In this document: positions 1 through 64,000 of the stretch, piece after piece
How the letters are laid out: each line of letters begins with the position of its first letter
How positions within the stretch are numbered: position 1 is the stretch's first letter
DNA from: Octopus bimaculoides
Lineage: Eukaryota
Direction: 5' to 3'
DNA: 64,000 nucleotides
Assembly: GCF_001194135.2 (NCBI RefSeq)
Contig: NC_068989.1
Span: 80,880,849-80,944,848 of the forward strand
The notes under the pieces: generated by a model
Databases searched by the model: none
Seen by the model: only the letters and a program-made list of their open reading frames with translations
Told to the model about the DNA's origin: nothing
Position numbers and translations under genes: made by a program

Positions 1-92
1 AACTCCAGGTCAGTTGATGCTTTGTAAGTAAGTGAATTTGTAAGGTGGAATCTGTAGGGACGCCTATCATAGTGTGTGCGTGTGTATGTGTA

Positions 93-128
<36 letters not shown>

Positions 129-452
129 TGTTTCACCACCACTTGACAACTGGTGCTGGTTTATCTATGTCCACCTAACATAGTAGTTTGGCAAAAGAAA
201 CTGAGAAAACAAGTACCAGACTTAAACATTAGAACTAGGGTCAATTTGTTTTGACTAAAACCTTCATGATGGTGTCCCAATATGGCCACAGTTCAATGGC
301 TGATACACAGAGAGTCACAATGTAACTCCAAAATCACAGAAGTTCAGTTCGTGTTCCACCCTCAGTCCGCCACAACCAAGAATATAAGTAGTTTAATGCT
401 AAAGGGTTAAATAGCTAGTTGAAGGGCTGGCTTTTCTGTTTCTTCAATTGTA

Positions 453-835
453 GGCGCAGGTGTGGCAAGAAGCTTGCTTCCCAACCACGTGGTTCTGGGT
501 CAAGTCCTATTGCTTGGCACCTTGGGTAAGTGTCTTCTACTATAGCCTTGGGCCAACCAAAGCCTTGTGAGTGCATTTGGTAGACAAAAACTAAAAGAAG
601 TCGATTCTGTGTGTGTATGTGAGTGTGAGTTTGTCCACCACCACCACCACTTAACAATTGGTATTGGTGAGTTTACATCCCCATGACTTAGCAGTTCAGC
701 CATAGAAACTGATAGAATAAGTACCAGGCTTGAAAAACAAAGTACTGGGGTCGATCCATTTGACTAAAAAGTCTTCAAGGCAATGCCCCAGCATGGCCAC
801 AGTCTAATGCCTCAAACAAATAAAAAATAAAAAGG
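453..835 (+). mobile_element. CORE-type SINE family C (older copy)
   Basis: GGCGCAGGTGTGGC head, GGCACCTTGGGTAAGTGTCTTCTAC CORE-like block, internal (TG)n, GGGGTCGAT...CCAGCATGGCCACAGTC tail. Confidence 0.8.
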
Positions 836-1082
836 TAAAAGCTAGTATGTCCAAAAACCCAATACAATTTACTGCTACCCTAATTAACATAAATGTGGAC
901 ATTAGTCAAACAGGATATAAACAAAAAAAGAAAGAAGGAGTGTTTGTATGTGTTCAGTATTGTTATTGTATTGGTTGTTTCAGGTGGTGACAGGTCTAGC
1001 TATTGTATGTTTACTACATCAATATGTATGAGATAAATATCTTTATTTGAATAATGGTGTGTATATATATGTGTATATATAC

Positions 1083-1291
1083 TTGTGGATGACAAAGATG
1101 GAGTAATGATACCAAGGAGAAGATTTGGAAGGCCCTGGTAGACTGCACAGTAGTAGCACAAATCTGCTGTGTGAGGTGAACAGTGAGGGTTACTTCTGAG
1201 TATATGAAATCCCCAGACACTGAGGATGGGAACCACTCATCATTGTACAAGAAGGGTTGATCATTTCCAGTCTTTCTTCCATGCGTAAGTA
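1083..1291 (-). CDS. Candidate internal exon, 69 open codons (LTHGRKTGNDQPFLYNDEWF...HPQ)
   Basis: Acceptor gctgttctaccag| and donor CAA|GTATAT. Phase-1 frame open throughout, in a unique GC-richer island. No recognisable homology. Confidence 0.25.
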
Positions 1292-1490
1292 CTGGTAGAA
1301 CAGCATATATAGGATAAAATCCTTACAGTGCAGAAAAATCTGTGGTTGCTGACAAATTTTTCTGCTCTGTGAGGATTTTATCTTATATATACTGTTCTAT
1401 CAGTACTTACGTGTGGAAAAATATCTTTCTACTCATTCTACACTACATTTCAGCACTTCAAAAACAAACTTATGTTTGTTTACATATGAC

Positions 1491-1541
<51 letters not shown>

Positions 1542-2309
1542 NNNNNNNNNNNNNNNNNNNNNNNNNNNNNNNNNNNNNNNNNNNNNNNNNNNNNNNNNNN
1601 NNNNNNNNNNNNNNNNNNNNNNNNNNNNNNNNNNNNNNNNNNNNNNNNNNNNNNNNNNNNNNNNNNNNNNNNNNNNNNNNNNNNNNNNNNNNNNNNNNNN
1701 NNNNNNNNNNNNNNNNNNNNNNNNNNNNNNNNNNNNNNNNNNNNNNNNNNNNNNNNNNNNNNNNNNNNNNNNNNNNNNNNNNNNNNNNNNNNNNNNNNNN
1801 NNNNNNNNNNNNNNNNNNNNNNNNNNNNNNNNNNNNNNNNNNNNNNNNNNNNNNNNNNNNNNNNNNNNNNNNNNNNNNNNNNNNNNNNNNNNNNNNNNNN
1901 NNNNNNNNNNNNNNNNNNNNNNNNNNNNNNNNNNNNNNNNNNNNNNNNNNNNNNNNNNNNNNNNNNNNNNNNNNNNNNNNNNNNNNNNNNNNNNNNNNNN
2001 NNNNNNNNNNNNNNNNNNNNNNNNNNNNNNNNNNNNNNNNNNNNNNNNNNNNNNNNNNNNNNNNNNNNNNNNNNNNNNNNNNNNNNNNNNNNNNNNNNNN
2101 NNNNNNNNNNNNNNNNNNNNNNNNNNNNNNNNNNNNNNNNNNNNNNNNNNNNNNNNNNNNNNNNNNNNNNNNNNNNNNNNNNNNNNNNNNNNNNNNNNNN
2201 NNNNNNNNNNNNNNNNNNNNNNNNNNNNNNNNNNNNNNNNNNNNNNNNNNNNNNNNNNNNNNNNNNNNNNNNNNNNNNNNNNNNNNNNNNNNNNNNNNNN
2301 NNNNNNNNN

Positions 2310-2310
<1 letters not shown>
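1542..2310. other. Assembly gap flanked by (TA)n
   Basis: N run. Other gaps: 10549-11176, 38870-38917, 43479-44073, 50527-50610, 55180-~55731, 61883-62101, 62872-63257. Confidence 1.
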
Positions 2311-2341
<31 letters not shown>

Positions 2342-3026
2342 GCAATAAGAAAATGGAGGGGACTATGTGGTACTCATCAACTTGCAGACATTGTATTATG
2401 TCAATTTACCTATTTATTTTTCAACAAAGAGGACAATAAAAACAATAAACAAACACATATGACATATTATGTTATATCAGTAATTAAAAATTAAAAAGGA
2501 CATCTAGTGACCGAAGAAGGGACTATGTCATATTTAGCTATGAGAAAATATTACCATAATTGGAAACAAGTGAGGATTGATAACAGGAAAACATCCAGTC
2601 AGACAAATTCTGCCTCAGCAAAATCTGGCCCATGCAAACAGAGAAAAGTGGACGTTAAACGAGGATTGCAAACAAACACACAGACACATGTATCAACCTT
2701 TTACATGCTGGCATGGGTTGGATGGATCTCAGCATCACGCCATCTGTCTGACGCAGTTCTTAGTCATCTAGTATGCATACACAAAATAGAGAAAATCTGC
2801 CAATTTGAGTGAATGTGTGAGTGCAGGAAGTTAAATGAATCAACTTCAGTGTTTCACTTGTGGTTTTTCTTGTGGCTGCTTTTTTCTTTCTTTTTTTTTT
2901 TTTGTAACCATGGCAATATACAAACCCAAAATGTCGAGATAAAACTAAATATGAATGGCACGTCAATAGGCTTGCCAACTCATTCATTTATTTTTACGTC
3001 TTTTTCCATGCTAGCATGGATTAGAT

Positions 3027-3254
3027 CAGGGGTTTTCAAACTGTGGTCCGCAAGGACAAGACAGGGGGTCCGTGGACAGCAAATACTTTTTATGGGCAAT
3101 TTGATTTTGTATATGTTTTTTAATCAAAATCTTTAATCGAAATGTAAAAATATGTTATTTTAAGCAAATATTTATGTATAAATTTCATAAGCGTTTATAA
3201 GGTAAAGCCTGAAATATAAAGGGGTACGCAAGTCAAAAAGTTTGAAAACCCCTG
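3027..3254. mobile_element. hAT (Charlie-like) MITE, 228 bp
   Basis: Perfect 16-bp TIR CAGGGGTTTTCAAACT and perfect 8-bp TSD GATTAGAT; inserted in a family E copy. Confidence 0.92.
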
Positions 3255-3839
3255 GATTAGATGAATATATTATTGAGGCACTGTTTATAGCCAGATGCCT
3301 TTCCTGTCACTCAACCGTAACTACTTTTCAAATAAGGAACACCTTATTTAATATGTCTTCCAAGTAAGCAGATGATCTGTTGGCAAAGTGACAGCAACAA
3401 TGCCCATAACTCACAACTTTCATAGAGCTGTGTATGTGCTTGTGTTTGCATATACCCTTGTCTAGATATCACATGACTTTTGTAAATAACAATAAAGGTT
3501 CAATACAACCCAGCCTGAAGAAACAGCTAAACACTTTAAGAATACCTTACCATCTTAGTGTGCTGCAAAAATCGTCTTTACTTACAAACTGCACACATAC
3601 TGGTATAAAGTACTGTCTGTCTGAGGTCCATGTAGTGACATGACAGAGCGCAAAATCCCTGGTAAACACAATATCTTCGATATACATCACGATATTGGAT
3701 ACTGTGTGATGACTTCAATAATAATAATAATAATAATCTTTTCTATTATAAGCAAAAGGCCTGAAATATTAAAGAGGGGCCTAGTACTTGACTGGTACTT
3801 ATTTTATTGATCCCCCAAAAGGAGGAGAACAACGATAAT

Positions 3840-3950
3840 AATTTTGCGGGAAGAGACCCTGTGAGACCCCTGATAACAGATTGCTGTCCACTCTCACAGA
3901 ATCAACCGGACCAAGTAAGACTGAGAACTCTGAGAAAAAAAAGAAAAAAA
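3840..3950 (+). mobile_element. 5'-truncated copy of the same R4/Dong-like 3' end
   Basis: ATTTTGCGG (ILR) followed by GAGACCCTGTGAGACC...CTCTCACAGAATCAACCGGA...CTCTGAGAA, homologous to 32364-32455. Confidence 0.55.
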
Positions 3951-4622
3951 ATGCTTTCAAATTTTGGCACAAGGCCAGCAATTTCAGAGAAGGGGGTAAG
4001 TCGAGTACATCAACCCCGGCACTCAACTGGTACTTTTGACCCTGAAAGTCGACTTTGGCGAAATTTGAACTCATAATGTAAAGGCAGATGAAATGCCACA
4101 AAGCATTTCGCCCAGCATGCTAACGGTTTTGCCAGCTCACTGCCTTCTTAATAATAAATACTAATAATAATAATAATAATCCTTTTTAGTGGAAGCACAC
4201 GGCCTCAAATTTGGGGGGGGGGGAGGAGATTGGTCGATTAGATCGACCCCCAGTATTCAACTGGTACTTAATTTATTGACCCCGAAAGGATGTAAGGTGA
4301 AGTCGACCTCAGCAGAATTTGAACTCAAAACATAGCAGCAGACAAAATACTGCTAAGCATTTCGCCCATCATGCTAACGATTCTGTCAGCTTGCCACTGA
4401 CGACGATAATCCTTTCTTCTTTAGGCACAGGGCTTGAAATCTGGGGTGGGGGCTAGTTGATTACATCAACTCCAGTGGTCAGCTGGTACTTATTTTATCA
4501 ACCCCGAAAAGGATGAATGGCAAAGTCAACCCTTGGCAGAATTTGAACTCAGAATGTACAGATGGACAAAATGCCACTAAACATTTGTCCATCATGCAAA
4601 TGATTCCGCCAGCTCACCACCG
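3945..4622 (-). mobile_element. Three head-to-tail copies of tRNA-like SINE family D separated by (TAA)n-rich spacers
   Basis: Each carries GAGCTGGCAGAA (A box), GAGTTCAAATT (B box) and the GTCGACTTTGCCTTTCATCCTTTCGGGGTCGAT...AAGTACCAGT core. Confidence 0.8.
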
Positions 4623-4649
4623 TAATTATAATATTAAATAAGACACATT

Positions 4650-5037
4650 AAGGCGGCGAGCTGGCAGAAACGTTAGCACGCCGGGCGAAAGGCTTATCAG
4701 TATTTCGTCTGCTGTTACGTTCTGAGTTCAAATTCCGCCGAGGTCGACTTTGCCTTTCATCCTTTCGGGGTCGATTAAATAAGTACCAGTTACGCACTGG
4801 GGTCGATGTAATCGACCTACCCTCTTTGTCTGTCCCCTCTATGTTTAGCCCCCTGTGGGCAGTAAAGAAATAGGTATTTCGTCCATCTTTACATTCTGGG
4901 TTCAAACGCCACCAGGGTCGACTTTGCCTTTCATCCTTTCAGGGTCAATAAACCAACTACCAGTTACACACTGGGATCAATGTAATCGACTCATCCCCTC
5001 CCCAAAAATTTCAGGCCTTGTGCCAATAGTAGAAAGG
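4650..5037 (+). mobile_element. Composite D1+D2 SINE flanked by one 17-bp TSD
   Basis: ATTAAATAAGACACATT at 4633-4649 and 5038-5054. Full D1 unit followed by a head-truncated D2 unit. Confidence 0.85.
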
Positions 5038-7752
5038 ATTAAATAAGACACATTGCAGTACAATGCAAACAACATTTTTCTTCATAAATAAATAAATAGA
5101 GAGAAAAGAAAAAAGAAAAATTTTCACTTGAAAATATGTTAAGTAAATTATCAACTTCTGGTCAAAGACATGACAAAGAAAACTAAAACTGGTTTTGAAG
5201 TTGTATTTTCTCACACACCCACTATCTAAAGCTAGATCTGTCTACACGTGATCCTAGAAAATGCCACAGTATTTTTGTTTTTCCTATGAAAAAAAATTAG
5301 AGGAAGGACAGAGAGAGGGTGATTACGAGTGTAACTCACAACCGAGTGAGTCATTCAATTTAGAATTTGAAGTGATTACAGAGAACACAGTGGAACAAGA
5401 TGGCACCTATGTAATATGAGAGACTGTGACCTGGTTTTGATACTAGGTCTATATTTATATTTTTGAGAGTTAGGGTAGTACTCATGACCTTTTTGGGGGC
5501 CTCAAAGACTGGTGGGAATGAGGAAGGATAAAGCTATATGCAAACTTGAAACCTGATCAAAATGCTTGTCACAAAACGGATTCTGCTAAAGGCAACCAAG
5601 AGCCTGGTGTTGGTGGTGTTGGATATTGTTTAAGAGCAGGTATGGCTATGTGGTAATGAAACTTGCTTCCTGACCACATCATTTCAGGTTCAGTCCCACT
5701 GTGTGGCATCCTGGGCAAGGTTTTTTTGTTTTTTTGTTTTTTTTTTGTTTTTTTTACTATAGTTTCAGGCCAACCAAAATCTTGGATTCGGTAGACAGAA
5801 ACTGAAAAGAAGAGTGTGAGTGACAAGGGAGTGTCTACACAACTTGGACAGAATAAACACCAGAAAGTACTTTTGTTTGAATATACCAGTTTACAGGTTT
5901 TATAGCTAAAGTGTATATCTTTCACCAATACACATACATAACAGGTGTGGCTGTGTGGTAAGAAGTTTGTTTCCCAACCACATGGTACCAGGTTCACTCC
6001 CACTGCATGGCAACTTGGACAAGTGCCTTCAACTACCGCCTTGGGCCGACATGGTTTAGACCGACACATCAACCCCAGTGCACATTTTCAGAGCCTGGCA
6101 CTTACTGTATCAGACTCTGATGCTGAACTACTAAGTTACAGAGATGTAATCAAACCAACACCAGTTATCAAATGGTGTTGGAGATGAAACAAACCCAAGA
6201 ACACACATAACAAGCTACCACACAGTTTCCATCTACAAATTCATTCACAAGGTATTAGTTGGACCAGGGCTACAAAAGAAGACACTTATCCAAGTGTTAC
6301 ACAGTGGGACAACTCAAAACCACTTTATTGCAAAACGAGCTTCTTAATTACAAAGCTATGTTTTCACAGTATATTGTTAACACTTATTGTTTTCCAAGTA
6401 ACTCAGAATATAATCCTGTTTGCCAATGTAAGAATTTCTCTTGTGACAACTATGCAGCAAAGTTTGTTCATATAGAACATGCATGTCTAAGTGGGAATAA
6501 ATATTATGAATTGGTTTTAATATTACCTCCAACACTAATGTATATTTTTTAACAAGCTAACTGGCTAATCACAACACCAGTGCCTGTTTTGGTAGGGTCA
6601 ATCTATACATTGCTGGCAGGGAGATGATTCACTGCTGTCTCTAGCACTGAGTGTCCATCACTGATAAGACCAAACAAGGTTGAAATCACATGATCTGATG
6701 GTCTTAGTACTGGATGTAGTAGGGATTTATCTCCCTGCTAGTAATATAAACAAGAGTGCATTTTGCACAAAAAAAAAAAAAAAAAAAAAAAAAGCCAATG
6801 TGAGAGTTTCTCATGATAAATACCGTAGTATAATTTGTTCTAAGAGAACATCTACATTTAAGTAGGGATAAATATTACCTCTTAGTAGTAATACTGCCTC
6901 TGTTGCTAAGGTATATTCATTCAACATTACCAAAAATAAAAATTAAAAAAGCATACACAAGTTCAAGACTATTTCACTCAATCTAGCTCTCTTGCTAAAT
7001 CCCATTATCTTCAAACATCATCCTTTCTTTAGATAATAATGGTATTTAAATGATAGCAAAATAACTGAAGATGTTTTATTAGATAACATTCGAAATTTTG
7101 TGTATGTGTGATAGTACCACAGAAGTTTTTAAGGGTTTTACACACACACACACACACACATACACATATATATATATATATATATATAAACACATTTAGT
7201 AGAAACTTTTAAGTGGTGCCTTCTTATGTATGTGTGTGTGTGTGAGTGTGGTATGGTGTTGAGGGTGCTTGCACACATATAAGTATAAATTATTTCATAA
7301 CTATAGATGCAGTGCAACACAAATATGTGTAATAATGGCGGTTGAAGACAACACAGTATTTTGTGTTCCAACACAACATCCACTTTTAAGTGGGGATTAA
7401 TATTACTTTTGGTATTAATACTGCTTCTGTTGCTATCAATCATCTAACACTGGTTTGTTAAACAGTTTGAAACTACTAAATTTAGTTCTTTCTAATTTTG
7501 GCATAAGGCTAACTATTCTGATGGGTGGGGCCAATCAGTTGCACCAGCCTCCAGTACTTGACTTGTACTTTTATTTTATCAACCCTGAAAGGATGAAAGG
7601 CAAAGTTAACCTCAGCACAATTTGAGCTCTGAAAGTAAAAGAGCCAGAGGAATTGCAGCTGAGCATCTTCTCCGATGCTAACGATTCTGTCAGCTTGCTA
7701 CCTTGAAACTACTAAAAATAATGCTTCCATATAACAGATTTCTACCTCATTT

Positions 7753-7885
<133 letters not shown>

Positions 7886-8595
7886 TGTGACTGAGATGTG
7901 AGGAGTCTTTTTGAGGTGGCAAAGTGTAATTTCTGCAAAGTGCATTCAACATTCCAATGAGCTGTTCCCGTTGTAGATATAGATCAGTTGAAATCAGTAC
8001 AGTGAATTTCAATGTTTTCTATCTGTGAGTTTCTTTTATTTTGTTTTGTGTTTCTCCTTTCCTTTGTAATGCAATGCCTCATGGTGAGTGAGGGATTAGG
8101 GTATAGACTCTCAAAGGATAATAGCATTAATATAAGATTACCAGTCTTACTAGACACAATCAGCACCACCAACACTACCATGCCATCTTTTAGAAAGAAA
8201 CATGTGAAAGTTATTGGAGTAAAGTCAGAAGAGATTAGAGGTTACTATGACTGTGTTTGTACTACTGACTTTAAACTATTTCTTCTTCTATCATACCAAG
8301 ACAGTGGTGAAAATGAGAGCAGAAGATATCTGAGTATACATACAACATTATTACCTTACTTGTATATTTCCAGTCTCCACCTCCATCATCACCAGCATCA
8401 TCATTTAATGTCCATGTTACCTGTTTCATGCTGGCATGGGTTGGATGGTTTGACAGGATTCAATGGGCCCAAGGACTGCATTATGTTTCAGTGTCTGCTT
8501 TGGCATGGTTTCTATGGCTGGATGCCCTTCATAATGCCAACCACATAACAGCAGGTACTGGGGGGGAGGGGGCTTTTTTGTACCACCAGCACCGT

Positions 8596-8964
8596 GTTGG
8601 CACTCTGTCGGTTACGACGACGAGGGTTCCATTTGATCCGATCAACGGAACGGCCTGCTTGTGAAATTAACGTGCAAGTGGCTGAGCACTCCACAGACAC
8701 GTGTACCCTTAATGTAGTTCTCGGGGATATTCAGTGTGACAAGGCTGACCCCTTGAATTACAGGCACAACAGAAACAGGAAGTAAGAGTGAGAGAAAGTT
8801 GTGGTGAAAGAGTACAGCAGGGTTCGCCACCATCCCCTGTCAGAGCCTCGTGGAGCTTTAGGTGTTTTCGCTCAATAAACACTCACAACGCCCGGTCTGG
8901 AAATCGAAACCGTGGTCCTATGACCGCGAGTCCACTGCCCTAACCACTGGGCCATTGCGCCTCC
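8596..8964 (-). mobile_element. tRNA-Arg-derived SINE family A (OR-type), full length
   Basis: Head GGAGGCGCAATGGCCCAGTGG (A box) ... GTTTCGATTTCC (B box), TCG anticodon position, tail GTGCCAAC. Near-identical to six other copies in the window. Confidence 0.9.
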
Positions 8965-10391
8965 ACTCCACCAGCACTATTAAGGTTACAATGCAGCTCA
9001 CAAGACTTTGACCAGAGTGGTGTGGTGATGGTGGTGGTGGGCAACTTTATGGTAGAAGAATAATTAGAGAGAGGGAAAGTATAAGAGAAAAGGATTGAAG
9101 CACAACAGGTCTTTTACTGTAGAAGAGCTACGTGACTACAAACATTTAACCAAAGAAGGTGGGGGGGATGACTGGGTGGAACTGGAAAAGCAATATAAGT
9201 GGTGATGTAGAATCAGAAGTTTGTTTCTCAACCACATGGTTTGGGGTTCAGTCCCACTGCATGGCACCTTGGGTAAGAGTCTTCTATTATAGCCTCAGTC
9301 CGACCAGAGCTTTGAGAATGGATTTCGAAGATAGAAACAGAAAAAAGTCCATCATATTTTTGTATATGGTATGTTTGTGTGTCTATGCATGCACGCGCGC
9401 CACACAGTGGGACTGAACCCAAGAGCATATGTTTGGAAAACAAGCTTCTTAACCATGATGCCATGCCTGTGTATTACACACAAACAGTTACACATAATTC
9501 TGTGACAAATATATCAGATTCTATACACTTCAACACAAGTCCTTTCATGTCTTTGGTACCACTGCTTTCGTATACTTGACTACTGTGCAAACAGGGATAT
9601 TTATTAGTAATCCTCTACCTCAAGTTTCTACAGATTACATATGCCAGTTCACTTTACTAGTCACCAAAGATATGATCTCTTCTCTTCTGATCTTTTTCTG
9701 AATGCCCTTAACCTAACCTAACCACAAACATAAATCCTAGGTGCAGCTTTAGCATAAACTTACTTCCCGGAGTTCATTTTCATTATTCATCACCACCACC
9801 ACCACCACCACCGTCCCAGTTGCTAACATTCCAAACACTACCACCTTAGGAACAGGAAGGAGATAGATAGGAATAATGGTAAAATCTTGAGAGCAGATGC
9901 TTATTTACTCCCCCAGGCTAGCACTGTCTAACAGAGATTATTTTCATTCAAACTTTACTGTTATTTATATACCTAATTCACACGTACACCACAAAGAAAA
10001 AACAGAAAATTTTCCATTATGTAACAAAAACAATTTAGATGTCTACAATATTCCAAATGTTTCTTAAAAAAATTTACTGGTTTTTCGTAGACTAAAATCC
10101 ATGCAATAAATTACTGTTCCAAAATACCTATAATTCGTCCATATTGCCAGATGGTAACATTCTATCATGTATTCTCTTAATGATATTTCTCTCGTATGTC
10201 ATCACATAATCAACATGATTAATTATCTAGCTACAGTTACAATATATAGTTATAAAATGTGTGTTGGCAGGTAATGATGCAGAGAAAGTGATGAAATAAA
10301 GCATTTCTGAAAGAATATTCAAGAGAAATCAACAAGGGAGAACTGAAATAAATCACTGGATCTGGATGGGATTTGAACTCGAAATGTAAAA

Positions 10392-10474
10392 GGGCATATG
10401 GCGTAGTGGTTAAGAGCATGGTCTACTAACTCCAAGATTCCGAGTTCGATTTGATTCCAGGCAGTGACCTGAAT

Positions 10475-10548
<74 letters not shown>
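10392..10548 (+). mobile_element. tRNA-like SINE head followed by (AAC)n running into a gap
   Basis: GGGCATATGGCGTAGTGGTTAAGAGC (A box) ... GAGTTCGATT (B box). A 5-nt duplication disrupts the T-arm, so this is not a tRNA gene. Confidence 0.65.
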
Positions 10549-11176
10549 NNNNNNNNNNNNNNNNNNNNNNNNNNNNNNNNNNNNNNNNNNNNNNNNNNNN
10601 NNNNNNNNNNNNNNNNNNNNNNNNNNNNNNNNNNNNNNNNNNNNNNNNNNNNNNNNNNNNNNNNNNNNNNNNNNNNNNNNNNNNNNNNNNNNNNNNNNNN
10701 NNNNNNNNNNNNNNNNNNNNNNNNNNNNNNNNNNNNNNNNNNNNNNNNNNNNNNNNNNNNNNNNNNNNNNNNNNNNNNNNNNNNNNNNNNNNNNNNNNNN
10801 NNNNNNNNNNNNNNNNNNNNNNNNNNNNNNNNNNNNNNNNNNNNNNNNNNNNNNNNNNNNNNNNNNNNNNNNNNNNNNNNNNNNNNNNNNNNNNNNNNNN
10901 NNNNNNNNNNNNNNNNNNNNNNNNNNNNNNNNNNNNNNNNNNNNNNNNNNNNNNNNNNNNNNNNNNNNNNNNNNNNNNNNNNNNNNNNNNNNNNNNNNNN
11001 NNNNNNNNNNNNNNNNNNNNNNNNNNNNNNNNNNNNNNNNNNNNNNNNNNNNNNNNNNNNNNNNNNNNNNNNNNNNNNNNNNNNNNNNNNNNNNNNNNNN
11101 NNNNNNNNNNNNNNNNNNNNNNNNNNNNNNNNNNNNNNNNNNNNNNNNNNNNNNNNNNNNNNNNNNNNNNNNNNNN

Positions 11177-11453
11177 CACGTGTACCCTTAACATAGTTCT
11201 CGAGGACATTCAGCGTGACACAGTGTGACAAGGCTAGCCCTTTGGATTACAGGCACAACAGAAACAGGAAGTAAGAGTGAGAGAAAGTTGTGGTGAAAGA
11301 GTACAGCAGGGTTCGCTACCATCCCTTGCCGGAGCCTTGTGGAGCTTTAGGTGTTTTCGCTCAATAAACACTCACAACGCCCGGTCTGGGAATTGAAACT
11401 GCGATCCTATGACCGCGAGTCCTCTGCCCTAACCACTGGGCCATTGCGCCTCC
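11177..11453 (-). mobile_element. SINE family A, 3' part lost in gap
   Basis: Aligns by eye to 8698-8964. Confidence 0.9.
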
Positions 11454-11810
11454 ATAGAACTATATAAATATAAATAAAACAAAAACAATAACAAAGTGAT
11501 GTAAAAAGAGAAAGGTAAGAAAAAGATAAAAAGAGGTTATTAGAAGGCAATATTTAAATGGAGGACACAAATTTAGGCACAGACATGGTACTCACAACAA
11601 ATAAGAAAGACAATAGAAAATTGTTAAAAAATACAAAAGTTTGGTAGTCAAATAGTGATGCAGGTTATGGGGTGGTTTTGTTTTTTTTGTTTAGCACATT
11701 AAAAAATATTATTTATTAAAAATATGAAACACAGAAAAACACAAAGCAAAAATAAACAATTATTATAAATTGTTATCCTCATCAACATCATCATTATTAC
11801 TACTATCATC

Positions 11811-11845
<35 letters not shown>

Positions 11846-11861
11846 CATCATCAAGGTGTCA

Positions 11862-12470
11862 AGCAGGCAGAACTGTTGTTGCATCAGACAAAATGCTTAG
11901 TAGCAGTTCTTTCGACATAACGTTCTGAGTTCTAATGTTGCTGAGGTCAGCTTTGCCTTTCATCTTTTCAAGGTTGATAAACCCCATTAAACACTAGGGA
12001 TCAATGTAATCAACTAGCCCCTACCCAAAAATTTTAGGCCTTGTGCCTATAATAGAAAGGATTATTACTATTACCATCCTCATTATTATTATTATTATGA
12101 AGGCAGCGAGCTGGCAGAATTGTTAGCACACCGGACAAAATGCTTAATGGTATTTTGCCTGTCACTGCGTTCTGAGTTCAAATTCTGCTGAGGTCGACTT
12201 TGCCTTTCATCCTTTCAGGGTCGATTAAATAAGTACCAGTTGAGTACTGGGGTTGATGTAATTGACTATCACCCCCAGCATCCCAAATTTCAGGCCTTGT
12301 GCCTAAAACGGAAAGGATTATTATTATTATCATTATTTTATTATCGTCATCATTATTAAGGTGACAAGCTGGCAGATCTGTTACAGTGCCAGACAAAATG
12401 CTTAGCAGTATTTCTTTTGACTCTACATTCCGAGTTCAAATGCTGCTGAGGTCAACTTTGCCTTTTCATT
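11862..12470 (+). mobile_element. Three tandem family D copies embedded in (ATT)n/(ATC)n tracts
   Basis: Head and core repeated at ~11865, 12100 and 12360. Confidence 0.8.
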
Positions 12471-12659
12471 TTATTCTGCAGCTGAGAGGGAAAAGGATAC
12501 CAGTGGGTATTTAGTCGTGTACCACTGTCAATTTTACCTAACTGCCCCCACCCTTGCCACAACCTTGTCCAATAATTTAGGGATTTGATACCAATGTATA
12601 ATTTTCACTGCTATAACTACATCAATTACAGGAAGTAGATTACACTGTATGGCATCCAG

Positions 12660-12870
12660 TCTGGAGGAGTATGTAGAGGAGGTTTAAAGAAGGTAGAAGA
12701 GGAAGAGAAAGTAGAGGAGGAAGCGGAGAGGAGGAAGAAGAGAAAGTAGAGGAAAAGACAGAGGAAGAGGCGGAGAGAAGGAAGAGAAGGCAAAGGAGGA
12801 TGAGAAGATAGAGGAAGGGAGGAGGAAGAGAAGGCAGAGGAGGAAAAGAAAGTGGAGGAGGAGGAAATAT
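12660..12870. repeat. Purine-rich (GAG/GAA) low-complexity tract; similar tracts at ~48120-48500 and 61080-61190
   Basis: Almost only G and A on the plus strand. Confidence 0.9.
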
Positions 12871-13994
12871 GATAGGGCACCACCACCACAAATTCCTGTG
12901 TCTGTGTTCCTTTAAATGCCAGACCTGTGACAAAGACATCGTCTAAATACAGATCTGTCATATAAAAGACTAGTTCATGTGGATGTTAACATGGATTTTA
13001 TATGAAAAAGCACAGCTTCTTACTAGCTTTGTTCTTATAAAGAGAGAGAGAGAGAGAGAGAGAGAGAAGCTGCAATAGATATATTGTCATTCAAGCTAAT
13101 TTTTAGAAGCCATGAAACAAACTAAAACCACCAATATCAGTCAAAGCAAATTAATGAAAGCTTCAGAAAAGATTACAACAGAGTTCTAAATATTTTTATT
13201 TTGAAGATTGTCTTTTGCTTTTCCTAGAAACTTTCTAAAATTTTTATTGTACTGAATGATATGTAAGACAACTTCCTTTTCTTACTTCTTAAGATGCCAT
13301 TTTTGTCCATGGAAAGATTTCAGCTCAACCCTATAAGCTAATAAATGAAATGAGGGAGCATCTATGTGGTCACCCAATTTGCAAGAAATAGAAGGCAAAT
13401 CTCTCTCAAATGACACCTTAAAGAAAGGAGATAGCATAGTCCTAGAGATCACTAAAAACTTTGATTTTTGGTTTGTATATCTGAAATCAACATTGGCTGG
13501 TCACAACTGGAACAAATTTGATCATAGCTCTAAACAGGAACCAAACAATGATGTGTTGAAATGATTAAAACAATACATACCACCCACCCACTTACCACTC
13601 ACTCATTACAATGGCTTCTGGCATAATTTATATGTAATACTAACACTTAAAATTATTTCCATTCCTATCTGTACTTATACCAAATTTGATGAAATGCTAT
13701 ACTCAGGAGTCAAAATACTTGGGAAAGTCCTGACACACAAAATCCTGTGCATAAATTAATTCACATAAAAACAAGCAACTTGCACACAGCAAAGAGAAAT
13801 TCAAACACGAAGAGCACAAACGTACTATACAAGCAAATCAGCGTGTGAACTGGAGGGTAAACATGGATAGGGGAAAAGCTAACAGCTTTGTTTAAGCAGG
13901 TGAATACAGCAGTGTATGGCACATATTGACATAAGGTATTGTGAAATAACTCAACATCAAGGAAGGCATTTTTGAGAATCTGTTTCTGGCTTAC

Positions 13995-14027
13995 CTTAGC
14001 CCTTTACGATGACGATTCCATCGATAG
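13995..14027 (-). CDS. 33-nt internal exon, probable exon 2 of gene A (S-YRWNRHRKGL-)
   Basis: Acceptor tactttgtttgtag| and donor AAG|GTAAGC. Only the phase-2 frame is open, which is the phase left by exon 18019-18644; the other two frames hit TAA. CpG-rich within an AT-rich intron. Confidence 0.55.
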
Positions 14028-15113
14028 CTACAAACAAAGTATTTTGTCAGGCACATGAAAAGCATCAATGATATAACGACTACATTTTCAATATAAAATA
14101 CCTTTGACTACATAACCCTTTGAATTCATAATTTAATTAGTCTTATTTCAAAAGCTCATATTTGTTAACCATTTTCAACAACCTTGAAATTTATTTAACC
14201 TAAGAAAACAATAAATATTTTGAGGATCAGTTGAAAAAAGATAGTGCTAACTGCCAGTCAATCATAAAGTCTAGGTGGACTTGCATTAGAGCTTTTGTTG
14301 TTTGTAACCAACTACCATCATTGTATTATAAAAACATCCTGCACAGTTTTATGGTTATGAAGTTTGCTTCACAACTACATGGTTTTGAAGTTCAGTCCCA
14401 CTGTGTAACACCTTTGGAAAGTGTCTTCTATTATATCTTGAACTAACTAATGACTTATGAGTGTGATAGCAAGACAAAAACTGCAAGGAAGCTCTGTGTG
14501 TGTGTGTGAGTATATATAACAAAGAATGAAGATGCATTATCAATAATTTATTTAGCTTACATATGTTTCAAACAGCTTAGCATAATGCAACCTTTTCACA
14601 TTGCAGTTTGCAGGTTTAGTCAGTCCTTCATTTGATCAATGAATTAGCTACAACTACAGAGCTACTAACTACTAAACTATTCTCCTCAAGGCTAACATAA
14701 TTTATACAAACACACACACACATGCATGCATGTGTGTGAGAGTGTATGTGTGAACATGAATGTCAATTCTATATGTTGTCATTATTACCATCTGAGCAAA
14801 AGGCAAAGGTATTTACTTTCTCCTTTCACAAACATTCCATTGTTCAATGGAGACAGGAAGACCAGGGGAATGCAAAAATTTCCTTACTTGAAAAACAAGT
14901 TAGAATCAGCAACAAAAGGAGCATCAGGTCATACAAAATCTCTTTCAACCACTTTTATGGGTGGGATTACAAAGTAGCTCTCTCTTTTGACTTGTTCAGC
15001 AACAATTCTCTACATAGCACAGAAATTATAGATAAAACGCTTTGCAGTATTTATTCAGAGTTCAAACCCTGCCAGAGTCAACTTTCATTCCTCCAGAGTT
15101 GAGGGGTTGCGCA

Positions 15114-15276
15114 GGTGCAGAAGTGGCTGTGCGGTAAGTAGTTGCTTACCAGCCACATGGTTCTGGGTTCATTCCCACTGCGTGGCATCTTGGGCAAGTG
15201 TCTTCTACTATAGCCTTGGGTCGACCAAAGCCTCGTGAGTGGATTTGGTAGACGGAAAACTGAAGGAAGCCCGTCG

Positions 15277-15357
<81 letters not shown>

Positions 15358-15540
15358 TTCTGTGTCTGTTCCCCCAGCATCGCTTGACAACCGATGCTGA
15401 TGTGTTTACGTCTCCGTAACTTAGCGGTTCGGCAAAAGAGACCAATAGAATAAGTCCTGGGGGTCGATTTGCTCGACTAAAGGTGGTGCTCCAGCATGGC
15501 CACAGTCAAATGACTGAAACAAGTGAAAGAGTAAAAGAGA
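15114..15540 (+). mobile_element. CORE-type SINE family C, full length
   Basis: Complete head, CORE block, long internal (TG)n, tail ending GAAAGAGTAAAAGAG. Confidence 0.9.
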
Positions 15541-15844
15541 GAGAGAGTCTGGTATTGGGTTTAATGGTATCAGCCTCCAAACTTCAAAACTGCTGGCCTT
15601 GCACCTAAATAAAGGACCACCTCTACCATCACCTTCATCATCATTATCATTATTCTTATTATTATTATTCCATCTTTGCATTCTGAATTCAAATTCTGCT
15701 GAGGTAGGATTTGCCTTTCATCCTTTTGGAGTCAATGAAATAAGCACCACCTGGGTACAGAAGTCGATATAATCAACTAGTGCCCTACCCAACCAAAATT
15801 TCAGGCCTTGTGCCTATAGTAGAAAGGATTATTATTATTATTTT

Positions 15845-16000
15845 CCTTTTTGTTCTCCTGGGTTATCTATGTCATGTCTCAGTTCCTTCTCACAGCTTAG
15901 AGAAGCAACACTTTTTCTCAACATGTGCTGTTCAAAATATTGCTGCCAACTGTGAACTTTGCTAGGTCTTCGTACTTCTCGACTTCCTTGCTCTATCTTT
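15845..16000 (-). mobile_element. Internally deleted R4/Dong-like 3' end flanked by (TAA)n
   Basis: KEVEKYEDLAK followed by a frameshifted QLAAI--TAHV-LRK-VL; (ATT)n tracts on both sides. Confidence 0.5.
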
Positions 16001-17399
16001 ATTATTATTATTATCGCTATCATCATCATCATCTATTTTAACATGGTTTAAGATCTTAATCAAATATATAGTACCTGATACCTTGGTTGCTTGTAGTGGA
16101 GTCCATGCTAATGCTATTGTAAGCACTTTGGACCAGGTCTTTGGACTGAGGATATTTTCATTCCCCCCCCCCCTCTACAAGCCCTGTAAAGAGTCACAGG
16201 CAGTTTCTTTCTTCCTGACTAACCAAAAAAAAAAAAATCATACAACTTCAGACAGAGAGTACCATTTGCAGGATGTTGGCAGTTCCAAGAAGTGCTGATT
16301 TATGTAAAGATACAATGTTGGATGTTATATTTAGCTCATTGATACAGGATTGTTGACTTGTTAGGAATGGAGCCAAGGGCATCAATTGCTACTGGCATTA
16401 ATCTAGTCGGTGTGTTTCACATTCTTGAAATTTCCAACCGATATTCCGAATAATTAACAATTTTCTTATGCTCTTTGCCAGCCATGTTGTGGGTCACCTG
16501 GAATGGCAACATCTTATAAAGTAACATTTTCATGCCTCTTCTCAACCTAAACAATATCCAGTCAATAAACTACTGCTTTATCTGTATGGCTACAAAATTC
16601 CCATAAAATTTCTGCACCTATATACACACCAACACAACCACACATGTCTATGTGTAGGTGCGTGTGTACACACATATGTTGAGCTTGTTTTAAGTTTCAT
16701 TTTAAGTATTTGTTTATTGTTGCATGGTACCTATTTATTACAATCAAGTCTTAAAAGTTTATTATGTTTATAATGCTTTTTTTTATTATTATAACTCTGA
16801 GATTTTCTAAAGTTTGATAGAATAGTTTGATATCAACCTACTTTCTGTTTTAATCATGTATTTCAGTAAAAAAATAGAAGTCAGTACTGAGATTGAGGGG
16901 TACAATTTGGTCCCAGTTGAATGGTCCCAGTTTGAATGTATGTTGGGATAGGCAGAAATATTTATGCTTCTAGCTTGGGTTCCAACCTCTCACACCACAC
17001 CACTCAACCCAGATCAAATTACAGCCCTCAATCTTGCCATCAACTTCTACTTTTAACCATTATAAACAGATGGCAAACTTCCAGATTTGCGAGTGGAATT
17101 AGAGGATAGAAACTGTACAGAAACCTGTCGTGTTGTGAGTGAGTTCACATGTCATTTCCTTTTCTTTATTCAAGACCTTCTAGGTTAAAAGCAGTGATGT
17201 CATGTTTTCATTCTCACTGAACAGTATGTCCAGAAGCTGTGTGCTTTCAAAGTTTAGAGGAATAAAAGTAAGAGTTGGCAACAGGAAGAGCATCTGGCTG
17301 TAAAATACAACCTCAAATGAATATCCATCCAACCCATTCCAGTACACAAAGAAAAGAGAGAACGGTCCATTTTAGGATAAAATTATATTGTATTTTAGT

Positions 17400-17727
17400 G
17401 AAGGCACATGGCTTAGTAGTTAGGGTGTTTGACTCACAACTGTAAGGTCTTGAGTTTGGTCCCTGGTGGCACAATGTGTCCTTGAGTAAAATGCTTCATT
17501 TCACATTGCACCAGTACACTCAGCCAGCAAAAATCAGTTTTACCTATATTTCAAAGGACCAGTCATGTCATGTTCTGTATTATGCTGGATCTCCCTTGGA
17601 ACTATATTATCGGTACATGTGTCAGTGGAGTGCTCAGCCACTTGCACATTAATTTCACAAGCAGGCTAGGCTATTCCATTGATCAAATCAACTAGCATAC
17701 TCATCGTTGTAACCAATGGGGTGCAAG
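17400..17727 (+). mobile_element. SINE family B (tRNA head, CORE-like centre, family-A 3' tail)
   Basis: GGCACATGGCTTAGTAGTTAGG head; GTGTCCTTGAGTAAAATGCTTCATTTCAC...CTCAGCCAGCAAAAAT centre; GTGGAGTGCTCAGCCACTTGCACATTAATTTCAC tail. Further copies at ~29327-29633(-), 45683-46005(-), 52120-52388(+), 59770-59968(-), 60278-60535(+), 61481-61655(+). Confidence 0.75.
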
Positions 17728-18018
17728 ATGAAAGTTAGTCAAGTATATTTTATTTGACGATATACAAAAGTGCACTTTTTCTTCTTTTTTTTTTTTCAAA
17801 AATAAGGTCTCAAAAAAATACCACCCCAAGTTCTATATGCAAAGTTGCTTTAAACATTACATGTTTTAATGCAGTAAAAACTTCTTTTTCTGAATATGCA
17901 CTGCTGAAGTAAGGGTGCATCTTATATGCCTGCATGTCTTTTATGCTATCAGCTACTGTAGATAGATACAATAGTGCAGATCTAAACACAAATTACAAAA
18001 TAACAGAATGGTACTTAC

Positions 18019-18644
18019 GAGGCATTCTTGGACTCTTGGTGAAGACGGCTATATTTTACATTGGCAACTGGCTTTTCACCTTCCATACGTAACAAAGGTC
18101 CCATCTCTGCACCAAGACTTTTCTTGGCATTTTCAAGAGCCCCTTGACCCAATCGCTGTGCGACAGGAGGATTTGGAATATTTTCATTGTTGCCATAGTT
18201 GTGGAACAAAATATCCACAGTGCCATGGTTTCGGTCAGCATAATGTTGAGCATCTTCGCCTTTCAGCTTTGGTATGGGACGATCAATGATATCTAACTCT
18301 CCATATTTATCCATTAGGTTACGCATAGCTTCACCTTTGTTGCTTTCAGCTGTACGAAAACTTTCACTTTGATTAACTACTGGAGGCTGGTTTTCAGAAC
18401 TGCTCAATCCACCACCCATTACTTCAGCCATGCATCCTTTATTAAGGTCATAATTGCGTTTAGCTTCTGCTGTTCGGAGACGTACGCCACCTCTAGGAGA
18501 AGCATCACCATTCTGTGTGTTGCTGGTACCAAATAAATTTCCAGTTCCATCACGGACTCTTAAAGCGTATGCTTGGGCTTCAGCACTGCGACGAGGATGA
18601 TTTTTTGATTTCAGTTTATATTCAGTTCCATTCATTGCAGACAT
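18019..18644 (-). CDS. First coding exon of an uncharacterised protein with five ~37-aa tandem repeats (gene A)
   Basis: Longest non-repetitive ORF in the window (208 codons + 2 nt). It ends exactly at a consensus donor CCTC|GTAAGTAC (GT 18018-18017). Strong upstream acceptor tttgtttccatttccag| (exon start 18702, 58-nt 5'UTR with an in-frame TGA before the ATG). GC/CpG content is higher than the flanks, and the internal protein periodicity is not explained by DNA repeats. Confidence 0.85.
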
Positions 18645-18896
18645 GTTGCTTTGTGGTCATTCAAAATATATTTAACAGCAGTAGAAAATGGAGATCAAAA
18701 TTCTGGAAATGGAAACAAATAAAGAGATAATTAAAATGACATTTTGAAAGAAAAAAGAAAAAAAACTATAATAGACAATTTGGTGACAAAAGGATTAACA
18801 GCTTGGTTGCATGCTTCAGATCCGGTTCAAGCCCACAGTCTCTGATCAATGGCTTTGTGGATCAAATTTGAGAGAAACTATACAAAGCCTAGGCAT

Positions 18897-18928
<32 letters not shown>

Positions 18929-19757
18929 AACACACACATAGAAATAGATTTACAGACAAATATCTGCTGGGGATTAATGAAATAAATAATTGTCAAATAC
19001 TACAATCAATATAATAGACAAGCTCTACCTTATGCCAATGATCAAAATTCCAGTTATCAGTATCAGCACACATAAATAAAGATAAGTCTAAATAAGAAGG
19101 CAATACACTTGATCCTAAAAAGGACTTCTGAGGCTGACAGGAGGGAATAAGGTACCCTCATACTAGAGACCTGACCTGAATGCTTGCAACAGCATGGCTA
19201 AGGTACCAGGTGGGAATATTAAACAGAATGATCATAGTGGGATTTGAACTCAGAAAGCAGAGCTGCAACAAATATTGCAAGGCATCCAGTCCAATATTCT
19301 TACACTTCTGATGCACTGTCCTGGATTGGTACTCTTTTTTTATCCACAGAGAAAAAAAAAAATGAAAGGCAAAGTTTGACCTGAACAGGAATTGAACTCG
19401 GACCGAATACCACAAAGCATGCATTCTATCTGATGCTCTTAACAGTCCTGCTAGCTTGCCCTAAGGAATGGAAATGTGCATCAGTGCAGTTCATGGTCAA
19501 TTTAAATTGCTGCAGGTTCGCACTTGTGGGAGTAGCAGAACTAGATTACAAAAGGATACATTTCTAGAGAAGTAATGATGGACAAAATGGTCACTACATT
19601 CTTGGAAAATTTAGGCAGCACGTGGGATAAGAGGAAGTTGGGTGCAGAGAGTGACCAAGAGTTATACATTGACAGGATTTTATTATTGCTGATGGAGTTT
19701 ATTTGTTAGTTCAGCCCCTAACCTGTCCTTTTAAAACAGCATTATGAACAAATGAGT

Positions 19758-20100
19758 GGAGGCACAATGGCCCAGTGGTTAGGGCAGCGGACTCACGGTC
19801 ATAGGATCGCGGTTTCGATTCCCAGACCGGGTGTTGTGAGTGTTTATTGAGCGAAAACACCTAAAGCTCCACGAGGCTCCGGCAGGGGATGGTGGCGAAC
19901 CCTGCTGTACTCTTTCACCACAACTTTCTCTCACTCTTTCTTCCTGTTTCTGTTGTGCCTGTAATTCAAAGGGTCAGCCTTGTTACACTGTGTCACACTG
20001 AATATCTCCGAGAACTACGTTAATTTCACGAGCAGGCTGTTCTGTTGATCGGATCAACTGGAACCCTCAACGTCGTAAGCGACGGAGTGCCAACAACAAC
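19758..20100 (+). mobile_element. SINE family A with a 42-nt internal deletion
   Basis: Head to (CAA)n tail. TSD ATGAACAAATGAGT / ATGATCAAATGAAT. The deletion lies between ACGTTAA direct repeats. Confidence 0.9.
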
Positions 20101-20500
20101 ATGATCAAATGAATTCCAAATATGACCAATGTATCATATTTTCAGACCGAACTTCCCTTTTATCTGATGTGCCCTTCTATTTTTTCAAACAGATGTTTTG
20201 AGGGAAATTTGGTTGCTATTTCTAAGAAGTTGAGTCATTGTGTAGAAATTCCAATTTTTGGCTTTGTAGGCTTTTATCTAAATGGAAATGGTAAAAGTGG
20301 ATTCTGTCATGATCTTTAGAAAGATACTAGTGAGAAAGAGGGAGAGAGTCAGACAAACTCTCAACATGAACAATGTACAATTTGGGTGGGAGAAACAGTT
20401 CAGCCATGATTTTATTGAAAGAATTACTCAAACTAGTTGACTTGAAATTCAATGAGTGTGTGTGTTTGTGTGCATGTTGTGGGAGGGTCGTTATGGCAAT

Positions 20501-20540
20501 AACACATGCACTGGTCCAATAACACATGCACTGGTCCAAT
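20501..20540. repeat. Perfect 20-bp tandem duplication
   Basis: AACACATGCACTGGTCCAAT x2. Confidence 0.95.
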
Positions 20541-20544
20541 ATCA

Positions 20545-20715
20545 CTTCTTTATTGTTAGTCAACTGGTTAAATATCTAAGCAACTAACTAATCAATCATT
20601 TGCTTAATGTGATAATTGAATGATCAGTTGGTTGTTAGTTAGTCAAAGTTCTTTCGTCGCTAGTCACGACCTTCTCAGTGACTTCCTTCTCTCTCCGAAG
20701 TCAAAGTAATATATA
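20545..20715 (-). mobile_element. Probable Penelope-like pseudo-LTR remnant
   Basis: Hammerhead-like motif followed on the minus strand by AATAAA (20549-20554). Boundaries approximate. Confidence 0.3.
20641..20683 (-). ncRNA. Hammerhead-like motif with non-canonical core
   Basis: AGTCA-CTGAGAAG-GTCG TGACTAG CGAC-GAAA-GAAC-TT-TGACT. Helix I and II are perfect; the core lacks a clean CUGAnGA register. Confidence 0.45.
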
Positions 20716-21188
20716 TATATATCATCTGTATTTTTTAATGCAACAAAAAAGTATATTGTTACTAGTGGGTGGCATCTGCAAAAGATTTAATTTTTAAAGA
20801 TCCTACACCTCTCTAACCGCCCAAAACAATTCTTAAAAAATAAATATGCTAACATTCCACATAGAGGAATTATGGTTAATGTAGATAAAGCAAGGAGCAG
20901 AAAGAAGAGACCCCAAATTGTGCGCAAGTAAAATATATATATATATATATACAAAAGTACACGTAACATAACAAGCATTTCTTTACGATATCAGCACAAC
21001 TACAGCTGACTCAGTTTGTAAAAAGGTTATCTTATATATCAACACCAGAAAATCATGTAACATAAAGGACAACAACAACAAAATTTGATAACACAGAGCT
21101 TATATCTAATTTCAAAGACTTTGTAGTTTTCTTTTCCAGCGTTTATCGTGAGTTAGAATTCAGAAGACAAATTAAAAACATTCACATT

Positions 21189-21292
21189 TTAAGAAATGTT
21201 AAAGGCAGGTCTGTGGGGTTGATACACAAAAGTCTTCAACTCTAGTTCCATCTCTGCAACTTTTGACTCGACAGCTCTGTTCAAAGAGTTAC
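21189..21292 (-). CDS. Candidate terminal coding exon (x-NSLNRAVESKVAEMELELKTFVYQPHRPAFNIS*), gene B
   Basis: Pyrimidine-rich acceptor ttgtcattgctgtag|. The frame is closed by TGA just upstream of the acceptor, then open for 33 codons to TAA. Heptad-like VESKVAEMELELKTF. Followed by ~450 nt of unique, UTR-like sequence with ATTAAA variants near 20786 and 20733. Confidence 0.45.
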
Positions 21293-24200
21293 CTACAGCA
21301 ATGACAATATCTCATGAGATGAACAAGAAGCATAGAGTGTAGTTAACCAGTTTCAGACAGAAGTCTTCAATCGGTGTTGTTGTAGTTGCTGGTGTTCAGC
21401 TTTACATATGCCTTGACAAAGTAAATTTATTATCTGAGGCATTCCATTCACAAGTGTCTAACATCTCCTTTCCTTATTTAAAACCTTTTCAATACCAATC
21501 TGCCTCAGACTACCCCTTGTCCCATGAATACCTGTTTTTAAATTATCTAAATTAAAAGCATCCATTAAAAGTTCAAGTTTATTTATGTTCAAATACCAGC
21601 TTAATAATGACGAAGTTATTTCACTAAATTCTTCATTATTTTAAAAAATAAACTGAAACAAAGGCAAAGCATTTCAACAAAAATATGGTTGGTTATCTGG
21701 TTTCCATGGCATACAAGTGACCGAGGGTTTCAAGGGAGAGGACAAGTCAAATTCATCAATCCCACACTTGAGTGGTACTTTGTTTAATTGACCACCCAAA
21801 GGGATGAAAGTAAAAGTTGACCTCGGTGAGATTTGAACTCAGAATGTAAAGAGGTGGAAGAAATGCCACTAAGCATTCAATGTGTTAAACAACTCTGCCA
21901 GTTCACCACTTTTAAAAATGTTTGGTCTTCTTCAAATCGGCATAAAAAATGCATATGTCTATTGGATTGGCAAAATAGCTAGGGTGTGGGACAAAATGCC
22001 TTGTGGTAGACTCCAGCCATGCCGGAGCACCATCTTCAAGAATTTTAGTCAAATGAATCAGTCCCGGTACTTATCTTTTAAGCCTGATACCTATTCTATC
22101 AGTATCCTTTATAGAACCACTAAGTTACAGGAGTATAAACACATTAATACCAGTCATCAAGAAGTGGGACACACACACACACACAATCGGCTCCTTTCTG
22201 TTTCTAATTCACTCACCCAGGGTACCATGCAGTGGGAGTGAACCTGGAACCATGTGGTTGATGAGCAAATGTCTTACCACAAAGCCATGCCAGCACCTCT
22301 AAATACATTGCAAGTGAAGTCTCTTCCCCTGACAGCATTGATGTGACCCCAAATCCTCTGATGGAGAGGAATATATGAGACAGACTTAACTTTTCATTAA
22401 TCTGAAGTTTAATTAAACCAACAGCTTACTACAATGGGTGTTGAGTAAATGAACTGTAAGCCACCACCTCCCCCTTACAAATAATAGTGTTGTACTCCAC
22501 ACTGGAAAGCTATGTCAATCAATATAACCCATATTGCAATAACAGTTCAGACTGATAGCAAAATAAATATCTATAAGCAAAATAATAATAATAGTAATAA
22601 TAATAATAAAACAAAATATTTAAGACAACAACAACGGCAAATATAATGCTTGTTAGTCATAGTCCAATCTCTGCCCCTCCCCTCTTTCTTCTTGCTTTCC
22701 TTCTGTTAAGCATTTGGTTACTTTGTGCTAACTCTACTAAATCAAACAAGAGAATCAGTTGTTTAACAATGGTGATGATGATGATGATGGATGTGGTGGT
22801 GGTAATGATGATGATGTATGCCAAAATATTTGATTACGTAAATAATCATCATTATCATTATAGTCATGGCCACCATCACAATTTGTCATTGTCACTACCA
22901 TCATCATCATCATTAACACCACCATCACCAACATCATCATCATCCTCTTCTTCCTCCTCATCATCATCATTTTGCCAGTAGTCAAGTAAGAATCTGCAAG
23001 TACAAACTTCGTGTGCTTCTTGAAATATCTTAGAAAGAAAAGCAAACAATTTTAAAACTATGTTTACGTCACAGGAAGACAATTTTACTTTATACTACTG
23101 AGGGCAATGAGAGAGGAAGGAAGAAATGAAGAGAGAGAGAGAGAGAGGCAGACACACAGACAGAGAACTTCCTTTTTCTCTATTTTTAACCACTATTCAC
23201 ATCCAAAAACTTAAGATATTTACAGAAATATTTACAATACCAAAAACCTCCTCGTCTTGGTTGATATCATTTCCATTAGTTTGAGTTTCACATAAATAAA
23301 CATAATCAATCCTTAGTTCTTGGTCTTTACTCTTTCTCTCCTCTCTCTCTCTCTTTATCCACCTTCTTGCATATTTAGGATAAGCCCTGACACTTCAGTT
23401 CACCCATCCCTTCTCCCTTTCCTGCTGTGGTAGCTATGTATCTCCTCTATAGCAAGACACCTGTTCCTGACCCTCAAAATTTTGTCCTCTCAATACTTGG
23501 CACAAAGCCACCTCACTCAATATGTATCCCCTCTCTGTTTAAAAGAGTTGTCTTGCAAGTTACTTGGTACCACGAAAAATAACCATCCAGTATACTCTGT
23601 AAAGTGGTTGTCCTTAGGAAGGGAATACTACCATGGAAACTTTGTCAAAGCAAACACTGAAATCCAACACATCCCTCTGGCTTGTTGGATCTTGGTGAAC
23701 CACACCAGCATGGAAGACAGACATAAAATAATGATGACAATGTACAGTCTTCTTAATAATAATAATAATAATAATAATTGATTCTGGTTCTATTGGCCAC
23801 AAGGGCTAATATAAATTAAACACATGTAAGGACAAAGACAGGACGAAGGTTACAAAGGGTTTTGTCCGAAAAGAAAACGTTCATGTAAACAATGGAAAAA
23901 CAGAGAAAGGTTTTTTTTTTTTTTTGCCCAAAGTGTTGTGAAGCAATATTGATTTTGAAACTACAGAGTTTCTTCTTAACTAACCACACCCACACATGTA
24001 CAGCTGATTGTCTTTTCTTTGCACAGTAGTAAAAAGTCAGATTCCAAGGGTTTTCATTCAAAGACCAGACTGGTCTGGCATCAATACGGGGACTCAGATA
24101 TACAAACACATACATTCATATATACACGTTTCATAGGTAGTTTGTCAGCTTTTACTTTAGTTGCTATTCTTCTTACAGCCAGTTTAGAACACACACACAC

Positions 24201-25379
24201 ACACACACATTCGAGGAGGAGAAGAGGAGGACTAAAAACTGCTGCTGCTGCTGAACTCAATGAAGAAGACCTCTGCAAATAATCCAAACTTCATGTGTCT
24301 GTCTGTGTGTCACAACCAACAATCAGACATAGCTCTGACAGCATGTTCTTACTTACTTAAGTATTTACTACTACTACTGTTACTACTACAAATTCTTGTA
24401 ACTACGTAATTAAATTCATTATGGAGAGAAGGAAGTAGCCTAACTGAGACTACTCAGAAAAGGACTGAAAGTGAAATTAAGTCATAGGAATATAGACCAA
24501 GTGTTTGCCGGTTCAAACCTTACTCCTGGAACTAGTACCACCTTGGATAGCAATTATTGCCTTACGTTACTCAATATTTTGTGCATGGAATTTGGTAGGT
24601 GTGCAGTCACATACACACACACACACATATATATATATGACAGGCTTCTTACTGCTATGACCGTCCCAGGTTTAACCCTGGGTACAGTGCACCCTGGGCC
24701 AATATGTCATACTTTTCTAATTCAGCAGGTTATGTAATTTGAGGAAGAATTAGCTGCTATTTCTAACAGTTCAAGTGTCTACAAAGGGGATCTCTCATTT
24801 ACTACATTTCCATTTTGTTAAGACAACAGGGTGCTCAAATTGACAAAACACCAACTCAAGTATAATTTATCAACTTGGGTTTGGTAAGATAATATACTAA
24901 GAGGAAAACAATAAAATCTTTCATCAGAGAAGCAAAGTACTGCATAGTAGTAATTCCATCAACAAACCAAGCGATCCACTAACTACTTGATCTAGTCAAC
25001 CTGCAGCTATTATACATACCCGAAATCTATGAAGCATGTTAATTATCTATCTAAGAAGCATGTGTCTTCTTTTTATAGAAGCAACAATCACTCGAATAAC
25101 AGCAGAGTATCAATGCAACTGAGTTTGTTGGTTCATTTTACATCTATTTTTTACCAAACAAGTACGGGTTACACAAATATCTATTGTCGAGGCATTGTTT
25201 ACAGCTAGATGCCTTTCCTGTCATTAACCCTTAACCTGTTTTTCAAGTGAGGAGAATTTTCATTCCTCCTGTTTTTGTTAAGCACAGAATTATCAATTTT
25301 TTATACAAGCTTAGAATGTAACTTTTCACACAGACACACATCATCAGATATAGGTTTCCAATGTTAGTATGGGTAGACT

Positions 25380-25759
25380 GGAGGCACAATGGCCCTGTGG
25401 TTAGGAGCAGCGGAGTCGCGGTCATAAGATCGCGGTTTCGATTCCCAGACCGAGCGTTGTGAGTGTTTATTGAGCGAAAACACCTAAAGCTCCACGAGGC
25501 TCCGGCAGGGGATGGTAGCGAACCCTGCTGTACTCTTCCACCACAACTTTTTCTCACTCTTACTTCTTGTTTCTGTTGTGCCTGTAATTCAAAGGGTCAG
25601 CCTTGTCACACTGTGTCACGCTGAATATTCCCGAGAACTACATTAAGGGTACACGTGTCTGTGGAGTGCTCAGCCACTTGCACGTTAATTTCACGAGAAG
25701 GCTGTTCCGTTGATGGGATCAACTGGAACCCTCGACATCGTAAGCGATGGAGTGCCAAC
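25380..25759 (+). mobile_element. SINE family A, full length with perfect TSD
   Basis: TSD ATGGGTAGACT at 25369-25379 and 25760-25770. Confidence 0.92.
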
Positions 25760-25988
25760 ATGGGTAGACTGGTTAGACAGGGCCCAACAAGCTGGAGGAC
25801 CACATTTTGCTCCAAAGTGTCATGTTTGGCATGGTTTTTGTTTTTTTATAGCTGGATATCCTTTCTGATACCAACCACTTTACAGAGTATACTGATTGTA
25901 TTTTTTCCGTGGATCTAGGCCTTGTGATCAGCAAAATTAAAGAGCCTTCTCAAGCCATGCCATGCCAGATCAATTACCAGTCACTTAC

Positions 25989-26034
25989 AAAAGGTACTTG
26001 GTGCTTTTTGTGACACCAGCATTGTTGGGGTTGC
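25989..26034 (-). CDS. Candidate 46-nt internal exon
   Basis: Acceptor ttttttgctttgcaaacttcaag| and donor TTT|GTAAGT. All three frames are open. The phase 0-to-1 reading (ATPTMLVSQKAPSTF) would join 31212-31421 to 21189-21292. Confidence 0.2.
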
Positions 26035-28692
26035 CTTGAAGTTTGCAAAGCAAAAAAAGATCCACAATGACAGAAGGAACAAATTTATTGTTAGAGGATG
26101 ATAATGGGGAGAATAATAGTGGGAACATTGTTGGGGTAGGAGTAAAGAAGAGGGAGGTGATACGAAAGGGGAAGAGCAATGTCATGGGTAAGTGTGAAGG
26201 AGGAGGGAATGGATAAGCCTTCTTTCAGTTTCCACCAACCAAATTCACTCATAAGACATTGGTCAGCGTACGGCTTTAGCAGAAGACACTTGCTTAAAGT
26301 GCTGTGCAGTGGCATTGAACCTGAAACCACATAATTGCAAAACAAATAGCCTAATCACATAGCTATGTCTACACCTGAGCATTCAGAATTATTCTCAATA
26401 GCATGCTAGTTAACAAACATCTAAGAAAATGTATAAGGCAGCTAACAACAGATATATAGTCAAATGCACTGCTATTTCAGACAGTTATGTGACTTTGGTT
26501 TGTCAAAAGAATTTTAAACAAAAATCAGTTCTTAATTAAACATAATCCATCATTTTACCATTTACTTTCCATGCTTGCATATAAGTCAGACAAAATTCAT
26601 TGATGCATATTTTCTATGGCCAGATACTCTCTATGTCACCAACCCTCATTTGTTTCCTCTAGACCTTTGAAAATGAACAGTTCATTGATGGGACATGTCT
26701 ACAAACAACACTCAAGCACAAATACACACACACACATGCACATGTATATATCAAATACATACATAGACATATATACACATTCATACAAACACATTTACAA
26801 GAAGCCTTCTTACAGTTTCCACCTACCAAATTCAAATACAAAGCACTGGTTTGCCTAGGGTTATAGAAGACACTTGCCCAAAGTACCTCACGGTGGAACT
26901 GAACCTGAAACTATGCAGTTGTGAAGCAAACCTCTTAACCATCCAACCATGCCAGTTCCTATCAGTTTTCAATGATGTAGGATACAATATTAATTTTTTT
27001 TCCTCTAGAAAAGTTATAATCAGAAATAACAACTCCATAAATCAATTTTTAATTTTATCTAAGTTCGTTAATAAAAGTACATATACATTATCTATTTCTA
27101 ACAATCAATCAATATTATATTCGTTATCGTAGATTACGAGTAACACATTTAATCTGACACATGGCTGAGTGATTAGGAAGTCTGCTTTCGAACAGCATGG
27201 TGCTGGGTTCAATCCTACTGTACAACACTTTGAGCAAATGTCTTCTATTATAGTCCCAAACTGACAAATGCTTTGTGAGTGACTTTGGTAGAAACTGTAC
27301 AAAGCCTACTGTGTGTGTGGGTGTGAGAGAGTATTAAAATTCTGTGCATTTCTGTAAAATCCCTGGACAGTAGGCAGTGGTGTTTGTCGACATTTCCCTG
27401 TCAACCAATCACCCAGTGGCTGTGTGCCTTCAAAGACAAGCAGAACAAGTTCTCCCTTATTTGAAGTACAGGTAAGGGTTAGTGACAAGAAGGGAATCTA
27501 TCTATAAAAAAAAAATGCCTCGATAATATGTATTTGTGTGACCCATGCCAGCATGGAACAACAGATATGAAACAAAACCAGCTCTAACTGCTATCACTTG
27601 TCCACTCTGTTACAAGCATTCAAAGGACCAAATCCCTCATTAGAGAATACCTTGGTATTTTGATGTGTCACTTCCTAGTGTTTGTTTTGTTCTAAAAAAA
27701 ACTACATACAGTTTGGCTATCTAATTATTTCTAATTATGCAACAAGAAGTCTGGTGCAGGCTTTGGCCTAGCTTGCTCTTATGAAACCATCCCACCAATG
27801 CTAGCATGGAAGGCAGACGTTAAACAATGACGATGATAAGACAACATTAGTTTAATGATTGCTAACATTTTAATCAGTTTTGCATGCAAAAGGCACTCAA
27901 GTAATGTTCCAGTCTTGTTAGACCTCTTCCGCACAATAGTAAAGCTCACTGTACATGTCAAAGGAGTGATGAGAGAATTACTAAGTAGATATGCCATGAA
28001 TAAGCAACAAAGATTAGCATGTTTAATTGCAATTATTTGTTTCATAATAAAGATTTGGAAAATTTTAATAAAAACAAAAGTAAGCATAACTAAGTGTTTA
28101 CATTTGTTTTCTTAATGTACAGGGTGCTAGCCTAAGATTTGAACTCACAAACTTTTATCCCACACGGGATTTCCATGAGCAAAGTTCTCAAAAATAGCTT
28201 TCTGTGATGAGTAACATAATAACCTAGTCTTGATTACACTGAAATATAGTCATTACACAGATGAAATAACATCCAATGAGTAAGTCAAAGAGGCAGCTTC
28301 TATGTGATTGCTCAACATACTAGAAATAGCAGTTGAATCAAATTCAAATTATCTTTTAAAACAAAAGAAATACATTGGATAATGTGACCCTAGGTTCTCA
28401 ACACAAAGGAAAAGAACAGGATGAACATGTTTGGAATATCTTTGATCATAGGTCCGCTCAACCCAACAGTGCAACATTTAGGGAAAAATATCTTCTCCCT
28501 TGGGTCAGCTAATGCCTTGTGACTGAATTTGGTGAACAGAAACTGTGTAGAAGCCCATGACGTGTGTGTGTCCCCCACTCAACTCACTGTTTATGTCCTT
28601 GTATGTAAATGGTTTGGTAAAAAAGACCAACAGAATTAAATAAGTACCAGACTTTAAAATCTAAGTAATGGAGTCGATCCGTTTAACTAAAC

Positions 28693-29219
28693 CAGGGGTG
28701 GGGAAACTCCCGCCCATGGGCGCAATTGCGCCCAGGAACCCATTTTATTGCACCCGCAGGCTGCTAAACTCATATGTACAAAATATAGTTAATTTTTCAA
28801 TTACAAAATTTACACAATGCTCTCATTCCCATTTGCGACATAGGACGCGTTTAGACTACAACTTAAAATGGTTAGACTCGACCAGAAATCGTCCGGCAAA
28901 TTGTCATTTGACTGAAAATTTTGTCATCACTATAAAATACGTATTGCTATGTTTGTACCGCTCCCTTGAGACCCAACTACACTAGCTGAAAAATATAGTA
29001 TTAATCATAAGTAATATAAACGTCCTAAATTCAGTGGTGGCGTTAATGATGTTACATGTTAATTTAATGAGTTAAACTCACTTTTATTAATGTATATAGA
29101 ATTATACATAGATATATACAAGATTTACACAGATTATGAGTGTTAGAACTTGTGATCGCCTGTGGACCTTTCTCTTTGGAAATTTTTTCCCGCCGCACTA
29201 AAAAGTTTCTCCACCCCTG
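28693..29219. mobile_element. hAT non-autonomous element, 527 bp
   Basis: TIR CAGGGGTGGGGAAACT / AGTTTCTCCACCCCTG; TSD AACTAAAC / AACTAAGC; splits the tail of a family C SINE. Confidence 0.88.
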
Positions 29220-29326
29220 AACTAAGCCCTTCAAGGTGATACCCTAGCATAGTCGCAGTCCAAAGGCTGAAACAAGTAAAGCATAAAAGAATATATATCT
29301 GTATCTATATATGCACACACAATAGC

Positions 29327-29633
29327 TCTGTTGGTTACAACGATGAGTGCCTGTTGATCCGATCAACAGAACAGCCTGCTTGTGAAATTAACGTGCATGT
29401 GGCTGAGAACTTCACAGACATGTGTACCCTTAATGTTGTTCTCAGAGAGATTCAGCGTGATACAGGGTGTGAGAAAGCTGACCATTTGAAATACAGGTAC
29501 CACTCATTTTTGCCAGCTGAGTGGACTGGAGCAACACGAGTCTTGCTCAAGGACACAATGCATCACCAGAAATTGAACTCATGAGCTTACGATCATGAGC
29601 TGAATTCTCTAACCACTGAGCCCTGTGTCTTCA
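29327..29633 (-). mobile_element. SINE family B
   Basis: Same head, centre and tail. Confidence 0.75.
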
Positions 29634-30430
29634 TAATCATCATCATCATCATCGTCGTTTAATGTCTGCTTTCCATGCTGGCATGGGTTGGATGGTCTGA
29701 CTGAGGACTGGCAAGCCAGGAAGCTGCACCAGGCTCCAATCTGTTCTAGCAAGGTTTCTACAGCTGGATGCCCTTCCTAACGCCAACCACTCCTAGAGCG
29801 TAGTGGATGCTTTTTTACATGCCACTGGCACGGGGGCCAGTCAGGCGGCACTGGCATCGACCACGCTCAAATGGTGCTTTTTATGTGCCACCAGCCTTCA
29901 CTAATATATATTTATATAACCATTCCAAGTCAGACAGTGGAGCTTAGTGCAGTCCTCTGGCTTGCCAGCTCCTGTCAAAAAATCCAACCAAGCCAACATG
30001 AAAGACAGATGTTAAATGATGATGATGATGATGATATATGCTATTTTAGTCCACATTAGAAAACTTAGTATCTCTATGCTATCCACCCCCACCGCTATAT
30101 TCTAAGAAGCTACACCATCTGATAACTATAACTCTTAGCTACCTTTCATAGGCCATGTAATCTGAATTACAATATCTACTCAAGCTGCCATCTTAAATAT
30201 CCCATGTTTGCTTCATTGCTGCCCTTGTAATGTGCCTGCCTCTGTCTGTCTGTCTGTGTGTCTCTCTCTCTCTCTCCTTCACTCTATCACACTGTCTGCT
30301 ATATAAAGCGAACATGACAGGCAGTAATATGTAGAACACAGTCAAAATATGTGTCAAATGGAATTTATTTGGCTTTGTTTTATTGCTCATACAATAATCA
30401 ATTTTATGCGTGTGTGTGTGTGTGTATGTG

Positions 30431-30464
<34 letters not shown>

Positions 30465-31211
30465 TATATATATAAATATATATATATGTATATTATAATT
30501 GATTATTTTATATATGAAGCTTTTACAAGAGAGGTGAAAGTGACTTCAAAGTTTCAGCATGCTAACTTCTGTCAGACAGTTGAACGAAGTCTAGCAGACT
30601 GAAAGTGTCACCCTCTTCTTGTAAAAAAGTTTAATAAACATGTACTCTGCTAAAATGTATTGAGTAATTCTACAGCTTTAATGTTAAACTTTTTTATATA
30701 CATACAAGCATGCACACACCACCACCACCACCACCACCACCCTCAGTCCAATGTTTATATCCCCCCCTCTCTCTCCTTAACTCTGCAATGTTGTTGCAAC
30801 TACACTAGCATACATGTCACACTCGCACAGATAAATACCAAAGGCATACGTGTACACACACTCACACACCACATCAAAATGTGCATGCATGTATATTCTT
30901 CCAGGTAAACATGCATAGACTCATATGCTTATATACAAATACAAGAATGTACATACTTATGCGCATGCACAGAATACATGCATCCCAAAACACATTCGTG
31001 CATGCACATATATATACAATAGGTGCTAACACACACATATACAGAAGGCACTGATATGCGCACGCACGCACATATTCACACACACACACACACACACACA
31101 AGTAAACATAAGGTACAAATAGGCACATGCACACGCACACACACACTTATACAACCAAAAACACTCACATCCACACTCATACATCTGGTACACACACACA
31201 CACACACACAC

Positions 31212-31421
31212 CAGCCTTGCTTTTCTCGGCTTCCAATTCCTTTCAAAAGCCCGCCAGGCACCAGCTTCCTCTCCAGCCATGTGGTTCCAAGAAATTCTCC
31301 TTTTTAATGCATCTGGTGGTGCTGAAATACTGGCCTCCACTTCTAACAATACTCTGTGATTCGTCTTGACTAATAGCAACCCATTTCTAGTAGCTATCTT
31401 GGACTTCCTGTACTTCGCCAT
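31212..31421 (-). CDS. Candidate coding exon, 70 aa (MAKYRKSK...RNWKPRKARL)
   Basis: GC-richer unique island. The ORF runs from ATG to a phase-0 donor CTG|GTGTGT at the edge of a (GT)n tract. The acceptor is weak (gctcag| at 31430). A decayed retroelement fragment is not excluded. Confidence 0.35.
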
Positions 31422-31506
31422 TTGTTAATCTGAGCCTAAATGAGCTAGGTTCCTCCAAGAAGCTTGTGAAACTTTAAGTTGTAAGGAGCTAATTCAAACT
31501 GTATTA

Positions 31507-31537
<31 letters not shown>

Positions 31538-31796
31538 CTTTCTACTATAGGCACAAGGCCTGAAATTTGGGAGGAGTGGGCTAGTCGATTTCATTGACTA
31601 CAATGTGTAACTGGTACTTACTTAACCGCCCTCGAAAGGATGAAAGGTAAAGTCGACCCTGGCGACATTTGAACTCAGAACATACAGACGGACAAAATGC
31701 CACTAAGCATTTTGCCTGGCATGCTAATGATTCTGCCAGCTCACCACTTTAATAATAATAATAATACTCATAATAATAATAACAACAATAATAATA

Positions 31797-31973
31797 GGCG
31801 CAGCAGTGGCTGTGTGGTAAGTAGCTTGCTTACCAACCACATGGTTCCTGGTTCAGTCTCACTGCGTTGCACCTTGGGCAAGTGTCTTCTACTATAGCCT
31901 TGAGCTGACCAAAGCCTTGTGAGTGGATTTGGTAGACGGAAACTGAAAGAAGCCCGTCGTATATATGTATATA

Positions 31974-32022
<49 letters not shown>

Positions 32023-32228
32023 GCGTCTGTGTTTGTCCCCCCCACCATCGCTTGACAACCGATACTGGTGTGTTTACGTCCCCGTAACTTAGCGGTTTGG
32101 TAAAAAGAGACCGATAGAATAAGTACTAGGCTTACAAAGAATAAGTCCTGGGGTCGATTTGCTCGACTAAAGGCAGTGCTCCAGCATGGCCACAGTCAAA
32201 TGACAAACAAGTAAAAGAGTAAAAAGAG
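31797..32228 (+). mobile_element. CORE-type SINE family C, full length, young
   Basis: Close to the 37450 and 48896 copies; internal (TA)n. Confidence 0.9.
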
Positions 32229-32236
32229 AATAATTT

Positions 32237-32460
32237 GCACTGTTGGGGACAGTGAGGAAATCAGAAAACTGCTCTATTGGGGACAGCGAGGAACTTGGAA
32301 AAACTGTCTTATTGGAGGCAGTGAGAATTTTGAGATTGGTACTTGGGTGCTAAGTATCATGGTAAAAGACCCTGTGAGACCTATGACAGCAGGTTGTTGT
32401 CTACTCTTACAGAATTAACTGGAGTAAATAACATCGAAAGCTCCGAGAAGTAAAATGGAA
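32237..32460 (+). mobile_element. 3' remnant of an R4/Dong-like (RLE-type) non-LTR retrotransposon
   Basis: Translates ALLGTVRK / QKTALLGTARNL / KTVLLEAVRILRLVLGC*, matching the QKxxLLGTARILRxVL C-terminal motif of R4-clade ORFs. The 3'UTR is shared with 3840-3950. Confidence 0.65.
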
Positions 32461-33677
32461 CAGACACACACACATATATATTCATACATATATGCACAGA
32501 GAAAGAGAAAGATTATTTGTTTACATAACGAGTTATATAATAAGGGATAATTATGACTGGTGATGGTAGTGGTGGTGGAGGGCTCAGTATAAATAAGCGT
32601 TCCCCTCCCTTCAAATTTCTGACCATGTGACTGAGAGATCAGCAATACTGTTGTTATTGTTGTTGTTTATTGTTAGTATTAGTAGTATGGCATCATCGAA
32701 AACTTTTAGCTTTGGTCTTCATTCACGTCATATTCCTCTTGATAACGTTCGTTAATTACCTCCATCCTTTCCTTTAATTGCAAGTTAAAGAGGTCAAAAA
32801 ATAGCTTTTGTTTTTGCCCTTTTTTCTGATAAAAAACAAACAAAAAACATAAAAATTTCAAGCACAAGATGGGGGTGGGGATTAGGGGGTTAGTTGCAAT
32901 GACCAATTATAGTGGTAAAGAGGAACATACAAATAATTATATATAGATTTTAAATTTTTAATAATTTCAATAGTAACGATGTTAGGTCAAGTTGATGCTA
33001 TTGTTTTCATACTTTCAGTCACTGTGGCCATGCTGGAGTAGTCAATTATATCAATCCAGTAATTATTTTTATTGTTGGCAATTATTTTCAACATCCGAAA
33101 GACAGAAATGTAGATGGACACAGATGAGATTTTATCACAGAACATGAATATAAGGCACAGACGTGGTTGTGTGGTAAGAAGTTTGCTTCCCAACTACATG
33201 GTTCCAGGCTCAGTCCCACTGCATGGCACCTTGGGCAAGAGTCTTCTACTATAGCCTCGGGCAGAACAAAGCCTTGCAAGTGGATTTGGTAAATAAAAAC
33301 TGAAAGAAGCCCATCGTGTGTGTGTGTCCATCTTGCGCTCTACTGCATGACAACTGGTGTTGGTGCGTTTATGTTCCCATAACTTAGCGGTTCAGCTAAA
33401 GAGATCAATAGAATAAGTATCAAGCTTAAAAAAAACTGTAAAAATAACAAAATAATGGGTTCGTCAGGTTAAGTATTATTTGTGAAAGACAGTTACTTTG
33501 AATTTGCTTCAGAAAGAGGTGTATGTCTCTGATAGTTAATTGGGGTGGGGGCACTAGGAATGTGGCTAGGTGTCAAGGGGGCAGCAGCCCAAAAAAGTTT
33601 GGGAACCACTGTGTTAAAGAGTTACACTAGCATTTCCCAACCAATTTTCATGACAGCAATGCCAAATCACATATGTA

Positions 33678-33797
33678 CAGGGTGTCCACAAAGTTTGGTA
33701 CATGGAGTAAATAAAATCATAACAAACAGTTAAATGTAAGAAATAATGATTTCTTAATGTGTTAATCCCCATGTACCCAGACTTTGTGGACACCCTG
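33678..33797. mobile_element. Tc1/mariner MITE, 120 bp
   Basis: 28/29-bp TIR CAGGGTGTCCACAAAGT(T/C)TGG(G)TACATGG; TA on both sides. Confidence 0.88.
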
Positions 33798-34679
33798 TAC
33801 AATGACACAACTAGTTTATTTTCATTCATAAGGTTTTTTTCTTTTTCTAACAGTATTGTTTTCATTGTATCAAATTTTCCAAGCCTGTCTTTTTACCTTT
33901 TATTTGTTTCGGGTATCAGACCACAGCTATGCTGAGTAACAAGCTTTGAAGGGTACCCAGATGTAGAAAATCTACCTCAACGAATTCTGTCTGGCCCATG
34001 CTAGCATGGGAAAGTTCACTTCAACATAAAACATACAGCTTGTTATATATATATAAGAAATAGATACAGACACATTTTCATATTGCAGGCAGTGTAGCAT
34101 ACATTCTGTCAGAACTTGTGTTAGTTAATTAACAAACATAAATATTTACTTTGGAACAAAATCAAAATAGATGTCAAATAGAATAATTTTTGTGTTATTT
34201 CATTATTTGTTTACATAACAAGGAGAATAATAATAATGATTTGAGATTAACATTGTCCCTGTTATTAGTGTAGCCACATTGCTGGAGACTAAATTTGGGA
34301 TTTGTCAATTTAATTCACTTGTATATGCTGGAGTACTTTGACAGACAAAGTGTGATTGGAAAAAAAAGAAAAAAAGAAAAGAAAAGAAAAGAAAAGAAAA
34401 AAAAACAACTGTGTCAGGAAGATGTCTCTAAAAATAATATTCTAAGCTTTATATAAATTAATGGTTTCTGACTCAAATACAAGGTCACAAATTTGTAAGG
34501 AAGAAGTGATTAGCATAACTCCAATATTTGACAACGGAAGGATTTGAATTCAAATGTATACATAACAGAAGCAGTATTAGATTAAAATAGTCATCTATGT
34601 ATCATACTTAATGTAAATACCATCACAGAAAGGCAAGTTACTACAGTATTTATCCAGAAATAACATTTTGTGCACGTGT

Positions 34680-34685
34680 TTGTCT

Positions 34686-34735
<50 letters not shown>
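34680..34735. repeat. (TG)n microsatellite, one of many (TG)n, (TA)n, (TAA)n, (CAT)n tracts
   Basis: Direct reading. Confidence 0.95.
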
Positions 34736-34737
<2 letters not shown>

Positions 34738-36811
34738 GGAAAAAAGCACAAGCTAGAATTTAACTATACTGAAGAAGTACATTTAGACTGTCATACATTG
34801 AAGTCGCTTTTATTATTATTCTTGTTAAAGACTAATAAATATGTACTCTAGGGAACAATCCTTCAGTTTAATGTAAAATTATTATAACTTAACATAAAAA
34901 CATATATACATATTTGCCATCATCATCATCATCTAATGTCTATTTTCCATGCTGGTATGGGTTGGACGGTTTGACAGGAGCTGTCCAGCTGGAGGGCTGC
35001 ATCAGGCTCTAATTGTCTGTTCTGGCATGGTTTCTACAGTTGGATGCCCTCCCTAATACCAGCCACTTTACAGAGTGTACTAGATGCTTTTCCCGTGGCA
35101 CCAGCACAAGTACTTTTTACATAGCAATAATATATATATACCATCATCATCATCATTTAACATCCGCCTTCTATGTTGGCATGGGTGGGACAGTTTAACA
35201 GGAGCCAGCCAGGCAGAAGCCTGCACCAGACTTCTGTGACTGTTTTGGCTGTTTTTCCCAGCTTGTATGGGTTAGATGGAGATTTATTTTGAGGCAGCAT
35301 TTTCTGGCCAGATGTCTTTCATGTCAGCAACTCATACCAGTTATTCAATTAAAAGATTTATATATTCCAAACCTAAAAACAGTTGTTGATCAACCAAAAC
35401 TTCATCATTATCAAATTACAATATTTTTTATTGAAATTTTTATCTAAATATGAACACTTTAGTACTGGTGCTACTGGGTAGATTGGGATTAAAACCATTT
35501 ACAAATACAATCTATTCAACAATCTATTTTTAGCTTTTTTTTTTTTGAAGATGGTTGATGGGAAATTTAGTTTTCTTGCAGCTCCAAAGGCTAAATAGAA
35601 GCTACTTTAATTTTAGTTTAAGCTAGTAAATATACTCCTTCCAAATATATAATATACAACAGTGACCTTGATGCTGAAAAAGATAGGCTAGGGCATGTAA
35701 CACAACCACCCATGTAGATCTGTGTATGTACTGTGGATGCATAATGCAACTTACTGCTTTTTTCAGCCATCCACAAGTAAAAGCAACCAACCAACCAACC
35801 AGGGTCAAGTACCTTTGCACTTTTACAACAATTCACTATGACAAGACATTTACTGAAAAACTATAAAGAGATGCACATTTTTCTCATATATCAAATTTTA
35901 CTGTTACACCATACAGAAGGAAGAGCAGAGAACAGGTTTCCCCCCATATTAAACCAGTTACAAATACACATACAAAAACTGTTAATTTAACAATATTGAG
36001 TAAGAAGCTTAATCCTTTGATAATTACACTTAAAAAGAAACGGAGAAATTTAGTTATGTGAAAAATGTATGAGAACTAGTGAGAAATTAATTAAAAAATA
36101 GAAGGTCTGAAAGGCAGATTAAGGTCTGAAAGGTAGTGTAACATTGTATCATACCTACTTCCTATTCTACTTAGAAGCACATTGAACAAAAATGCTTTGT
36201 GGCATTTTTTTAACTCCCAGCAAAGCTGACTTTGCCACCCCTCCCCTAAAATTGCTGGCCTTGTACCAGAATCAGAAAGAATCATATTATTACCATTATT
36301 ATCTAATTACTTACACAGAAAAGTTAAATAAAGACTTAGACGTAACTTTTTCTTTTGTTGTTTTCTCCTTTATCAAGTGAATCTTTAATAATTAGAACCT
36401 TGTTTACTGTAACATGAATTCTTTCCATTCCAATACATAAATTACTTCACACAAGACAGCGAGTGAGAGAGAGACACAAAGAAAAAGAGAGAGATCTCTT
36501 TACAGTCTGAATACAGAAACTCGATATTTATGAATGAGACAAAACCAAGAGGCACGCATTCAAGAGTAAAGCTCTCCTGCAAGAGAAGCTCCAGTTTAAA
36601 ATACCAGATATAGTTCTCAATAACAAATCAAAAAAGAGGACCACTTTAAACATAGGGTCCAGAGTACTTATCTGGAATGCTTTTTTTTTATCATATGGCA
36701 GAACTGAGGCTAAACAACAAAAATTCCCTGTTGCTTTTTAACCTGAGTTTTACAAATGCAGATAAACAATTGCAAGTTCAATGAAAGATTCTCAAACCAA
36801 GAAAACTAATA

Positions 36812-37039
36812 TTGGGCTGTCTGGCGAGTTCATGCCGATTTTTAAAGGAAAGAAAAAGGTCAATAAATACTTGCCATTACATTTTTAATCAACCAAATAT
36901 GAACCATTTTGTTGCACAATGCGTCTCCATCTTCCCCTTAACTTGAAAATACCCTCTTCCTAGAATTGAGGTGGTTTCATGGCAATTAAATCAAAAGGTA
37001 AGCTACTATAAATCGGCATGAACTTTCCGGACAACCCAA
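36812..37039. mobile_element. mariner-type MITE, 228 bp
   Basis: ~30-bp TIR TTGGG(C/T)TGTC(T/C)GG(CG/AA)AGTTCATGCCGATTT; TA TSD. Confidence 0.85.
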
Positions 37040-37449
37040 TATATAAACAGTGTATAGGTTTTCTCATCGTATAAAACCTATACGCTAACAAGAGAACGTA
37101 TATGTAATGATGTGTAAATTATACAGTATATAGATATAAACCCATACAGTAACAGTGGTAAAACCATGTTAGCCACATGCAGATCTCATAGCTATTCTAT
37201 GTGGTTTTCAAATTAATATTTGGGTTCAGTGCTGTTGTTCTGAAAACAGCTGTAACCTATTTGATTCTAACCAACCTAAGGCTGCTCTTAGTTCTATGAT
37301 GCAAACTTCTTGTTCTAAAAGTGATTTAAATTAAGCATCCAATCAAAATTTCACGTTAATTTATGTTCAAAACACCAACTTAATAATTAATCCTTTAGCA
37401 TTTAAAATGGCCATATCTGGCCAAAATATTCTACCTATTTTATTCTCAA

Positions 37450-37856
37450 GGCGTAGGAGTGGCTGTGTGGTAAGTAGCTTGCTTACCAACCATATGGTTC
37501 TGGGTTCAGTCCCACTGTGTGGCACCTTGGGCAAGTGTCTTCTACTATAGCCTCATGCCGACCAAAGCCTTGTGAGTAGATTTGGTAGACGGAAACTGAA
37601 AGAAGACCGTCGTATATATGTATATATATATATATATGTGTGTGTATATGTTTGTGTGTCTGTGTTTGTCCCCCCAACATCGCTTGACAACCGATGCTGG
37701 TGTGTTTACGTACCCGTAACTTAGCGGTTCGGCAAAAGAGACCGATAGAATAAGTACTAGGCTTACAAAGAATAAGTCCTGGGGGTCGATTTGCTCGACT
37801 AAAGGCGGTGCTCCAGCATGGCCACAGTCAAATGACTGAAACAAGTAAAAGAGTAA
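37450..37856 (+). mobile_element. CORE-type SINE family C, full length, young
   Basis: Complete consensus. Confidence 0.9.
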
Positions 37857-38434
37857 ACCAACTCAGCTGGTAAAATTGAATAATCCTGCAATGGACCAGC
37901 ATCCTCATCCAGGTGGGGAATATATACGCCAGAGAAACCGGGAAACCAGTCCTATGCCCCATAGAGAGTAATGAAAACGCACTTATTCTATCAGCTTCTT
38001 TTTTGCATAACTATTATGTTATAGAGACATAAACAAACCAATACCAGTTGTCAAGCAGAAGCAAACACAAGAATGCTTGCACACGCATGCAGCTTATTTG
38101 TTCTGGGTCTAACTTGAATGAAATGTGAGCATGCCACGAAGCATACACAAATATTTAATGAGCATATGAATACATTATTAAATTGTCATTGACCCCGCCC
38201 CTACACACACACACACACACTGCTCTTAGTTCATCTGCTTAAAATAAGTGGTCTTGTATCTCATCCAGCAGGATACCCAAACCCCCAATTCTTCACGAAG
38301 CAAGATTGGTGAGGATGTCAGTTTTGTTGCTGATGACCTAACCATGCAACAGGTTGTACTGAGTTACATATTACCGGAAGCCCTCTCAAGCAACCTGATA
38401 TAAATATAATTATATATGACATACACACATATAT

Positions 38435-38823
38435 ACTCTTTCTCTCTTTTACTTGTTTCAGTCATTTGACTGCGGCCATGCTGGAGTACCGCCTTTAGTC
38501 GAGAAAATCGACCCCAGGACTTATTCTTTGAATACCTAGTACTTATTCTATCAGTCTCTTTTGCCGAACCGCTAAGTTACGGGAACGTAAACACACCACC
38601 ATCGGTTGTCAAGCGATGTTGAGGGGACAAACACAGACACACACACATACATATATATATATACATATATACAACGGGCTTCTTTCAGTCTCCGTCTACC
38701 AAATTCACGCACAAGGCTTTGGTCAGCCCGAGGCTATAGTAGATGACACCTGCCCAAGGTGCCACGTAGTGGGTCTGAACCCAGAACCATGTGGTTCGTA
38801 AGCAAGCTACTTACCACACAGCT
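38435..38823 (-). mobile_element. CORE-type SINE family C, inverted relative to the 37450 copy
   Basis: Reverse complement of the consensus; head reaches CACACAGC at ~38823. Confidence 0.9.
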
Positions 38824-38917
38824 ACACACACACACACACATTTATATATATATATATATATACACACACNNNNNNNNNNNNNNNNNNNNNNNNNNNNNNN
38901 NNNNNNNNNNNNNNNNN

Positions 38918-38954
<37 letters not shown>

Positions 38955-39242
38955 CATATGCATATACACAAACATGTACACACATACAACATACAGATCC
39001 ACTACATACTGCACAGATGCACAAACAAACTAAGCAATATAAACAACACAGAGTACTTCAAATACAGACACCAGCTGCATTTAGTTGTGCAGTAAAAGCA
39101 TGCAATAAAATATACAAGCACTCAAATTATAAGACTATGACTAATTTTACTCTAAAAACCTACAATACAAACAAGGCCTGGAGGTGAGAATATGCAGACA
39201 TTATTGACAGGAATGAGACTTAACTAAATCCTACAAAATAAT

Positions 39243-39790
39243 ATGATTTCAAATTTTGGCACAAGGCCAGCAATTTCAGCAAAGGGGTGAATCAATTACA
39301 TCAACCTCAGTGCTCAACTGGTACTTATTTTATCAACCCCAAAGAGATGAAAAGCAAAGCCAACCTCAGTGGAAATTGAACCTGGAACATAAAGGAAGAC
39401 GAAATGCCACTAAGCATATTGTCTAGTGTGCTAACAAAATAATAATAATAATGGTAATCTTTTCTGGTATAGGCACAAGGCCTGAAATTTTGAGGGAGGG
39501 GACTAGTCGATTACATCGACCCCAGTGCTTGACTTATTTCATTGAGCCTAAAAGGATGAAAGACGAAGTCATCTTTGGTAAAATTTGAACTCAGAATGTA
39601 AAGACAGATGAAATGCTGCTAAATTAGGTACGAGGCTAGCAATTTTGAAAAGAGTTCATGAGTTGATAGCACTGACCCTAGTACTTAACTGGTACTTTAT
39701 TATATTAAGCCCAAAGAAATAAAGCAAAGATGACCTCAACAAGATATGAACTCAAGGACCAAAAGAAATACCACAAGGAATGTCTGACTC
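39243..39790 (-). mobile_element. Three tandem family D copies
   Basis: TTTTGGCACAAGGCC / TATAGGCACAAGGCC tail starts at ~39255, 39470 and 39625. Confidence 0.75.
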
Positions 39791-40799
39791 TTAAAAAGAT
39801 TTTCCCAATCCACTCAGATGATGATGATGATCAAATTTATTTCTGATATATGTACAAGACCCAGAGTTTTTGACTATGTATTTGTTGGAATTTTTTTTGT
39901 TTTTGCTTTTTTGTTTTTTATCATTCCCAAAGCACTTATTAATATAGATATGATTTCTTTTTTTCAGTCCCTAGATTCAGACATTAACATTTGGATAATT
40001 GCTCCATTTCTCTTAGCCTGTTGGGCTAATATTTTGCTGAAAGGGCACTCTTTATGAGTTCTTAACAATATGCTACCAATTAGCCTTGATTTCCTCGTCA
40101 GTATGGATTTGTATATTTCCAGAGCATGGTTGCCAGTCAATCTGTTGTTTTGTGAGAACCTTGGCATATATTTATACCCCAACTTTTCAGTTAGAATTTC
40201 TATTATTTGGAAGAATCATTAAGCAGCAAATAAAAAAATATATTGCAGTATTTAGTCATGGTTTTTTTATATTCTGAGTTCAAATCCTGTTATGGTCAAC
40301 CTTGCCTCTCATTCTCACAAGATTAATATTATACATACATACAAATATATATATATACATACACACAGAAATAGACATATATATACACATACCACATAAG
40401 GTATATGTTAAGTGATGATGCCAATGTAATTAACTAACACTGTCCCTCAAAATCCTAGCATGAGGTCAGGATATAATGCATCACCTGGTCCAAAAATCAA
40501 ACCTCTGACCTTCACTTTCATGAACCTAACACTCTAACCACAAGGCCTCTAGCCTTAACACATGAATGAAATAGTTTAAATGGGAACCAATTCTTAAGGA
40601 AATGCTTTATATAGAACAGAAGGCTTAGGAATGTTTCCACTGGTTCCTGAAATATTTTCTTCTTCCTCTTTTTCTTACTCACTGATTCATGCACGCATAC
40701 ATTTGTGCGTGTGTATGTGTGTCCCCCTTCAATGCCATTTACAGCAATATAGAGGATTGATGGATCAGCACTTGTTCTTATTTCATTCTATTTCGAATC

Positions 40800-40802
40800 A
40801 TC

Positions 40803-40850
<48 letters not shown>

Positions 40851-41125
40851 GTTTAACATCTGCTTTCCATGCTAGCATGGGTTGGATGATTTGACTGAGG
40901 ACTGGTGAAACCAGATGGCTACACCAGGCTCCAATTCTGATTTGGCAGAGTTTCTACAGCTGGATGCCCTTCCTAACGCCAACCACTCCGAGAGTGTAGT
41001 GGGTGCTTTTATGTGCCACCGGCACAAAGGCCAGTCAGGCAGTACTGGCAACGGCCATGCTCGCAATGGTGTATTTTACGTGCCACCTGCACAGGAGCCA
41101 GTCCAGCGGCACTGGCAACAATCGC
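40800..41125 (-). mobile_element. Family E: RTE-type LINE 3' end or RTE-tailed SINE with (GAT)n tail
   Basis: TTAGGAAGGGCATCCAGCTGTAGAAAC...CCAACCCATGCTAGCATGGAAAGCAGATGTTAAACGATGATG, with internal GTGCCACC repeats. The RTE assignment rests on recalled similarity of the GGAAGGGCATCC motif. Confidence 0.7.
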
Positions 41126-41754
41126 AGCATTTATTTAATATTTTCTTACTGACTTTAGTTTAGTCACTGGACTGTAGCAATTCTGAGGCACTTCCACGAA
41201 AGATTCAGTAAATGAAATCAACTCAAAAATGTTTAATGATTGTTACTATGCAATCAATCTCTTTTTGCTGAACCATTTAGGCAGGGATGTAAACAAATCA
41301 ACACAGACATCAAGCAATGAGAGACCCAGAAGAAGTCATGATTACAGAGCAAATTTTTTAATGACATAGCTATGCTCACACATTTATGAAAACGATGATA
41401 GTTTGGTATTTTGGCGCAGGGCCAGCAGTTTTTGAGTAGAGGGGGAAGTCAAGTACATCAACCCCAGTACTTTTCTAATATTTATTTTATCAATCCCAAA
41501 AGGATGAAAGGCAAAGTCAACCTTGATGGAATTTGAGTTCAGAATGTCAAGACAGACAAAATGCTGCTAATAAACTAACAGTAAGAAGTAACATAAATAG
41601 CATCATCATCATGATCATCCTCAAACATTGGATGGTCTTACAGGATCTGATAAGTTAGAGGACCACTGAAAAGAGAATAACAAAGTGAGAGAGAGAATGA
41701 TTTTTGACAAGGTAGCATGAGAGGGTAGAGTATAAAAGGGAATGATTTATTGTT

Positions 41755-41788
<34 letters not shown>

Positions 41789-42057
41789 TGGTGAAGAGAG
41801 TAACTAAATGGAAAAATAGAAGAAAAAATACTGCATTAGAAGAATTCCTTAACTGGCTACCAATTATGTTTTCTCAGTCTGAAGTGCTACTACAGTATGT
41901 GACTTCAAGAAGGAAACAAAGACTACATTGCAGGAAATACCTATAATAGGGATACATATTTCAAAAGGGGAAATACTTCACGCACACAGTAAATTCAAAA
42001 TAGATCTCATGATCGCAAAGCACACTTCTTAGCTATTTCAGCCATGCTGCATTCTCT

Positions 42058-42293
42058 TTCTTATTTCTTTATTGCCCACAAGGGGCTAAACAGAGAGGGG
42101 ACAAACAAGGACAGACAAAGGGATTAAGTTGATTACATCGACCCCCAGTGCGTAACTGGTACTTAATTTATCAACCCCGAAAGGATGAAAGGCAAAGTCG
42201 ACCTCGGCGGAATTTGAACTCAGAACGTAACGGCAGACAAAATACCGCTAAGCATTTCGCCCGGCGTGTTAACATTTCTGCCAGCTCGCTGCC
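42058..42293 (-). mobile_element. Family D1 SINE, young full-length copy
   Basis: Near-identical to 4650-4875. Other D copies at ~7490-7703, 15672-15840, 21720-21910, 31535-31748, 41405-41575, 49385-49590, 49955-50165, 50796-51008, 62468-62700. Confidence 0.85.
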
Positions 42294-43019
42294 TTTATCT
42301 TTCTACCAATCTATCTATCCACACACACACACACACACACAAGTCTTTGAGAGATGTTAAAATCAGTGGTTGATAATACTAGTGGATGTAATGCAAAGAT
42401 TCGTTTGGTTTAACACCTGATCTTTCTAACTCTTTCAACTTCTTCTATAAATCTTAGCATTACATTCAAATCCTCCGAGTACCATCATCAACCACTTTAT
42501 TCCTAACATCTCTCAAAGACTTTCATACCTTTCAGCAAACGGACAAATCTTTACAGAAGATGCTATATATTTTAAAGTTTCATTTAAGCGTGGTGATATT
42601 AATAACCTGGTGTTAGAAATCAACAAACATCTGCTTCAGAATAAGGCACTAGTTGAATACAGAGTGTAATATGAAATTGAATGAGAAAGGGTCAAACCCT
42701 CCAACTCATGCCAACATGAAAGGCAGATGATGATAATATATATATAGATAGATATCTAGATAAATAGATACATACATACGTATAACTGGCTTTTTGTGTT
42801 TGTCTTAGCATTTGATAATCAGTTTGGTTGGCTCATGTCCTCATAACTTAGAAGTGCAGCAAAAAGAGAGCAAGAGAATAAATACCAGACCTAAAATAAG
42901 TACTGGAATCAATTTGACCGATTAAATCCTCTAAGGTGGTGCCCCAGCATGGCCATAATCCAATGACTGAAACCAGTAAAAAAAAGTGCGTGTGTATACA
43001 TATACAACAGAATAAAAAA

Positions 43020-43330
43020 TAAAAATAGAGATTTAATATAGCTTATTTCTCCTTTTTTGAGATCAGTGACAAACTGCTGCTGGAAAAAGCATATAGTATT
43101 TTGTGAGCGGAATGAGTTTTCATCACTAGCTCGGGGTTATCACACACTGAAGACGGCTAACTACCCAGAAACCAGGGTCTGTGTGTATCACATAAGGCTA
43201 GAGATAGGAGCGATGACCTCCCCTCACAAATACTAATTAAACACAGACAGTGGATCGTTAGCCAGCTGGAGGAGGTGTCTTCCTGGGGCTAAAAACAACA
43301 GTAACATCGTCCTCTATGGAACTGCCACAT
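43020..43330 (+). mobile_element. Probable Penelope-like pseudo-LTR or retrozyme remnant
   Basis: Unique GC/CpG-richer island centred on the hammerhead motif. Boundaries approximate. Confidence 0.35.
43141..43185 (+). ncRNA. Minimal type-I hammerhead ribozyme-like motif (Penelope/retrozyme type), partly decayed
   Basis: CACACA-CTGAAGA-CGGCT AACT ACCCA-GAAA-CCAGGG-TC-TGTGTG. Canonical core, 6-bp helix I, GUC cleavage triplet, near-palindromic helix III (ACCAGGGT), helix II with 2 mismatches. Confidence 0.65.
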
Positions 43331-43360
43331 TTAGTTAGCAAAATATGTTTTACAAAAATA

Positions 43361-43450
43361 GAAATATTTTCTTAAAAATAATTCTAATAAGAATTATTTT
43401 CTTAAAAATAATTCTAATAAGAATTATTTTCTTGAAAATAATTCTAATAA
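43361..43450. repeat. 30-bp minisatellite x3 with an internal 11-bp palindrome
   Basis: Unit GAATTATTTTCTTAAAAATAATTCTAATAA; AGAATTATTTT-CTTA-AAAATAATTCT is a perfect stem-loop. Confidence 0.9.
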
Positions 43451-44211
43451 ATAAAGAAAGGATTAAGTGAATATTAAANNNNNNNNNNNNNNNNNNNNNN
43501 NNNNNNNNNNNNNNNNNNNNNNNNNNNNNNNNNNNNNNNNNNNNNNNNNNNNNNNNNNNNNNNNNNNNNNNNNNNNNNNNNNNNNNNNNNNNNNNNNNNN
43601 NNNNNNNNNNNNNNNNNNNNNNNNNNNNNNNNNNNNNNNNNNNNNNNNNNNNNNNNNNNNNNNNNNNNNNNNNNNNNNNNNNNNNNNNNNNNNNNNNNNN
43701 NNNNNNNNNNNNNNNNNNNNNNNNNNNNNNNNNNNNNNNNNNNNNNNNNNNNNNNNNNNNNNNNNNNNNNNNNNNNNNNNNNNNNNNNNNNNNNNNNNNN
43801 NNNNNNNNNNNNNNNNNNNNNNNNNNNNNNNNNNNNNNNNNNNNNNNNNNNNNNNNNNNNNNNNNNNNNNNNNNNNNNNNNNNNNNNNNNNNNNNNNNNN
43901 NNNNNNNNNNNNNNNNNNNNNNNNNNNNNNNNNNNNNNNNNNNNNNNNNNNNNNNNNNNNNNNNNNNNNNNNNNNNNNNNNNNNNNNNNNNNNNNNNNNN
44001 NNNNNNNNNNNNNNNNNNNNNNNNNNNNNNNNNNNNNNNNNNNNNNNNNNNNNNNNNNNNNNNNNNNNNNNNNAGCTACGTGATAATGCATGACTAATTA
44101 AAAACTGTCTAAATAAATAAGTCTTTCCATTTGACAGAGTAACCAGAAAGCTAAAAGGTTAAAGTGATCTAAATTAAAACTTAATAAAATAGCTTTGCCA
44201 TTATTAAGATA

Positions 44212-44495
44212 TCATCATCATCATCATCGTTTAACATCCGCTTTCCATGCTAGCATGGGTTGGACGATTTGACTGAGGACTGGTGAACCAGATGGCTACA
44301 CCAGGCTCCAATCTGATTTGGCAGAGTTTCTACAGCTGGATACCCTTCCTAATGCCAACCACTCCGAGAGTGTAGTGGGTGCTTTTACGTGCCACCGGCA
44401 CGAAGGCCGGTACTGGCAATGACCACGCTCGAAATGGTGTATTTTACATGCCACCTGCACAGGAGCCAGTCCATCGGTACTGGCAACGATCTTGC
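44212..44495 (-). mobile_element. Family E copy
   Basis: Near-identical to 40840-41125. Confidence 0.75.
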
Positions 44496-45682
44496 TCAAT
44501 AGGGTTTCAAAATATAAATTAGCAAGATATTATAATTAAGTTCTTCATTATTTTCAAAATTAATTGAAACCAAGACAGTGTATTTCAACTGAAATATGGT
44601 AACAAAAAGGGCTAATAAATATTAGTCTATGAATTGAAAGCACAGAAATGGAGTGACCAAATAAATATGCAAAGCTTGTAGAAAAATCACTTCTTTAGGA
44701 CATTTCTTCCATCTTTGTCTCTTGGCTTACATGAATAGGATAGATTGTTCTCTTCTGCATGCATGCATGTGTGTCAGCTGGAGGAAATGTTTGATTGTCT
44801 TTCTTCAGGAACAAAACACAAACAGTTAAGATTTGAGTGGTCAAGCACCTTAGCCTAACAGTCATTGTGCATTCCTGTCTGCCTGGTTATAAACAAAGCC
44901 ACACCAGAGTCAGATTTCCTACAAGCATTTTATGACTTGTGAATTAAGGTCGGAAAAAAAAAAGAGAAAAAAGATAAGCCCTACCAGCCCTGATTCTAGA
45001 TGATGTTTGATGCAATAATTTGCTTCAAATATCTTCACAGCAAGTAGAATCATTTCACGCAATAATTATGTTTGATTTCAAAGAACAATTGTTCAATTAA
45101 TAAAAAGGTCATTGTGCTCTGTACTCTTTATAACATTCTTTGCAAACCACAGACCTAATCCATGTTCCCTCATGTGTTTGGCAGTTTTTAGCTCATTGCC
45201 CCCTTTCAAAGAAAGGGTGTTTTACAAACATCCTGCCCATTAGAAAACTACTATTTTTAAATCTCACAACATGAGATTGAAAAAAAATAGTCTTTTAATG
45301 AAACAGAAGCTGATTTTGCACAGTAGTTGATTACCCATATTATCTTTTTGTATCTCATTCAGTATGTCTCTCTATTTAGACATTTACATGGACCAGACTA
45401 GTGGCTCCAATGTTAAGTTTTTAAGAAAATGATTAAAAGCAAGGACTTGAGTAATTACATTGGAACGTGATGCATCGTCAACCATGATTTCTGCTGTCAG
45501 ATAACACCATGTCCTACTTATATTCTAATCCTGATAAATATTTTATTGTCAATGTGTTTAAAATATAAGTATTGTACCTGGTTTAGATATTTCGTATCTG
45601 AGAAAAATCCATTACATCCCACCTAGCAGGTTTGCATCACAGAACCAGAAGCACTCTTTATCAAAAGGGTTAAGTTACTTTT

Positions 45683-46005
45683 GTTACTGGCACTCCATCA
45701 GTTTTAACAAGGGTTCCAGGTGATTCAATCAATGGAACAGCCTGCTCGTAAAGTTAACAAGCAAGTGGCTGAACACTCCACAGAAATGCGTACCCCTAAC
45801 GCAGTTTTGGGAGAAATTCAACAAGACAGAATGTGACAAGGCTGACACTTTGAAATACAGGCACTACACATTTTTAACAGCTGAATGGACTGGAGGAATA
45901 TGAAATGATGTGTCTTACTCAAGGACAACCCACTGTCATGTATCAAACTCATGACTTTACAATCATGAGCCAAACTCTCTAACCACTGAGCCACGTGCCT
46001 TCACA
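45683..46005 (-). mobile_element. SINE family B
   Basis: Reverse complement of the 17400 copy, including the family-A-type tail. Confidence 0.75.
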
Positions 46006-46086
46006 TTTGAAAAAGTCTAAGATTAGAGCAGCAAAGATACCTACAAAATTCTATTTATTACCAGAGTTTACTTGAAGTTATCAGAG

Positions 46087-46461
46087 GTTGTTGTTGGCAC
46101 TCTGTCGCTTATGACGTCGAGGGTTCCAGTTGATCCGATCAATGGAACAGCCTGCTCGTGAAATTAACGTGCAAGTGGCTGAGCACTCCACAGACACGTG
46201 TACCCCTAACATAGTTCTCAGGGATATTCAGCGTGACACGGCTGACCCTTTGAATTACAGGCACAACAGAAACAGGAAGTTAGAGTGAGAGAAAGTTGTG
46301 GTGAAAGAGTACAGCAGAGTTTGCCACCATCCCCTGCCAGAGCCTCGTGGAGCTTTAGGTGTTTTCGCTCAATAAACATTCACAACGCCCGGTCTGGGAA
46401 TCGAAACCGCGATCCTATGACCGCGAGTCCGCTGCCCTAACCACTGGGCCATTGCGAATCC
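46087..46461 (-). mobile_element. SINE family A, full length
   Basis: Same consensus; flanking duplication TTATCAGAG(GTT). Confidence 0.9.
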
Positions 46462-47398
46462 ACTTATCAGAGGTTAACTTACATATAACTAACAAGCTGG
46501 AATATGGTTTGAAATGAAGGCTACATGGGAAATGGAAAACATTCCCTTAACTTCATAGACATTTAACACACCAACAATAAAGAGACTTACAGCTAATGTT
46601 TAAGTACTGAAATTAATTAAACAAAACTATTTTAATTTGCTTTGTTTAACTGCTTTGTTTTATTTTGTTTTTTTCTTTTCACAAATACTATGTCAAATGA
46701 ATCTACATAAAAGATACAAAATGCGAAACAGTAATTAACTTATTAATGCATAAAGTTTAATTAAGAAATTTGTATTAAATATTTAATTAAATACTTTACA
46801 TTGTCTACTTCCCTGGTTGTTCTATTTTTGGGACACTATGCATTAATTAGTTTAAAACACTTGAATAATTAAAATATATTATCAGTAATGACATTTTCAC
46901 AATATTCTCAACAAAGGTCATGAATTCATATATAAACATGCAGAGCAATATTTACAGCTGAACGAATATCATACCAACATGTTAACGAGTATTTACAGTT
47001 GAATGAATATATGACCAATACAATGAGGGGTACCTACTGCAAAATAGATACCCTTCAAAGCATGTTGGGGATATAAGAGTTAAGTGAATACCTCTTCCAA
47101 GTCCTTTGTCTTTTCTATGTTTCAGTATCATTGGACTTCAGCTATGAAGGGTTTAGTCAAACAAATTGCCCCCAATACTTATTTTATCAATTTCTTACAA
47201 TAAACTGCTAAGTTATGGGAACATAAACAAACCAGCATCAGTTGTCAGAGTGGTAGAGGACAAACACAAAGACACACACACAACAGGTTTACACACAGTT
47301 TTTGCCTACCAAATCCACTAACAAAGGCTTTGGTTGGCCTGGGGCTATAGTAGATGATACATGCCCAAGATGTCACACAATGGGACTGAACCCAGAAT

Positions 47399-47557
47399 CA
47401 GGGCTGTGGAGTCAAAACAAAAAACTTCGACTCCGACTCCTCTACTATTGGCACCTCCGATTCCTCTATGTAATTTAAGTGATTTGGTCTATTTTACCAA
47501 CTCCGACTCCAGTTAACCCTTAACTGTTACCGACCCCAACTCCACAGCTCAGCCCTG
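47399..47557. mobile_element. TIR element with (GGAGTC)n subterminal repeats, nested in a family C head
   Basis: CAGGGCTGTGGAGTC ... ACTCCACAGCTCAGCCCTG splits GAACCCAGAA|CCATGTGG. A second, decayed copy lies at 53822-54067. Confidence 0.7.
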
Positions 47558-48895
47558 AACCATGTGGTTGGAAAATGAACTTCTTACTACAAAACCACAC
47601 CTGAATACTTAACTGTTTCAAAACTTGAGACCTCAGCAACGCAAGGCATATCAAGTACAATATATAAAAGGATAAACAATAGTTACCTGTCTTTTTTTAT
47701 GCAAGCAAGTCTTAGCAAATATATATATGTATATACATATATATTTATAAATATATATTCCAAATTGTGGCACTCCTGTGAAAGTCTCGAAAACAATACC
47801 TCAACAAACTGACACGATATTGTGCTGGAATTTCTTTTCAATATTTTTTTCCCTCACACGAAATAGAAGAACCCCTTATAAGAGGAATTTCTCAAGTCAG
47901 ACTTCACCTTACAGACAGATGAAGCAAAATTTTAAAGGAAAAGAAAAAGATGTACGAAAAAAGCAGCTCAGCTCATAAAATTATTGCTATTATTACTATT
48001 ATCATCAATTCCTCAATGTATGGAATATCTTTACAGGGCTGGTTCTTCTAATAAGTTTTGCAGTGGGGTTTCAAGCAGTCAACCAGAGAACCGAGGAAGA
48101 CACGACAATATAAAAAAAAAACTTTTAATAATAAAGAGAAAGAGAGGCAGAGTGAATTAAAGAGAAACAGATAAGAAAAGAGACAGAGAGAGAGACATAA
48201 AAGAAGACTCTAAAAGAGTTATACATATATATGTAGAGGAGGGGTGAGACAGATAAAGAAGAAGAGAAAATAAGATGGGTCATGTGATCAGTTATGTTAT
48301 TATTGAAAGAGAAATTTAAAAGGACAGGACAGGTATGCATAATTACATCTTTGAGGAGGAAAGAGAGAGTGAGAGTGGGAGAGAGAGAGAGAGGAGGGAG
48401 ACAGAGGAAAGACAGAGAAGGGATGCATGAACAAGTGACAGGAATGTTTATTACTAGCTTGACTTGAAGTCAAGCAAGGGAGGGAGGGAGGAGGTGGAGG
48501 ATAGGACCAGTGGCACAGATCCTTGTTACACATGGTTTTATTATTTTACAGGTATGTATGTGTCATCCATCCCTATACACAAGCAATCTACAAACATGCC
48601 CACACATACAAACAACCTTTACATGTACTGTCTGAACAAGCCAATGTGGGAACCTCTCTCTATGCAGTTGCTCATCCTGCTAGAAATAGCAGCTAAATTC
48701 CCATCCTGTGACACACCACCTCAATGACTTAGAACAGAGGTTCTCAACCATTTTTTACCTGTGGACCCCTTTGATTATTATTCTATTCGGGTGGACCATG
48801 ATAGGCATTCAAGGTTTAAAAACTAGTTTTATAGAAACTTCTTTCAAAATTCCTATTTTTTGTTTTTCACACATTAACTTGTGTAAATTGAACTA

Positions 48896-49313
48896 TACTC
48901 TTTACCCTTTTACTTGTTTCAGTCATTTGACTGCGGCCATGCTGGAGCACCGCCTTTAGTTAAGCAAATCGACCCCAGGACTTATTCTTTGAAAGCCTAG
49001 TACTTATTCTATCGGTCTCTTTTTGCCGAACTGCTAAGTTACGGGGACATAAACACACCAGCATCGGTTGTCAAGCGATGTTGGGGGGGACAAACACAGA
49101 CACACAAACACACACATCTATATATATATATATATATACATACATATATACGACAGGCTTCTTTCAGTTTCCGTCTACCAAATCCACTCACAAGGCTTTG
49201 GTCGGCCCAAGGCTATAGTAGAAGACACTTGCCCAAGGTGCCACCCAGTGGGACTGAACCCAGAACCATGTGGTTGGTAGGCAAGCTACTTACCACACAG
49301 CCACTCCTGCACC
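48896..49313 (-). mobile_element. CORE-type SINE family C, full length
   Basis: Complete consensus; it interrupts a hAT-MITE left end that starts at 48735. Confidence 0.9.
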
Positions 49314-50165
49314 TATGTAAAATGTTAGAGAATAAGGTACCAGCTACCACCTTATTGCCCATAACAATAATAATTACAATAATAGCGGTTTCAAATTTTG
49401 GCATAAGGCCAGCAGTTTCGGGGTTGGAGATGAGTCGAATACATCAAAACCCCACTACTCAACTGGTACCTATTTTATCGACCCTGGAAGGATAAAAGGC
49501 AAAGTCAACCTCAGTGGAGTTTGAACTCAGAACATAGAGACTGGTGAAACGTTGCCAAGCATTTAGCCTGGCATGCTTATGATTCTGCCAGATCATCATC
49601 ATCCTTTAATGTCCATTGTCCATGCTGGCATGGGTTGGACGGTTTGACTGGGCTGGAATGCTGCGCCAGGCCACAGTCTGACTTAGCCTGGTTTTCTACA
49701 GCTGGATGCCCTTCCTAATGCCAACCACTCTGAGAGCGTTATGGGTGCTTTTATGTGCCACCAGCACAGGTGCCATTTGCATAACACCGGTATCTGCCAC
49801 GACTACGATTTTGCCCAGCTTGATGGGTCTTCTTCTCAAGCACAACATAATGCCAAAGGTCTCGGTCATTGCCTCCGTGAGGCCCAACACTTGAAAGGAA
49901 CTCGGCTACTTTGCCTCTATGAGGCCCAATGCTCAAAAGAAACTCAGTCAATAATGGTTTCAAATTTTGGCACAAGGCCATCCATTTCAGGGTAAAAGGT
50001 AAGTTGATTACCATTCCCAGTGCTCAGGTGGTACTTATTTTATCGATTTAAAAAGGAAGAAAGATAGAGTCAACACCAGTGGCATTTGAACTCAGAACGT
50101 GGAGTCAGAAGAAATGCTGCTAAGCATTTTGTCTGACACAGCAATGATTCTGCCAGCTCCCTGCC

Positions 50166-50196
<31 letters not shown>

Positions 50197-50400
50197 ATGA
50201 AAAATGTGCACCACTAATTGCTCCAAAAGAATAGCTAGACAGAGACAATTAGAACATCAAATGAGATGTCCTGCAATATTTATCTTAGCACTTTGCATTC
50301 TGAGTTCAAATCTTACTTCAGTCAACTTTGATGTGTCGTCCTTCCAAGGTCAATAAATAAAGCATTAGCCTAAAACAGAGGACTGGCGGAAGCATCAGAG

Positions 50401-50687
50401 CAGTGGTTCTCAACCATTTTTTTGCCTATGGACCCCTTTGTTTCCCATTTTACTTGGATGGAACTCCCAAACCATTCACTGCATATAAAAAAAAAATCTT
50501 GCCTTACTGCTTTTAATTAAATATTANNNNNNNNNNNNNNNNNNNNNNNNNNNNNNNNNNNNNNNNNNNNNNNNNNNNNNNNNNNNNNNNNNNNNNNNNN
50601 NNNNNNNNNNGTATTCTAAAATTATAACCGATTTATTGCACACAAATTTTAGCAAAATCTTATATAGACTCTAGTTGAGAACCATTG
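50401..50687. mobile_element. Same hAT MITE family, spanning a gap
   Basis: CAGTGGTTCTCAACCATTTT ... GTTGAGAACCATTG; TSD degraded. A left end only is seen at 48735, and a right end only of a related hAT at ~33592-33611. Confidence 0.7.
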
Positions 50688-51613
50688 TGTTAGAGCATCA
50701 GAAGAGACACCAGCAAGATTTGAACACACCTAACTAAATATTAAAATACATTACATCTGACACTACCAATCTGCCAGCCTCCTGCTTTGTAATAATCCTT
50801 ACTACTATAGGCACAAGGCCAAAAATTTGGGGCAGGGGGTGGGTGATTACATCGACCCCAGTGTTTCACTGGTACTTAATTTATCAACCTTGAAAGGATG
50901 AAAAGCAAAGTCGACCTGGGTGGAATTTGAACTCAGAACGTAGCGGCAGACGAAATACCGCTAAGCATTTCACCTATGGTGCTAACGATTCTGCCAGTTT
51001 ACTGCCTTTGTTGCCTTGTAATAATAATTGTTTGTAATAGAAGCATAGGAAGATACCCTGAGGTATTCATTCCAGTTTGCTACATTCTGAGTCTAAAACT
51101 TGGTGTGGCTTACTTGAATAGCAACCTTAATCCATAACCCAGTTTAATACCACGACCTGGGCCTCAGGCACTTGCAGCAAAGTCTACTCTTGTTGCTAGG
51201 ATTCACAAGCAGGCCTCCCTGATTGAAGATACCTTCCTCCTTCCCTCCCAACTGCCTCAGAGATCCCTGCAAAGGGTCACAGACACTTCCTTTTGCTTTC
51301 TTGACTAAAAGATTTTGAAAAAAGGGGGGACGGGAGAAAAGTATGTCTACTTTTCTTTAAGCTGGATCAGTGAAGATAAAATCCAAAATGTAAAGTTGAC
51401 ATTTAAAAAACAAAACAAAAAAAACTCGGAGTAATAATGACTTTCGACAGTTAAAGCATGTGGAAGAAGAATTGGGAATGGAAGAGGGGCCAATGAGAGT
51501 AGAAAAGGTTATAGGGAGATGACCTTTTTTTTTGACAGTTAGAGGTAGGAATTTGGATGTTTGCATTTGTGGCTCTGGGAATTCCATTTATATTGAGAGA
51601 GAGAGAGAGAGGG

Positions 51614-51651
<38 letters not shown>

Positions 51652-52568
51652 GGGGAGAGGAGAGATGATGGGGAGAGGAGGAATGAGTGAGTCCACAGTC
51701 AAAATACATTGCAAGGATGACTTAACAAATAAAACTAACAAACGACCAAGAGATATAATTACAAGCACAGGAATAAGGAAAAGATGTAATTACAAACACA
51801 CACACAGAGACCCTTTTTTGTTTTATGGGAAAAAATATGGTTGATTGCAAGTGACCTTGAGACAGTTGAAACTAGAACAACATTGTATTCAAATCAATGC
51901 AATATTTAATTACTTTTTCACATGCTTAACTATATTATTAAGAAGCTTGCCTTGCCAATTACATGGTCTTGGGTTCAGTCCCACTGAACAGCACCATAGG
52001 CACACGTCCTCTACTATTGCACCAGGCCGACCAATGCCTTGAGAGTGAATTTGGTGAATGGAAACCGTGTGGAAGCCTATCATGTGTGCGTGGGTGTGTG
52101 AGTGCATGTGTATCTATTTGAGATACACGGTCGTGAGCTCGATTCCCTGCAGTGAGTTGTATTCTTGAGCACAACACTTCATGTTGTTCCAGTCCACTCA
52201 GCTGGCAAAAATGAGTCACACTGAATCTCAGCTGGCATTCTGTGTCACACTGAATCTCCCTGAGAACTATGTTAAGGATATGTGCCTCTGTGGAGTGCTC
52301 AGACACTTCCACATTAATTTCACAAGTAGGCTGTTCTATTGAGGCGATCAACTGGAACCCTAACCATCATAACTGACGGAGTGCCAGTTTTATTTTAGTG
52401 TTTTCTATAATAGAAAAGAAAATATCATTAATAGAGAACTGGGCAACAACACTGGAGCAGTATTTGGCTTTAACCTCTATATTCTGAATACAAATCATGG
52501 CACGACTGAATTCATCTTTCAAAGCTTTCATCTGAGTAATAAAATAAGCACACTGCAATTTAGTTGAT

Positions 52569-52954
52569 GGTGGTGGTTGGCACTCCATCGCTTACGACGT
52601 CAAGGGTTCCAGTTGATCCGATCAACGGAACAGCCTGTTCGTGAAATTAACGTGCAAGTGGCTGAGCATTCCACAGACACGTGTACCCTTAACGTAGTTC
52701 TCGGGGATATTCAGCGTGACACAGTGTGACAAGGCTGACCCTTTGAATTACAGGCACAACAAAAAGAGGAAGTAAGAGTGAGAGAAAGTTGTGGTGAAAG
52801 AGTACAGCAGGGTTCACCACCATCCCCTGCCGGAGCCTCGTGGAGCTTTAGGTGTTTTCACTCAATAAACACTCAGAATGCCCGGTCTGGGAATCGAAAT
52901 CGTGATTCTACGACCGCGAGTCTGCTGCCCTAATCACTGGGCCATTGCGCCTCC
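52569..52954 (-). mobile_element. SINE family A, full length
   Basis: Same consensus; flanking duplication TTTAGTTGAT. Confidence 0.9.
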
Positions 52955-53249
52955 ACTATTTTAGTTGATAGTTTGCTCTAAAAAGTAACTTGCAATCTTG
53001 TATCAATATTAAGAGTTAAAATTATTATCATCACCATCACCTTCATCATCTTTCACCAAGGTGGTCAATCTGCTAAATACCAGTATGATAACCACACTAA
53101 AGAAAAAAAAACATACTCTCACAAAATACGATTTGTTGGAGCACAGCTCCCAATGGCTTAGCTGATCAGATTAGCTCCACTGCTAATTTCAATTTCAGTG
53201 TTGTGAAGCCAACTTTTTAATTACACAGCCATGACTTCATCTTTCTGTG

Positions 53250-53288
<39 letters not shown>

Positions 53289-53290
53289 AC

Positions 53291-53406
53291 CTGTTTTAGT
53301 CGTTACACAGTAGATGGTGCCAGGTGTTTGCTAGTTTGTTATTCATGAAGTTGTAAAACAACTATATGAATTCCATTAAACAGATCCAAGGCTGGTGAAG
53401 ATTTGA
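53291..53406 (-). other. Candidate non-coding (5'UTR or lncRNA) exon
   Basis: Consensus donor CAG|GTAAGTG and strong acceptor ttattatttctttgcctctag|. Length 116 nt, with stops in all three frames. Confidence 0.35.
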
Positions 53407-54161
53407 CTAGAGGCAAAGAAATAATAACTGTGTGATAATGATGATGATGGTGACGACAGCGGCAGCGATGATGACGGAGATGATGAGAGTTTACAGCAAA
53501 TTAGCAAATGCAATCTATCTGCTTAGTTTTTTCTGTTTGCAACTTGGAATTTAAACTTAACAAGAGAACAAACAAGTGAACAGGAAATAAAATTTATTCT
53601 CTTATTTACTCTACACACAATAAATTTGTCAATATAATTAGCTGTTTCTTTATGAGACCATCAGAGAAGCAGGGTCTTGTCAAAACTGCTAATAACCCTA
53701 GGTCAATCTCGTTCAAGCAGAACCATGATCAAAAGGTGTCCTACATATGAAAAATACAATCTCTGTTAAACCTTTTTGATACCAACCCACCCAAGACTGT
53801 CCCTGGTCCTATCATACAAACCAAAGCTGTGGAGTCGGAGTCGGAAACAATTAAGGGGTAGCTGGAGTTGGAGTTGGTATGGTTTTACAGACTCTGACTC
53901 ACAATATCTTTATTGTTTAATATAAACCAGTTAAAACATATAGGCCTACTCAAAGTACAAGCGTATGCATATGCTTTACGAGATCTGTATTGAATGTATC
54001 TTAATTACATAAAGAAGAGTCAGAGTTGGAATCAGAGTCAGAGATTTTATTTCGACTCCACAGTCCTACTACAAAGTCCGTTTTATAGTTATCTAAGTTA
54101 ACACCTTCCACCAGAATTTCATGTTAATTTATGCTGCAAACTAGCCTAATAATGACAAAAT

Positions 54162-54450
54162 CATCATCATCATCATCATTGTTTAACGTCCGCCTTCCAT
54201 GCTAGCACGGGTTGGACGATTTGACTGAGGACTGGCAAAGCAGATGGCTACACCAGGCTCCAATCTGATTTGGCAGAGTTTCTACAGCTGGATGCCCTTT
54301 CTAACGCCAACCACTCCGAGAGTGTAGTGGGTGCTTTTACGTGTCACCGGCATGAAGGCCAGCCAGGCGGTACTGGCAACGGCCACACTCAAAATGGTGT
54401 ATTTTATGTGCCACCTGCACAGGAGCCAGTCCAGTAGCACTGGCAACAAC
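54162..54450 (-). mobile_element. Family E copy
   Basis: Near-identical to 40840-41125. Other copies at ~2690-2760, 8400-8590, 29636-30035, 34920-35360, 49590-49900, 56345-56495, 58020-58260. Confidence 0.75.
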
Positions 54451-55943
54451 CATTTCATTGAATTCTTTGTTATTTTCAAAATGAACGAAAACAAAGGTAG
54501 GATATATCAACAGAAATATGGCAATCAGAGACAGACATCATTGCCCAGGGTGTCTTCTTTGGTATTCTATCTTTTGTGGGTTTCAGTCACTGGACTGTGG
54601 CCTTGCTGGGGCATCACATTTCTGATTTTTTTTTTTTTTTTTTAAATCAAACAAATCAACTCTAGTGCTTATTTTTTTAAGTGTAGCACTTATTCTATTG
54701 GTCTAGTTTGGCGAAGCACTAAGTTATGAAAATATAAACAAACTAACACTGGTTAGCAAGCAGTTGGGGGGGAGGACAAACACACACAACAGGCTTCCAC
54801 AGTTTCTGTCTACCAAATTTACAAGGCATTGGTCAGCCTGGGGCAACAGAAAAAGATACTTGCTCAAGGTACTGAACCCAAGACCAAGTAATTGCAAAAC
54901 AAGCTTCTTAAACACATACCCAATATTATCATTATTATTTTTTTTTTTTTTTTTTTAAGTTCATGCAGTTTGATAGGAGGGTAAAAAAATGATATCTTTA
55001 AGAGAGCAAGAAATATATATTTCTCCCATATTTTGTCATGCAGTGTGTGTGTGTGTGTGTGTTTAAGTATTATTTTTCATTTTTTAGTAAATTCAAAATA
55101 ATAAATATGCTCAAAATGTACACCCACTCCACTTCAAGTCAAGTCCTCTTCAACAAGAAGAACATGACAGCCATTGACCNNNNNNNNNNNNNNNNNNNNN
55201 NNNNNNNNNNNNNNNNNNNNNNNNNNNNNNNNNNNNNNNNNNNNNNNNNNNNNNNNNNNNNNNNNNNNNNNNNNNNNNNNNNNNNNNNNNNNNNNNNNNN
55301 NNNNNNNNNNNNNNNNNNNNNNNNNNNNNNNNNNNNNNNNNNNNNNNNNNNNNNNNNNNNNNNNNNNNNNNNNNNNNNNNNNNNNNNNNNNNNNNNNNNN
55401 NNNNNNNNNNNNNNNNNNNNNNNNNNNNNNNNNNNNNNNNNNNNNNNNNNNNNNNNNNNNNNNNNNNNNNNNNNNNNNNNNNNNNNNNNNNNNNNNNNNN
55501 NNNNNNNNNNNNNNNNNNNNNNNNNNNNNNNNNNNNNNNNNNNNNNNNNNNNNNNNNNNNNNNNNNNNNNNNNNNNNNNNNNNNNNNNNNNNNNNNNNNN
55601 NNNNNNNNNNNNNNNNNNNNNNNNNNNNNNNNNNNNNNNNNNNNNNNNNNNNNNNNNNNNNNNNNNNNNNNNNNNNNNNNNNNNNNNNNNNNNNNNNNNN
55701 NNNNNNNNNNNNNNNNNNNNNNNNNNNNNNNNTTTTTCACTCGCATTGTTTTGAATTAATCATGCATTATCTCATAGCTTTGAGGTTTCAATGATGTGAT
55801 TGTTTATTTTTAGAATGTCAGTGTAGGTTAGGTGTGAGAGGTTAGATATCGCCAGTTTAAATATAAAACATGTAGAATATTTGGGCCAGATATGGCCAGT
55901 TTAAACACTAAAGGGTTAAATTATACATACACACACACACATA

Positions 55944-56170
55944 CAGGGTTGGCCAAAAGTCACCTGACAGTAAATCAAAACCATTTAATTCCAAGTTTTA
56001 TTTATGTTTAACAACTGAAAGAATTTAATAAAAGTATCTAAATGTGAAACATCATGAAAATTGTTCAAACTGAAGTCCTTGAGCGACACATTTTTCCATC
56101 CAAGTCAAACAGAATTACAGATAGCATTTATGGAATTGATTTACTATCAGGTGAATTCTGGCCAACCCTG
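55944..56170. mobile_element. Tc1/mariner MITE, 227 bp
   Basis: TIR CAGGGTTGGCCAAAAGTCACCTGACAGTA vs CAGGGTTGGCCAGAATTCACCTGATAGTA; TA TSD. Confidence 0.85.
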
Positions 56171-56743
56171 TAATATGGCTGTGTGGTTAAGAAGTCCACC
56201 TCACAACCATATGGTTTCAGGTTCAGTATTACTGTGTGGCACCTTGGGCAAGTGTCTTCTACTGTCCCTGAACCAATCAAAGCCTTGTGAAAGGACATAA
56301 TAGACAGAAGCTGAAAGAAATTCATAAGAAATATATGAGTATGCATTGGCATTAGGAAGGGCATCCAGCTGTAGAAATTCTGCCAAATCAGATTGGAGCC
56401 TAGTGTAGCCATCTGGTTCACTAGTCCTCAGTCAAATCGTCCAACCCATGCTAGAATGGAAAGCGGACGTTAAACGATGATGAGGATGATGATGTATCTT
56501 AACATGTGTGTAACACAGACATGAGGAACGACAAATATGTTTTTTCTCAGAGTTAAGCTGACTTCTCAAGGATGACTCATTAATAAGTAAGCAATGTTTT
56601 TGACCCTTTCATTACCATATTTATGTTGGAACACACCACCTTTACTTCAATTAATTTTGAAAATAATGAAGAATTCAATAAAATAATTGTCATTATTAAA
56701 CTGGTATTTGAAACAAACTATCATGAAATTTTCATAGATGAGT

Positions 56744-57067
56744 TTACTCTTTTACTTGTTTCAGTCATTTGACTGTGGCCATGCTGGAGCACTGCCTTTT
56801 TTACTCGAGCTAATCGACCCCAGGACGTAAACACACCAGCATCGGTTGTCAAGCTATGTTGGGGGGACAAACACAGACACACATATATATATATATATAT
56901 ATATACGACGGGCTTCTTTCAGTTTCCGTCTACCAAATCCACTCACAAGGCTTTGGTCAGCCCAAGGCTATAGAAGAAGACACTTGCCCAAGGTGCCACG
57001 CAGTGGGACTGAACCTGGAACCATGTGGTTGGTAAGCATGCTACTTACCACACAGCCACTCCTACGC
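56744..57067 (-). mobile_element. SINE family C with an internal deletion between GGAC repeats
   Basis: CCCAGGAC|GTAAACAC junction lacks the ~66-nt block present in the 38435 and 48896 copies. Older C fragments at ~1-310, 5635-6310, 9190-9470, 14340-14520, 22020-22300, 26215-26955, 27155-27310, 33155-33430, 42785-42980, 54560-54920, 57265-57650, 58340-58490. Confidence 0.85.
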
Positions 57068-58797
57068 TTATGTTTAATTAAGATTATCTTAAAACATGAT
57101 TTTTATATCATAGAACCAGGTGTGATTTCAGATAGGCTAATGGCTAGTATCAAAAAAATTAAAAAGAATCTTAACAAAAAGTATAAAACTAAACTCAGTT
57201 GGGGCAGCATCAAATTAAAGATCCAGAGGTCTCTGGTTCAATCTTGGATTTCAGCTTTTTGGTGTAGACATGGATGTGTGGTTAAGAAGCTCATTCTGAA
57301 ACCATATGGTTTCCAGTTCAGTCTCACTGCATGCCACTTTGGGTAAGTATACTCTACTAAAAAAAGCCTTGGGCCAAGCAATACTTTGGTAGAGAAGAAA
57401 TTGAGTGGAAACATTGTATCTGTGTTATGTATGTGTGTGTGTGTGTGTGTTCGTTTTGTCACTCCCACCACTTGACAACCAGAGTTGGTTTATATCCCCA
57501 TAACTTAACAGTTCAGCAAAAGTGACCAACAGAATTAGAACCAGACTTAAAAATCTGTACTTGGTGTGATCAGTTCAACTAAAACCTTTCAAGGTAATAT
57601 CCTAGCATGGTTGCAGTCCAATGACTAAAGTAACTAAAAGCTAAAAGATAGTTAGGAAGTCAGGACTTCAATGTATTTTGCACTATTATTTTGACTACTA
57701 ATACCTTGAAGGGATTGTGTACTTCTTTATGCAAAATTATGATTATTGCTTTTCATTTTTCTTAAATCCGATACCACTTCCTTAGAAATCCTAGCCTACT
57801 CATTCATCATCTAAATAACTTGCTAACTTATTAATGACAAAACAAAAACTAAAAAAAAAAGAGATTTCGTTTTAAGAGTTTTGCAATAAATCATTGATAT
57901 ACAAAAGAAAAAAAATAACTTCAAAAGTTTTTGAGATGCTAGCTTTCAACAATCAAATTAACTGGATAAAAGCAGGAAGCATCTGACTTTTGCTCACTGA
58001 GGCAGTGAATACACTCCATCATCATCATTATCCTCTCCATCTTTATCATTTTAATGTCTACTCTTCACTTTTCTAGGCTCACAAGAATCAGATAGAATTC
58101 AGTGAGGCAAATTCTCTATGGCTGGATGCCCTTCCTGTCACAAACTGTCACTTGTTTCCAGGCAAAGTAATACTTCCACAAAGGAAAGATTGAAAACAAA
58201 GGACACTGCTTGAGTGTATAATGGTGATGCTTATTTACAAGTACCATGCAATGTCAAAACAAACAAACACACACACATGCGCGTATGTGCGCTTATTCAG
58301 TAGAGTACTTTATTTCCCTAATCTTTGCTGTGGATCATTAAGTCGTGGGACTTCTTTCAGTTTCTGTCTACCAAATCCACAAACAAGGCTTTGGTCAGTC
58401 TTGCGTAAGATGCCTTACAGTGGGACAGAACCCAAAACCACACGGCTGGGAAGTGAACTTTTTAACCACATGGACATGTCTAATGCCTAGCCATAGGTTG
58501 AAAAATCATGAAATAGCTCATAATGATCTCTATCACTGGAACAAGTTCAGAAATAGGAGTAAAAGAAGAGTCAAAATAAATCAACCCCAGGAAGGTTGAA
58601 ATGTCAAGTGAACATAACAGGATTTGAGCCCAGAATTTAAAGGAAAGCAGCTAAACACTCAATAGTATTTTGCACAATATAAGAACCTCGATTTGGTAGA
58701 ACCACCCAAGCTGGTCATTAACAATGGTCTATCAGATCTGTCATTCAATAATTAGAACTGGGTTATAAAGACATCAAATATGATTGATAAAATTTAA

Positions 58798-59021
58798 CCC
58801 TAGGAGTCGAAACAGGGGCCTGAGATTGCCCCTGGTTCCACAATGCAAACTCAAACTTCTTATTTTGAAATAATCAAAATTAAAAGCTTTCATCATTTCA
58901 TCTTAATTAATGATCCAAATACCAACTTCATAATGACAAAGTTATTTTACTAAATTCTTTATTTTCAAAATTAATTGAAACAAAGACAGTGTATTGCAGC
59001 AGAAATATGATAACAAACGGG
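58798..59021. mobile_element. piggyBac-like MITE (TTAA-CCC...GGG-TTAA)
   Basis: TTAA on both sides and CCC/GGG termini, but TIRs are poorly conserved. Related fragments at ~21570-21700, 44520-44615, 56610-56720. A second TTAACCCTTTAGCA family at ~37391-37445, 44074-44163, 55733-55915. Confidence 0.55.
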
Positions 59022-59359
59022 TTAAGGAGACCTAAGAGTGTATCTGCATTATCGAGAAGCAAAGAATAAACAAGGAAGCTAAGGCGTGTCTTGAGAAAAC
59101 ATATTTAAATATTTCAGACAGAGAACCCATGATCATAGAAGACAGGAAGTTAGAAACAATTCTCTGGAGAATAGGAAAGTAGTCATTTTTTTTTTTTGGT
59201 AATGAAATCAGTTATGATCCCATTATCAAATGGCTTTGTTACACAAATGGTTCCAACTCTAATGGAGATACTGCAAACAGAGCATTATGGCAATTATGAT
59301 AAACCAATCCCTACAGTACATTATATTTATGTAATGTTAATGCTGACATATAAACATCT

Positions 59360-59680
59360 ATGTGCTGGCACCACATAAAAAGCACTTGTGCCGACACCAT
59401 GTAAAAAGCACTTGTGCCGACACCATGTAAAAAGCACTTGTGCTAGTGCCACATAGAAGGCACTCGTGCAAGCACTGCTTGAAAGGCACCTGTGCCAACA
59501 CCACATAAAAAGCACCCAGAACATTCCATAAAATGGTTGGCATTTAGAAGGGCACCCAGCTGTAGAAACCATGTCAAAACAGACAGCAGGAGCCCAGTGC
59601 AGCCCTCCAGCTGGACAGCTCCTGTCAAACCGTCCAACCCATGCCAGCATGGAAGATGGACATTAAATGATGACGATAAT
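59360..59680 (+). mobile_element. Family E variant with about six 26-bp internal tandem units
   Basis: Unit TGTGCTGGCACCACATAAAAAGCACT repeated at 59360-59516, then the GGCATTAGAAGGGCACCCAGCTGTAGAAAC tail ending GATGACGAT. Confidence 0.75.
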
Positions 59681-60739
59681 GCTAACATGTAAACATTTTT
59701 TGTATCGTTAATGGCAAATCATCATCAACAACAATCCCTAGACATTACTGTCTTGTGTTTTAGGATTCATAGGGCCCGAAATGACAACATTTCCCCTGGA
59801 TAGGATGTCAGTCCATCAGAGTTACTCATTGACAGCTGAATGGACAGGAGCAATGTGAAACATGAAAAGTGTTTTACTCTAAGACACAATGCACACCTGG
59901 TCCAGGCACTGAAGCCACCATCTTGTGATTGTGAGTGTGACATACTAACCACTAAGCTGTGCGCTTTCTAATGGCTTAATGCGAAGAGGAAGTGCAATGC
60001 GTATGATTTCTCGCAAGGCCCCCAAGACTGGTGGAAAGAAAAGTTGTTTAGCACCAGGTCAGCTCTGATCCAGCAAGCACATCAAATGACAAAGTGCAAC
60101 CTGTAGTTATGTTGTTCCAGTTGTACAAGGCTTTCTTCTCTATGCCTGGCTCAGAGCATTATTGCACACACCAACATGCAATGTACGAAATGCAGTGCTC
60201 CAGTCTTTACATATATTCTCTCCGGCTCTAGTTTATTCCTCTATGCCTGTAGAGTATTGTGATAAAGGTACATGGTTTAGTGGTGAGGATATTGTACACA
60301 TGATCTCACAATCATGGTTTCATTTCCTAGACCAGGCGGTGTGTGGTGTCTTGAGCAAAACACTTCATTTCAAGTTTCACATTGCACCAGTCCACTCAGC
60401 TGTAAATGAGCTGCAGCAACAGCTGGGAAATTAATCCTACGACAGACTGGTGTCCCGTTGGTGAGGAGTGTTGTTATATCAGTTACTTATGTCATAGGAG
60501 CTCCAGCCTTATGGCTCATGACAAAGCAAGAGTATGGTGATAGCCACAGCCAGGACTTGGTCAGAGAGCAAAAGTTGCCATTCCCTTGCACCTATATTAG
60601 CAGTGTTCATCCCAGCATAATGCGAATGATTATTGATACTAAAGGTATTTCTGCATGCTTAGTTAGAGAAGGAGAGAAGGAGGGTTTGGGAAATACGAGC
60701 AACAGATCAAGATATGTCAATCTTAGACATGGTCTAAAT

Positions 60740-60960
60740 CATTGGTTCTCAACCATTTTTTACCTATGGACCACTTTGGTTCCTAATTATACTTGGATGG
60801 AACCACCTGCCCCTAGCAATTTGATGTTTAAAAGATCCTTTTATATTTTTATAATTAGATATTATTAGGAATAAATTCTTGAAATATTCAATGTATCATA
60901 GGAGTATAACCAATTTTATTGCACCCCAAGTGTTATATGGACCACAGTTGAAAATCACTG
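60740..60960. mobile_element. hAT (MER5/Charlie-like) MITE, 221 bp
   Basis: TIR CATTGGTTCTCAAC / GTTGAAAATCACTG; perfect 8-bp TSD GTCTAAAT. Confidence 0.88.
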
Positions 60961-61699
60961 GTCTAAATGGTTGCAATATAATGGATTTTGTTGAGGACAC
61001 CCAAGGGCCGGGTAGTAGTGGAGTTAAACCAGACAATGGATTAAGCTGAGTGCAAAAGGAGTAGAGGACAAATAAAGTGGAATGAAAAAGGGAGGAGGAA
61101 GAGGTGGCAGAAACGGAAAGAGGAAGAAGAAAAGGAAAAGGAGGAAGGGTAAGAAGAAAAGGAAGAGGACAAAGAAAAACAAAAGCCTGCAGACTAACAT
61201 AGTAATGATAGACAGAACAGCAATAAATGTGTGTGTGTACACAAAAGAAATCTAGTTGATCAACTTTCGGAAATTCAGTAAACCATGTAAGACAAGGATA
61301 GCTAGTTAGTTCAAAAACACAGAACTAAGATTAAAAATACTACAAATATCAGTTAGATTACAAGTAAAAAAAAAAAAAGAAATTTGAAACAAGGTCAGTG
61401 GAATAAGAAACAACTAATGCATACAGTTTTTTTCTCACTTGTTAGAATTTTTAAGAAAGAAAAGAATATTATTTCATAATGTGGTGGTGCATGGCCTAAT
61501 GGTTAGGGTGTTGGATTCATGATTGTAAGATTGTGGTTTCGATTCCTGGATCAGGAGATGTAATGTGTTCTTGAGCAAAATACTTCATTTCGTATTGCTC
61601 CAGTTCACTCAGCTGGCAAAAATGAGTAATCCTGTAATGGATCGGTATCCCATCCAGGGAGGAATATATATATATATATATATATATATGGGAGAATAT

Positions 61700-61882
61700 A
61701 CAAATAATAACAACAGACGAGGACAGGTGGTGTAAATAACAAAAGGATATATTAGTATGACGCTCGGGAATACGGAAAGTCTTTGACGTTTCGAGCTACG
61801 CTCTTCAACAGAAAGAATACGGAGACAAGGAGAAAAACACGGAGAAAAAAAAATTGAATAGTGTTCAGTCAACGGTCAATCA
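61700..61882 (-). mobile_element. Penelope-like pseudo-LTR remnant, truncated by a gap
   Basis: CpG-rich island with the GACGTTTCGAGC...GCTCTTC signature (hammerhead on the minus strand) and a direct repeat GAATACGGA on either side of it. Confidence 0.45.
61780..61816 (-). ncRNA. Minimal type-I hammerhead-like motif in a Penelope-like remnant
   Basis: TCTTT-CTGTTGA-A-GAGC GTA GCTC-GAAA-C-GTC-AAAGA. Helix I 5 bp, helix II 4 bp, palindromic ACGT helix III, GUC triplet. The core has an A6->U change. Confidence 0.55.
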
Positions 61883-63642
61883 NNNNNNNNNNNNNNNNNN
61901 NNNNNNNNNNNNNNNNNNNNNNNNNNNNNNNNNNNNNNNNNNNNNNNNNNNNNNNNNNNNNNNNNNNNNNNNNNNNNNNNNNNNNNNNNNNNNNNNNNNN
62001 NNNNNNNNNNNNNNNNNNNNNNNNNNNNNNNNNNNNNNNNNNNNNNNNNNNNNNNNNNNNNNNNNNNNNNNNNNNNNNNNNNNNNNNNNNNNNNNNNNNN
62101 NATACATATACATATATATATATATACATATATAGATAGAGAGATAGATACACACAGCAGAGAAACTGAGAAAACCAGCCCTACGCTCCTTACAGAATAA
62201 TGTAGACTAACCATAGTCCATAATACAATTATCATCATCATTTATATGTATGCTTTTACCATGCTGGTACAAGTTGGCTGAGACTTCTTCAGGTAATATT
62301 CTAAAGCTAGATATCCTTCTTGGTGCCAACTCTTACATGTATTCAGCAACGTACTTTATTTCCCTGACCTTTGCAGTGGATCACTAAGTTGTGGGACAAA
62401 CATAACTACTGTCCATTTAGAATCAATGAAAAGACATGAGCTCACACATAATAGGCTTCAATACAGTTTCTTATTTCTTTACTGCCTGCAAGGGACTACA
62501 CAGAGAGGGGACAAACAAGGCAGACAAATGGATTAAGTCAATTATATCGACCCCAGTGTGTAACTGGTACTTATTTAATCGACCCCAAAAGGATGACAGG
62601 CAAAATTGACCTTGGCGGATTTTGAATTCAGAACATAACGGCAGATGAAATACCGCTAAGCATTTCGCTTGGCGTGCTAACGTTTCTGCTAGCTCGCCAC
62701 TTCAATAGTTTCTATATACTGATATTCAGTCACAAGGTATTGGTCAACCAGAAGTCATTATAGAGCACATTTGCTCAAGGTGCCAGAGTGAGATTGAACC
62801 TAACACTGTGTGGTTGGACAGCAAACTTCTTAATCACATAACAACACACACCATATATATATATATATATANNNNNNNNNNNNNNNNNNNNNNNNNNNNN
62901 NNNNNNNNNNNNNNNNNNNNNNNNNNNNNNNNNNNNNNNNNNNNNNNNNNNNNNNNNNNNNNNNNNNNNNNNNNNNNNNNNNNNNNNNNNNNNNNNNNNN
63001 NNNNNNNNNNNNNNNNNNNNNNNNNNNNNNNNNNNNNNNNNNNNNNNNNNNNNNNNNNNNNNNNNNNNNNNNNNNNNNNNNNNNNNNNNNNNNNNNNNNN
63101 NNNNNNNNNNNNNNNNNNNNNNNNNNNNNNNNNNNNNNNNNNNNNNNNNNNNNNNNNNNNNNNNNNNNNNNNNNNNNNNNNNNNNNNNNNNNNNNNNNNN
63201 NNNNNNNNNNNNNNNNNNNNNNNNNNNNNNNNNNNNNNNNNNNNNNNNNNNNNNNNNACACACACACGACAAACACATATACATATATATATATACATAC
63301 ACACACACACACACACACACCCTAAATATGCATACACATACAGAGAGAGAACGTTATCATGTAGCCTCAGTTAGTTCAGACTGAGTGGAGTCTTGGTATG
63401 CTGATAGCATGCCAAACAACTGGGCGTAATCCGAAGATCTACCTACTGTCCCAGATGATAGCCAACAAGGTAAATACACACATCTTTGGTTGGGGAATTC
63501 AGAAGCCATTATTTCCCATTCAATTTCTTTCACACTTGACTAATTTTTATTTACTTGATGCACACTTTAGAAGTGAACAATAACTGCATTTAGACTGAAG
63601 TCCTTTGTGGGGACCATGTGTTTTTCCTCCCTGTGTGTGTCT

Positions 63643-64000
63643 GTTGTTGTTGACACTCCATTGCTTACGACGTCGAGGGTTCCAGTTGATCCGATCAACG
63701 GAACAGCCTGCTCGTGAAATTAACGTGCAAGTGGATGAGCACTCCACAGACACATGTACCCTTAACGTAGTTCTCGGGGATAATCAGCATGACACAGAGT
63801 GTGACAAAGCTGGCCCTTTGAAATACAGGTACAACAGAAACAGGAAGAAAGAGCGAGAGAAAGTTGTGGTGAAAGAGTACAGTAGGGTTTTGCCACCATC
63901 CCCTGCGGGAGCCTCGTGGAGCTTTAGGTGTTTTCGCTCAATAAACACTCACAACGCCCGGTCTGGGAACCGAAACCACAATCCTATGACCGCGAGTCCG
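63643..64000 (-). mobile_element. SINE family A, head cut by the window edge
   Basis: Same consensus from the (GTT)n tail to the tRNA-like region. Confidence 0.9.

What the first reader, a model, noticed from the sequence alone, without database searches (positions are those of the whole stretch)
18019..18644. Unannotated protein built from five ~37-aa helix-Gly-helix repeats
Seen: the translation aligns to itself as PRR-SAEAQAYALRVRDG-TGNLFG / VRLRTAEAKRNYDLNKG-CMAEVMG / PVVNQSESFRTAESNKGEAMRNLMDKYG / PKLKGEDAQHYADRNHG-TVDILFHNYG / QRLGQGALENAKKSLGAEMGPLLRMEG. A Gly recurs at residues 33, 70, 104, 141 and 178 (spacing 37, 34, 37, 37), with a small residue 9-10 positions before it and hydrophobic residues after it. 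The DNA is not tandemly repeated, so the periodicity is old and kept at protein level. Inference: short motifs in Pro/Gly/Asn-rich linkers at this spacing resemble filamentous microtubule-lattice binders such as SAXO/MAP6 Mn-motif arrays and ciliary or sperm microtubule inner proteins. From memory, repeat 5 resembles a segment of the ENKD1 N-terminus (unverified). I do not recognise the repeat as a named domain.
Basis: partly seen in the sequence, partly recalled or inferred. Interest (0 to 1): 0.7.

Follow-up and report, generated by a model that had tools for sequence, protein, structure and literature searches.

The report
Spiralian repeat protein sharing ENKD1's motif
This octopus exon encodes five of the seven copies of a 36-residue motif in a conserved but unnamed protein found across molluscs, annelids and flatworms, and the motif also occurs once in the microtubule-binding part of the vertebrate cilium protein ENKD1, so it is a candidate new microtubule-binding module.

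Summary
Window 18644→18019 (minus strand) is coding exon 1 of Octopus bimaculoides LOC106867264, a 347-aa "uncharacterized protein". NCBI has a gene model for it, but it has no name and no Pfam domain. The exon encodes 5 of 7 units of about 36 aa. The family consensus is sxRPxPRVKPEAxxxAxKNKGxMxxLLxxYG.

In the octopus exon alone the self-similarity is marginal (z=2.2). In the gastropod orthologue it is overwhelming (z=21). Profiles built from other unit positions recover octopus units 1, 3, 4, 6 and 7.

The gene is expressed, spliced and under strong purifying selection (dN/dS 0.06 in the closest pair). It belongs to a family of 125 representative clusters. Every named member is spiralian and none is characterised.

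It is not a SAXO/MAP6, tau or nebulin-type protein, and it matches no solved axonemal inner protein. The unit does match one conserved segment of ENKD1 (human residues 53-82) inside ENKD1's microtubule-binding N-terminus (hhalign 87%, P=4e-6; 0 of 1200 shuffles reach the real scores). The family lacks the enkurin domain, so it is not ENKD1.

Microtubule-lattice binding is the best hypothesis, but it is inferred and not shown.

The parts
18019..18644 (-). Coding exon 1 of LOC106867264. ATG at 18644, 626 nt, phase 2. Encodes residues 1-208 and two bases of codon 209.
   Evidence: 100% identical to P0001 residues 1-209. The Argonauta orthologue has its exon boundary at the same codon with a GT donor. 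pN 0.15-0.22 against saturated pS.
18013..18018 (-). 5' splice donor GTAAGT of intron 1
   Evidence: Read directly from the sequence. In the Sepia mRNA contigs the exon 1 and exon 3 coding sequences are joined.
18528..18605 (-). Repeat unit 1 (aa 14-39, NHPRRSAEAQAYALRVRDGTGNLFG). It is degenerate in cephalopods.
   Evidence: Leave-one-out profile 8.2 bits, 0/2000 shuffles.
18411..18500 (-). Repeat unit 2 (aa 49-78, SPRGGVRLRTAEAKRNYDLNKGCMAEVMGG)
   Evidence: 15.7 bits with the all-position unit HMM, but not significant in the leave-one-out test. Assigned as a unit by orthology with gastropod unit 2.
18297..18389 (-). Repeat unit 3 (aa 86-116, ...SESFRTAESNKGEAMRNLMDKYGE)
   Evidence: Leave-one-out 16.4 bits, 0/2000.
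18189..18284 (-). Repeat unit 4 (aa 121-152, DRPIPKLKGEDAQHYADRNHGTVDILFHNYGN). This is the best-preserved unit in the window.
   Evidence: 27.5 bits. Leave-one-out 20.1 bits, 0/2000. It is the octopus unit that hhalign pairs with ENKD1 residues 53-83.
18075..18173 (-). Repeat unit 5 (aa 158-190, NPPVAQRLGQGALENAKKSLGAEMGPLLRMEGE). The segment M181, G182, L184-E190 is invariant across molluscs.
   Evidence: 22.5 bits. Leave-one-out 4.8 bits, 6/2000. Invariant columns M181, G182 and L184-E190.
13995..14027 (-). 33-nt alternative micro-exon (…YRWNRHRKGL…). It is present in isoform X1 only and is flanked by an AG acceptor (14028-14029) and a GTAAG donor (from 13994).
   Evidence: Six-frame match to P0001 residues 209-219. 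Absent from all other orthologues.

Best explanation
**Shown.**
- The stretch is coding exon 1 of a real, expressed, selectively constrained octopus gene (LOC106867264).
- Its product is a hydrophilic, largely disordered protein. It consists of seven tandem ~36-residue units: five in this exon and one in each of two downstream exons.
- Each unit has a Pro-rich basic lead-in (RPxPRVKP), an Ala/Glu-rich helix (EAxxxAxKN), a nearly invariant Gly, and a short hydrophobic segment (xMxxLLxxYG).
- The protein belongs to an unnamed family present across Spiralia (cephalopods, gastropods, bivalves, annelids, flatworms), with 5-12 units per protein.
- The unit is significantly similar to a single conserved segment (human residues ~53-82) in the microtubule-binding N-terminal part of ENKD1. 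The family lacks ENKD1's enkurin domain.

**Inferred.**
- Each unit is a docking module for one repeat of the microtubule lattice.
- The array lies along or across protofilaments and stabilises them, either as a luminal inner protein or as a lattice-bound MAP. This is analogous to ENKD1, which sits in the B-tubule lumen of the transition-zone doublet with an 8-nm repeat.
- The disordered linkers set the register between units.

Confidence in the annotation and family assignment is about 0.95. Confidence in the microtubule-binding mechanism is about 0.45.
For: **Gene and exon.**

**Expression and splicing.** Complete intronless CDS in ~1.4-kb RNA-seq contigs from 8 runs. One run is from whole Sepia esculenta hatchlings.

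**Purifying selection.** pN 0.15-0.22 against pS 0.8-0.9. dN/dS is 0.056 for the closest pair.

**Repeat reality.**: 639 units in 137 proteins, median spacing 36 aa.

**Family size and taxa.** 125 representative clusters at E<=1e-3 and 80 at E<=1e-10. All named members are spiralian and uncharacterised.

**Disorder with one helix per unit.**. GRAVY is -1.1.

**ENKD1 link.**
- hhalign 86.9%, P=4.2e-6, and P=4.5e-4 with the five-unit profile.
- The unit HMM hits 73% of 120 ENKD1 proteins at >=10 bits at one fixed position, against 0 of 1200 shuffles.
- The reciprocal ENKD1-motif HMM hits 62% of the family at >=10 bits, against 0 of 690 shuffles.
- ENKD1 fragments 1-150 and 1-250 co-pellet with microtubules, bundle them and stabilise them. 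Fragment 250-346 does not (bioRxiv 10.1101/2021.07.20.453048).
- ENKD1 is a microtubule inner protein with 8-nm periodicity (bioRxiv 10.64898/2026.06.11.731632; PDB 11yj).
Against: - No experiment or expression pattern ties any family member to microtubules or cilia.
- ENKD1's microtubule binding is mapped only to residues 1-150 and 1-250, not to the 30-residue motif. In ENKD1 the motif could instead contact CEP41 or another partner.
- The octopus protein itself matches the ENKD1 motif only weakly (2.4 bits, 28/2000 shuffles). Within the window only unit 4 shows any signal (1.5 bits, 8/1000).
- The gastropod orthologues are near-neutral or acidic (pI 6.1-6.4), unlike classical basic surface MAPs.
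- The family is confined to Spiralia although tubulin is universal.
- No other solved axonemal inner protein carries the motif.
- The structure model is low confidence (pLDDT 47).
Confidence: 0.45

Rival explanations
1. The unit is a linear docking motif for a non-tubulin partner. An example would be the spiralian counterpart of a protein that ENKD1's N-terminus binds, such as CEP41 in the transition-zone doublet. On this view the array is a multivalent scaffold or sponge for that partner and does not bind the lattice.
For: - The motif has sharply conserved positions (R 85%, E 75%, A/G 97%, G 93%), typical of a specific protein-protein interface.
- ENKD1 forms its 8-nm repeat together with CEP41.
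- ENKD1's microtubule binding has not been mapped to the motif itself.
- The gastropod orthologues are not basic.
Against: - No partner is known.
- The regular ~36-aa spacing across 639 units fits a periodic polymer better than independent globular partners.
- The ENKD1 fragment that holds the motif does bind microtubules.
Confidence: 0.25
2. It is a nebulin-like actin-filament ruler or stabiliser, with one ~35-36-residue helical unit per actin subunit (5.5 nm).
For: - The unit period of 36 aa is nearly the nebulin period of 35 aa (established knowledge).
- There is one predicted helix per unit, and a helix start of the Pro-Glu type.
Against: - There is no SDxxYK signature in the column composition.
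- No nebulin, LASP or nebulette-like protein is among the 125 family hits. All are <=507 aa with no LIM or SH3 annotation.
- The only significant outside match is ENKD1, a microtubule protein.
Confidence: 0.08
3. It is a generic hydrophilic disordered protein (a hydrophilin or stress protectant, or a phase-separating protein) whose repeats have no specific binding register.
For: - Very hydrophilic (GRAVY -1.1).
- Mostly disordered in the model.
- Rich in N, G, E, R and S.
- Recovered from a stress-exposure transcriptome, although that study says nothing about this gene.
Against: - Position-specific conservation over the whole of Spiralia includes an invariant MG.LLRMEGE block across molluscs.
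- dN/dS is 0.056.
- These constraints are much tighter than composition-driven function requires.
Confidence: 0.07
4. It is a divergent SAXO/MAP6 (Mn-motif) protein, as the first reader suggested by analogy.
For: It has tandem short motifs in Pro-rich linkers, which is the general architecture of SAXO proteins.
Against: - The SAXO N-terminal cysteine motif is absent. The octopus protein has no Cys in its first 40 residues, and 98 of 136 family members also have none.
- No column pair shows the conserved T/S and F/Y six positions apart that defines Mn-like motifs.
- No PDB chain of that kind is matched by the full-length or unit profiles.
Confidence: 0.03

Closest known systems
ENKD1 (enkurin domain-containing protein 1), N-terminal microtubule-binding region
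   Same: - It shares the ~30-residue motif P-x-P-R-[IV]-[RK]-P-x-[AG]-x-x-x-[LA]-E-x-G-x-x-G-x-x-x-x-L-L (ENKD1 residues ~52-87). Support comes from hhalign at 86.9% and reciprocal HMM scans with shuffle controls.
- The motif sits in a low-complexity N-terminal region.
- That ENKD1 region binds and stabilises microtubules.
   Different: - ENKD1 has one clear copy of the motif. This family has 5-12 tandem copies.
- The family has no enkurin domain (PF13864) and no match to ENKD1 beyond profile positions 22-114.
- ENKD1 is widespread in animals, whereas this family is seen only in Spiralia.
- The octopus copies are degenerate relative to the family consensus.
SAXO / MAP6 Mn-motif proteins
   Same: They are arrays of short motifs separated by Pro-rich linkers. 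They are proposed lattice or lumen binders that need several motifs to bind.
   Different: There is no N-terminal Cys motif, no T/S(6)...F/Y(12) signature and no detectable sequence similarity.
Nebulin / nebulette / LASP 35-residue repeats
   Same: The period is almost identical (36 against 35 residues), with one helix per unit, which suggests a one-unit-per-subunit ruler logic.
   Different: There is no SDxxYK motif, no sequence similarity and no LIM or SH3 domains. The polymer is actin, whereas the only outside match here is to a microtubule protein.
Tau/MAP2/MAP4 microtubule-binding repeats
   Same: They are tandem ~31-32-residue repeats in a disordered protein that order on the lattice.
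   Different: Here each unit is predicted to be helical and not extended.

Membership tests
Unnamed spiralian 36-aa repeat family (orthologues of LOC106867264) | Full-length orthology to other mollusc members, including the invariant MG.LLRMEGE block and the C-terminal SE[EDLN]W | tested here: met
   E-values of 1e-31 to 1e-86 to Argonauta, Sepia and gastropod proteins. 52 invariant columns in exon 1.
Unnamed spiralian 36-aa repeat family (orthologues of LOC106867264) | Tandem units matching the consensus RPxPRVKPEAxxxAxKNKGxMxxLLxxYG at ~36-aa spacing | tested here: met
   7 units in the octopus protein, starting at aa 14, 51, 86, 122, 160, 225 and 297. The leave-one-out test is significant for 5 units and marginal for 1.
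ENKD1 | C-terminal enkurin domain (Pfam PF13864) | tested here: not met
   Pfam is '-' for all family members, while all ENKD1 hits carry PF13864. The ENKD1 profile hits family proteins only through positions 22-114.
ENKD1 | Conserved N-terminal motif PRI(R/K)P...LExGxxGxxxxLLQLEG (human residues 52-87) | tested here: met
   Met at family level. For the octopus protein alone it is weak: 2.4 bits overall (p~0.014), with unit 6 at 7.7 bits and 0/1000.
ENKD1 | Binds and stabilises microtubules; localises to the centriole, cilium or doublet lumen | not testable with these tools
   Needs biochemistry or localisation. Only the ENKD1 literature is available.
SAXO / MAP6 | N-terminal cysteine-cluster motif (motif 1 of Dacheux et al. 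2012) | tested here: not met
   The octopus N-terminus has no Cys in its first 40 aa. 98 of 136 family members have none and the overall Cys content is 0.9%. The definition comes from PMC3280300.
SAXO / MAP6 | Repeated Mn-like motif with conserved T/S at position 6 and F/Y at position 12 | tested here: not met
   Column composition of 149 units: T+S reaches at most 47% (position 23), and six positions later there is no aromatic column. The only Tyr-rich column (37%) is 8 positions away.
Nebulin repeat | ~35-aa unit carrying the conserved SDxxYK motif | tested here: not met
   The period is similar (36 aa), but there is no S-D-x-x-Y-K in the column composition.
Tau/MAP2/MAP4 repeat | 31-32-aa unit ending in PGGG with KxGS | tested here: not met
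   No PGGG or KxGS in the protein (sequence).
Axonemal microtubule inner proteins with solved structures | Sequence similarity to any chain of the doublet-microtubule cryo-EM entries | tested here: inconclusive
   Only ENKD1 (11yj) is matched, and only by the hybrid profile. The unit profile alone missed ENKD1, so single-copy carriers scoring under ~14 bits would be missed.

The most novel reading that the evidence does not exclude
The 36-residue unit is a previously unrecognised tubulin-lattice-binding module. Vertebrate ENKD1 keeps one copy and uses it to bind the doublet lumen. Spiralians amplified it into 5-12-copy proteins, which form a lineage-specific class of microtubule inner or lattice proteins that staple successive lattice repeats. 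Defining the motif would also explain how ENKD1's N-terminus binds microtubules.
Probability: 0.35. Interest if true: 0.7.

Novelty: new variant of a known kind. Interest (0 to 1): 0.55.

Why it matters
If the unit is a lattice-binding module, three things follow.

- It adds a new motif class to the short list of tandem microtubule-binding repeats (tau, Mn, and others).
- It gives a residue-level hypothesis for how ENKD1, a centriole, cilium and transition-zone inner protein, binds microtubules.
- It identifies a conserved, abundant and completely uncharacterised protein family in molluscs, annelids and flatworms, including parasitic trematodes.

The immediate result is more modest. A gene labelled 'uncharacterized' now has a defined repeat architecture, a family, a taxonomic range, evidence of constraint and one testable functional lead.

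Tried and rejected
- **PDB sequence searches.** The single protein, the full-length profile and the unit profile found nothing meaningful. The unit search lacked power for single-copy motifs: it missed ENKD1, which is in the PDB.
- **Hybrid profile (units plus ENKD1) against the PDB.** It found only ENKD1.
- **Second large search with the five-unit profile.** It returned only 10 mollusc proteins and no names.
- **Literature searches.** Gene and protein accessions found nothing. The SRA run search placed only one run, in whole Sepia esculenta hatchlings, which does not discriminate between tissues.
- **AlphaFold2.** The model was low confidence (pLDDT 47), so no fold search was run because its matches would be meaningless.
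- **dS estimates.** dS between octopus and the other cephalopods is saturated, so only pN/pS and one close pair give a usable ratio.
- **SAXO/MAP6, nebulin, tau and JPT1.** All were considered and rejected on their defining motifs. The last three used sequences typed from my memory and count as weak tests only.
- **ENKD1 papers.** They gave no finer mapping of residues 53-82.
Tested and not supported.

Full report
**What is at the coordinates.** The window is eukaryotic (about 36% GC, microsatellites, assembly gaps). On the minus strand an ORF runs from the ATG at 18644 to a stop at 18015. A consensus GTAAGT donor begins at 18018, so the coding exon is 18644→18019 (626 nt, phase 2). Its translation is 100% identical to residues 1-209 of Octopus bimaculoides 'uncharacterized protein LOC106867264 isoform X1', 347 aa. 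The gene therefore has a model at NCBI, but it has no name and no Pfam domain.

The gene spans 28.3 kb. A 33-nt alternative micro-exon lies at 14027→13995, flanked by AG and GTAAG, and is specific to isoform X1. The two remaining coding exons lie beyond the start of the window.

There is no tandem DNA repeat in the exon.

- In the octopus exon alone the self-similarity is marginal: best off-diagonal local alignment z=2.2, with 5 of 100 shuffles as good.
- In the Gigantopelta orthologue it is overwhelming, at z=21.
- A unit HMM made only from two gastropod proteins finds seven units in the octopus protein, five in this exon and one in each downstream exon. One thousand shuffles reach at most 5 bits per domain.
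- Unit i of gastropods is orthologous to unit i of octopus, so I repeated the test leaving out the same-position units. Octopus units 1, 3, 4, 6 and 7 were still recovered (0/2000 shuffles). Unit 5 was recovered weakly (6/2000) and unit 2 was not.
- Iterated over the family, the HMM marks 639 units in 137 proteins with a median spacing of 36 residues.
- Column composition over 149 non-redundant units gives R 85%, V/L/I 82%, E 75%, A/G 97%, G 93% and M/V/L 84%.

**Is it a functional gene?** RNA-seq-derived contigs of ~1.4 kb from eight independent runs carry the complete 357-364-aa CDS of two decapodiform orthologues, without introns and with UTRs. One run is from whole Sepia esculenta hatchlings. 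Argonauta has its exon-1 boundary at the same codon with a GT donor. Between octopus and the other cephalopods synonymous sites are saturated (pS 0.8-0.9) while pN is 0.15-0.22. The closest pair gives dN/dS = 0.056.

**The family.** An exhaustive HMMER profile search of 1.84 billion representative proteins found 125 clusters at E<=1e-3 and 80 at E<=1e-10. Every member that carries a name is spiralian and 'uncharacterized' or 'hypothetical':

- Cephalopods: Octopus, Argonauta, Sepia.
- Gastropods: Gigantopelta, Nucella, Arion, Biomphalaria, Pomacea, Patella.
- Bivalves: Saccostrea, Ruditapes.
- Annelid: Capitella.
- Flatworms: Macrostomum, Calicophoron, Echinostoma.

Annelid members are ~480-500 aa with more units, including a subtype ending in …WF.H. 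Repeat number changes by unit duplication: the Argonauta paralogue P0005 has units 3-4 duplicated, and gastropod P0010 has nine units.

The octopus protein is very hydrophilic (GRAVY -1.1) and basic (pI 9.5), but the gastropod orthologues have pI 6.1-6.4. AlphaFold2 with the family alignment gives a low-confidence model (mean pLDDT 47). It shows one helix per unit and disordered linkers, and the helix breaks at the Gly in units 4, 5 and 7 only. 'Helix-Gly-helix' is therefore plausible but not established.

**Comparison with known families.**

- Single-sequence, full-length-profile and unit-profile searches of all PDB chain sequences, which include the axonemal doublet entries, gave only chance matches.
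- SAXO proteins are defined by an N-terminal cysteine motif and by Mn-like repeats with conserved T/S at position 6 and F/Y at position 12 (PMC3280300). Neither feature is present here.
- Nebulin's SDxxYK and tau's PGGG are absent. Sequences of nebulette, the tau repeat region and JPT1 typed from my memory give no score. This is a weak test.

**ENKD1.**

- Profile-profile comparison aligns one repeat unit to ENKD1 residues ~53-83. P is 4.5e-4 with the five-unit profile. Probability is 86.9% and P is 4.2e-6 with the pure unit profile.
- The unit HMM, which contains no ENKD1 sequence, scores 120 ENKD1 proteins at a median of 14.8 bits, with 73% at >=10 bits. Almost all hits start at residues 50-79. 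In 1200 shuffled ENKD1 sequences the maximum is 8.0 bits.
- In the other direction, an HMM of the ENKD1 segment alone scores 62% of family proteins at >=10 bits (maximum 49.8), against 0 of 690 shuffles.
- The full ENKD1 profile touches family proteins only through positions 22-114, never through the enkurin domain.
- An example is Podarcis ENKD1 55-80, PPPRIKPNAKDILEMGKKGTVGALLQ, against the family consensus PAPRVKPEAEENAEKNKGTMGDLM.

The ENKD1 sequences are related to one another, so these counts are not independent trials. The fixed position, the reciprocal result and the hhalign statistic still agree.

The link is weak for the octopus protein itself (2.4 bits, 28/2000 shuffles). Its best unit is unit 6, outside the window (7.7 bits, 0/1000). 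A hybrid profile of family units plus ENKD1 finds only ENKD1 in the PDB (11yj, residues 52-87).

**What this suggests about function.** ENKD1 fragments 1-150 and 1-250 co-pellet with microtubules, bundle them and stabilise them. Fragment 250-346, the enkurin domain, does not. ENKD1 has been assigned as an inner protein of the B-tubule lumen of the transition-zone doublet, repeating every 8 nm together with CEP41 (PDB 11yj). The shared motif lies inside the microtubule-binding fragment.

The best-supported hypothesis is that each unit docks on one lattice repeat and that the array stabilises microtubules. This step is an inference.

- The motif itself has not been mapped as the binding element.
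- It could instead bind CEP41 or another partner.
- The gastropod proteins are not basic.
- There are no localisation or expression data.

I give the mechanism about 0.45. The rivals are a non-tubulin docking scaffold (0.25), a nebulin-like actin ruler (0.08), a generic hydrophilin (0.07) and a SAXO/MAP6 relative (0.03).

**Verdict.** SAXO/MAP6 membership and the 'repeat 5' detail are not supported. The protein is a member of an undescribed spiralian repeat family that multiplies a motif present once in ENKD1. I rate it as a new variant of a known kind, of moderate interest, with a clear first test: inspect ENKD1 residues 52-87 in 11yj and run microtubule-binding assays.

Noticed in passing
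window 5674, 5978, 9232, 15153, 22231, 31837, 33194, 37490, 38768, 49247, 57002: At least 11 copies of a SINE-like interspersed element share the core AGTGGGACTGAACCTGGAACCATGTGG with <=4 mismatches. The copy at 15153 lies in intron 1 of LOC106867264. The element explains the recurring 'SGTEPxTMW' peptide in unrelated long ORFs.
   Followed up: partly
window 1542-2309, 10549-11176, 38870-38917, 43479-44073, 50527-50610, 55180-55732, 61883-62101, 62872-63257: Eight assembly gaps (runs of N), mostly bordered by microsatellites. They create the long spurious 'X' ORFs in the ORF list.
   Followed up: yes
window 13995-14027 (-): A 33-nt alternative micro-exon inserts YRWNRHRKGL between units 5 and 6 in isoform X1 only. 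It is absent from all orthologues examined, and whether it is really used is unknown.
   Followed up: partly
window 18896-18928; 12688-12862; 15283-15369: A (TG)n microsatellite lies ~250 nt upstream of the start codon. A purine-rich 18/35/44-nt array and a (TGTG)n tract lie in intron 1.
   Followed up: no
P0001 C-terminus (exon beyond the window; L001 38148-38321): Mollusc orthologues end in a conserved [RK]-S-E-[EDLN]-W-COOH. This resembles the acidic-aromatic EEY/F tails recognised by CAP-Gly domains. It is not conserved in the annelid and flatworm members. Untested.
   Followed up: no
P0005 (Argonauta, second locus) and P0010 (gastropod): The Argonauta paralogue has units 3-4 duplicated, and one gastropod member has nine units. 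Repeat number therefore evolves by unit duplication within the family.
   Followed up: partly
P0018 (labelled Siedleckia nematoides in EukProt): A family member attributed to an apicomplexan transcriptome closely resembles the annelid proteins. It probably reflects contamination from the polychaete host and not a protist homologue.
   Followed up: no
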